A stretch of DNA of 32,000 nt from Bacillus subtilis subsp. subtilis str. 168 (GTDB lineage: Bacteria; Bacillota; Bacilli; Bacillales; Bacillaceae): the NCBI RefSeq assembly GCF_000009045.1, contig NC_000964.3, positions 180,001 to 212,000 on the forward strand, given 5' to 3'. Made by a program: the position numbers and the translations under genes. Position 1 is the first letter of the stretch. The number at the start of each line of letters is the position of its first letter. Positions 1-32,000 of this stretch are shown here, piece by piece. Below the pieces are notes generated by a model. The model made no database searches, was not told the DNA's origin, and saw only the letters and a list, made by a program, of their open reading frames with translations.

Positions 1-347
1 GTGACGTTCCAGTTTTCTTCGATTAGCGGAATGAACTGGTTCGTTATATCAGACAGATAGTGATATCCCATTCCGCCGAAGTCCGTGAACCGATCACTGA
101 GTGATGCAGCCGGCCATGGGGTGTATTCATCAAGCCGGTTTTCGGGTTCGATACCGATCAGCACGAGTTCAGGGAGCCTTTGCTGTTGAAAGGCGCTTTC
201 TAGTAATTCGATTTGGTTTTGGAACAAAGAACTGCCATCCTGCACGTAAACAGCAGGAAATCCCCCGCTGTCTGTGCTGTAGGAAGGAGGGAGGTACAGC
301 GTGAACCTCCTGTTGCCGGCTTTGTGTTCTGAAAGAGATCCTTTCAA
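1..347 (-). CDS. besA: Bacillibactin trilactone esterase BesA (YbbA), N-terminal ~115 codons; continues off the left edge
   Basis: Absent from the ORF track because it starts with TTG. The reverse frame from TTG (347-345) reads MKGSLSEHKAGNRRFTLYLPPSYSTDSGGFPAVYVQDGSSLFQNQIELLESAFQQQRLPELVLIGIEPENRLDEYTPWPAASLSDRFTDFGGMGYHYLSDITNQFIPLIEENWNV and stays open to position 1. It looks like a siderophore esterase. A GGGGGAG SD lies 5 nt upstream. The TTG overlaps the feuC TGA stop (TTGA). Its position after feuABC matches the B. subtilis feuABC-ybbA operon. Confidence 0.8.
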   Translation of the reverse strand, partial: MKGSLSEHKAGNRRFTLYLPPSYSTDSGGFPAVYVQDGSSLFQNQIELLESAFQQQRLPELVLIGIEPENRLDEYTPWPAASLSDRFTDFGGMGYHYLSDITNQFIPLIEENWNV

Positions 348-1354
348 GCATTCTCCCCCTTTTTTTGCTTGAAAAGCAGATATAAGAAATAAGGAACTCC
401 GAGGATCGCCAAAATGATGCCTGCGGGCACTTCTGCGGGCTGAAAAAACAGTTTTCCGGCAAAGTCTGCGCTTATCACAAGAAGCATCCCGATTAAACCG
501 CTCAGTGGCAGGATATAGCGATGTTCGACGCCAGCCAGTCTCCGTGAGATATGGGGAGCAATTAAGCCGACAAACGCCATACTTCCCGCTACGGAGACAC
601 AGGCGCTGATGATTGCTACACAGGCAACGAGAAGGATGGTTTTTTCTTTATTTGATGAAATACCGAGGCTTCTGACTGTGTCTTCATCAAAACGAATGGT
701 GTCGAGCAGGCGGGATTTGCCGATAAGAATCGGTATAAACAGCAGCATCCATGGGAGTACAGCTGTAATATACGTCCAGTTGGCAGACCAGATGCTTCCG
801 TTTTTCCACACCATGGCCATTTGATAGTCTTGCGGGTCCATTTTTAAAGATAAAAACAAAGACAGGGCGCTGAATCCTGAATTGATCGCAATCCCTACCA
901 AAATAATTCTTCCTGAATCTAAATTGCCTCTGTGCCATGCAAATATGTAAATCAGGATCGCCGCGATGAGCCCGCCTATCAATCCAAAGAGCGGCATTCC
1001 CATCGCTGCAGCTATGGATGTCACTTCCTTCTGGCCTTGGAATAAGAGCATAAACGCTACAATGCCAGCTCCTGCCCCTGCGTTGATTCCGAGAATTCCA
1101 GGGTCAGCAAGCCCGTTTCTCGTGATGGCCTGGATAACAGCGCCTGCAATGCCAAGACCGAGTCCAATAATAGCAGCCATGACAACCCGCGGCAGTCTTA
1201 AATCGAACAGCAAAATTTCATACTGCGGATTCGGGTCGATTTGAAAAAGAGTGGAGAGCAGCTCAGCAGGACGAACAGAAAATGATCCGCTCGTTAAGCT
1301 GAAATAGCTGACAACAAGAATCAAAGCGATGAACAATGCATATTTTTTAGCCAT
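344..1354 (-). CDS. feuC: Fe-bacillibactin ABC transporter permease FeuC (FecCD family)
   Basis: 336-aa ORF with a polytopic hydrophobic profile typical of FecCD/BtuC-type permeases. It overlaps the feuB stop by 8 nt and lies in the feuA-feuB-feuC order. Confidence 0.93.
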   Translation of the reverse strand: MAKKYALFIALILVVSYFSLTSGSFSVRPAELLSTLFQIDPNPQYEILLFDLRLPRVVMAAIIGLGLGIAGAVIQAITRNGLADPGILGINAGAGAGIVAFMLLFQGQKEVTSIAAAMGMPLFGLIGGLIAAILIYIFAWHRGNLDSGRIILVGIAINSGFSALSLFLSLKMDPQDYQMAMVWKNGSIWSANWTYITAVLPWMLLFIPILIGKSRLLDTIRFDEDTVRSLGISSNKEKTILLVACVAIISACVSVAGSMAFVGLIAPHISRRLAGVEHRYILPLSGLIGMLLVISADFAGKLFFQPAEVPAGIILAILGVPYFLYLLFKQKKGENA

Positions 1355-2351
1355 TTTGCTCCCCTCCTTTTCGTTTAATTAAATAAAGGAAGAAAGGTAC
1401 GCCGATAATGGATGTTACGACCTCAATCGGTGTTTCAAACGGATAGTTGATAAATCTGCTTGCGAGATCACACAGGGTTAAAAAGATTCCGCCCAAAATA
1501 CAGGAACACGGAATCAGCCTGCTGTAATCAGAGCCGACGAGAAATCTCGTGATATGCGGAACAACCAACCCGACAAACGCAATTTTTCCGGCCAGCGCTA
1601 CGGCACTGCCGGTTAGAATGATGACGGAAAGCATCGCCATGATTTTAATGGTTTTTTTCTTTTGCCCCAGGCTTTTAGAAATGTCGTCCCCTAATGATAC
1701 AGCGGTTACCTTTTTGCTGAGAGAAATGGCCATTATAATGCCAATCAGGAAAAACGGAGCGGCAAGCTTCAGGAAATCTGGACTCATTTGATGAAGTCTG
1801 GCACTGTACCAGAAACTGAGATCCTGAGAAATTTGAAAATAAATCGACATGGCCGCTGATAAGCTGCTGAGCAGCATGCTTGTGACTGTGCCGATGATGG
1901 CGAGCTGCACGGGGGTAAATCCGTTTGGCATCATGGCGGCAAGGCCGAATACTAACACCGCTCCTAACGCTGAGCCGATAAAAGAGTATATCATCATTTC
2001 AATCGAAGATGATTGCGGGAGCAGAACCATGCAAAGCGTAATGATAAACGCTGAACCATCTGAAACACCCATAATGGATGGCGAAGCTAAATAATTGCGC
2101 GTAATGCCCTGCATAAGCGCTCCAGAAACAGCAAGGGCTGCCCCTATGAGCAGAGCGCCGGCAGCCCTTGGAATCCGGGAATGCCATATAATTTGATGGT
2201 CTGTGTTTCCCGGATCGAAATGAATAAGAGATGTAAAAACAATATCTGTGCTGAGATGCTTTGCCCCATAAAGGATTGAAAGCAAAAGTGACAGCGCTAT
2301 AGCAAATGGAGAAGTAATCAATATGATACGTGTCCACTGTTTTGAATACAT
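1347..2351 (-). CDS. feuB: Fe-bacillibactin ABC transporter permease FeuB (FecCD family)
   Basis: 334-aa hydrophobic ORF, paralogous in pattern to FeuC (GxxLAxxGxxxQ-type motif LAVSGALMQGITRN). It lies directly downstream of feuA. Confidence 0.93.
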   Translation of the reverse strand: MYSKQWTRIILITSPFAIALSLLLSILYGAKHLSTDIVFTSLIHFDPGNTDHQIIWHSRIPRAAGALLIGAALAVSGALMQGITRNYLASPSIMGVSDGSAFIITLCMVLLPQSSSIEMMIYSFIGSALGAVLVFGLAAMMPNGFTPVQLAIIGTVTSMLLSSLSAAMSIYFQISQDLSFWYSARLHQMSPDFLKLAAPFFLIGIIMAISLSKKVTAVSLGDDISKSLGQKKKTIKIMAMLSVIILTGSAVALAGKIAFVGLVVPHITRFLVGSDYSRLIPCSCILGGIFLTLCDLASRFINYPFETPIEVVTSIIGVPFFLYLIKRKGGEQNG

Positions 2352-2369
2352 ACAAAAACCTACTCTGAA

Positions 2370-3323
2370 TTAGTTTTGTGTCAATTTTTCAGCAGCCGCT
2401 TTCAGGAAACGGACTTTGCTCCAAGCTGTGCCGCCTTGTGCGAGAGGGTCCACTGAGTTGACATACACATGGTCTTCTTTGACTGCTTTAAGGCTTTTCC
2501 AGATTGGATTTTTCTCTAAATCTTTTAAGGCATCAGGTTTGTCTGCATTTTCATCATCAGAAAATTGGACGAAAATATGGTCCGGGTTCATTTCACTTAA
2601 TTTTTCTAATGAACTCAGCTCTTGCGCTTTTGCAGCCTTTACTTCGTTCGGCGCCTTAAGGCCTAAATCACCGTATAGTGTGGAGTTGAAATACACCTGT
2701 TCAGGGTAAATGTAAATGTTGCCTTGTCTGATTCTGATGACAAGCGCTTTTGAATCTTTCGCTTTATCGTTGATTTTTGTTTTTATTTCTTTTAGATCCT
2801 GTTCATAGTCTGCAATAATTTTCTTTGCTTTTTTCTCTTTTCCAGTCAGCTGGGCAAGAAGCATCATGTTTTCCTTCCAGTTTGAAGAGATATGAGAAAC
2901 TGGGATCGTCGTGCCTGCTGTGCTGATTTTTTGCAGCGTTTTTTCCGGAAACTTTGTTGAAGCAAGGATAACATCTGGCTTCATTTCAAGAATCTTTTCA
3001 ATATTTGGCTCCATTTTTTCTCCGGTTGGTTCGGCTTTATCAGTGATGTCTTTGAACATATCAGGGAATTTGCCGGAGAATGAAATTGCGCCTTGCGGAT
3101 GAACGTCAAGCAATTTCGCGTCTTCCATTGATTCAACGCTTCCCGTAATGGCAATTTTGTCTGTCGGTACAGTTACTTCATATGTTTTATCAAGGTATTC
3201 AATTTTCTTCTTCTCAGATGCTGTGCCGCTTGCCTTGCTGGCAGTTGATTCATTTTTGCTGCCGCAAGCTGCCGCCGTCAGCGCGAGAAGTAAGATTAAT
3301 AAGGTAAGAGATATCTTTTTCAT
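2370..3323 (-). CDS. feuA: Fe-bacillibactin/enterobactin substrate-binding lipoprotein FeuA
   Basis: 317-aa ORF. The N-terminus MKKISLTLLILLLALTAAAC has a lipobox (LTAAAC). It looks like a class III periplasmic-binding-protein fold. An AGGAGG SD (complement of 3332-3337) precedes the ATG. Confidence 0.93.
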   Translation of the reverse strand: MKKISLTLLILLLALTAAACGSKNESTASKASGTASEKKKIEYLDKTYEVTVPTDKIAITGSVESMEDAKLLDVHPQGAISFSGKFPDMFKDITDKAEPTGEKMEPNIEKILEMKPDVILASTKFPEKTLQKISTAGTTIPVSHISSNWKENMMLLAQLTGKEKKAKKIIADYEQDLKEIKTKINDKAKDSKALVIRIRQGNIYIYPEQVYFNSTLYGDLGLKAPNEVKAAKAQELSSLEKLSEMNPDHIFVQFSDDENADKPDALKDLEKNPIWKSLKAVKEDHVYVNSVDPLAQGGTAWSKVRFLKAAAEKLTQN

Positions 3324-3340
3324 CTATAGAGCCTCCTGTT

Positions 3341-3371
3341 CAATTGATAACTATTATCAATTGGAATTATA
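3341..3371 (-). promoter_or_regulatory. feuA promoter -10 (TATAAT, complement of 3366-3371) followed by a Fur box (TGATAACTATTATCA, 3345-3359) within the palindrome CAATTGATAACTATTATCAATTG
   Basis: The 7-1-7 Fur consensus TGATAAT-n-ATTATCA is matched at 14 of 15 positions. The box sits between the -10 and the SD. The -35 region is poor, as expected for an activator (Btr)-dependent promoter. Confidence 0.8.
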
Positions 3372-3413
3372 GAGAATGAACAGATATAACACCATGGACA
3401 AATTCCTGATTTA

Positions 3414-5003
3414 TCATGGACAATCTCCGGATAGTAAAGAAACAGTTTGCTGAACGATGCGTTCGTGCCCGCAAGCTGAGTATTCATTCCACGGGTCAAG
3501 GGATAGAAGATAAACACGGTTATCTCGTACCGCGCTTAGGTTTTGCCATGCTTCTGTCTGCTGTAATTGCTGGTAGTAAGCTATGGTCTCCGGCTCTTTA
3601 AAAAGAAAAAGCATCATACAGTCAGCTTGGTAATTTGCGATATTTTCTAACGAAATCGCTTGTTCTGAAGGTGTGTCAGCCGTTGTTGCCGAGCTGAATC
3701 CTAAATCCCCAAAGAAAACTTCGCGGACACTTCGGTTATGAGCCAGATAGAAGTTTTGCTTATGCAGCCTCAAAAAGAGAAAACGCAGCCCTTGAACGTG
3801 CTGAAGTGTTTTTTTGGCGGCCGTTGTCTGCTGGTCATAATCCGCTAGCCACTTTTCTGCTTCGGACTCCTCCTTTAAAAATGAGGCAGTTTGCAGAAAG
3901 TGGGTTCTCCAGCTTTCTTCTGAAGGAAGGTACATGACTTCTGCGATGCGATTCAGGCGATCTTGTTCTTCTGGAGAAATAGAATCCATGCTGACAATCA
4001 CATCTGGTTCTGCCTGTGATAACGTGTACAGGTTTTCTTCCCACTTTTCATTAAACCGGTATGCACTGAGCTGGACGGGTATATCTGTCGAATAATGCTG
4101 ATAGTAGTAAGACGTCCATTTCGGATGCAGAGCGGCCGCAAAAGGTATGTGGTGAAGAGGGATGAGATGGCCCATTGTGCCCCTTCCGTATGCGGCGATT
4201 TTCTTTCGGCGTTTTTTCATATAGCTTGTAGGTGAACAGCCTGTATATTTTTTAAAGATTCTGCTGAAATAAAATTCATCTTGATAACCGGTTTGGTGTG
4301 CGATTTCTTTCAATTTGCAGTTTGATTTTGCCATGAGCCGTTTTGCCTTTGTGATTCGTGTTTTCGTAATAAATTCTGTTACGCTCTGTCCTGTCCATTT
4401 TTTAAAGCTTTCACTGTAGTGTTTGGCACTGATTCCTGCCATTTGCGACAGCTGGGCAAGCGTGATTTTTGTATCGGCATGGGTTTCGATATAGTGTTTT
4501 GTTTTTTCGATTGCTGAATGTGTATCCGTTTGATCAGATAAACTGGCAGTAAAAAGATCATAAATCAGGCTTTGTACTTCAATCACACATTTTAGCTGAG
4601 AAAGCTGAGACGATTCATTCCATAGTGCGGCAAGCTCTTGAAGCCGGACTGCAAGATTTTCGATATGTGAAACATTCATAAGCTTCAGTTTGGCTAATTC
4701 CGATTCTGTGCACGGTGTGAAAATATCTTGCCCGGTTTCCTTGATATAGCTTAGAAGCCTGATTATACAGGCATCTATATGTCCATCGGCTGCTGGCGTA
4801 AAGCCAAAGGTCTCGTTAGGCGGACAAACATAAAGTGTCTTTTTTTGCAGAGGATTGGTGTTTGTTCCGATCGAAATATAGCCGTTTCCTTTTAAATGAA
4901 AAATCAGCACGAATGAATCGGCTAATTGCTGTTCTGAGAAGAGATCACTTGTCTTTTTTAGATATTCAATTTGTACTGGTTGATAAATCACTGCATTTTG
5001 CAC
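3414..5003 (-). CDS. btr: Btr (YbbB): AraC-type HTH regulator fused to a C-terminal siderophore-binding (PBP-like) domain; activator of feuABC
   Basis: 529-aa ORF with a GTG start (complement of 5001-5003) and an AAAGGTGG SD. The central AraC HTH region reads ITLAQLSQMAGISAKHYSESFKKWTGQSVTEFITKTRITKAKRLM...EIAHQTGYQDEFYFSRIFKKYTG. The long C-terminal half resembles FeuA-type binding proteins. Confidence 0.9.
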   Translation of the reverse strand: MQNAVIYQPVQIEYLKKTSDLFSEQQLADSFVLIFHLKGNGYISIGTNTNPLQKKTLYVCPPNETFGFTPAADGHIDACIIRLLSYIKETGQDIFTPCTESELAKLKLMNVSHIENLAVRLQELAALWNESSQLSQLKCVIEVQSLIYDLFTASLSDQTDTHSAIEKTKHYIETHADTKITLAQLSQMAGISAKHYSESFKKWTGQSVTEFITKTRITKAKRLMAKSNCKLKEIAHQTGYQDEFYFSRIFKKYTGCSPTSYMKKRRKKIAAYGRGTMGHLIPLHHIPFAAALHPKWTSYYYQHYSTDIPVQLSAYRFNEKWEENLYTLSQAEPDVIVSMDSISPEEQDRLNRIAEVMYLPSEESWRTHFLQTASFLKEESEAEKWLADYDQQTTAAKKTLQHVQGLRFLFLRLHKQNFYLAHNRSVREVFFGDLGFSSATTADTPSEQAISLENIANYQADCMMLFLFKEPETIAYYQQLQQTEAWQNLSAVRDNRVYLLSLDPWNEYSACGHERIVQQTVSLLSGDCP

Positions 5004-5033
5004 GAGTAGACCACCTTTTCAGAAGCTTTCAAT

Positions 5034-5060
5034 TGATAATCATTTTCAATAAAAATTGTA
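5034..5060 (-). promoter_or_regulatory. btr promoter: extended -10 TGgTACAAT (TACAAT = complement of 5055-5060) with a Fur box (TGATAATCATTTTCA, 5034-5048) just downstream
   Basis: The Fur 7-1-7 consensus is matched at 14 of 15 positions. The layout is the same as at feuA, with the box immediately 3' of the -10. Confidence 0.7.
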
Positions 5061-5109
5061 CCAAATAAATGAAAGTTTTCCTATATAAAGCGGGTGGGTT
5101 TTTAGCATG

Positions 5110-5143
5110 AAAAAAACCCTTACTTATGTGTAAAAGTAAGGGT
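5110..5143 (-). terminator. Rho-independent terminator of the murQ-ybbC operon
   Basis: On the - strand, ACCCTTACTT (loop 8 nt) AAGTAAGGGT forms a 10-bp stem followed by a run of 7 U. It lies 51 nt past the ybbC stop. Confidence 0.85.
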
Positions 5144-5160
5144 CTTTCGTTCAATAAGAA

Positions 5161-5180
5161 TATGTTACACGTGTAACATA
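5161..5180. repeat. Perfect 20-bp palindrome TATGTTACACGTGTAACATA
   Basis: The sequence equals its own reverse complement. It lies between the ybbC stop (5194) and the terminator (5143). Confidence 0.95.
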
Positions 5181-5193
5181 CGATGCTTATGTT

Positions 5194-6438
5194 CTAATAA
5201 ATGAGATACTTTTTTCTTGTTTTGCTGAATTGTTGGAGTGTTTTTTCATAGCTGTTTATGATGTTCTCAACCGAAGTTCCATTTTCAATTTTTGTCCTGA
5301 TCCAGCCGTTGCCTGCCAGTTTATCGAATGAACCTGTTGACAGGAACTCAAAATCCTCAGGATAGAGATCGTGTATGGTTTTAATGACTGAAAGACCCGT
5401 TTTAACGGCTTCAAACTTATCTCTGTCTGTCACATAGAGCTGCACACCGTGGCAAAGCGTTCCTTGATGTTTAGAAAACGTCGGTGTGAAGGATGCTGCC
5501 CTAAATGTAACGCCCGGCAAATGGAGGCTGTTTAATGTTTCTTCAAGTTCTGTGCTTTTGATAAAGGGAGCTCCGATCAATTCGAATGGCTTTGTTGTCC
5601 CTCGCCCTTCGGATATATTTGTTCCTTCAATCAGCCCGGTTGCAGGATAAACAAATGTGCTTTCCACCGTCGGCATGTTAGGCGAAGGGAGGACGAAAGG
5701 CAATCGGGTATCGTCAAAATCCATTTTTCGTTTCCAGTGTTTCATTTTTACCACTGTAAGATCGGCATCAATACTAAATTCTTTGTTGAACAGTGAAGCC
5801 AATTCGCCTATCGTCATCCCATGCTTCAATGGAATGGGATACAATCCGACAAATGAGGCGTATTCAGGTTCTAAGATTGGTCCTTCAATATGATTCCCGC
5901 CTTGAGGATTCGGACGGTCCAGCACCATAAATGGAATGCCGTTTTCTTTAGCGGCTTCCATTGCGTATGCCATTGTATAAATGTACGTGTAGAAACGGGT
6001 CCCGACATCCTGAATGTCAAACATTAGAATATCGACATTTTTAAGCATTTCTGGAGTCGGTTTTTTCGTTTTTCCGTAGAGGCTGTATACGGGAACCCCG
6101 GTTTTTTCGTCAATGTAAGAGCCTACTTCGTCTCCAGCCTGGGCGTCACCGCGGACGCCGTGTTCAGGGCCGAATAAAGCTGTCAGTTTGATATCCGGGT
6201 TCTCGTAAAGGATATCGACACTGCTTTTTAGAGATGTGTTTACTCCGGCTGGATTGGTGATCAGTCCGATGCGTTTTCCCTTGAGCTGTTTTTTATAGTC
6301 TGGCAAGAGCGTGTCTATCCCAGTCTGGACTTTAGGTTTTTTAGCTGTTTGATTCTTTGAATCGGGTGAAGCAGAGGCAGCGGTTATCGTTCCGAACATC
6401 ATGAGCCCTGTCAGAAAAGCGAATATTGTTTTTCTCAT
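5194..6438 (-). CDS. namZ: Secreted DUF1343 protein YbbC, exo-beta-N-acetylmuramidase (NamZ)
   Basis: 414-aa ORF with a signal peptide (MRKTIFAFLTGLMMFGTITAASA). It is the last gene of the MurNAc recycling operon. The assignment comes from recognising the B. subtilis YbbC sequence. Confidence 0.85.
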   Translation of the reverse strand: MRKTIFAFLTGLMMFGTITAASASPDSKNQTAKKPKVQTGIDTLLPDYKKQLKGKRIGLITNPAGVNTSLKSSVDILYENPDIKLTALFGPEHGVRGDAQAGDEVGSYIDEKTGVPVYSLYGKTKKPTPEMLKNVDILMFDIQDVGTRFYTYIYTMAYAMEAAKENGIPFMVLDRPNPQGGNHIEGPILEPEYASFVGLYPIPLKHGMTIGELASLFNKEFSIDADLTVVKMKHWKRKMDFDDTRLPFVLPSPNMPTVESTFVYPATGLIEGTNISEGRGTTKPFELIGAPFIKSTELEETLNSLHLPGVTFRAASFTPTFSKHQGTLCHGVQLYVTDRDKFEAVKTGLSVIKTIHDLYPEDFEFLSTGSFDKLAGNGWIRTKIENGTSVENIINSYEKTLQQFSKTRKKYLIY

Positions 6439-6451
6439 GTGTCCCTCCTTA

Positions 6452-8380
6452 TTAAAGCGGTCTTCCCGTTTTGATATTTAATCCGTAGCCAAGTGGGTAA
6501 AGGGTGTTCCCTGGTTTCGTGACTGACGGAATGTCAACTGGAAGTGTGCCTTTAGGTTTTGCCTGGCCGAATATCGCCATCACTCCGGCCGGAATATTAG
6601 GTTGAAGATAACGGCCATTTGCGTATCCTTTAAAGCCATAGACTGCAATCAGTGCTTTTGCTTCTTCGAAATTGGCTGCGTCATAGGGGTTGCGCAGGCT
6701 CATTAAGACAAATGGTTTGTTGTGCTGCAGTGCGGCTTTCATGACAGCTCTCGGAAACACGGTGGCCCATTTGCTTGAATCTGATATTGTGTCGTCGATG
6801 ACACCGTCGTTGACGACAGGGTCATTTTTGACGACATAGGAGCCGGTAATGATATAATCAGCCTCTTTTACTTGTTTTTCATGCTCGGTCTTAAATACTT
6901 GGCTGGCAAAGTTCATTTTGCTGAGGGATACGGGTTTGATTTTCTTTCGCTTGATGAGATCGTGAATGGTTTGTTCGATTGAAGCAGTTTGTTCTTCGTA
7001 AGGTGCCACAATTAAGATTCGGCTGCCTTTTTTAGGCTTGAACGGCAAAGTGTGCTGTTCATTTTTTAATACAGTTACTGCTTTTTCAGCTAATTTTTTC
7101 TCTGCTTTCAGGTGCTGCTTGCTTCCTACGATTTTTTTGGCTTTGGCTATTTTTTCTTTTGTACTGTCGCTGTTTCGCGCTGGATACATGCCGCGTTTTA
7201 TTTTCAGGGAAATGATTCTTTCAACTGAATTGTTGATTTGTTGTTCAGGAATATCCCCGTTTTTCACGGCTTCTTTCAAAGCTTGAATAACACGTGCGAA
7301 TTTCTGTTCTTCTTTCAATGAAGTGACTGAGGCTGGCATTAATGCAATATCGACACCAGCTTTTACGGCCATGACCACAGCCTCTTCCTGTCCGAAATGA
7401 TCTGCGATTGCCTTCATATTGAGCGCATCGGTAACGATGACCCCATTAAAGCCCATTTCCTGACGAAGAAGACCTGTCATCACTTTTTTTGAAAGTGTAG
7501 CTGGAACCAGAATGTCCGATCCATCGAGTTTGCTTTTGTAAGTGGTGTCATCAAAGGCGGGAAACTGAACATGGGCTGTCATCACCATATCAGCACCAGC
7601 ATCAATTGCTTTTTGAAAAGGATAAAGCTCGACCTCACGAAGCCGTTCTTGGCCATGGGAAACGAGCGGCAGTCCATAATGGCTGTCAACGTCCGTGTCT
7701 CCATGTCCCGGGAAATGTTTGAGGGCAGACGCGATATCCTGCCGCTGCAACCCTTTCATCGTATATAAACCGAGGCGTGATGTCAGTTCTCGATTGGAGC
7801 TGAATGACCGTACGCCGATTACAGGATTATCAGGATTATTGTTAATGTCCACGACAGGGCTGAAATCTGTATTGATGCCTAAGGCAGAGAGCTCTTTTCC
7901 GATGATGCTGCCGGTCTGATACGCATTGATTCTGCTTCTGGCTGCGCCCAGCGCCATATTCCCTGGGAAATTAGTGCCCTCCCCTAACCTCGTTACAATG
8001 CCGCCTTCCTGATCAATACTCAGCATGAGCGGGATTTTTGGACTTGCCTTTTGGTAATCGTCTGTCAGTTGGACAGTTTGTTTTGTTGTTTTTACATTTT
8101 CTGCAAAAAGGATGATGCCTCCGAATTGATATTTCTTGACGAGGCTGGCGACTTCATCATTCATTTTTGTAAGGGCTTGCGGAGAGGACTCGCCTTCCTT
8201 TTGCCAATTTCTAAAATCAGGCATCAGCATCTGGCCGAGTTTTTCATCTAACGACATACGATTGACAATCTGATTGGCATCGATTGCACGTTTGGATGCA
8301 GAGGCTTCTGTCTGTCTGGCCCCGAAAAAGCATGAAAGAAAGAGAACGGCTGAAAGGATAAGCGGAAAGACAGGTCTCAT
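6452..8380 (-). CDS. nagZ: Beta-N-acetylglucosaminidase NagZ (YbbD), GH3 family, secreted/lipoprotein
   Basis: 642-aa ORF with an N-terminal signal (LFLSCFFG). GH3 signatures are present ([14 protein letters not shown]; VTDAL). A C-terminal extra domain is typical of Bacillus YbbD. Confidence 0.92.
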
Positions 8381-8407
8381 AGAAACTTCCTCCTATCGTC
8401 TAATCAT

Positions 8408-9733
8408 TCACTCCATCGCTTCATAAATCGCGGTTATGACACTTCCATAACTGCCTGTTGGAAATTGGTCACCTTCAAAGACGTTCGGATTTTCTTCCGG
8501 ATCAATAACTGGTGTATGCTTTTTATTTGTTAACAATGCGATGCCTAAATTGTATGCTGGATCAATAATTGTAACTGTCCCCGTCCAGCCGGTATGCCCG
8601 TAAGCATTTTCGCTGGCATGAGGGCCAAACATCCATTCCATGCTTTTACTTCCGTTCCGCCTCCAGCCAAGAGCGAATGTCGGATCTGTTGCTGAAGGTG
8701 CTGTAAACAGGTCGGCTGTTTTCTGATCAAATAAAGAAATGTTTCGGTATGAACCTTTGTTTAACATGACTTGCAGCAGTATGGCCATATCATCTGCATT
8801 TGAGAACAATCCGGCATGCCCAGACACGCCGTCCATTGAGTAAAACGCTTTTTCGTCATGCACCTCTCCTTGCAGCGTGTTTGTGCGGATGTTAGGGAAT
8901 TGAATAACGCCGTCACGTGTATTGCCCATGCGTTCAGTAGCTGCGAACTGTTTCGGTTTAAAGCCCTTTTGCAGCGGATTGTACAAGGTATGCTTCAGCC
9001 TGAGCGGTTTGTAGAGCTCTTGCTCCGTGTAGACATCAAGCGGTTTGCCGGTGAGTTTTTCGACAATACATCCGAGTAGCATATATCCAATGTCACTGTA
9101 TACGTGTTTTGTCCCGGTTTGATAATCGAGCGGAATTTTCGTCAAATATTCAATCGTTTTGTCCCGTTCTTGGGAATAGTACTTGCCGGCTTTTTCCGGC
9201 GTGTAAAAGTAAAAGCTTGATGGGAGCCCTGATTGGTGCTGGAGGACATCAATGACACGTATCTTGTCTTTTCCTTTTATGAGGTCACCCGGCTGATCCT
9301 TGAAACCCGGCAAATATGCAGAAACTTTTTCATAGACGTCAAGTTTTCCTTGGCTGACTAAGCGCTGCAATGCAAAATTTGTTGCGTACATTTTTGTATT
9401 TGAGGCTAAGTCAAACATCGTGCGGGTTTTCATTTTGGCCGGACGGCGCAGCAGTTCTGATCCTTCGTACTTTTTACTGTAGCCGTATGCTGCTTTTTTT
9501 ATGATGCGTCCATCCTTCACCACCACAAGAACGGCGCCTGGAAATCCTGCTGCAATATCCCGTTCTATCATCTGATCTACCTTCCTTAGCTTCTTCGTCG
9601 AGAATTGTGCAGTTTCTGCATTTATGATTTTCGGCTCAATCAAGTTGCCTGCTGTTTGTGCGAAGGTTTCATTTGGCGCAAATATCGATAGGGTTAAAAT
9701 GGCACTGAATATGAACAGTGTCTTTGTTTTCAC
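8408..9733 (-). CDS. amiE: N-acetylmuramyl-L-alanine amidase AmiE (YbbE), beta-lactamase/PBP-fold
   Basis: 441-aa ORF with a signal peptide (…SIFAPNETFAQ) and an SxxK motif (ASNTK). It lies between murP and nagZ. Confidence 0.9.
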   Translation of the reverse strand: MKTKTLFIFSAILTLSIFAPNETFAQTAGNLIEPKIINAETAQFSTKKLRKVDQMIERDIAAGFPGAVLVVVKDGRIIKKAAYGYSKKYEGSELLRRPAKMKTRTMFDLASNTKMYATNFALQRLVSQGKLDVYEKVSAYLPGFKDQPGDLIKGKDKIRVIDVLQHQSGLPSSFYFYTPEKAGKYYSQERDKTIEYLTKIPLDYQTGTKHVYSDIGYMLLGCIVEKLTGKPLDVYTEQELYKPLRLKHTLYNPLQKGFKPKQFAATERMGNTRDGVIQFPNIRTNTLQGEVHDEKAFYSMDGVSGHAGLFSNADDMAILLQVMLNKGSYRNISLFDQKTADLFTAPSATDPTFALGWRRNGSKSMEWMFGPHASENAYGHTGWTGTVTIIDPAYNLGIALLTNKKHTPVIDPEENPNVFEGDQFPTGSYGSVITAIYEAME

Positions 9734-9789
9734 AGGCTAGCCCCTTTCTGTGCTTCTATCCCGTTTACTATCCCTAAAACAGAAACAAT

Positions 9790-11157
9790 TTAATCGAACT
9801 GAGAAGCCATTTCATCTTTATATCCGAATGCATAGGTCAATAAAAAACCGGCCGCGTAGGAAATAAAGAGCCCAACGATATACAGGATGATTTGCGAAGG
9901 CAGGACTAGAAAAGATAGCGGCAGTCCGGAGACACCAATCGCAATGGTGGCTACTTGAAAATAAGCTTGAAAGGCGCCGCCGATTCCAGCTCCTAAACAT
10001 GCTGTTAAAAACGGACGGCCAAGCGGCAGCGTGACTCCGAAAATAAGCGGTTCACCAATGCCGAGCAGTCCCGATGGAAGCCCGCCGGCGATTGCTTTCC
10101 TCAGTGTTGTTTTTTTCGTCTTCACGAAAACGGCAAAGGCCGCGCCTACCTGTCCTGCACCTCCCATAGCCAAAATAGGGAGCAGAGGATCATTGCCAAT
10201 TGAATTGATCAGTTCCATGTGCACAGGCGTCAAGCCTTGATGCAGTCCGGTTACGACGAGAGGAAGGAAGGTTGCGCCCAGAATAAAGCCCGCAGCGATG
10301 CCGCCGATGTCCAGGATGGACAGTAGGCCGGATGTAATAGCATCAGAAATGAATCCGCCTAAAGGCATAAATACGACATACGTTACGATTCCGGTGATTA
10401 ACAGTGAAACGGTGGGTGTGACAATGATATCAAGTGATTGAGGAATAAAACGGCGAATAAATTGTTCGGTGTAAGCAATGAATATGGCTGCGAAAAGGAC
10501 GCCGATCAGACCTCCCCTGCCCGGGAGAAGCTCTTCTCCAAATAAACTGATTTTTGCGATCTCCGGATTGATAATCAAGATCCCGGCCAAAGCCCCAAGT
10601 GCGGGTGTCCCGCCAAATTCTTTCGAAGCGTTAATACCGACGAGAATGCCGAGATAAGTGAACAGCCCTGATCCGATGACTGTCAGGATAATCGCAATTT
10701 GTGAGTCTGCAGAGAGCCAGCCTGCTTGAATAATTGCTTTGGTAATCCCAGTAATTAAACCGGAAGCGACTAGAGCGGGAATAAGAGGGATAAAAATGCT
10801 GGCAATTTTACGTAAGAAAAGTTTAAAAGGAGTGGCATTTTTCCGATTGATATCGGCTTTCTTTTTGGCCGCTGCTTCTTTGACATCGGCACCTTCTTCT
10901 GCTGACACGAGCTTTGAGAAAGCAGCTGTAACATGATTGACAACTCCTGTGCCGAGGATAATTTGTAAGGTTTCAGCTTCAACGACCCCCAATACGCCGT
11001 CAAGCTTTCTTAAAGCCTGAGCATCCGCTTTGCTTTCATCGTAAGGCGTAATGCGCAGGCGTGTCATGCAATGCGTATATGAAGAAATATTGGATTTTCC
11101 TCCGCATAGCTCAAGGATTTTCTGTGCGAGATGATGGTAGTTATTTTCTTTGCTCAT
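9790..11157 (-). CDS. murP: PTS MurNAc-specific EIIBC component MurP (YbbF)
   Basis: 455-aa ORF. The EIIB cysteine motif THCMTRLR is at the N-terminus, followed by a polytopic EIIC domain. Confidence 0.92.
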   Translation of the reverse strand: MSKENNYHHLAQKILELCGGKSNISSYTHCMTRLRITPYDESKADAQALRKLDGVLGVVEAETLQIILGTGVVNHVTAAFSKLVSAEEGADVKEAAAKKKADINRKNATPFKLFLRKIASIFIPLIPALVASGLITGITKAIIQAGWLSADSQIAIILTVIGSGLFTYLGILVGINASKEFGGTPALGALAGILIINPEIAKISLFGEELLPGRGGLIGVLFAAIFIAYTEQFIRRFIPQSLDIIVTPTVSLLITGIVTYVVFMPLGGFISDAITSGLLSILDIGGIAAGFILGATFLPLVVTGLHQGLTPVHMELINSIGNDPLLPILAMGGAGQVGAAFAVFVKTKKTTLRKAIAGGLPSGLLGIGEPLIFGVTLPLGRPFLTACLGAGIGGAFQAYFQVATIAIGVSGLPLSFLVLPSQIILYIVGLFISYAAGFLLTYAFGYKDEMASQFD

Positions 11158-11182
11158 TAAAACCCCTCCCCTTCAAGATGCC

Positions 11183-12034
11183 TTATTTTATTCTCATAGA
11201 TTGTATGGCTGCTCTCGTTTTATCTATATAACCGGTTGTCGTTTCATACTGCTCAGCCGCCATGCCTAAAAACAAAACATCAATTATAAAAAGCTGGGCG
11301 AGGCGGGAAGAAGTGGCTGCACTTCGAATCAAGGCTTCATTGGAATGGGCTGTATACAAAGGGACATCAGCCAGTGCGGAGACGGATGTCTGACTGAATT
11401 GTGTGAGGCTGATCGTTGTGATGCCTTTTTCCTTAGCCATGGCGAACAGTTCAACGATTTCCTGTGTCTCTCCTGAAAACGAAATGGCGAATACGATGTC
11501 GTCTTTATCTGCATTTGCGATTAAAGATGCCACAAGATGAGTGTCTGTAAACGCGGTTGCTTGTTTATGAATGCGAAGCCACTTTTGCTGGGCGTCCTTG
11601 GCGACAATGCCGGAAGCCCCGAGGCCGATAAAATGCACGGTATGAGCTTTGAGAAGCAGAGAAACCGCTCGTTCAAGCTCTTTGTAGTCCATCAGGTCTG
11701 AAGTATCCTGAATGGCTTGAATGGCATTGCCGGCCGTTTTTTCGGAAATGGAGGGCAGCGGCTCGTGGGGAACAATATCCCGGTAGCCCTGAAACGTAGG
11801 CTTTGCCAGATCGCCTGCTACTCTCATTTTTAAATCTTGAAATCCTTTTAAACCGAGTGATTTGCAGAGCCTGATGACGGCAGCGTCACTTGAATTGGCT
11901 AAGGCGCTGATTTCGTTGACCGTGCTTTCGATTGCTTTGTGGGGATGGGCTAGGATATAATCTGCAAGTTTGCGCTCGGATGGAGGGAGCTTATGCTTCA
12001 TTGATTGGATGATCGCTAAACCGCCTGTGGCCAT
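11183..12034 (-). CDS. murR: RpiR-family regulator MurR (YbbH), HTH + SIS domain
   Basis: I chose the internal ATG at 12034 (MATGGLAIIQS...) because an AAGGAGAG SD lies 7 nt upstream. The 22-codon extension in the ORF track overlaps murQ and has no SD. This start gives 283 aa with HTH_6 and SIS (GLGASG) features. Confidence 0.88.
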   Translation of the reverse strand: MATGGLAIIQSMKHKLPPSERKLADYILAHPHKAIESTVNEISALANSSDAAVIRLCKSLGLKGFQDLKMRVAGDLAKPTFQGYRDIVPHEPLPSISEKTAGNAIQAIQDTSDLMDYKELERAVSLLLKAHTVHFIGLGASGIVAKDAQQKWLRIHKQATAFTDTHLVASLIANADKDDIVFAISFSGETQEIVELFAMAKEKGITTISLTQFSQTSVSALADVPLYTAHSNEALIRSAATSSRLAQLFIIDVLFLGMAAEQYETTTGYIDKTRAAIQSMRIK

Positions 12035-12050
12035 TCTAGTTCTCTCCTTA

Positions 12051-12965
12051 TCATGGATGGTAATGTTCGATTGCTTTGTCAATGAAACCGTTTGCTTCAT
12101 CGAGTAATGTCTGTGCTTGTTTCTGATCTGTGCTTGTTTTGAGCATGACGATTGCTGTTTTGACGTGATGATCGGCTTGTTCCAGAGTGTATCTGGCTGT
12201 GTCGTATGAAGCGTTTGTAAGGCTTTGGATGATGCTGATGGCGCGTTCTTTTAGTTTTTTGTTGCTGACGTTGACGTCTACCATCAAGTTTTCGTAAACC
12301 TTGCCGATTTTGACCATTACAGCGGTAGATATCATGTTTAGAATCATTTTATGAGCGGTTGCGGCTTTCATACGTGTTGATCCTGTAATGGCCTCAGGTC
12401 CGACGACAACCTCAATGCTGTGATCCGCATCCTTGCTGATGGCGGAATTTTCATTGCAAGTAAGGGCGATGGTGTGTGCTCCGACTTTACGGGCGTATCT
12501 TAGGGCGCCTGCGGCGTAGGGTGTGCGGCCGCTTGCTGCGATGGCAATGACGGTGTCATTTGAAGTGAGCTGTATGTTTCTTAAATCTTCAGCTCCTGCT
12601 TCTTCACTGTCTTCAATGCCCTCTGCTGCCTGTAAAAAGGCTTCGGGGCCTCCAGCCATGATTCCGATGACCTGATCTGGGCTTACGCTGTAGGTGGGAG
12701 GACATTCAACAGCATCCATGACGCCGAGTCTGCCGCTTGTGCCGGCGCCTGTATATATGAGCCGGCCTCCATTTTGAAACGATTCATATGCGCAGTCTAC
12801 AGCTGTTTTGATGTCGGGGAGAACCTCCTGAACGGCTGCAGCGACTTTCATATCTTCGTTGTTGATCATTTTAAGGATGCCGAGAGTGTTTGCTTTGTGG
12901 ATTTCAACTGTTTGACTATTGCGTGATTCCGTTGTAAGACGGTGAAGGTTTAATGGTTCTGACAT
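12051..12965 (-). CDS. murQ: N-acetylmuramic acid 6-phosphate etherase MurQ (YbbI)
   Basis: I chose the start at the ATG at 12965 ([16 protein letters not shown]...) with a GGGGG SD, giving 304 aa. It has a SIS domain (GAGTSGRLG) and the typical MurQ N-terminus LTTE. Confidence 0.92.
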
Positions 12966-13074
12966 GAGGATGCCCCCTGTTTTAAAATGATATATCTCAA
13001 TATTCAGTATATTCATTTCTGTTATGATATTTCAACTATGTTTTTAAATTTTTGAAATTTTATTTCACTTAAGA

Positions 13075-13557
13075 CTATAAGAAATGATGAAGGATCAACT
13101 GTTCTCCAAGCGGCCCGATTCTTCGCCGTCCTTTATCAAGGAACCCGCTTTTCATATAAAGGTGTTTTGCGCGTATGTTCAGATGATTGACGGCCAAGAT
13201 GATTTCGTCGCACCATGGAAAATATCCGCTCACAAAAGCGGGAAGCAAAAGCATGGCTTTTTTCGCATAGCCTTTTCCGTGATGCACAGCGGTTAAAGAC
13301 AGGGAGCTGAGCAGTAAAGCAAATGGATTGTTAGAATAGGAAGCAAGCGTTTCTTTTGATGCATGTAAAATGAAAAAACCGACTGGAAGGTCGTCTTTTA
13401 AGATGACAACCGGGTATCGGTCCTGTATGCCCAGAGCCTGAGACAGCACCTCTTTCGGGAGGGAGGTAAAGCGTTTGTCATCGTTGGTGAGCGTGAATGA
13501 TTGGAGCTCGGGCAAGTGTTCAGGCTTATAGAAGGATAAAGAAATGTCTTGAGTCAT
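13075..13557 (-). CDS. ybbJ: GNAT-family N-acetyltransferase YbbJ
   Basis: 160-aa ORF with a GGAGG SD. The acetyl-CoA binding-type segment HHGKGYAKKAM matches the Q/RxxGxG/A pattern. Confidence 0.8.
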   Translation of the reverse strand: MTQDISLSFYKPEHLPELQSFTLTNDDKRFTSLPKEVLSQALGIQDRYPVVILKDDLPVGFFILHASKETLASYSNNPFALLLSSLSLTAVHHGKGYAKKAMLLLPAFVSGYFPWCDEIILAVNHLNIRAKHLYMKSGFLDKGRRRIGPLGEQLILHHFL

Positions 13558-13569
13558 GGGGTGGCCTCC

Positions 13570-14025
13570 TTACAATATGTCGTTAAGCTCGTTTTCCGAA
13601 ATGACGCGGTAGCCCGCTTGTTTTAACAGTGCGGCGGTTACTCCGCTGCCGGTGATTTTTTTGCCAGAGAATGTGCCGTTATAGATAAAACCGCTTCCGC
13701 AAGATGGACTGTTTTCTTTTAATATGACGGCAGAAGCGTTGATTTCTTTTGCGTAAGCCAATGTTTTCGCGGCGCCTTCCATATATAGTTCTGTGACGTC
13801 TTCTCCTGAAGCTGTCACGATTTTCGCTGTTCCATTGAGGACATCCTCGCCAGTGCCTCCTATGATTTCTGCGGGTTCGCGTGGGGTAGAGAAGCCGCCG
13901 AGAAGTTCAGGGCAAGCCATGACTGCTTTCTTTTCATCGACTAGTTTTCTGATTTTCTCCGACGCTGCGTGAGAGCCGTTATATCTGCATTCAATGCCTC
14001 CAAGGCAAGAACTGACTAGAATCAT
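13570..14025 (-). CDS. ybbK: DUF523 protein YbbK (TudS-like putative Fe-S thio-nucleobase desulfidase family)
   Basis: 151-aa ORF with a GGAGAAACC SD region. Conserved Cys residues are at 7, 13, 38 and 109 (SSCLGGIEC, ACPE, SPSCGS), as in the DUF523 family. Confidence 0.8.
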   Translation of the reverse strand: MILVSSCLGGIECRYNGSHAASEKIRKLVDEKKAVMACPELLGGFSTPREPAEIIGGTGEDVLNGTAKIVTASGEDVTELYMEGAAKTLAYAKEINASAVILKENSPSCGSGFIYNGTFSGKKITGSGVTAALLKQAGYRVISENELNDIL

Positions 14026-14145
14026 ATTGGTTTCTCCTCTCTTGCTTTGCTTGTCTCTATCATAAAATAAATGGCTTTAGTTGGGAGGCTTTTTCAGTTA
14101 AAAAAGGAGTTAAAAAGTTTGAAAATAAAAAATTTAATTTTCCTC

Positions 14146-14175
14146 TTTACAAACAGGGGGTGACCTGTATATAAT
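14146..14175 (+). promoter_or_regulatory. SigA-type promoter of the tRNA cluster (TTTACA-18 nt-TATAAT) with an A/T-rich UP-like region upstream
   Basis: TTTACA is at 14146-14151 and TATAAT at 14170-14175. Upstream lies AAAAAGTTTGAAAATAAAAAATTTAATTTT. The first tRNA begins 30 nt downstream. Confidence 0.7.
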
Positions 14176-14204
14176 AACTTTTGTCAGCTCGACGAGAACA
14201 CAAC

Positions 14205-14279
14205 GGCCCGTTGGTCAAGCGGTTAAGACACCGCCCTTTCACGGCGGTAACACGGGTTCGAATCCCGTACGGGTCACCA
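14205..14279 (+). tRNA. trnSL-Glu2: tRNA-Glu (anticodon UUC), CCA encoded
   Basis: Cloverleaf folded by hand. The acceptor is GGCCCGT/ACGGGTC, the anticodon stem CCGCC/GGCGG with loop CTTTCAC, and the T arm ACGGG-TTCGAAT-CCCGT. It ends ...ACCA. Confidence 0.95.
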
Positions 14280-14282
14280 TTT

Positions 14283-14358
14283 GGAGGATTAGCTCAGCTG
14301 GGAGAGCATCTGCCTTACAAGCAGAGGGTCGGCGGTTCGAGCCCGTCATCCTCCACCA
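14283..14358 (+). tRNA. trnSL-Val2: tRNA-Val (anticodon UAC), CCA encoded
   Basis: The acceptor is GGAGGAT/ATCCTCC, the anticodon stem TCTGC/GCAGA with loop CTTACAA, and the T loop GGTTCGAGCC. It ends ACCA. Confidence 0.95.
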
Positions 14359-14362
14359 TCTT

Positions 14363-14435
<73 letters not shown>

Positions 14436-14457
14436 CTGTTTTTTCAAAATTTTATGT

Positions 14458-14542
14458 GGAGGGGTAGCGAAGTGGCTAAACGCGGCGGACTGTAAATCCG
14501 CTCCCTCAGGGTTCGGCAGTTCGAATCTGCCCCCCTCCACCA
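14458..14542 (+). tRNA. trnSL-Tyr1: tRNA-Tyr (anticodon GUA), long variable arm, CCA encoded
   Basis: The acceptor is GGAGGGG/CCCCTCC and the anticodon loop is ACTGTAAAT. It has a class II long variable arm and the T arm GGCAG-TTCGAAT-CTGCC. It ends ACCA. Confidence 0.95.
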
Positions 14543-14546
14543 TTAT

Positions 14547-14618
14547 TGGGCTATAGCCAAGCGGTAAGGCAACGGACTTTGACTCCGTCATGCGTTGGTT
14601 CGAATCCAGCTAGCCCAG
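14547..14618 (+). tRNA. trnSL-Gln2: tRNA-Gln (anticodon UUG), no encoded CCA
   Basis: The acceptor is TGGGCTA/TAGCCCA, the anticodon stem ACGGA/TCCGT with loop CTTTGAC, and the T loop GGTTCGAATCC. Discriminator G is followed by TCA, not CCA. Confidence 0.93.
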
Positions 14619-14622
14619 TCAC

Positions 14623-14657
14623 AGACACCTTTGATCAAAAGGTGTCTTTTTTCTTTT
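14623..14657 (+). terminator. Rho-independent terminator of the tRNA cluster
   Basis: AGACACCTTT (loop GATCA) AAAGGTGTCT forms a 10-bp stem followed by TTTTTCTTTT. Confidence 0.9.
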
Positions 14658-14786
14658 CGGAAAAATCATTCCAACTTCTAACTGTTCAGTCTGTATAATA
14701 ATTTTAAAAATATGTTAAGGTAGTTTATTCACGAATTACCATCTACACCCTGCCAAAAATTTGATAAACTTATTTTATAAAAAAAT

Positions 14787-14814
14787 TGAAACCTTTTGAA
14801 ACGAAGCTCGTATA
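14787..14814 (+). promoter_or_regulatory. SigW-dependent autoregulatory promoter PsigW (TGAAAC-N16-CGTATA)
   Basis: TGAAAC is at 14787-14792 and CGTATA at 14809-14814, with a 16-nt spacer. This matches the ECF SigW consensus TGAAAC-N16-CGTA. It lies 35 nt upstream of the sigW ATG. Confidence 0.9.
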
Positions 14815-14848
14815 CATACAGACCGGTGAAGGCAGAGGTTAGATAAAT

Positions 14849-15412
14849 ATGGAAATGATGATTAAAAAAAGAATTAAACAAGTCAAAAAAGGCGACCAGG
14901 ATGCATTTGCGGACATCGTAGATATTTACAAAGATAAAATTTATCAGCTTTGCTACCGTATGCTTGGCAATGTGCATGAGGCGGAGGATATTGCACAGGA
15001 AGCTTTCATCAGAGCGTACGTTAATATCGACAGTTTTGATATTAACCGGAAATTTTCAACTTGGCTTTATCGAATCGCGACCAATTTGACCATTGACCGC
15101 ATTCGCAAAAAGAAGCCGGATTATTACCTCGACGCAGAGGTGGCTGGTACGGAAGGCTTGACCATGTATTCTCAAATCGTCGCAGATGGTGTTTTGCCTG
15201 AAGATGCAGTTGTATCGCTGGAGCTCTCAAACACGATACAGCAGAAAATTTTAAAGCTTCCTGACAAATACAGAACAGTCATCGTATTAAAGTATATTGA
15301 CGAACTCTCATTAATTGAAATCGGGGAGATTCTAAACATTCCTGTGGGGACTGTGAAAACGCGGATTCACAGAGGCAGAGAGGCTCTTAGAAAACAATTA
15401 AGGGATCTTTAA
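14849..15412 (+). CDS. sigW: ECF sigma factor SigW
   Basis: 187-aa ORF. Region 2 reads YRMLGNVHEAEDIAQEAFIRAY and region 4 HTH reads LSLIEIGEILNIPVGTVKTRIHRGREAL. Confidence 0.96.
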   Translation: MEMMIKKRIKQVKKGDQDAFADIVDIYKDKIYQLCYRMLGNVHEAEDIAQEAFIRAYVNIDSFDINRKFSTWLYRIATNLTIDRIRKKKPDYYLDAEVAGTEGLTMYSQIVADGVLPEDAVVSLELSNTIQQKILKLPDKYRTVIVLKYIDELSLIEIGEILNIPVGTVKTRIHRGREALRKQLRDL

Positions 15413-15425
15413 GTGGGGTGATGAA

Positions 15426-16052
15426 ATGAGCTGTCCTGAACAAATTGTGCAGCTTATGCATATGCATCTTGATGGAGATATCCTTCCAAAAGATGAACAC
15501 GTATTAAATGAACATCTGGAGACATGCGAGAAATGCAGAAAGCATTTTTACGAGATGGAGAAATCCATAGCGCTCGTACGGAGCACATCGCATGTCGAAG
15601 CCCCCGCGGATTTTACCGCTAATGTCATGGCAAAATTGCCTAAGGAGAAGAAAAGAGCTTCTGTAAAAAGATGGTTCAGAACCCATCCCGTTATCGCAGC
15701 TGCTGCGGTATTCATCATTTTGATGGGCGGGGGTTTTTTTAACAGCTGGCATAATGACCACAATTTCAGCGTGTCCAAGCAGCCGAATCTTGTGGTTCAT
15801 AACCATACTGTGACCGTGCCAGAAGGTGAGACGGTCAAAGGTGATGTCACTGTCAAAAACGGCAAGCTGATTATTAAAGGCAAAATAGACGGGGATGTAA
15901 CCGTCGTAAACGGCGAAAAGTATATGGCCTCTGCTGGACAAGTCACCGGTCAGATTGAAGAAATCAATCAGTTATTCGACTGGACATGGTACAAGATGAA
16001 GTCTGCGGGGAAAAGTGTACTCGATGCATTCAATCCGAACGGAGAAGAGTAA
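15426..16052 (+). CDS. rsiW: Anti-sigma-W factor RsiW (YbbM), zinc-binding single-pass membrane protein
   Basis: 208-aa ORF with the ZAS motif H-x3-C-x2-C (HLETCEKC) and one TM segment (HPVIAAAAVFIILMGGGFF). It is coupled to sigW by a 13-nt gap and has a GGGGTG SD. Confidence 0.95.
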   Translation: MSCPEQIVQLMHMHLDGDILPKDEHVLNEHLETCEKCRKHFYEMEKSIALVRSTSHVEAPADFTANVMAKLPKEKKRASVKRWFRTHPVIAAAAVFIILMGGGFFNSWHNDHNFSVSKQPNLVVHNHTVTVPEGETVKGDVTVKNGKLIIKGKIDGDVTVVNGEKYMASAGQVTGQIEEINQLFDWTWYKMKSAGKSVLDAFNPNGEE

Positions 16053-16081
16053 AGCGCGTTAGCCGCTTTGCTCTTTTTTTG
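16051..16081 (+). terminator. Weak terminator-like hairpin after rsiW
   Basis: AAAGCG (loop 7 nt) CGCTTT forms a 6-bp stem, followed after 4 nt by TTTTTTT. The stem is short, so read-through into cdaA is plausible. Confidence 0.4.
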
Positions 16082-16098
16082 CGGGCTGAGAGGGCTGG

Positions 16099-16133
16099 CA
16101 CATTTCACTTGCTAAATCGAAATGTGGTATAAT
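16099..16133 (+). promoter_or_regulatory. cdaA promoter with extended -10 (TGGTATAAT, 16125-16133), overlapped by the 8-bp inverted repeat CACATTTC-N12-GAAATGTG (16099-16106 / 16119-16126)
   Basis: TATAAT is at 16128-16133, preceded by TGG. No good -35 is present. The perfect inverted repeat covers the -35 to -10 interval. Confidence 0.6.
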
Positions 16134-16212
16134 GGGCTCGCTATGTAAAGTACATATGCGTAACACGTAAAACACAAAATACGAAATGACTGAAATCTTG
16201 GAGGACGAGGAA

Positions 16213-17034
16213 ATGGCTTTTGAGGATATCCCTTTTTTGCAGTACCTCGGCAATGCCGTTGATATTCTCCTTGTTTGGTATGTGATATATAAATTGATTA
16301 TGGTGATACGCGGCACGAAAGCGGTTCAGCTGTTAAAAGGAATTGTAGTCATCGTGCTTGTTCGTATGGCCAGCCAATATTTGGGCCTCAGCACACTTCA
16401 ATGGCTGATGGACCAAGCGATAACATGGGGATTTTTAGCAATTATTATTATTTTTCAGCCTGAGCTGAGAAGAGCGCTTGAACAGCTAGGCCGCGGCCGC
16501 TTTTTTTCGAGGAGCGGCACGCCTGTTGAAGAAGCGCAGCAGAAAACGATTGAGGCCATTACAAAAGCAATCAATTATATGGCGAAACGCCGTATAGGCG
16601 CCCTGCTGACCATTGAGCGGGATACTGGAATGGGCGATTATATTGAGACCGGCATACCACTAAATGCCAAAGTCAGCTCTGAGCTGCTGATCAATATTTT
16701 TATTCCAAACACCCCGCTTCATGACGGTGCGGTAATTATGAAAAATAATGAAATTGCCGCGGCCGCCTGTTATCTGCCGCTTTCTGAGAGCCCGTTTATT
16801 TCAAAAGAACTGGGCACGCGGCACAGAGCAGCTGTCGGTATCAGTGAAGTAACAGACAGTTTGACGATTATTGTGTCTGAAGAGACCGGCGGCGTCAGTG
16901 TGGCAAAGAACGGCGACCTTCACAGAGAGCTTACAGAAGAAGCGCTGAAAGAAATGCTTGAAGCCGAGTTTAAGAAAAACACCAGAGACACTTCTTCTAA
17001 CCGCTGGTATTGGAGGGGCAAGAAAAATGGATAA
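16213..17034 (+). CDS. cdaA: Membrane diadenylate cyclase CdaA (YbbP)
   Basis: I chose the start at the ATG at 16213 (MAFEDIPFLQYLG...), downstream of a GGAGGA SD, giving 273 aa. It has three N-terminal TM helices and DAC-domain motifs (PLHDGAVIM; GTRHRAAVG). Confidence 0.95.
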   Translation: MAFEDIPFLQYLGNAVDILLVWYVIYKLIMVIRGTKAVQLLKGIVVIVLVRMASQYLGLSTLQWLMDQAITWGFLAIIIIFQPELRRALEQLGRGRFFSRSGTPVEEAQQKTIEAITKAINYMAKRRIGALLTIERDTGMGDYIETGIPLNAKVSSELLINIFIPNTPLHDGAVIMKNNEIAAAACYLPLSESPFISKELGTRHRAAVGISEVTDSLTIIVSEETGGVSVAKNGDLHRELTEEALKEMLEAEFKKNTRDTSSNRWYWRGKKNG

Positions 17035-18478
17035 ATTCTTAAACAACCGCTGGGCTGTGAAAATTATTGCTCTGCTTTTCGCGCTCTTGCTTTATGTGGC
17101 GGTTAACAGCAACCAAGCACCGACTCCAAAAAAACCGGGTGAATCTTTCTTTCCGACATCAACAACTGATGAAGCAACTCTGACTGATATTCCGGTTAAA
17201 GCGTATTATGATGATGAAAATTACGTCGTGACGGGTGTTCCGCAAACGGTTAATGTCACGATAAAAGGCTCGACAAGCGCCGTGAAAAAGGCTCGGCAGA
17301 CCAAAAACTTTGAAATATATGCCGATATGGAACATTTGAAAACCGGCACACATAAGGTTGAGCTTAAGGCCAAAAACGTGTCGGATGGGCTGACAATCTC
17401 AATTAATCCGTCTGTTACGACAGTGACCATTCAGGAACGGACGACCAAAAGTTTTCCCGTAGAAGTGGAGTACTACAACAAAAGCAAGATGAAAAAAGGC
17501 TATTCTCCGGAGCAGCCGATTGTCAGTCCGAAAAATGTGCAGATTACCGGATCGAAAAATGTGATCGATAATATTTCTCTTGTAAAAGCTTCAGTGAATT
17601 TGGAAAACGCAGATGAAACGATTGAAAAGGAAGCGAAAGTGACTGTCTATGATAAAGACGGAAACGCGCTTCCTGTCGACGTGGAGCCCTCGGTCATCAA
17701 GATTACCGTTCCGGTGACAAGCCCGAGTAAAAAAGTGCCCTTTAAAATTGAACGGACAGGAAGCCTTCCTGACGGTGTCAGCATAGCGAATATTGAATCC
17801 AGCCCCAGTGAGGTAACGGTTTACGGCTCACAGGATGTGTTGGATTCTCTTGAATTTATTGACGGCGTCAGCCTAGATTTAAGTAAAATTAACAAGGATT
17901 CCGATATCGAGGCAGATATTCCGCTTCCTGACGGTGTCAAAAAAATCTCACCGTCAAAGGTGACTTTGCATATAGAAGTCGATAGTGAAGCGGATCAGAA
18001 GTTCGAGAATGTCCCTATCAAGACTGTAGGGCTGAGCAGCTCACAAAACATTGAATTTCTTGATCCTGAATCACAAGCGATAGATGTAACGGCTAAAGGC
18101 TCTCCCACGAATATAAATAAACTGAAAAAATCAGATATTGAATTGTATGTGAATGTTTCAGATTTAGAGGACGGGGAGCATAGCGTGAAGCTTGAAGTGA
18201 ACGGGCCACAGAATGTAACTTGGTCCTTGGGGCGGAAAAACGCCAAAATCAAGCTGACGTCTAAGAAAAGCAATACATCAACGAATGATAACAGCAGCAA
18301 TACATCAGGGAACCAGGACACAGATAAACAAACAAATGATCAAAAGAACAATCAGCAAGAAGATACAAAGAACACTGATAAAAACAACAACGATCAAAAC
18401 CAAGACGGAAATAAAGATCAAAACCAAGATCAGGATGAGGATGAATCCACTGCGAATTCACAATCCTCATCGGAATAA
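17027..18478 (+). CDS. cdaR: CdaA regulator CdaR (YbbR), N-terminal TM anchor + repeated YbbR domains + low-complexity tail
   Basis: I chose the start at the ATG at 17027 (MDKFLNNRWAVKIIALLFALLLYVAV...), which overlaps the cdaA stop by 8 nt, giving 483 aa. A repeated beta-rich ~90-aa unit is visible (…VTGVPQTVNVTIKGS…, …ISPKNVQITGS…, …SPSEVTVYGS…, …QAIDVTAKGS…). Confidence 0.93.
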   Translation: MDKFLNNRWAVKIIALLFALLLYVAVNSNQAPTPKKPGESFFPTSTTDEATLTDIPVKAYYDDENYVVTGVPQTVNVTIKGSTSAVKKARQTKNFEIYADMEHLKTGTHKVELKAKNVSDGLTISINPSVTTVTIQERTTKSFPVEVEYYNKSKMKKGYSPEQPIVSPKNVQITGSKNVIDNISLVKASVNLENADETIEKEAKVTVYDKDGNALPVDVEPSVIKITVPVTSPSKKVPFKIERTGSLPDGVSIANIESSPSEVTVYGSQDVLDSLEFIDGVSLDLSKINKDSDIEADIPLPDGVKKISPSKVTLHIEVDSEADQKFENVPIKTVGLSSSQNIEFLDPESQAIDVTAKGSPTNINKLKKSDIELYVNVSDLEDGEHSVKLEVNGPQNVTWSLGRKNAKIKLTSKKSNTSTNDNSSNTSGNQDTDKQTNDQKNNQQEDTKNTDKNNNDQNQDGNKDQNQDQDEDESTANSQSSSE

Positions 18479-18496
18479 AAAAGGAGCGATTATAAA

Positions 18497-19843
18497 ATGG
18501 GCAAGTATTTTGGAACAGACGGTGTAAGAGGTGTCGCCAATAGTGAGCTTACACCTGAGCTGGCCTTTAAAGTCGGACGTTTCGGCGGTTATGTGCTGAC
18601 AAAAGACAAACAACGTCCAAAAGTGCTGATAGGCCGCGATACACGCATCTCCGGCCATATGCTGGAGGGAGCCCTTGTCGCCGGACTTTTATCCATTGGC
18701 GCAGAAGTCATGCGCCTGGGTGTCATTTCTACACCAGGTGTATCTTATTTGACAAAAGCGATGGATGCAGAGGCGGGCGTCATGATTTCCGCTTCTCATA
18801 ACCCAGTGCAGGATAACGGCATCAAATTCTTTGGGGGAGATGGATTTAAGCTTTCTGATGAACAGGAGGCTGAAATTGAGCGCCTGATGGACGAACCTGA
18901 GGATAAGCTGCCAAGACCTGTCGGAGCAGACCTTGGACTTGTAAACGATTATTTTGAAGGCGGACAAAAATATCTGCAATTCTTAAAACAGACAGCTGAT
19001 GAAGATTTCACAGGCATTCATGTGGCATTGGACTGTGCCAATGGCGCAACGTCATCCTTGGCGACACACCTGTTTGCTGATTTAGATGCAGATGTTTCTA
19101 CAATGGGGACTTCCCCGAACGGATTAAACATTAATGACGGCGTCGGTTCGACTCATCCCGAAGCGCTCAGCGCGTTTGTCAAAGAGAAAAACGCGGATCT
19201 CGGTCTTGCGTTCGACGGTGACGGCGACCGCCTGATTGCTGTCGATGAAAAAGGAAATATTGTAGACGGCGACCAAATCATGTACATATGCTCAAAACAT
19301 CTGAAATCAGAGGGCCGTTTAAAGGATGATACAGTGGTTTCAACCGTGATGAGCAACCTCGGCTTCTATAAGGCGCTCGAAAAAGAAGGCATCAAAAGCG
19401 TGCAGACAGCTGTCGGCGACCGCTACGTAGTAGAAGCAATGAAAAAAGACGGCTACAACGTCGGCGGAGAGCAGTCAGGACATCTTATTTTCCTTGATTA
19501 CAACACGACAGGGGACGGATTATTGTCTGCTATTATGCTGATGAACACTTTAAAAGCAACAGGCAAGCCGCTGTCAGAGCTTGCAGCTGAAATGCAGAAG
19601 TTCCCGCAGCTGTTAGTCAATGTGAGAGTGACTGATAAATATAAAGTTGAAGAAAATGAAAAAGTAAAAGCAGTTATTTCTGAAGTTGAAAAAGAAATGA
19701 ACGGCGACGGCCGGATTTTGGTGCGCCCTTCAGGAACTGAACCGCTCGTCCGTGTCATGGCTGAAGCGAAGACGAAAGAGCTGTGCGATGAGTATGTCAA
19801 TCGCATTGTTGAAGTCGTCCGGTCAGAAATGGGATTAGAGTAA
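18497..19843 (+). CDS. glmM: Phosphoglucosamine mutase GlmM (YbbT)
   Basis: 448-aa ORF with an AAAGGAG SD, the active-site phosphoserine loop ISASHNP, the Mg-binding loop FDGDGDR and the sugar-binding GEQSGH. Confidence 0.97.
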
Positions 19844-19864
19844 CGAAGTCTATTATCAGAGAGT

Positions 19865-19975
19865 GAACAAGACAAGCGAGGTTTACATAAGATAATTGTG
19901 AGACATACGGCAAAGTTGCTTAAAAAACAATTGACCGTTTATGCCACATGTTGTAAAATCAAGCTTGTCTTGTTC
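19865..19975. repeat. Perfect 13-bp inverted repeat GAACAAGACAAGC (19865-19877) / GCTTGTCTTGTTC (19963-19975) bracketing the glmS promoter
   Basis: I checked the exact reverse complement base by base. The spacer is 85 nt. An inner TTTACA (19882-19887) / TGTAAA (19953-19958) pairing extends it. The 3' arm is followed by TTATTTTCT. Confidence 0.9.
19931..19959 (+). promoter_or_regulatory. SigA-type glmS promoter (TTGACC-17 nt-TAAAAT)
   Basis: TTGACC is at 19931-19936 and TAAAAT at 19954-19959. It lies about 70 nt upstream of the ribozyme cleavage site. Confidence 0.75.
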
Positions 19976-20028
19976 TTATTTTCTCAATAGGAAAAGAAGA
20001 CGGGATTATTGCTTTACCTATAATTATA

Positions 20029-20200
20029 GCGCCCGAACTAAGCGCCCGGAAAAAGGCTTAGTTGACGAGGATGGAGGTTATCGAATTTTCGGCGGATGCC
20101 TCCCGGCTGAGTGTGCAGATCACAGCCGTAAGGATTTCTTCAAACCAAGGGGGTGACTCCTTGAACAAAGAGAAATCACATGATCTTCCAAAAAACATGT
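20029..20200 (+). ncRNA. glmS ribozyme: glmS ribozyme (GlcN6P-dependent self-cleaving riboswitch) in the glmS 5' UTR
   Basis: I recognise the sequence as the B. subtilis glmS ribozyme: A|GCGCCCGAACTAAGCGCCCGGAAAAAGGCTTAGTTGACGAGGATGGAGGTTATCGAATTTTCGGCGGATGCCTCCCGGCTGAGTGTGCAGATCACAGCCGTAAGGATTTCTTCAAACCAAGGGGGTGACTCCTTGAACAAAG... The expected cleavage site is between A20028 and G20029. The 3' boundary is approximate. Confidence 0.93.
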
Positions 20201-20276
20201 AGGAGGGGACGATTGAAAGTCCCCTTGAAATTTGACTTTCTTCGTCTCCTTTTACAATCTTAGGAGGAAGAAAAAT

Positions 20277-22079
20277 ATGTGTGGAATCGTAGGTTATATC
20301 GGTCAGCTTGATGCGAAGGAAATTTTATTAAAAGGGTTAGAGAAGCTTGAGTATCGCGGTTATGACTCTGCTGGTATTGCTGTTGCCAACGAACAGGGAA
20401 TCCATGTGTTCAAAGAAAAAGGACGCATTGCAGATCTTCGTGAAGTTGTGGATGCCAATGTAGAAGCGAAAGCCGGAATTGGGCATACTCGCTGGGCGAC
20501 ACACGGCGAACCAAGCTATCTGAACGCTCACCCGCATCAAAGCGCACTGGGCCGCTTTACACTTGTTCACAACGGCGTGATCGAGAACTATGTTCAGCTG
20601 AAGCAAGAGTATTTGCAAGATGTAGAGCTCAAAAGTGACACCGATACAGAAGTAGTCGTTCAAGTAATCGAGCAATTCGTCAATGGAGGACTTGAGACAG
20701 AAGAAGCGTTCCGCAAAACACTTACACTGTTAAAAGGCTCTTATGCAATTGCTTTATTCGATAACGACAACAGAGAAACGATTTTTGTAGCGAAAAACAA
20801 AAGCCCTCTATTAGTAGGTCTTGGAGATACATTCAACGTCGTAGCATCTGATGCGATGGCGATGCTTCAAGTAACCAACGAATACGTAGAGCTGATGGAT
20901 AAAGAAATGGTTATCGTCACTGATGACCAAGTTGTCATCAAAAACCTTGATGGTGACGTGATTACACGTGCGTCTTATATTGCTGAGCTTGATGCCAGTG
21001 ATATCGAAAAAGGCACGTACCCTCACTACATGTTGAAAGAAACGGATGAGCAGCCTGTTGTTATGCGCAAAATCATCCAAACGTATCAAGATGAAAACGG
21101 CAAGCTGTCTGTGCCTGGCGATATCGCTGCCGCTGTAGCGGAAGCGGACCGCATCTATATCATTGGCTGCGGAACAAGCTACCATGCAGGACTTGTCGGT
21201 AAACAATATATTGAAATGTGGGCAAACGTGCCGGTTGAAGTGCATGTAGCGAGTGAATTCTCCTACAACATGCCGCTTCTGTCTAAGAAACCGCTCTTCA
21301 TTTTCCTTTCTCAAAGCGGAGAAACAGCAGACAGCCGCGCGGTACTCGTTCAAGTCAAAGCGCTCGGACACAAAGCCCTGACAATCACAAACGTACCTGG
21401 ATCAACGCTTTCTCGTGAAGCTGACTATACATTGCTGCTTCATGCAGGCCCTGAGATCGCTGTTGCGTCAACGAAAGCATACACTGCACAAATCGCAGTT
21501 CTGGCGGTTCTTGCTTCTGTGGCTGCTGACAAAAATGGCATCAATATCGGATTTGACCTCGTCAAAGAACTCGGTATCGCTGCAAACGCAATGGAAGCTC
21601 TATGCGACCAGAAAGACGAAATGGAAATGATCGCTCGTGAATACCTGACTGTATCCAGAAATGCTTTCTTCATCGGACGCGGCCTTGACTACTTCGTATG
21701 TGTCGAAGGCGCACTGAAGCTGAAAGAGATTTCTTACATCCAGGCAGAAGGTTTTGCCGGCGGTGAGCTAAAGCACGGAACGATTGCCTTGATCGAACAA
21801 GGAACACCAGTATTCGCACTGGCAACTCAAGAGCATGTAAACCTAAGCATCCGCGGAAACGTCAAAGAAGTTGCTGCTCGCGGAGCAAACACATGCATCA
21901 TCTCACTGAAAGGCCTAGACGATGCGGATGACAGATTCGTATTGCCGGAAGTAAACCCAGCGCTTGCTCCGTTGGTATCTGTTGTTCCATTGCAGCTGAT
22001 CGCTTACTATGCTGCACTGCATCGCGGCTGTGATGTGGATAAACCTCGTAACCTTGCGAAGAGTGTTACTGTGGAGTAA
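20277..22079 (+). CDS. glmS: Glutamine-fructose-6-phosphate aminotransferase GlmS
   Basis: I chose the start at the ATG at 20277, giving MCGIVGY (catalytic Cys after Met removal) with an AGGAGGAAG SD. The protein is 600 aa with two SIS domains and the C-terminus KSVTVE. Confidence 0.98.
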
Positions 22080-22089
22080 TAAATGTTTA

Positions 22090-22125
22090 ACCCCTTTGGA
22101 TAAGATTATCTAAAGGGGTGTTTTT
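22090..22125 (+). terminator. Rho-independent terminator of glmS
   Basis: CCCCTTTGGA (loop 8 nt) TCTAAAGGGG forms a 10-bp stem with one G-U pair, followed by TGTTTTT. Confidence 0.88.
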
Positions 22126-22266
22126 ATGTCCAAAAGCGAAAGAACGTCTACAGTGGAAAAATGGATTAAAGAAGTTGATGGTACAGGACCCGACTATCGA
22201 TCGACCATGGCTATAGATTTAAGATGTTTCCTCATTAGATCGGTCAATCAGGTTAAAAGGCATTAA
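22126..22266 (+). CDS. Hypothetical 46-aa ORF (MSKSERTSTVEKWIKEVDGTGPDYRSTMAIDLRCFLIRSVNQVKRH); possibly a gene remnant
   Basis: It is below the ORF-track cutoff. The ATG abuts the glmS terminator U-run, and the only SD-like sequence (AGGGG) is the terminator stem itself. It may correspond to the small ybbU ORF of older B. subtilis annotations, but I am unsure of that from memory. Confidence 0.25.
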   Translation: MSKSERTSTVEKWIKEVDGTGPDYRSTMAIDLRCFLIRSVNQVKRH

Positions 22267-22546
22267 AACTTGGAGAGAAACTGCTTTTGCCTAACTGAGT
22301 TTTCTAATGTTAATACAGATATAAGAGAGCAGTTCCTCATTAAGATACGCTTTTGATAGCAGTTGGAATTTAGCATGCTAGAAATCCGAAAACCGGAGAG
22401 CCTATTGGAATGATAACGTGTTTTTTTATTGACAATTAATAAAGGGCAAAGAATTCTAGAAGTCGCACTTACAATGTACTTGTGGGATTAGGTTTTAAAG
22501 TTCATTCTTTTTTTATTGAGTACATTCCGGTTAAAGTTGAAATGAT

Positions 22547-23458
22547 TCAGTAAAGGACACGCCATAAATAAAAGGTAGCGTATGATTGCCATTCTTTCCA
22601 TGGAACCGATATTTCTAAGATTTCATCTTTCGTAGGCTTTCGGTTCATATTACGTAATATTTTTATCGAATGAATAAGACCCACATCATCGATTGGAAAA
22701 GCTGTCGGGAACCTAAGGCAGCGCATTAGAACATAATTGGCTGTCCAAGGACCGATTCCTCGTATTTTAATTAAGTTTTTTTCAGCATCTTTAAAGTTCA
22801 TTTTCATTAATTTTTCCCTCGATAATTCTCCACTTGCCATTAATCTGGCTATTCCAATGATATATTCACTTTTTTTCACCGTCATTTTAATATCTGCCAG
22901 GTCGGTAGGGGTTAACCGTGCAATTCGCTCGTACGGTGGGAACACCCAATACTTTTTACCATTCCATTCAATAGAATCGCCAAATGCTTCTACAAATTGC
23001 TTCTTTAAGGAGTACGCGAAGGCTAAGTTAATTTGTTGCCCTAAAACTCCCCAACATAAAGCTTCAAATAAATCGGGAATGCCGATCACTCGCAACCCAT
23101 AAAATTTTCGGGCAGGCATTTTAAGTAATGGATCTGCTTTTGCCATTTCATAAAATGGAGTTAAATCGTTATCAAGATCAAACCATTCATGAATATATTT
23201 TACAATCTCTTCCCGTTTCCACTGCTCAACAGGTCTAGAATCGTTTAGGAATTGAACAATCATTTGTTTATTATTGATTACGCTTACCTGCACTAAGGAC
23301 CGAATTTCCCCAATGGCTATAACTTTTGTAATGATATTGTTCTCTATTTCATACATGCATTCATTTTTTTCCCTGGTTAGGTAGCCAAGGTTCGCATTCA
23401 TGTCGAAAATTTCAGGTAATGTAATGACAATAACATCATTGACTTCATGCCATGTCAC
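22547..23458 (-). CDS. alkA: DNA-3-methyladenine glycosylase II AlkA (HhH-GPD family)
   Basis: 303-aa ORF with an AAGGAGAATGAAAAAG SD region. The helix-hairpin-helix reads IRGIGPWTANYVLMRCL and is followed by the catalytic Asp region FPIDDVG. Confidence 0.93.
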   Translation of the reverse strand: MTWHEVNDVIVITLPEIFDMNANLGYLTREKNECMYEIENNIITKVIAIGEIRSLVQVSVINNKQMIVQFLNDSRPVEQWKREEIVKYIHEWFDLDNDLTPFYEMAKADPLLKMPARKFYGLRVIGIPDLFEALCWGVLGQQINLAFAYSLKKQFVEAFGDSIEWNGKKYWVFPPYERIARLTPTDLADIKMTVKKSEYIIGIARLMASGELSREKLMKMNFKDAEKNLIKIRGIGPWTANYVLMRCLRFPTAFPIDDVGLIHSIKILRNMNRKPTKDEILEISVPWKEWQSYATFYLWRVLY

Positions 23459-23728
23459 TTTTTCATTCTCCTTATCTTAAATAATTATAAGAAAACTCAC
23501 GCTGGTTGAAATTAGTTTATCACATAATCATCTTTACTCATTTTGTTATCTTGCTATTACATTCTAACCACCTTATTTTTTTCTATTTATGAGGTTATAG
23601 TGTAGTTATCAAGAATGCTAAACGGGAGTAGATAAAAATGGCCCAAGATATAAAAAACGCGTGTCGAAAATTTAAATTGGGATTCAATTCAAAGAATTAG
23701 ATGAGCATTGTAAGGAGAGGTGAGATAA

Positions 23729-24364
23729 ATGCCGGATAGTATCAATAACGGACATAAAGAGAGCCATGATCATAGAATTTCGAATGATGCAGAAATGATA
23801 ACAGATGAAAAGTGGCAAGCAATTATAAATAATGATGCAGCGTACAATAATCAATTTTTCTACGCTGTTAAATCGACAGGGATATTCTGTAAACCATCCT
23901 GTAAATCTCGCGTTCCGAAAAAAGAAAATGTATGTATCTTTCCAAACACAGAACAAGCTCTCCGCGCAAATTTTCGCCCTTGTAAACGTTGCAAGCCCAC
24001 TAATGAAAAAATGCCTGATAGCGAGTGGGTTGATTTAATTACTGAATACATTGATAAAAATTTCACAGAAAAATTAACGCTAGAATCGTTAGCAGATATT
24101 TGTCATGGGAGTCCGTATCATATGCATCGAACATTTAAAAAAATTAAAGGCATTACGCTGGTTGAGTATATACAACAAGTTAGAGTACACGCGGCTAAAA
24201 AGTATTTGATTCAGACAAATAAAGCGATTGGAGATATCGCTATATGTGTGGGTATAGCTAACGCGCCTTATTTTATTACTTTATTTAAAAAGAAAACTGG
24301 ACAGACACCAGCACGATTTCGTCAAATGAGTAAAATGGAGGAAACGTACAATGGAAACAAATAA
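23729..24364 (+). CDS. adaA: Methylphosphotriester-DNA alkyltransferase / AraC-type transcriptional activator AdaA
   Basis: 211-aa ORF with an AAGGAGAGGTG SD. It has an Ada Zn-binding Cys4 region (FCKPSCKS...PCKRCKP) and a C-terminal AraC HTH (LADICHGSPYHMHRTFKKIKG...IAICVGIANAPYFITLFKKKTG). Confidence 0.93.
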   Translation: MPDSINNGHKESHDHRISNDAEMITDEKWQAIINNDAAYNNQFFYAVKSTGIFCKPSCKSRVPKKENVCIFPNTEQALRANFRPCKRCKPTNEKMPDSEWVDLITEYIDKNFTEKLTLESLADICHGSPYHMHRTFKKIKGITLVEYIQQVRVHAAKKYLIQTNKAIGDIAICVGIANAPYFITLFKKKTGQTPARFRQMSKMEETYNGNK

Positions 24365-24890
24365 ACCAACCCTTTATTGGTCTTTACTAATGTTCAAGGA
24401 TTGGAATTTTTATATTGCTTCAACTTTAAAGGGGCTTGTGTTTGTAGGTTCACAGAACAAACCAATCGAGGAATTGTTCGAATGGGCTAGGAAACGCTTT
24501 CCGGGAAGTCTTCTTGTTGAAGATGATGATAAGCTTGAACCCTATGCCGTTGAAATCACTCAATATCTAGAAGGAAAGCGGAAAAACTTTACTGTTCCAG
24601 TTGAGTACGCCGGTACGCAATTTCAGCTAGCCGTCTGGAATGCACTTTGTGAAATTCCTTATGGACAGACGAAATCCTATTCCGACATTGCAAATGATAT
24701 AAATAAACCAGCAGCTGTTCGTGCTGTAGGTGCGGCTATTGGGGCTAATCCGGTATTAATTACTGTACCGTGCCATCGTGTAATAGGAAAGAATGGCTCA
24801 TTAACTGGCTATCGGGGCGGATTTGAAATGAAGACACTGCTCCTCGATCTGGAAAAGCGAGCTTCATCTGAAATGGATGTTCCTCATTGA
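24351..24890 (+). CDS. adaB: O6-methylguanine-DNA methyltransferase AdaB
   Basis: 179-aa ORF with the active-site motif VPCHRVIG. Its start overlaps the 3' end of adaA by 14 nt, suggesting translational coupling. Confidence 0.93.
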   Translation: METNKPTLYWSLLMFKDWNFYIASTLKGLVFVGSQNKPIEELFEWARKRFPGSLLVEDDDKLEPYAVEITQYLEGKRKNFTVPVEYAGTQFQLAVWNALCEIPYGQTKSYSDIANDINKPAAVRAVGAAIGANPVLITVPCHRVIGKNGSLTGYRGGFEMKTLLLDLEKRASSEMDVPH

Positions 24891-25231
24891 AAGTGAATCA
24901 TCTATAATGGGTTGGATTCTTTTAGAGGAAAGTAAAGACCAGTTTACTGATAAACTTGACAACTTTTAAAATTTAGCATATCTTATACGTAACTTAATAA
25001 TCGATGCAGATGTTTATTTTTCCTTTTAAAATATGTAGGCCTTTAGCATTCTTTTCATATTTCATTTTAAATATTGATAGGATGAAAAAGTATCCTAATA
25101 AAAAAGGAAGAGAACATGAGTCGATTTATTTGATAATCAGGACTATATTAAAGGAAATGAAAACATAGCATAAAGTAAAGACCAATAATAAGGTAGCTCT
25201 TCAAAAAACTTCGCTGAAGTTAGTTGAAGTG

Positions 25232-25299
25232 AAGCCGACAATTTTCAGGATTCAATGATCTAACATAATCATTGAAATTTTGAAGTTGTCGGCTTTTTT
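25232..25299 (+). terminator. Long interrupted hairpin followed by a T-run in the adaB-ndhF spacer; either a terminator or an attenuator
   Basis: The outer stem AAGCCGACAA / TTGTCGGCTT is a perfect 10 bp. The inner stem TTCAATGAT / ATCATTGAA is a perfect 9 bp with the 8-nt loop CTAACATA. The middle segment pairs only partly. It is followed by TTTTTT. The reverse strand has no U-run, so it acts on the + strand only. Confidence 0.65.
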
Positions 25300-25408
25300 G
25301 TTGGAAAAAAATAGAGATAAATAAAAATTGAAATAAATAATAGACAAATATGATCTGATTGAAAGGTCTTTTGACCAATAATGAGTTTTAAAAAAGGGAG
25401 AATTTAGA

Positions 25409-26926
25409 ATGTTAGTTTCGCTGAGTTTGTCATCATTATTAACATTATTTTTTATTATGCTTATGGCTTCTGGGATTAGTGGACTATTGTTTTTACATCC
25501 GCGTGTACCCTTGAGTTTTGTTCGCATTCATATTGGGATCTTGGCTTTACCACTTTTGGTTTCCTTACTGATTCTTGCCAATAGTGGTGTGAGTGGAAAT
25601 GTTGGCCCTTGGCACTTAGATTCCTTAGCTTGTTTAATGACTTTCTTTGTTCTTGCAATTGGATTCATCATTCAGCGTTTTTCTGTACGTTACTTAATGG
25701 GGGATCGATCTTATCGAAAATATTTTACGCTTTTTACTTTCACAACAGGAGCTGCTTCAATGACATGGTTAAGTGGTGATCTCCGCTTGATGGTTCTATT
25801 TTGGGGAGCAACTCTTGTTGGTTTAACCTTACTTATAAGGTTAAACAGTGCTTGGCAAGTGGCTAGTGAAGCAGCCAAAATTTCTGGACGGTTATTTTTG
25901 TTAAGTTGGTTTTCTTTGTTTTTTGCGATGATGTGGCTTTTTCATGCCACAGGTCAATGGCAGCTATCATTGGTTGTAACAAATGAAAGTTTAGCTGGGC
26001 TGGGAGAATGGGAGAGAACAGGGATTCAGCTATTGATTGTACTGGCGGTGATCATTCCTGCAGCTCAATGGCCGTTCCAAAGATGGTTGGTTGAGTCTAT
26101 TGTTGCTCCCACCCCAGTTTCTGCAATTATGCATGCAGGTTTAGTAAATGCTGGAGGAATAATACTAACTCGATTTTCACCTCTATTTCATGGTGGTATC
26201 GCTTCGATTATCTTACTTCTGCTTGCTAGCATTTCTGTATTGATTGGAACTGGAATTAGTTTAGTTCAGGTTGATTATAAACGCCAGTTAGTAGGCTCCA
26301 CGATTGGACAAATGGGGTTTATGCTCATTCAGTGTGCATTAGGCGCCTATATAGCAGCCATTATTCACCTTATTTTACATGGTTTATTCAAGGCTACGTT
26401 GTTTCTACAGGCTGGTTCAGCAGTAGGGCGTCATGAAGTATCGACTCGCACTAATGAAAGAACATCCTATTTATGGGTCATGGCTGGTCGGATTTTATCC
26501 TTAGTTATAGGTGTTGCTTTTTGGCTCACTGCTCCTGGAGACGGGTATCACTTAATCAGTGCGCTGATCTTAGGGTGGTCATTGTCCGTTTCTTGGGATC
26601 AGCTTGTCGCTTTTGGAGAGGGCCGAATTGGCCGGATTGCCGGTTTAACTGTTTTAGGAGGAGCAGCCCTCGTATATTTTATCATTCATCACCTTTTCTA
26701 TAAGTGGCTGCATACAACCATTTTTCAAAGTGTTCAACCTCCAATGTCAGCTGTCATGATTGTCGTATGTCTCTTACTCTTTGGCAGTGCTTTAGGTACG
26801 TGGGTTGCTCGTCATCGTTCTTCCGTTTTTTTCGCGGTACTCTATCTTTGGTTAGTCCGATTAGGTGAAGCAAAACCAAAGTCAGTAGAGAGTCACCCAG
26901 ACTACCTTAAACAATATATTTCATAA
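25409..26926 (+). CDS. ndhF: Orphan NuoL/NdhF-like proton-conducting membrane subunit (Mrp-antiporter fold); DabB/MpsA-type component
   Basis: 505-aa polytopic ORF with an AAGGGAG SD. The conserved NuoL/ND5-type core reads PTPVSAIMHAGLVNAGGIIL ... GSTIGQMGFMLIQCALG ... HLILHGLFKATLFL. No other complex I genes are nearby. Confidence 0.9.
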   Translation: MLVSLSLSSLLTLFFIMLMASGISGLLFLHPRVPLSFVRIHIGILALPLLVSLLILANSGVSGNVGPWHLDSLACLMTFFVLAIGFIIQRFSVRYLMGDRSYRKYFTLFTFTTGAASMTWLSGDLRLMVLFWGATLVGLTLLIRLNSAWQVASEAAKISGRLFLLSWFSLFFAMMWLFHATGQWQLSLVVTNESLAGLGEWERTGIQLLIVLAVIIPAAQWPFQRWLVESIVAPTPVSAIMHAGLVNAGGIILTRFSPLFHGGIASIILLLLASISVLIGTGISLVQVDYKRQLVGSTIGQMGFMLIQCALGAYIAAIIHLILHGLFKATLFLQAGSAVGRHEVSTRTNERTSYLWVMAGRILSLVIGVAFWLTAPGDGYHLISALILGWSLSVSWDQLVAFGEGRIGRIAGLTVLGGAALVYFIIHHLFYKWLHTTIFQSVQPPMSAVMIVVCLLLFGSALGTWVARHRSSVFFAVLYLWLVRLGEAKPKSVESHPDYLKQYIS

Positions 26927-26940
26927 GGAGCTAATCTGAG

Positions 26941-29556
26941 ATGGGCATTACATCCGTATTAACGAAAGATAATGTAAAAAAGATAGATACAGATATTGAT
27001 GTTCAAGAAAGGGATCTTAACGTTTTCATTACATCTGCCAGCCGAGTGATTGCGCCACTTTGGCCTATTTCTACATTTGCTGCACGTAATCCGTGGATGG
27101 GACTTGAAAACCAACCTTTTGATCAGGTTGCAAGTTGGTTGAAAAACACTCGCGATGTTGATATATACCCTAGTGCGTCTATGATCCGTTCAGCAAAGAA
27201 TAAAGGTGAGATTGATGAAGATTTTGTGGAAATGGGGCTGCAGCGTTGGCTTGATTCACATTCCTATCACATCCCACGGGACGTAGCAGAGCGATTTTGT
27301 CATGCTGCATTAAAGTTAGATCCCCTGCCTTCCGACCTTTTATCATCACATGAGCTGGAGAAATTAGTAAGTGAATGTAGTGGATTGGATCATATCGAGA
27401 ATGTGTTTATGCAGCCACTAAGTTCGTATATAGAGAATCAAGATGGTGAAAGGCTAGTCAATATACTAGATCATCATGTCATTAAATGGAGTAAATTATA
27501 TCTTGATGACTCTCAAGCGGGTTGGACAATGCCTAATCGTGAGGAAGGTTTCTATCGTGCTTGGCAGCATCTTATTCAATATGATCCAGCACTTAGCAAA
27601 AAGCAGCGAGAAAGGGTAAAAGGTTGGCCGAAAGAGGCACATTTGGCTTTACAAGAAGCTTTATTCGCACTAGAAATCCCAGAGTCAGAAATCCAGACTT
27701 ATCTTGAAGGTCATTTACTTTCATTACCTGGATGGGCAGGGATGATGCTTTGGCGCTCCCAACAATCGAGCCACGAACATGCACTACTAACAGAATATTT
27801 AGCGGTTCGAATATCCATGGAGTGGGCTCTTATAAAGCCATACTTACCTTTGACTAATGAACGATCTAAGAAAACAATTTCAATTGCTCCCCTTATAGCA
27901 GCTTGGATTCATTGGGGTGGGCTTACATTAGAAGAATGGTCACAGATGACGGCCAGTGAACAAAACGAATATTTATCATTTGCCTACAGCTTTGATGAGA
28001 AACTTCGCAAGAAACTTTGGTTAGAAGCTTGGGAACAAACGTACACTGATCGATTAAGCCAGAAGATCATCTCGAAACAACGTGAAACCGGCCGTGAAAA
28101 ATCTGCATTAGCTCAATTAGCATTCTGCATCGATGTACGATCAGAACCTTTTCGTCGTCAACTAGAAAAAGAAGGCCCGTTTGAAACGATTGGTATTGCT
28201 GGTTTCTTCGGGGTGCCGATTGCAACTTGTGAACTTGGCAGTAAACACAGTCATGCTTCCTTGCCGATCATACAAAAACCGCAAAATAAAATAAAAGAGT
28301 TCGCAGATGAGGATGTATTCAAAAAATACAATCAACGGAAGCAAGCAATTCATTCTTTAAGCCATACCTTTAAAACGATGAAGCAGAATGCGCTTTCGAG
28401 CTTACTACTGCCTGAGCTAAGTGGACCTTGGCTTACTCTGCAAATGGCAGCCCGTAGCTTTGTGCCAAGAAAGGCGGGTCGTTTCATTCGTAATCTCCGT
28501 GAGGCTTGGTTACGCAAACCTGATACAAAACTCTCGCTTCATCATGATGCTACAGAGGCAGAAATACCTGTGGGTTTTACTGATGAAGAAAAAGTGAACT
28601 ATGCTCGCCAAGCATTAAAAATGATGGGGTTAACAGAGAACATCGCACCATTGGTCGTGATTTGTGGGCATGGCAGTCAAAGTACTAATAATCCTTATTC
28701 TGCAGCCCTTGATTGTGGTGCCTGTGGTGGAGCGGCCGGTGGATTCAATGCAAGAGTTTTAGCTGCTTTATGTAATCTATCAGAGGTACGAGAAGCTCTT
28801 TTAGCTGAAGGAATTAAAATTCCTGAGGATACAGTTTTTGCAGCAGCTGAACATAATACAACAGTAGATGAATTACATTGGCTTTATGTACCAGAGCTTT
28901 CCGAAGCTGCACAAGAAGCATTTGAACAAATTGAAGCCGTTATGCCGAAAGTGAGACATCATGTAAACGCAGAACGTCTAGCCCAATTACCGAATTTCCA
29001 ATCGAAGCTAAAAAATCCGAAGGCTGAGGCAAACCGATTTGCGGAAGATTGGAGTGAGATACGTCCGGAATGGGGACTGGCTCGTAATGCCGCTTTTATT
29101 ATCGGTAAACGTGAATTAACTCAGGATTGTGATTTGGAAGGCAGAGCCTTTCTCCATAATTATGATTGGAAGCAGGATGAAAGCGGTGAACTCCTAGCAA
29201 ATATTATTGTAGGACCTGGAACTGTAGCCCAATGGATTAATTTACAATATTACGCATCAACGGTAGCACCTCATTATTATGGCAGCGGAAATAAAGCAAC
29301 TCAAACCGTTACTGCAGGTCTCGGCGTTATGCAGGGGAATGCAAGCGATTTGTTAGCCGGACTGCCTTGGCAATCCGTCATGGAATCAGATCACGAGGCC
29401 TATCATTCTCCTCTTCGTTTATTGATACTCATCCAAGCACCTAGAGAATATGTAGAACGGTTATTAAATCATGATTCAGCATTTCTGCAAAAAGTTCAAA
29501 ATGGATGGGTCCGACTGGCTAGTCTTGATCCAGAAGGATGTTGGGAAAGCTGGTAA
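26941..29556 (+). CDS. ybcC: DUF2309 protein YbcC; DabA/MpsB-type, beta-carbonic-anhydrase-like component of an inorganic-carbon pump
   Basis: 871-aa soluble ORF with a TAAGGAG SD, 14 nt after the ndhF stop. It has a CxDxR motif (C396-I-D398-V-R400, nt 28126-28140) and ICGH577GS...LDC592GAC595GG (nt 28669-28725), with H-to-C spacing of 15 residues. Confidence 0.9.
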   Translation: MGITSVLTKDNVKKIDTDIDVQERDLNVFITSASRVIAPLWPISTFAARNPWMGLENQPFDQVASWLKNTRDVDIYPSASMIRSAKNKGEIDEDFVEMGLQRWLDSHSYHIPRDVAERFCHAALKLDPLPSDLLSSHELEKLVSECSGLDHIENVFMQPLSSYIENQDGERLVNILDHHVIKWSKLYLDDSQAGWTMPNREEGFYRAWQHLIQYDPALSKKQRERVKGWPKEAHLALQEALFALEIPESEIQTYLEGHLLSLPGWAGMMLWRSQQSSHEHALLTEYLAVRISMEWALIKPYLPLTNERSKKTISIAPLIAAWIHWGGLTLEEWSQMTASEQNEYLSFAYSFDEKLRKKLWLEAWEQTYTDRLSQKIISKQRETGREKSALAQLAFCIDVRSEPFRRQLEKEGPFETIGIAGFFGVPIATCELGSKHSHASLPIIQKPQNKIKEFADEDVFKKYNQRKQAIHSLSHTFKTMKQNALSSLLLPELSGPWLTLQMAARSFVPRKAGRFIRNLREAWLRKPDTKLSLHHDATEAEIPVGFTDEEKVNYARQALKMMGLTENIAPLVVICGHGSQSTNNPYSAALDCGACGGAAGGFNARVLAALCNLSEVREALLAEGIKIPEDTVFAAAEHNTTVDELHWLYVPELSEAAQEAFEQIEAVMPKVRHHVNAERLAQLPNFQSKLKNPKAEANRFAEDWSEIRPEWGLARNAAFIIGKRELTQDCDLEGRAFLHNYDWKQDESGELLANIIVGPGTVAQWINLQYYASTVAPHYYGSGNKATQTVTAGLGVMQGNASDLLAGLPWQSVMESDHEAYHSPLRLLILIQAPREYVERLLNHDSAFLQKVQNGWVRLASLDPEGCWESW

Positions 29557-29632
29557 TGATGAATCTAAGCATTTATCAAATGGATTTGTTACTCAATACA
29601 AAAATGATAAACATAAGGAAGAGGTGTGCTGT

Positions 29633-30160
29633 ATGAATGTAAACCAAAATAAAAAAGTATTATTTTTGACGGATATTGAAAACGGTTTGGAGCCTATTTT
29701 ACAAGAAGCGACTAACACTTCTGCAGAGAATATGTTGACTATACAAAGCTATGGTGCCAGTATTTCACATCCTTATGGAGAAATCATGAGGTCTGTTATT
29801 TTTGCGATTTACCAGGAAGATGTTGAGGAGATTTTTGTAGTAGGAACAAAAGATAAGAAGACTTCTGCAGGTAATGGACTAACTCAACTTGAAACAATGA
29901 AAGATAAAATACAAACATTGGATTATCTGTTTCAAAATTGCAAGCCTGAATTTTTAGGTGGTACGGTCGATGAATGGCTAAATGAAAATAGCAGTGACAC
30001 CATTGAAAAAAGTGTTGATATGATTCGACATCATCCCCTAGTGCCGTCATATGTTAAAGTTAGAGGTTTATTCGTTAATCATAAGGGTGGAAAACCCTCA
30101 ATCGCGGAGGTTCCTGATGTTAAAACAGGTCAAGCCATGCCTGATCATTGCTTGTCATGA
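29633..30160 (+). CDS. ybcF: YbcF, beta-carbonic-anhydrase-like protein apparently lacking the zinc ligands
   Basis: I chose the start at the ATG at 29633 (MNVNQNKKVLFLTDIENG...), after an AAGGAAGAGGTG SD, giving 175 aa. The 54-codon upstream extension in the ORF track overlaps ybcC and has no SD. By-eye alignment to beta-CAs puts LFLTDIEN against GCSDSR, TIQSYGAS against VHRNVAN, and VEEIFVVGTKDKK against VEHIIICGHYGCG. Confidence 0.8.
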   Translation: MNVNQNKKVLFLTDIENGLEPILQEATNTSAENMLTIQSYGASISHPYGEIMRSVIFAIYQEDVEEIFVVGTKDKKTSAGNGLTQLETMKDKIQTLDYLFQNCKPEFLGGTVDEWLNENSSDTIEKSVDMIRHHPLVPSYVKVRGLFVNHKGGKPSIAEVPDVKTGQAMPDHCLS

Positions 30161-30223
30161 TGAAATGCAGGTTTAACTTCTAAACGCACCCATATATGGA
30201 GAAAGCAGTTCTAAGGAGATTGT

Positions 30224-30514
30224 ATGAGCGCTAATTTAACTGATTTTGTCACGAAAACAATAGAGGAAATGAACTCGTTTGATCGTGAAAATATGGAATG
30301 TATAAAAAAACTAATTAGAAAAGCAATTGATTTTTATCATCTAAAGTCTTATGAAGAAGTTGAGGAAACCCATTCAGGAAATGTTCGATTTTTGCATGTC
30401 CACTCTATGATGGAAGAAAATATGTTATCCAAAATGATAGTGGTCACAAGAAACGGTAAAACTGATTTGGATATTGAAGGTGTATATGAAGGATATGTTG
30501 TAAGAGAATATTAA
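30224..30514 (+). CDS. ybcH: Hypothetical 96-aa cytosolic protein YbcH
   Basis: ORF with a strong SD (TAAGGAGA, 5-nt spacer). It is acidic and has no TM segment or motif I recognise. It is co-directional with its neighbours and no terminator separates them. Confidence 0.7.
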   Translation: MSANLTDFVTKTIEEMNSFDRENMECIKKLIRKAIDFYHLKSYEEVEETHSGNVRFLHVHSMMEENMLSKMIVVTRNGKTDLDIEGVYEGYVVREY

Positions 30515-30571
30515 TGAGACGAAATCACAAATAGAATATGCCAATTTTTTTGCTCAGGAGATGTATTAGAT

Positions 30572-30946
30572 ATGAAAAAGTCTAAGGGTTCTATTGAATC
30601 AGAGATCAGTAAGTCCATTACTCAATGGGAGAAGGATTATCTTGGGCGGGGGTCTGTATCTGTTAAGACTGATATACTGCGGGACATGATCATCGTCAAT
30701 TTAAAAGGGATTTTAACACCAGCCGAATATGTAGTTTGTGGATCAAAAGAGGGTATGTTATCTATCAAACAAACTCGTTCAGAGTTAGTCGAATCAGGTA
30801 TAGAAGGCCTTAAGGATATTATCTTAAAAATAACCGGAGAAAAAGTGAAAAGTTTTCATACTGATTTAAGCTCCCGGACAGGTGAACGAGTGATGGTATT
30901 TAAATTATGTAATGATCTAGAGAAAAATTTGGAAAAGATCTTATAA
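30572..30946 (+). CDS. ybcI: DUF2294 protein YbcI (MpsC-like)
   Basis: 124-aa ORF with an AGGAG SD about 11 nt upstream. The N-terminus ...ISKSITQWEKDYLGRGSVSVKTDILRDMIIVNLKGILTPAE is typical of the DUF2294 family, members of which are annotated as MpsC (from memory). Confidence 0.78.
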   Translation: MKKSKGSIESEISKSITQWEKDYLGRGSVSVKTDILRDMIIVNLKGILTPAEYVVCGSKEGMLSIKQTRSELVESGIEGLKDIILKITGEKVKSFHTDLSSRTGERVMVFKLCNDLEKNLEKIL

Positions 30947-31123
30947 TCTAAAGAAAATAAATGTTTTGACGGTGTGGAATTTGTTGTGAATTGAACATAA
31001 AGAACTGCCGATTCTTTTGTTTTACAATTATGGTATCATTGATAACTTTTATTCATATCCTAAGCGGACATAAAGAGATGTCAATTCATAGTACACTGTC
31101 ATGTTATTCCTGTCGAAAGATCT

Positions 31124-31157
31124 AACATCCGCTGTTGTTATGAGCGGATGTTTTTTT
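31124..31157 (+). terminator. Rho-independent terminator; the first one downstream of ndhF...ybcI
   Basis: AACATCCGCT (loop 9 nt) AGCGGATGTT forms a 10-bp stem with a T-run (TTTTTTT from 31151). It lies 178 nt after the ybcI stop. Confidence 0.85.
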
Positions 31158-31393
31158 ACATCTATTTTAAATACATGAATTTGATGCTGGTGATTAGTCA
31201 CTTGAACAATATTTGAAAACATCCTTGTCACCTGCCGGGTTTCCCCAAGTGTTTAGTGACATGATTATGAGACCAACTTCGTAAAGCTTGCTGATAAATT
31301 TAAGCGGTGAACAAAATTGATATGCTGTCTTCAGTTTCATTTCACGGAATTAGTCAGAGATAAACCTTTAATTAAATATATCCAAAAAACGGA

Positions 31394-31421
31394 TTGACAT
31401 ATCGAAATATAACGATATAAT
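31394..31421 (+). promoter_or_regulatory. ybzH promoter (TTGACA-16 nt-TATAAT) overlapped by the operator-like inverted repeat ACATATC-N10-GATATAA
   Basis: TTGACA is at 31394-31399 and TATAAT at 31416-31421. The ATG at 31429 is only 7 nt past the -10 and there is no SD. The inverted repeat is at 31397-31420. Confidence 0.7.
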
Positions 31422-31428
31422 AATCGAT

Positions 31429-31731
31429 ATGGAACCAATTGAAGTATTCAAAGCCTTATCAAATGAATCAAGGCTGCAAATTTTACAATGGCTGAAGGAG
31501 CCCGATCGTCATTTTGCACCCCATGAAGGGATTGATATGAACACAATCGGGGTATGTGTCAGTCAAATAACAGACAAATTGAAAATGACGCAATCGACAG
31601 CTTCTCAATATCTTACCATCCTTTTAAGAGCCGGCCTAATTAAGGCGGAGCGAATCGGAAAGTACACGTATTATAAAAGAGATGAAGAAGCCATTGGGAA
31701 ACTTGCTGACTTTCTTAAAACAGAGATATAA
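31429..31731 (+). CDS. ybzH: ArsR/SmtB-family winged-helix transcriptional regulator
   Basis: 100-aa ORF. It begins IEVFKALSNESRLQILQWL (ArsR N-terminal helix signature), and the HTH region reads ITDKLKMTQSTASQYLTILLRAGLIKAERIGKYTYY. Confidence 0.82.
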   Translation: MEPIEVFKALSNESRLQILQWLKEPDRHFAPHEGIDMNTIGVCVSQITDKLKMTQSTASQYLTILLRAGLIKAERIGKYTYYKRDEEAIGKLADFLKTEI

Positions 31732-31732
31732 A

Positions 31733-31760
31733 AATAAACATCAAAAGATGTTTATTTTTA
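31733..31760 (+). terminator. Terminator hairpin after ybzH
   Basis: ATAAACATC (loop AAAA) GATGTTTAT forms a 9-bp A/T-rich stem followed by TTTT. Confidence 0.65.
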
Positions 31761-31766
31761 CACCAT

Positions 31767-31830
31767 ACATATCGACATATTACGATGTGTTTATTTTTTT
31801 ATAATAACATATCGATAATTCGTGATATGT
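31767..31830 (+). promoter_or_regulatory. Two further copies of the ACATATC-N10-GATATGT operator motif in the ybcL upstream region
   Basis: ACATATCGACATATTACGATGTGT is at 31767-31790 and ACATATCGATAATTCGTGATATGT at 31807-31830. A TATAAT at 31800-31805 lies between them. Confidence 0.65.
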
Positions 31831-31858
31831 TTATTAATAATTAAGGAGTGAATGTTTT

Positions 31859-32000
31859 ATGTCTAACACTTGGAAAATTTATATTTTAGCCATTGTCAGC
31901 TTTTTAGTTGGAACCTCAGAGTACATCATTTCCGGAATTTTGGATCAAATTGCTCATACTCTCGGGATCACTTTAGCTGCCGCGGGCCAGCTTATTACCA
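31859..32000 (+). CDS. ybcL: MFS transporter YbcL, N-terminal 47 codons; continues off the right edge
   Basis: The ATG at 31859 follows an AAGGAG SD (31843-31848). The translation MSNTWKIYILAIVSFLVGTSEYIISGILDQIAHTLGITLAAAGQLIT is a typical MFS TM1 plus loop. It is open to the window end. Confidence 0.8.
   Translation, partial: MSNTWKIYILAIVSFLVGTSEYIISGILDQIAHTLGITLAAAGQLIT

Follow-up and report, generated by a model that had tools for sequence, protein, structure and literature searches.

The window, a 32,000-nt stretch of the Bacillus subtilis subsp. subtilis str. 168 chromosome (NC_000964.3, positions 180,001 to 212,000), contains the five-gene operon ndhF-ybcCFHI, which lies downstream of a conserved structured leader RNA. 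The features of this region are as follows, with coordinates counted from the first nucleotide of the window.

24956..24984, + strand: sigma-A-type promoter of the leader, TTGACA-17-TATCTT (scan score 10/12)
24991..25299, + strand: conserved leader RNA, ~310 nt from inferred start to U-tract, counterpart by position of Staphylococcus aureus Teg41/RsaX05 (alignments A4 and A5)
25037..25096, + strand: hairpin H1, AGGcCUUU-AG-CAUUC ... GGAUG-AA-AAAGuaUCCU, 2x2 internal loop 5'-AG / 3'-AA (RNAalifold)
25192..25229, + strand: GGNAG box and hairpin H3 (25199-25229: CUUCAA-AA-AACUUC gcu GAAGUU-AG-UUGAAG), 2x2 internal loop 5'-AA / 3'-AG
25231..25299, + strand: long intrinsic terminator beside H3, GC-rich base GCCGACAA (25234-25241) with UUGUCGGC (25286-25293), then U6 (25294-25299)
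25409..26926, + strand: ndhF (dabB/mpsA), proton-conducting membrane subunit, 505 aa (PF00361, E = 2.5e-73; NCBIfam NF006373, 817 bits)
26941..29556, + strand: ybcC (dabA/mpsB), cytoplasmic beta-carbonic anhydrase (beta-CA)-like subunit, 871 aa (PF10070 DabA, 901 bits)
29633..30160, + strand: ybcF ("canC"), beta-CA-fold protein without the zinc site, 175 aa (PF00484, 17.3 bits, under the gathering score of 25.7)
30224..30514, + strand: ybcH, acidic DUF6407 protein, 96 aa (PF19945, 137 bits)
30572..30946, + strand: ybcI (mpsC), DUF2294 protein, 124 aa, pI 8.9 (PF10057 MpsC, 134.5 bits)
31124..31157, + strand: operon terminator, AACAUCCGCU ... AGCGGAUGUU plus U7, read directly from the sequence and preceded by a 3' UTR of ~178 nt

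The five genes of the operon lie on the same strand with gaps of 14, 76, 63, and 57 nt, and an SD-like sequence precedes every start codon (GGGAG, AAGGAG, AAGGAAGAGG, AAGGAG, and CAGGAG, from ndhF to ybcI). The ORF coordinates thus confirm a preliminary description, which had proposed five co-directional genes with short gaps and their own SDs, transcribed as one unit up to a strong terminator at 31124-31157. A consensus scan of positions 24000-32000 returned 10 terminator-like sites (5.8 +/- 2.5 in shuffles); those on the + strand between 25409 and 31124 (25768, 26625/26630, and 29771) are weak and all fall within coding sequence, and with z between -0.5 and +1.3 the three longer intergenic gaps show no folding beyond the level of shuffled sequence. 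In agreement with the preliminary description, no convincing internal terminator is present. The terminator at 31124-31157 was overlooked by this simple scan; it is nevertheless real, with a 10-bp stem, U7, and a fold z of -3.0. The single transcription unit agrees with an independent iModulon consisting of ndhF-ybcCFHI (PMC7732839). Just 5' of the interval covered by the preliminary description lies a strong and deeply conserved hairpin-terminator (25199-25299) that it had missed.

The first two genes encode the DabB/DabA (MpsA/MpsB) system for energy-coupled CO2 hydration and bicarbonate accumulation. The metal site of YbcC consists of C396-x-D398-x-R400, H577, and C592, and the earlier assignment of the pair as a vectorial carbonic anhydrase fits the sequence and was already known: NdhF-YbcC has been listed as a bicarbonate transporter in SubtiWiki since 2021 (PMC8728116). 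Published B. subtilis genetics confirm the role, as a canA canB canC mpsB quadruple mutant requires added CO2 (2026 preprint, 10.64898/2026.09.08.750065). The preliminary description therefore stands for the core pair. Its statement that the three accessory genes are unexplained broadly holds as well, but is partly outdated, since YbcF has been renamed CanC with a genetic role (10.64898/2026.09.08.750065) and an mpsC deletion in S. aureus has no phenotype (PMC6689103).

YbcF had been described as a degenerate beta-CA-like protein, and this is borne out. A search of the PDB with the YbcF family profile matched the Cab-type beta-carbonic anhydrases 6Y04 (E = 2e-11) and 1G5C (E = 3.5e-5) over the full length of YbcF, so that the fold is shared; unlike in these enzymes, T13, T72, and K75 of YbcF occupy the positions of the three zinc ligands (Cys, His, and Cys), and E16 that of the Arg in the Asp-Arg dyad. 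None of these four positions is conserved across the YbcF family, in which the conserved residues sit elsewhere (K8, Q24, N33, Y40, S54, D97, W115, and H134). These residues suggest that YbcF is not a canonical carbonic anhydrase but rather an accessory protein or sensor of a non-catalytic or non-canonical kind. That it is instead a genuine carbonic anhydrase whose metal site may be unusual, providing the operon with a second bicarbonate route, seems unlikely, given the replaced ligands and the Pfam score below threshold, but this reading has genetic arguments in addition to the clear beta-CA fold. Barnes and Helmann report that canC by itself is sufficient for growth in air, so that YbcF would in some way provide bicarbonate, which counts against the accessory or sensor view: a triple mutant lacking canA, canB, and mpsB is able to grow in air, whereas the quadruple mutant that additionally lacks canC does not. 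The authors of the preprint also suggest that the three carbonic anhydrase homologs may use different metals. These genetics are, however, inconsistent, as loss of canB and mpsB together impairs the cells more severely than the triple mutation does, and the mpsB-canC deletion is marked, with ybcH and ybcI downstream of it.

YbcH, previously called a 96-aa orphan, is not a true orphan in view of its match to DUF6407. This family is tiny and Bacillaceae-restricted (only 49 matches at E <= 0.001 when 1.84 billion cluster representatives were searched with a profile), and the YbcH model (pLDDT 90.5) has no fold match in the PDB. YbcH would be a recent add-on, inessential to the module.

The assignment of YbcI to DUF2294/MpsC was upheld by its profile match. 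The protein is very strongly conserved, with identities of 71-99% among the best 120 matches, which cover many Bacillales genera. The MpsC model (pLDDT 93) has no fold match in the PDB, shows no recognisable RNA-binding fold, and is not of the PII/SbtB type. Synteny with dabBA, proposed as a check on the five-gene module, holds within Bacillales: YbcI adjoins the pump genes in 41/43 Bacillales loci (25 downstream and 16 upstream), YbcF in 32/43, always directly after ybcC, and YbcH in 13/43, while none of the three was found in nine proteobacterial or Bacteroidota dabBA loci. The linkage of MpsC to dabBA contradicts a published claim that it is limited to staphylococci. The order mpsC, hairpin-terminator, transporter recurs with three unrelated transporters, namely DabBA in Geobacillus, an SbtA-type PF05982 permease in Anoxybacillus, and an MFS transporter in Acetoanaerobium; Halalkalibacter retains a decayed relic of the SbtA-type arrangement. 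In an IS6-flanked plasmid cassette of Staphylococcus pettenkoferi, the leader, dabB, and dabA stay linked to a YbcF-like gene and mpsC.

The leader RNA is supported by both folding and comparative evidence. Its start at 24991 was inferred from the promoter, and a TTGACA-17-TATCTT/TATATT box lies 180-230 nt 5' of the RNA core in 37/46 loci, including that of Staphylococcus nepalensis. The 119-nt core has a folding energy of -42 kcal/mol (z = -7.5). In alignment A5, 97.7% of the cells are paired, compared with 27-52% when the partners are slid, and 13 pairs change on both sides, compared with 3.6 +/- 1.2 in shuffles (0/500). Both H1 and H3 recur in divergent systems with compensatory changes. 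H1 folds alike in five systems with differing helix sequences, the outer stem being CUUU/AAAG, AGCUUU/AGAGCU, or GUCU/AGAC and the inner stem CAUUC/GGAUG or CGUUCUUG/CAAGAACG. In an alignment fitted to the model, all nine pairs of H3 are retained in 25-27/27 sequences, divergent systems included, with up to five pair types at one pair. A covariance model gave a single + strand match per Bacillales locus (74-142 bits), in every case 5' of ndhF and in the same orientation, in the window and in 43/43 Bacillales loci; seven metagenome instances are likewise upstream of ndhF, and nine non-Firmicute dabBA loci gave no match. The RNA, which has no Rfam match at E <= 1, is kept in at least 15 genera, mostly non-Staphylococcus. 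The Bacillales pump is wrapped in a lineage-specific envelope of a conserved sigma-A promoter, an ~300-nt leader with H1, H3, and a terminator, MpsC, often YbcF, and in a few genera YbcH. The pump operon itself was known; what is new is the conserved, terminator-ended leader RNA that travels with MpsC/YbcI in Bacillus relatives and staphylococci.

The leader RNA, accompanied by MpsC/YbcI, is probably an unrecognised on/off switch of the pump. The leader terminator would act as a conditional attenuator controlling the passage of RNA polymerase into the pump genes, with MpsC as a trans-acting partner reading the leader hairpins. From the U-tract to the start codon there are only ~18 nt on the S. 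pettenkoferi plasmid, 28 nt in Acetoanaerobium, 33 nt at the Anoxybacillus sbtA-type locus, 39 nt in Scopulibacillus, and 44 nt in Geobacillus; such gaps are too short for a promoter, which argues for attenuation in cis. Co-occurrence is the evidence from which we infer that MpsC works through the leader. MpsC would probably act as a repressor, favoring termination at times of abundant inorganic carbon, which would explain both its costless deletion in air and its dispensability for pump activity in E. coli. Expression of mpsA in S. aureus drops in 5% CO2 (PMC6689103). Taken as a whole, an attenuator leader with MpsC as its reader, a non-canonical YbcF, and an added-on YbcH around the known DabBA pump is given a probability of about 0.6. 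Counted against the switch are the lack of a conserved antiterminator pairing, the absence from MpsC of any recognisable RNA-binding fold or PDB neighbour, two Mesobacillus loci that have the RNA and no mpsC within 10 kb, the report of a stand-alone RNA at the leader position in S. aureus, and the ~110 nt between the terminator and the B. subtilis ndhF start, which may hold a second promoter.

The preliminary description had named regulation, assembly, gating, or leak prevention as conceivable roles of the accessory trio. An explanation along these lines, in which YbcF, YbcH, and YbcI act at the protein level on DabBA as subunits, assembly factors, or SbtB-like gating regulators and the upstream RNA is unrelated, can be held only tentatively. 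Co-transcription and co-regulation of the five genes, the fixed position of YbcF behind ybcC with a beta-CA fold common to YbcF and DabA, the cohesion of the plasmid cassette, and the strong conservation of MpsC would all suit it. However, the pump works without MpsC in S. aureus, E. coli can be complemented in its absence (PMC6689103), the fold of MpsC is not that of PII/SbtB, and YbcF and YbcH are absent from 11/43 and 30/43 loci, respectively. A protein-level regulator would moreover have to recognise three unrelated transporters; that MpsC comes with three such families and a conserved RNA points to a function in expression control, not in gating a single transporter, so assembly, gating, or leak prevention at the pump fit MpsC less well.

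Two other readings concern the leader itself. It is doubtful that it is a self-sufficient riboswitch for a small ligand (an inorganic-carbon-related species, Na+, or c-di-AMP) with an unrelated job for MpsC. The highly conserved unpaired nucleotides of the GGNAG box and the AG/AA loops, the Mesobacillus loci, and the 7-fold higher ndhF-ybcC expression in a c-di-AMP-lacking mutant are in its favor. On the other hand, neither an Rfam relative nor an antiterminator was found, and the hairpins are separable: in Anoxybacillus an entire mpsC gene lies between H1 and H3, Geobacillus has two copies of H3 without H1, and the staphylococcal plasmid has H1 without H3. This modularity resembles repeated protein-binding sites more than a single folded aptamer. 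That the terminator is constitutive and ndhF is driven by its own promoter is quite improbable, even though an ~200-nt band independent of ndhF was seen in S. aureus, where plasmid over-expression of the RNA raises alpha-PSM output (PMC6428751), and a semi-conserved AT-rich block lies within the ~110 nt upstream of B. subtilis ndhF. The RNA is conserved in many genera, whereas reports of the alpha-PSM operon are confined to S. aureus and S. argenteus (PMC6428751); the RNA is always directly 5' of a transporter gene on the same strand, the gaps of 18-44 nt in five systems disfavor a separate promoter, and stable short Northern bands are also given by terminated riboswitch leaders. Teg41 could not be deleted, according to its authors because ndhF promoter elements would be lost (PMC6428751). 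If the RNA has a dual role in cis and in trans, the attenuator and constitutive-terminator readings would both be partly true.

Among known systems, DabBA (DAB2) of Halothiobacillus neapolitanus and MpsAB of S. aureus share with the B. subtilis core a lone PF00361 membrane subunit followed, after 14 nt, by a PF10070 protein with a beta-CA-like Cys-Asp-Arg...His...Cys site, and the literature names loss of the system as one of the causes of CO2-dependent growth in B. subtilis. The Bacillales version adds a conserved leader RNA and MpsC, and often a beta-CA homolog that lacks the zinc site; none of the three occurs in the nine proteobacterial/Bacteroidota dabBA loci examined. B. subtilis also has two canonical beta-CAs, making the pump redundant there. 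The leader is a putative homolog of Teg41/RsaX05 (srn_1080, SAUSA300s087), as judged by position and by other staphylococci. Teg41 has an orphan promoter and terminator in ndhF orientation and ends 85 bp before ndhF, the elements of S. nepalensis and S. succinus end 85 and ~80 nt before mpsA, and Teg41 was first suggested to be a cis-acting ndhF leader. It differs in its reported length of ~205 nt and in being reported as an S. aureus/S. argenteus-specific, stand-alone sRNA that acts in trans on the alpha-PSM transcript (PMC6428751). MpsC resembles SbtB, the PII-like regulator of cyanobacterial SbtA, in being small, soluble, encoded beside a bicarbonate transporter, and unneeded for transport, but is not PII-like and is found with three transporter families unrelated to one another, along with a conserved RNA element. 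Compared with PyrR (pyr), HutP (hut), and TRAP attenuation in Bacillus, MpsC has no similarity in sequence or fold, its RNA binding is putative, and its leader has no detected antiterminator. The arrangement is nevertheless alike: mpsC is a small regulator-like gene in the operon of its presumed target, repeated short RNA motifs stand beside an intrinsic terminator in the leader, and in several genomes mpsC comes first, ahead of the hairpin, the terminator, and the structural genes, in the manner of hutP and pyrR.

The window carries adaA-adaB, then ndhF-ybcC-ybcF-ybcH-ybcI, and then an ArsR-like gene. The five genes of the operon are co-directional + strand ORFs located where the preliminary description had placed them, separated by gaps of 14, 76, 63 and 57 nt and each preceded by an SD-like sequence before its start. 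Profile searches assigned their products as follows.

ndhF, + strand: PF00361, E = 2.5e-73, and NF006373, 817 bits (Pfam, NCBIfam)
ybcC, + strand: PF10070 DabA, 901 bits against a cut-off of 25; adjacent to ndhF across the 14-nt gap
ybcF, + strand: PF00484, 17.3 bits, below the gathering threshold of 25.7
ybcH, + strand: PF19945 DUF6407, 137 bits against a cut-off of 25
ybcI, + strand: PF10057 MpsC (DUF2294), 134.5 bits against a cut-off of 23

A scan of 24000-32000 returned 10 terminator-like sites, compared with 5.8 ± 2.5 in shuffled sequences. The earlier reading that no terminator interrupts the operon held, as terminator-like matches inside the interval are weak, fall within coding sequence and are about as frequent as expected by chance, and the intergenic gaps gave no structure on folding. 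The strong 3′ terminator noticed at 31124-31157 is real (fold z = -3.0). Between the ybcI stop and this terminator lies an unusually long 3′ UTR of ~178 nt (30947-31123), in which neither an ORF nor an RNA family was recognised. Further downstream, the region 31394-31431 contains a perfect consensus promoter, TTGACA-16-TATAAT (12/12), which ends 7 nt before the ATG of the ArsR-like gene (31429-31731). The transcript of this gene is probably leaderless, and an operator could be formed by a palindromic ATCGATAT-type sequence overlapping the promoter.

The first two genes encode the core pump. NdhF had been described as a lone NuoL/NdhF-type subunit, which agrees with its PF00361 match and with its neighbours, adaAB upstream and the ArsR-like gene downstream; no other complex I genes occur nearby in the window. 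YbcC is indeed a DUF2309 protein with a beta-carbonic-anhydrase (beta-CA)-like metal site (C396-x-D398-x-R400, H577 and C592). The PF00361 protein, the adjacent PF10070 protein and the metal-site residues together bear out the assignment of the pair as a DabBA/MpsAB-type pump. This pump and its operon are already known, and the finding as previously described is not new. NdhF-YbcC has been annotated as a bicarbonate transporter in SubtiWiki since 2021 (PMC8728116), and Rychel et al. identified ndhF-ybcCFHI as an iModulon that is modulated independently and becomes active during heat shock and germination (PMC7732839). Barnes and Helmann (bioRxiv, 8 Sept 2026; 10.64898/2026.09.08.750065) renamed ybcC as mpsB and ybcF as canC, found that a canA canB canC mpsB mutant requires added CO2 and described a weak promoter activity within the 76 bp between ybcC and ybcF; ybcH and ybcI are not mentioned there. 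A "putative CA" directly downstream of MpsAB was noted in B. subtilis, B. anthracis and S. sciuri (PMC8552792), and a cryo-EM structure of DAB2 now exists (PMC13144422). Krüger et al. found ndhF-ybcC expression 7-fold up in a B. subtilis mutant lacking c-di-AMP, the glutamate sensitivity of which is suppressed by loss-of-function mutations in ndhF or ybcC, a result that the authors read as respiration (PMC7857571). Now that the pump is recognised as a bicarbonate system, c-di-AMP and inorganic carbon may be linked (PMC7857571, 10.64898/2026.09.08.750065).

The accessory genes were sought, together with homologs of the core pair, in 52 loci anchored on YbcC (43 from Bacillales and 9 from Proteobacteria/Bacteroidota). 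Within the 43 Bacillales loci, the trio is syntenic with the dabAB homologs. YbcI/MpsC is present in 41 of the 43, downstream of ybcC in 25 and upstream of ndhF on the same strand in 16; YbcF occurs in 32/43, directly after ybcC in every case; and YbcH is found in 13/43, from the B. subtilis group, Halalkalibacter and Metabacillus. Each of the three is absent from all nine non-Firmicute dabBA loci. MpsC is thus tightly linked to the pump, and the retention of this linkage despite a shifting position within the locus is a classic sign of functional coupling. The linkage in Bacillales contradicts the published statement that it is restricted to staphylococci. A gene of ~283 aa is interposed between ybcF and ybcH in Halalkalibacter oceani (locus L007, 9894-10745) and at the equivalent place in Metabacillus herbersteinensis (locus L011); its product belongs to DUF6671 (PF20376, 210 bits) with a Cys-rich C-terminus and represents another uncharacterised operon gene. 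On the mobilizable S. pettenkoferi plasmid NZ_CP066063.1 (locus L176, 1-6078), an IS6-flanked cassette comprises a leader (promoter, hairpin and terminator), dabB, dabA, a YbcF-like gene and mpsC, indicating that the pump and its accessory genes can move between staphylococci as one mobile unit.

YbcF had been called a degenerate beta-CA-like protein, and this wording proved apt. A profile built from a 20-sequence YbcF family alignment and searched against PDB sequences matched Cab-type beta-CAs over nearly full length (6Y04, E = 2.2e-11; 1G5C, E = 3.5e-5), so the fold is present, while the zinc ligands and the Arg of the Asp-Arg dyad are replaced. The Cys, His and Cys ligands align to T13, T72 and K75, positions that vary within the family; Asp14 of the dyad is kept, and the Arg position is E16, likewise variable. 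The invariant residues of the family are K8, Q24, N33, Y40, S54, D97, W115 and H134. Since the ligand and dyad-Arg positions are both replaced and unconserved, YbcF is predicted to be a beta-CA fold without the canonical active site and not a canonical carbonic anhydrase. The homolog on the S. pettenkoferi plasmid, located between dabA and mpsC, is truncated and equally ligand-less (29% identity, E = 5e-21), and its place within the cassette implies that YbcF travels with the pump. The preprint genetics for a contribution of CanC are real yet internally inconsistent (10.64898/2026.09.08.750065), and the carbonic-anhydrase name "CanC" calls for a biochemical check because YbcF lacks the zinc ligands.

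To call the trio unexplained was fair, but the term "orphan" does not apply to YbcH, which is a DUF6407 member. A profile search of 1.84 billion cluster representatives retrieved no more than 49 relatives of YbcH at E ≤ 0.001, and almost without exception these are stand-alone proteins of up to ~100 aa; YbcH is therefore a narrow, lineage-specific add-on. YbcI, correctly recognised as a DUF2294/MpsC-like protein, is unusually conserved, with 71-99% identity among its best 120 matches and 76% to Staphylococcus succinus; for comparison, YbcC is only 55% identical to its S. nepalensis homolog. The AlphaFold models of YbcI and YbcH are confident (pLDDT 93 and 90.5, respectively). Foldseek searches of both models against the PDB gave no significant neighbour (for YbcI, none at E ≤ 0.001), sequence searches of the PDB gave no match to either protein, and profile-profile comparison indicated that the two are unrelated (probability 0.2%).

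When the DNA upstream of ndhF was compared across loci, all Bacillales loci, those of Staphylococcus among them, proved to share a non-coding element that is strongly conserved. In the window, this element comprises a promoter and a ~310-nt leader RNA (24991-25299, its start predicted from the promoter), with the following parts.

24956-24984, + strand: promoter TTGACA-17-TATCTT, at the same distance in 37/46 loci
25037-25096, + strand: leader hairpin H1
25192-25229, + strand: leader GGNAG box and hairpin H3
25231-25299, + strand: long intrinsic terminator directly adjoining H3

H1 and H3 share a 2×2 internal loop of equal composition, 5′-AG/3′-AA in H1 and its mirror image in H3, and the helices flanking these loops vary by compensatory changes. 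The region between H1 and the GGNAG box is variable and partly deleted in the window strain. There, a mid-leader stretch of ~30-40 nt (window 25140-25180 against columns 205-245 of A5, the leader alignment) is absent; in most relatives, including other species of the B. subtilis group, it forms a small variable hairpin, for example GUUCC-UUUAGAC-GGAAC, which its loss shows to be dispensable.

The 119-nt core, with H3 and the terminator, folds at -42 kcal/mol (z = -7.5). In the window and in 43/43 Bacillales loci, a covariance model of this core found exactly one + strand match each (74-142 bits); the nine non-Bacillales dabBA loci gave no match. Seven more instances, all directly upstream of ndhF, came from metagenomes, where the DNA pattern used was too degenerate and gave mostly chance matches, so that 7 of 80 loci passed the covariance model. 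When 26 sequences of the full leader are aligned, 97.7% of cells pair, as against 27-52% when the partners are slid, and 13 pairs show both-sided changes compared with 3.6 ± 1.2 in shuffles (0/500). The Rfam 15 covariance models gave no match at E ≤ 1 over window positions 24500-32000 and only chance-level matches for the S. nepalensis leader. For B. subtilis, the single prior mention found places the leader in a computational ranking by riboswitch-likeness (PMC4448311). The leader-attenuator of the operon is thus deeply conserved and absent from Rfam.

Related elements also occur with other gene orders and with other transporters, as listed here in order of transcription, with the gap between terminator and start codon.

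Geobacillus: mpsC, two tandem H3 copies, terminator and dabB-dabA; gap 44 nt
Scopulibacillus: mpsC, H3-terminator and ndhF; gap 39 nt
Anoxybacillus amylolyticus megaplasmid: promoter, H1, MpsC paralog (63% identity), H3-terminator (52.5 bits) and SbtA-type permease; gap 33 nt
Acetoanaerobium (Clostridia): distant MpsC (34% identity), core-like hairpin-terminator (34.9 bits) and MFS transporter; gap 28 nt
Halalkalibacter oceani, locus L007, 16200-16900, minus strand: decayed second module, in which an mpsC paralog carries a frameshift and is followed by a similar terminator and the 28-codon remnant of an SbtA-type permease

The Anoxybacillus permease was identified by PF05982 (376 bits). In the Geobacillus locus (L172, 8490-8690), two tandem copies of H3 with its GGGAG box precede the terminator, and an upstream H1 was not recognised. 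Together, these features point to H1 and H3 as interchangeable copies of a single recognition module. Transposase genes lie near the decayed Halalkalibacter module. Its 28-aa relic ORF matched nothing in Pfam or NCBIfam, and in a tblastn search of plasmids all eight matches, each individually weak, were N-termini annotated as sodium-dependent bicarbonate transport permeases. The conserved promoter, hairpins and terminator are associated exclusively with these transporter genes, and MpsC co-occurs. MpsC accompanies three unrelated transporter families, always with the hairpin-terminator RNA. MpsC might act directly on each transporter, but a role in their expression is the more economical explanation, given the RNA that all three share.

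The leader has the layout of an attenuator, namely a conserved structured RNA between promoter and gene that ends in an intrinsic terminator. The gap from the U-tract to the start codon is 18-44 nt in five homologous systems and ~110 nt in the window. Gaps of 18-44 nt hold only the SD and leave no room for a promoter, so the transporter genes must be transcribed through the terminator, which would make it a conditional attenuator. On these sequence grounds, it is proposed with moderate confidence that regulated read-through controls expression of the pump.

How the terminator might be switched was considered in terms of several structures. An antiterminator was suggested in B. subtilis by eight base pairs that the 5′ strand of H3, CUUCAAAA, could form with the 3′ arm of the terminator, UUUUGAAG. 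In the B. cereus group this pairing is not maintained, and co-variation links the terminator arm to its own partner instead; minimum free energy folds of the leader always contain H3 and the terminator, and neither these folds nor the leader alignments revealed a conserved antiterminator structure. Long-range pairing of two "AATCGAT"-like blocks was likewise rejected, since in B. cereus both read AATTGAT in the same orientation and are direct repeats, not complements. Several UAG triplets prompted consideration of HutP-like recognition, which was set aside because MpsC gave no HutP fold match and the spacing differs. A single aptamer would fit less well than repeated protein sites, as H1 and H3 are separable, repeated modules: the two are split by the mpsC gene in Anoxybacillus, Geobacillus has a doubled H3 and no recognised H1, and the S. 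pettenkoferi plasmid has H1 but lacks H3.

S. aureus has a ~200-nt RNA, with an orphan promoter and terminator, that lies in the orientation of ndhF and ends 85 bp before it. This RNA, RsaX05, was annotated as "cis-acting leader of ndhF?" (PMC2790875) and is also named Teg41. Zapf et al. described Teg41 as a trans-acting activator of alpha-PSM production, stated that it is missing upstream of ndhF in other staphylococci and were unable to delete it (PMC6428751). One strand of the literature treats the RNA upstream of ndhF as an S. aureus-specific virulence sRNA, and none of the papers searched names Teg41 together with mpsA, MpsAB or bicarbonate. The placement of Teg41 recurs in other staphylococci. 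In S. nepalensis, the promoter, H1 and H3-terminator core (74 bits) end 85 nt before mpsA in the same orientation; in S. succinus, the same elements (57 bits) end ~80 nt before mpsA; and the S. pettenkoferi plasmid carries a reduced version (promoter, H1 and terminator) ~18 nt before dabB. Judging from its position and from these staphylococci, the B. subtilis leader is probably the counterpart of Teg41. Comparison across the loci suggests that Teg41-type RNA and the pump form one conserved control unit for inorganic-carbon transporters.

With lower confidence, MpsC is proposed to bind the AG/AA-loop hairpins. Fan et al. reported that mpsC deletion in S. aureus has no phenotype and that mpsA expression is lower in 5% CO2 (PMC6689103; repeated in PMC8552792). 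As the deletion leaves growth in air unimpaired and mpsA expression declines at high CO2, MpsC would fit better as a repressor promoting termination than as an essential antiterminator. Inorganic carbon is a candidate for the signal of the switch. The heat-shock induction of the operon and the 7-fold higher ndhF-ybcC expression in the absence of c-di-AMP may be clues. A more comprehensive, tentative reading, to which a probability of roughly 0.3 is assigned, is that MpsC founds a family of RNA-binding attenuation proteins and, together with the AG/AA hairpins and the terminator, constitutes a transporter-agnostic, inorganic-carbon-sensing switch. Across Bacillota, this switch would govern DabBA as well as SbtA-type and MFS transporters, and Teg41 would be its terminated leader instead of an S. 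aureus-specific sRNA. The case for a new family of RNA-directed regulators is plausible and unproven.

Little is known of the means by which heterotrophic Gram-positive bacteria perceive CO2/bicarbonate and respond to it, and mpsAB in S. aureus matters for growth in air, virulence, CO2-dependent small-colony variants and bicarbonate-dependent beta-lactam susceptibility. To the known pump, the present analysis adds the tight linkage of MpsC, the non-canonical nature of YbcF, the lineage-specific character of YbcH and a leader-attenuator that is probably the counterpart of Teg41, and pump regulation is now directly addressable in B. subtilis. If the switch proposed here exists, no CO2/bicarbonate-responsive attenuation system would have been described before it in Gram-positive bacteria. 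As a whole, the system can best be viewed as the combination of a DAB pump with terminator-based attenuation. A PII fold, which is that of the SbtB/PII-like transporter regulators, was considered for YbcI and rejected; the top Foldseek PDB matches of the predicted structure were not PII proteins, and none reached E ≤ 0.001. The role proposed for MpsC would instead be likened to those of PyrR and TRAP, repressors that promote termination.

Follow-up and report, generated by a model that had tools for sequence, protein, structure and literature searches.

The ybcF gene of Bacillus subtilis subsp. subtilis str. 168, which public databases name 'carbonic anhydrase', encodes a homologue of the beta-carbonic anhydrases (beta-CAs) which, judged from its sequence and a predicted structure, keeps their fold, and sequence comparison places it in a large zinc-less sister family of the small Cab/TvaCA1-like beta-CAs. 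We consider it rather probable that YbcF is a zinc-less descendant of such an enzyme that assists or regulates carbon uptake without catalysis of its own; its role is most likely that of a non-enzymatic helper rather than of a third CA. The whole stretch of DNA analysed, called the window here, covers 32,000 nucleotides (positions 180,001 to 212,000 of NC_000964.3). Earlier publications have described the beta-CA-like sequence and structure of YbcF and the place of its gene in the ndhF-mpsB operon. What is new here is the loss of the zinc site across the family and the occurrence of the family together with SbtA-type transporters and MpsC.

Fan et al. 2021 (PMC8552792) noted that in B. subtilis, B. 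anthracis and S. sciuri a putative CA comes directly after MpsAB, and omitted it from their alignment of ligands. Barnes and Helmann (bioRxiv, September 2026; 10.64898/2026.09.08.750065) renamed the gene canC and inferred a CA function for it; the predicted structure of CanC was aligned with CanA and CanB, with the zinc ligands boxed for CanA and CanB only. Both sources treat this same gene as a carbonic anhydrase, whereas the analysis below finds its zinc site lost. In the passages of PMC8552792 and 10.64898/2026.09.08.750065 that deal with the gene, no mention was found of the family-wide loss of the site or of the link to SbtA-type transporters and MpsC, and full-text literature searches uncovered no account of dead CAs forming a stand-alone beta-class family with ties to carbon-uptake operons.

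The gene order in the window is adaA, adaB and then, on the forward strand, ndhF, ybcC, ybcF, ybcH and ybcI, with short intergenic gaps from ndhF to ybcI (Table 1). A terminator scan found no terminator-like sites in these gaps; its matches fall within coding sequence and are as numerous as in shuffled sequences. In an NCBIfam scan only NdhF was matched, with no family found for YbcF, YbcC, YbcH or YbcI. The extent of ybcF was taken from the list of open reading frames (ORFs) and the translation, and the 175-aa start is backed by AAGGAAGAGGTG and by the N-termini of orthologues. A longer ORF beginning at the in-frame ATG at 29471 was rejected, since it overlaps the 3' end of ybcC and the N-termini of orthologues disagree with it; database entries of 219-220 aa (e.g. 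P0001, P0004 and P0005) begin YbcF at an upstream in-frame ATG (29471-29632). The ybcH gene is present in just 13/79 related loci, namely in the B. subtilis group, Virgibacillus and loci labelled Metabacillus and Halalkalibacter, and is therefore a late addition to the operon. The Metabacillus- and Halalkalibacter-labelled loci look identical to each other. The operon itself may have moved horizontally.

Table 1. Genes and sequence features of the ybcF operon, with positions in the window.
Feature	Positions	Strand	Description
ndhF	25409..26926	+	DabB/MpsA-type membrane subunit; first gene of the operon; Pfam Proton_antipo_M 2.5e-73
ybcC	26941..29556	+	DabA/MpsB; Pfam DabA 8.4e-271; keeps C396-x-D398-x-R400 and H577
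Shine-Dalgarno-like AAGGAAGAGGTG	29615-29626	+	Read directly from the sequence; ends 6 nt before ATG 29633
ybcF coding sequence	29633..30160	+	175 aa plus stop; putative beta-CA-fold protein without zinc ligands
Strand beta1 and degenerate motif 1, K8-V-L-F-L-T-D14-I-E16-N-G18	29654..29686	+	Model strand 8-14
H46-P-Y-G-E-I-M-R-S54	29768..29794	+	HPFGxIMRS in the canonical sister clade
Strand beta3 and degenerate motif 2, E66-I-F-V-V-G71-T72-K-D-K75-K76	29828..29860	+	Model strand 64-72
R132-H-H134-P-L-V-P138	30026..30046	+	IRNHPLxP in canonical relatives
ybcH	30224..30514	+	Pfam DUF6407 3.6e-40
ybcI	30572..30946	+	MpsC, formerly DUF2294; Pfam MpsC 2e-39

The evidence for descent from beta-CAs grows stronger with the sensitivity of the method. 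Alone, YbcF scores 17.3 bits against Pfam Pro_CA (PF00484) and does not reach the gathering cut-off of 25.7, and among the 120 listed homologues only 2 come with a precomputed PF00484 match. When E values up to 1 are allowed, 30/37 members of the family match Pro_CA (best 5.7e-6). A phmmer search of the PDB with YbcF finds the Trichomonas beta-CA 6y04 at 1.4e-5, while with a profile of 37 homologues as the query the values are 7.6e-12 for 6y04, 2e-5 for Methanobacterium Cab (1g5c) and 8e-4 for the CS2 hydrolase 3ten. When the YbcF family was compared by hhalign with 22 canonical relatives, the probability was 99.9% and E was 5e-33 over 161 columns. The AlphaFold2 model is of moderate quality (mean pLDDT 67.8, with a good core and poor residues 76-116); it shows the beta-CA strand order in the core together with the expected strands and helices, and a Foldseek search of the PDB with this model returned beta-CA folds in each of the 50 top places (best E 4.5e-9). 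The beta-CA fold proposed for YbcF in the preliminary description thus holds, and the profile and structure searches that were named there as a possible refutation did recover the relationship.

On this evidence, YbcF and the small beta-CAs of Cab/TvaCA1 type (1g5c, 6y04; PF00484) share one fold and a clear common descent. Both are about 170-190 aa long and have the motifs HP(F/Y)GxIMRS, WL and HPLxP in common. Conserved alike in the zinc-less and canonical groups described below are P47, G49, M52 and R53 of the first motif, W115 and L116, H134, P135, L136 and P138 of the last motif, as well as Y60, E66 and G145; H134 is found in 121/121 YbcF homologues. Unlike the Cab/TvaCA1-type enzymes, YbcF has all three zinc ligands and the Asp-Arg dyad replaced, apart from its Pfam score below the gathering cut-off.

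The register of the former zinc site was obtained from HMMER alignments with PDB 6y04 and 1g5c, the alignment of the 150 representatives to a profile and the hhalign comparison with canonical relatives, all of which agree. Motif 1 of YbcF (K8-G18) aligns with K-x-x-x-x-T-C-M-D-T-R of canonical relatives, and motif 2 (E66-K76) with E-x-x-V-I-G-H-x-D-C-G. Consequently, D14 occupies the column of the first Cys ligand, E16 that of the catalytic Asp and G18 that of the dyad Arg, while T72 replaces the His ligand and K75 the second Cys ligand. The preliminary description had reached the same conclusion about the absence of Cys, His, Cys and Arg, and its reading of G71-T72-K73-D74-K75 as G-H-x-x-C is borne out by the four independent alignments, as are the flanking beta-strands by the AlphaFold2 strands at residues 8-14 and 64-72. 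Its reading of motif 1 as L12/D14/E16 was two residues out, and the catalytic Asp that it took to survive does not: the Asp in question, D14, stands in a Cys column, and Glu16 in the Asp column. T72 is replaced by Ile in 22/121 close homologues.

Another register restoring a Cys/His/Cys site, which had been raised as a possible objection, is not possible. YbcF contains only two Cys residues, C103 and C173, of which C173 sits in a C-terminal tail absent from most homologues, so that the conserved core has C103 as its sole Cys and no other register can restore a Cys2His site; C103 is itself Ser in 21/121 homologues. An alternative metal site composed of H46, C103 and H134 was also considered and rejected, as H46 and H134 occur in the zinc-containing relatives too and C103 is conserved solely in the close subfamily.

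Is the loss of the site peculiar to YbcF, or is it a property of a larger family? When 1.84 billion representatives were searched exhaustively with the family profile, 555 matched at E <= 0.001, and the best 150 of the 555 were aligned. These 150 include 108 full-length proteins, 60 of which have none of the three ligands, 41 of which are canonical and 7 of which are partial; the combination C-D-R-H-C occurs in 38/41 of the canonical relatives. Scored by profile alignment, the occupancy of the ligand columns therefore extends to the whole family a loss that had been described from YbcF alone. The 60 zinc-less representatives show 60 different residue quintets at the five columns, which means that no replacement site is conserved. 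The same columns drift even among the 79 genomic orthologues, in which D14 changes to Gly, T72 to Ile, Ser or Ala, and K75 to Asp, Asn or Arg. The canonical group alone retains A26, G32-D33, K38, A40, S54 and G76, and the zinc-less group has conserved residues of its own (L10, E32, E62, Y98 and P105). A neighbour-joining tree unites 41/41 canonical proteins in a single clade from which zinc-less members are absent, and this rough tree fits a single ancient loss of the zinc site.

Some relatives depart from the two main patterns. In P0159 (L087:567-6561), Cys, His and Cys are kept and Glu and Asn replace the Asp-Arg dyad; its gene is divergent from a cluster encoding Mrp-like antiporter subunits and hydrogenase or complex-I-like subunits. 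The metagenomic proteins P0164, P0167 and P0172 (about 400 aa) contain a canonical relative as one domain of a larger protein. In P0172 this domain lies close to the N-terminus, whereas in P0164 and P0167 it is C-terminal and preceded by about 220 additional residues.

Could YbcF (CanC) nevertheless be an active CA, that is, a third, partly redundant isozyme whose carboxylates D14, E16 and D74 bind another metal, or one that works metal-free? Among the close homologues of Bacillus type, these residues are indeed well kept (D14 in 116/121, E16 in 111/121 and D74 in 101/121). In the wider family, however, in which each of the 60 zinc-less representatives has its own quintet, 44% have Gly in place of D14 and no residue predominates at position 75, and the residues that line the site in canonical relatives (A26, G32-D33, K38, A40, S54 and G76) have been lost as well. 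The strongest argument for activity comes from genetics (10.64898/2026.09.08.750065). [quoted passage not shown] The authors suggest that the isozymes might differ in metal and propose alternative cofactors. However, a severe defect is seen in the canB mpsB double mutant although canA and canC are still present in it; this conflicts with the sufficiency of CanC, and the authors themselves call the results a conflict. The evidence in the passages of the preprint on canC is genetic, with neither an enzyme assay nor complementation of the gene, and the deletion in the quadruple mutant is a marked one that lies upstream of ybcH-ybcI. The single canC deletion shows no growth defect, its colonies being slightly larger if anything. 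Furthermore, a cytosolic enzyme co-transcribed with an energy-coupled pump would oppose that pump (PMC8552792). The genetics of canC is thus the chief evidence against a pure pseudo-enzyme, real but inconclusive, and on balance we regard an active third isozyme as unlikely.

We now turn to the genes around ybcF. In 72/79 species-level genomes, ndhF-ybcC immediately precedes the ybcF orthologue and shares its strand, and MpsC is found within 8 kb of the orthologue in 73/79 loci, at a variable position. Four genomic loci, from Chryseomicrobium (two species), Effusibacillus and Tepidibacillus, have neither ndhF nor ybcC; here the order is MpsC, an SbtA-type transporter (Pfam Sbt_1) and a YbcF-like gene. 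A DUF6671 gene follows the YbcF-like gene in L070, L073 and L079 according to the ORF pattern, confirmed by Pfam in L070 and L073. Seven distant zinc-less representatives were also sampled, of which six are informative, the upstream edge of P0163 being uninformative. DabA, Sbt_1 or MpsC adjoins 6/7 of them, Sbt_1 in three cases. With X for the zinc-less YbcF-like gene, the orders are MpsC, Sbt_1, X in P0140 and P0154; Sbt_1, X in P0160; DabB, DabA, X, MpsC in P0130; DabA, X in P0131; and MpsC, X in P0147, where P0160 and P0147 lie on contigs of about 1 kb with a single neighbour visible. The linkage of the YbcF family in operons with carbon-uptake transporters of two unrelated types is therefore conserved.

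Several further features of these neighbourhoods were recorded. Clusters of MpsC, Sbt_1 and YbcF-like genes with no DabA nearby are located at L073:6354-9421, L070:877-3988, L077:6304-8493, L081:6490-8492 and L080:184-2278; the recurrent Sbt_1 cluster often ends in DUF6671, and the MpsC of L081 is 77% identical to YbcI of the window. The Chryseomicrobium cluster comes after Tn7-like tnsD and tnsE (L073:2189-5570). Two B. cereus-group genomes (L040:8010-8495; L042) carry a solitary YbcF-like copy of 161 aa, in which the residues before motif 1 are missing; no gene for carbon uptake lies within 8 kb of this copy, which has genes for CarD, an FAD oxidoreductase and an MFS transporter as its neighbours. 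For P0153, the nearest canonical relative examined, the gene directly after is that of a SulP/STAS transporter and not DabA or SbtA. P0153 has the motifs TCMDTRL and GHEDCGM, and its locus (L084:8001-10363; also L085 and L086) contains resolvase, integrase and transposase genes as well.

Such neighbourhoods bear on the suggestion, made in the preliminary description, that YbcF docks onto YbcC (DabA), in which case it would be a dedicated subunit of the DAB/MpsAB pump. The position of ybcF right after ybcC on the same strand in most genomes, and of distant members likewise beside DabA, speaks for such a dock, and so does the fact that beta-CAs act as dimers and DabA is itself beta-CA-like. However, zinc-less family members also follow SbtA-type transporters at loci without DabA, and no YbcF-like gene was found in the MpsC, DabB, DabA loci of Geobacillus, so that any role of YbcF must be dispensable. 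Moreover, S. aureus MpsAB functions in E. coli without a YbcF-like protein (PMC6689103), and the YbcF profile has no sequence similarity to YbcC. For the same reason, the idea that YbcF is a copy of a DabA domain was rejected (probability 0.1% for the YbcF profile against YbcC). The pump needs no second catalytic site, as CxDxR and His motifs are present in YbcC itself. Since one subfamily might still bind the Dab-type and another the Sbt-type transporter with which it is linked, the suggestion is weakened rather than refuted. In its specific form it is not supported, and a dedicated YbcC partner seems to us an improbable role for YbcF.

The most conserved companion of the YbcF family is MpsC (YbcI), which is also present in the SbtA-type loci. 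No other protein is shared by the two contexts, and for this reason the neighbourhoods are better explained by YbcF working with MpsC, or by a general control of uptake, than by a dock specific for DabA. Taken together, the DabBA, SbtA-type and MpsC contexts make an accessory or regulatory carbon-uptake protein the likeliest reading of YbcF, and not specifically a partner of DabA. MpsC itself is strikingly conserved: none of its 120 listed homologues falls below 71% identity, and most belong to Bacillaceae, with others from Staphylococcus, Geobacillus and Alicyclobacillus. The AlphaFold2 model of MpsC is confident (pLDDT 92), and no PDB fold matched it at E <= 0.001; its best fold matches, uL23-like ribosomal proteins and TRAPPC3, have TM-scores of about 0.3-0.4 and were discarded as giving no functional clue. 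A PDB sequence search had zero matches with MpsC and chance-level ones only with YbcH, and a literature search for DUF2294 returned nothing relevant. Deletion of mpsC in S. aureus has no phenotype, and MpsAB is functional in E. coli without MpsC (PMC6689103). The term MpsC is absent from the DAB2 cryo-EM preprint, and no extra pump subunit appears in its passages on accessory proteins, regulation and Bacillus.

The selection on ybcF was estimated from 12 orthologue comparisons. The ranges of dN/dS are 0.18-0.38 for YbcF, 0.13-0.25 for NdhF, 0.09-0.19 for YbcC and 0.05-0.13 for MpsC. YbcF is therefore under the weakest constraint in the operon, yet its dN/dS is far below 1 in 12/12 comparisons, and the gene is kept by purifying selection. 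A pseudogene was rejected, the ORFs being intact in 79 species with dN/dS < 0.4. A possible horizontal movement of the operon is suggested by its synonymous divergence from other genera of only 0.3-0.7 (L011, L013 and L016), by the GC content of the window, which falls from 0.45-0.47 to 0.34-0.42 from about position 22000 (22000-32000), and by the Tn7-like genes before the Chryseomicrobium cluster.

A remaining alternative is that YbcF is the functionless relic of a former CA and a mere passenger of the operon. Its dN/dS, the highest of the four operon proteins compared, the normal growth of the single deletion (10.64898/2026.09.08.750065) and the existence of DabBA-MpsC loci without YbcF would all be expected of a relic. 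However, besides the low dN/dS and the intact ORFs, at least 60 zinc-less clusters (at 50% identity) keep H134 in 100%, W115 in 98% and R53 in 93%, the zinc-less group has conserved E32, E62, Y98 and P105 of its own, and the gene context is preserved over two transporter types. Therefore, a relic appears very unlikely.

We return to the reading of YbcF as a non-catalytic accessory or regulator. As a possible history, the ancestor would have been a small Cab/TvaCA1-like beta-CA in which the first Cys became Asp14, the His Thr72, the second Cys Lys75 and the dyad Glu16 and Gly18, while the fold stayed. YbcF would then no longer perform CO2 hydration by the beta-CA mechanism, and probably works together with MpsC or the cytoplasmic face of the transporter. 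The loss of catalysis may even have been favoured, given that a free CA beside an energy-coupled pump would allow the accumulated bicarbonate to escape as CO2, as is established for carbon-concentrating mechanisms. The same argument has been made for MpsAB plus carbonic anhydrase (PMC8552792). Counted against the accessory reading are the weakest constraint in the operon, the missing gene in the Geobacillus loci and the only moderate model. For the non-catalytic character asserted in the preliminary description, the family-wide loss of ligands and dyad, purifying selection and the linkage with the pump are favourable, and the growth of the triple mutant in the preprint counts against it. The pseudo-enzyme reading of YbcF as such appears well supported by the comparative evidence.

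Dead CA homologues are known elsewhere, such as the alpha-class CA-related proteins VIII, X and XI, the gamma-CA-like domains of CcmM and the zinc-less C-terminal domain of CsoSCA. By analogy, YbcF would resemble them in that the enzyme fold is kept, the metal ligands are lost and the role is non-catalytic, and CcmM and CsoSCA also act within carbon-concentrating systems. These proteins are of another class or are domains, whereas YbcF stands alone as a beta-class protein, and its family is linked to operons for membrane carbon uptake in Bacillota. A second parallel is SbtB, the PII-like regulator encoded beside cyanobacterial sbtA. Like the YbcF-like proteins, SbtB is a small soluble protein whose gene lies directly beside that of a bicarbonate transporter, and in the MpsC, Sbt_1, YbcF-like clusters the YbcF-like gene takes the equivalent place; the folds of SbtB and YbcF are unrelated. 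This leads to a speculative and rather doubtful extension, in which a zinc-less YbcF-like protein and MpsC would form a portable two-protein control module of Bacillota, serving both the DabBA pump and the SbtA-type symporter, with the dead CA fold sensing CO2 or bicarbonate, as a functional counterpart of SbtB built from different folds.

If YbcF is catalytically dead, the CA counts of Bacillus genomes need to be revised, and the phenotypes of the B. subtilis multiple mutants need to be reinterpreted. The YbcF family joins two unrelated types of transporter to MpsC, and offers a clean and testable case of an enzyme that may have turned into an accessory of carbon uptake. It could thus serve as an entry point to the control of bicarbonate supply in heterotrophic Firmicutes, including the pathogens of the B. 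anthracis group.
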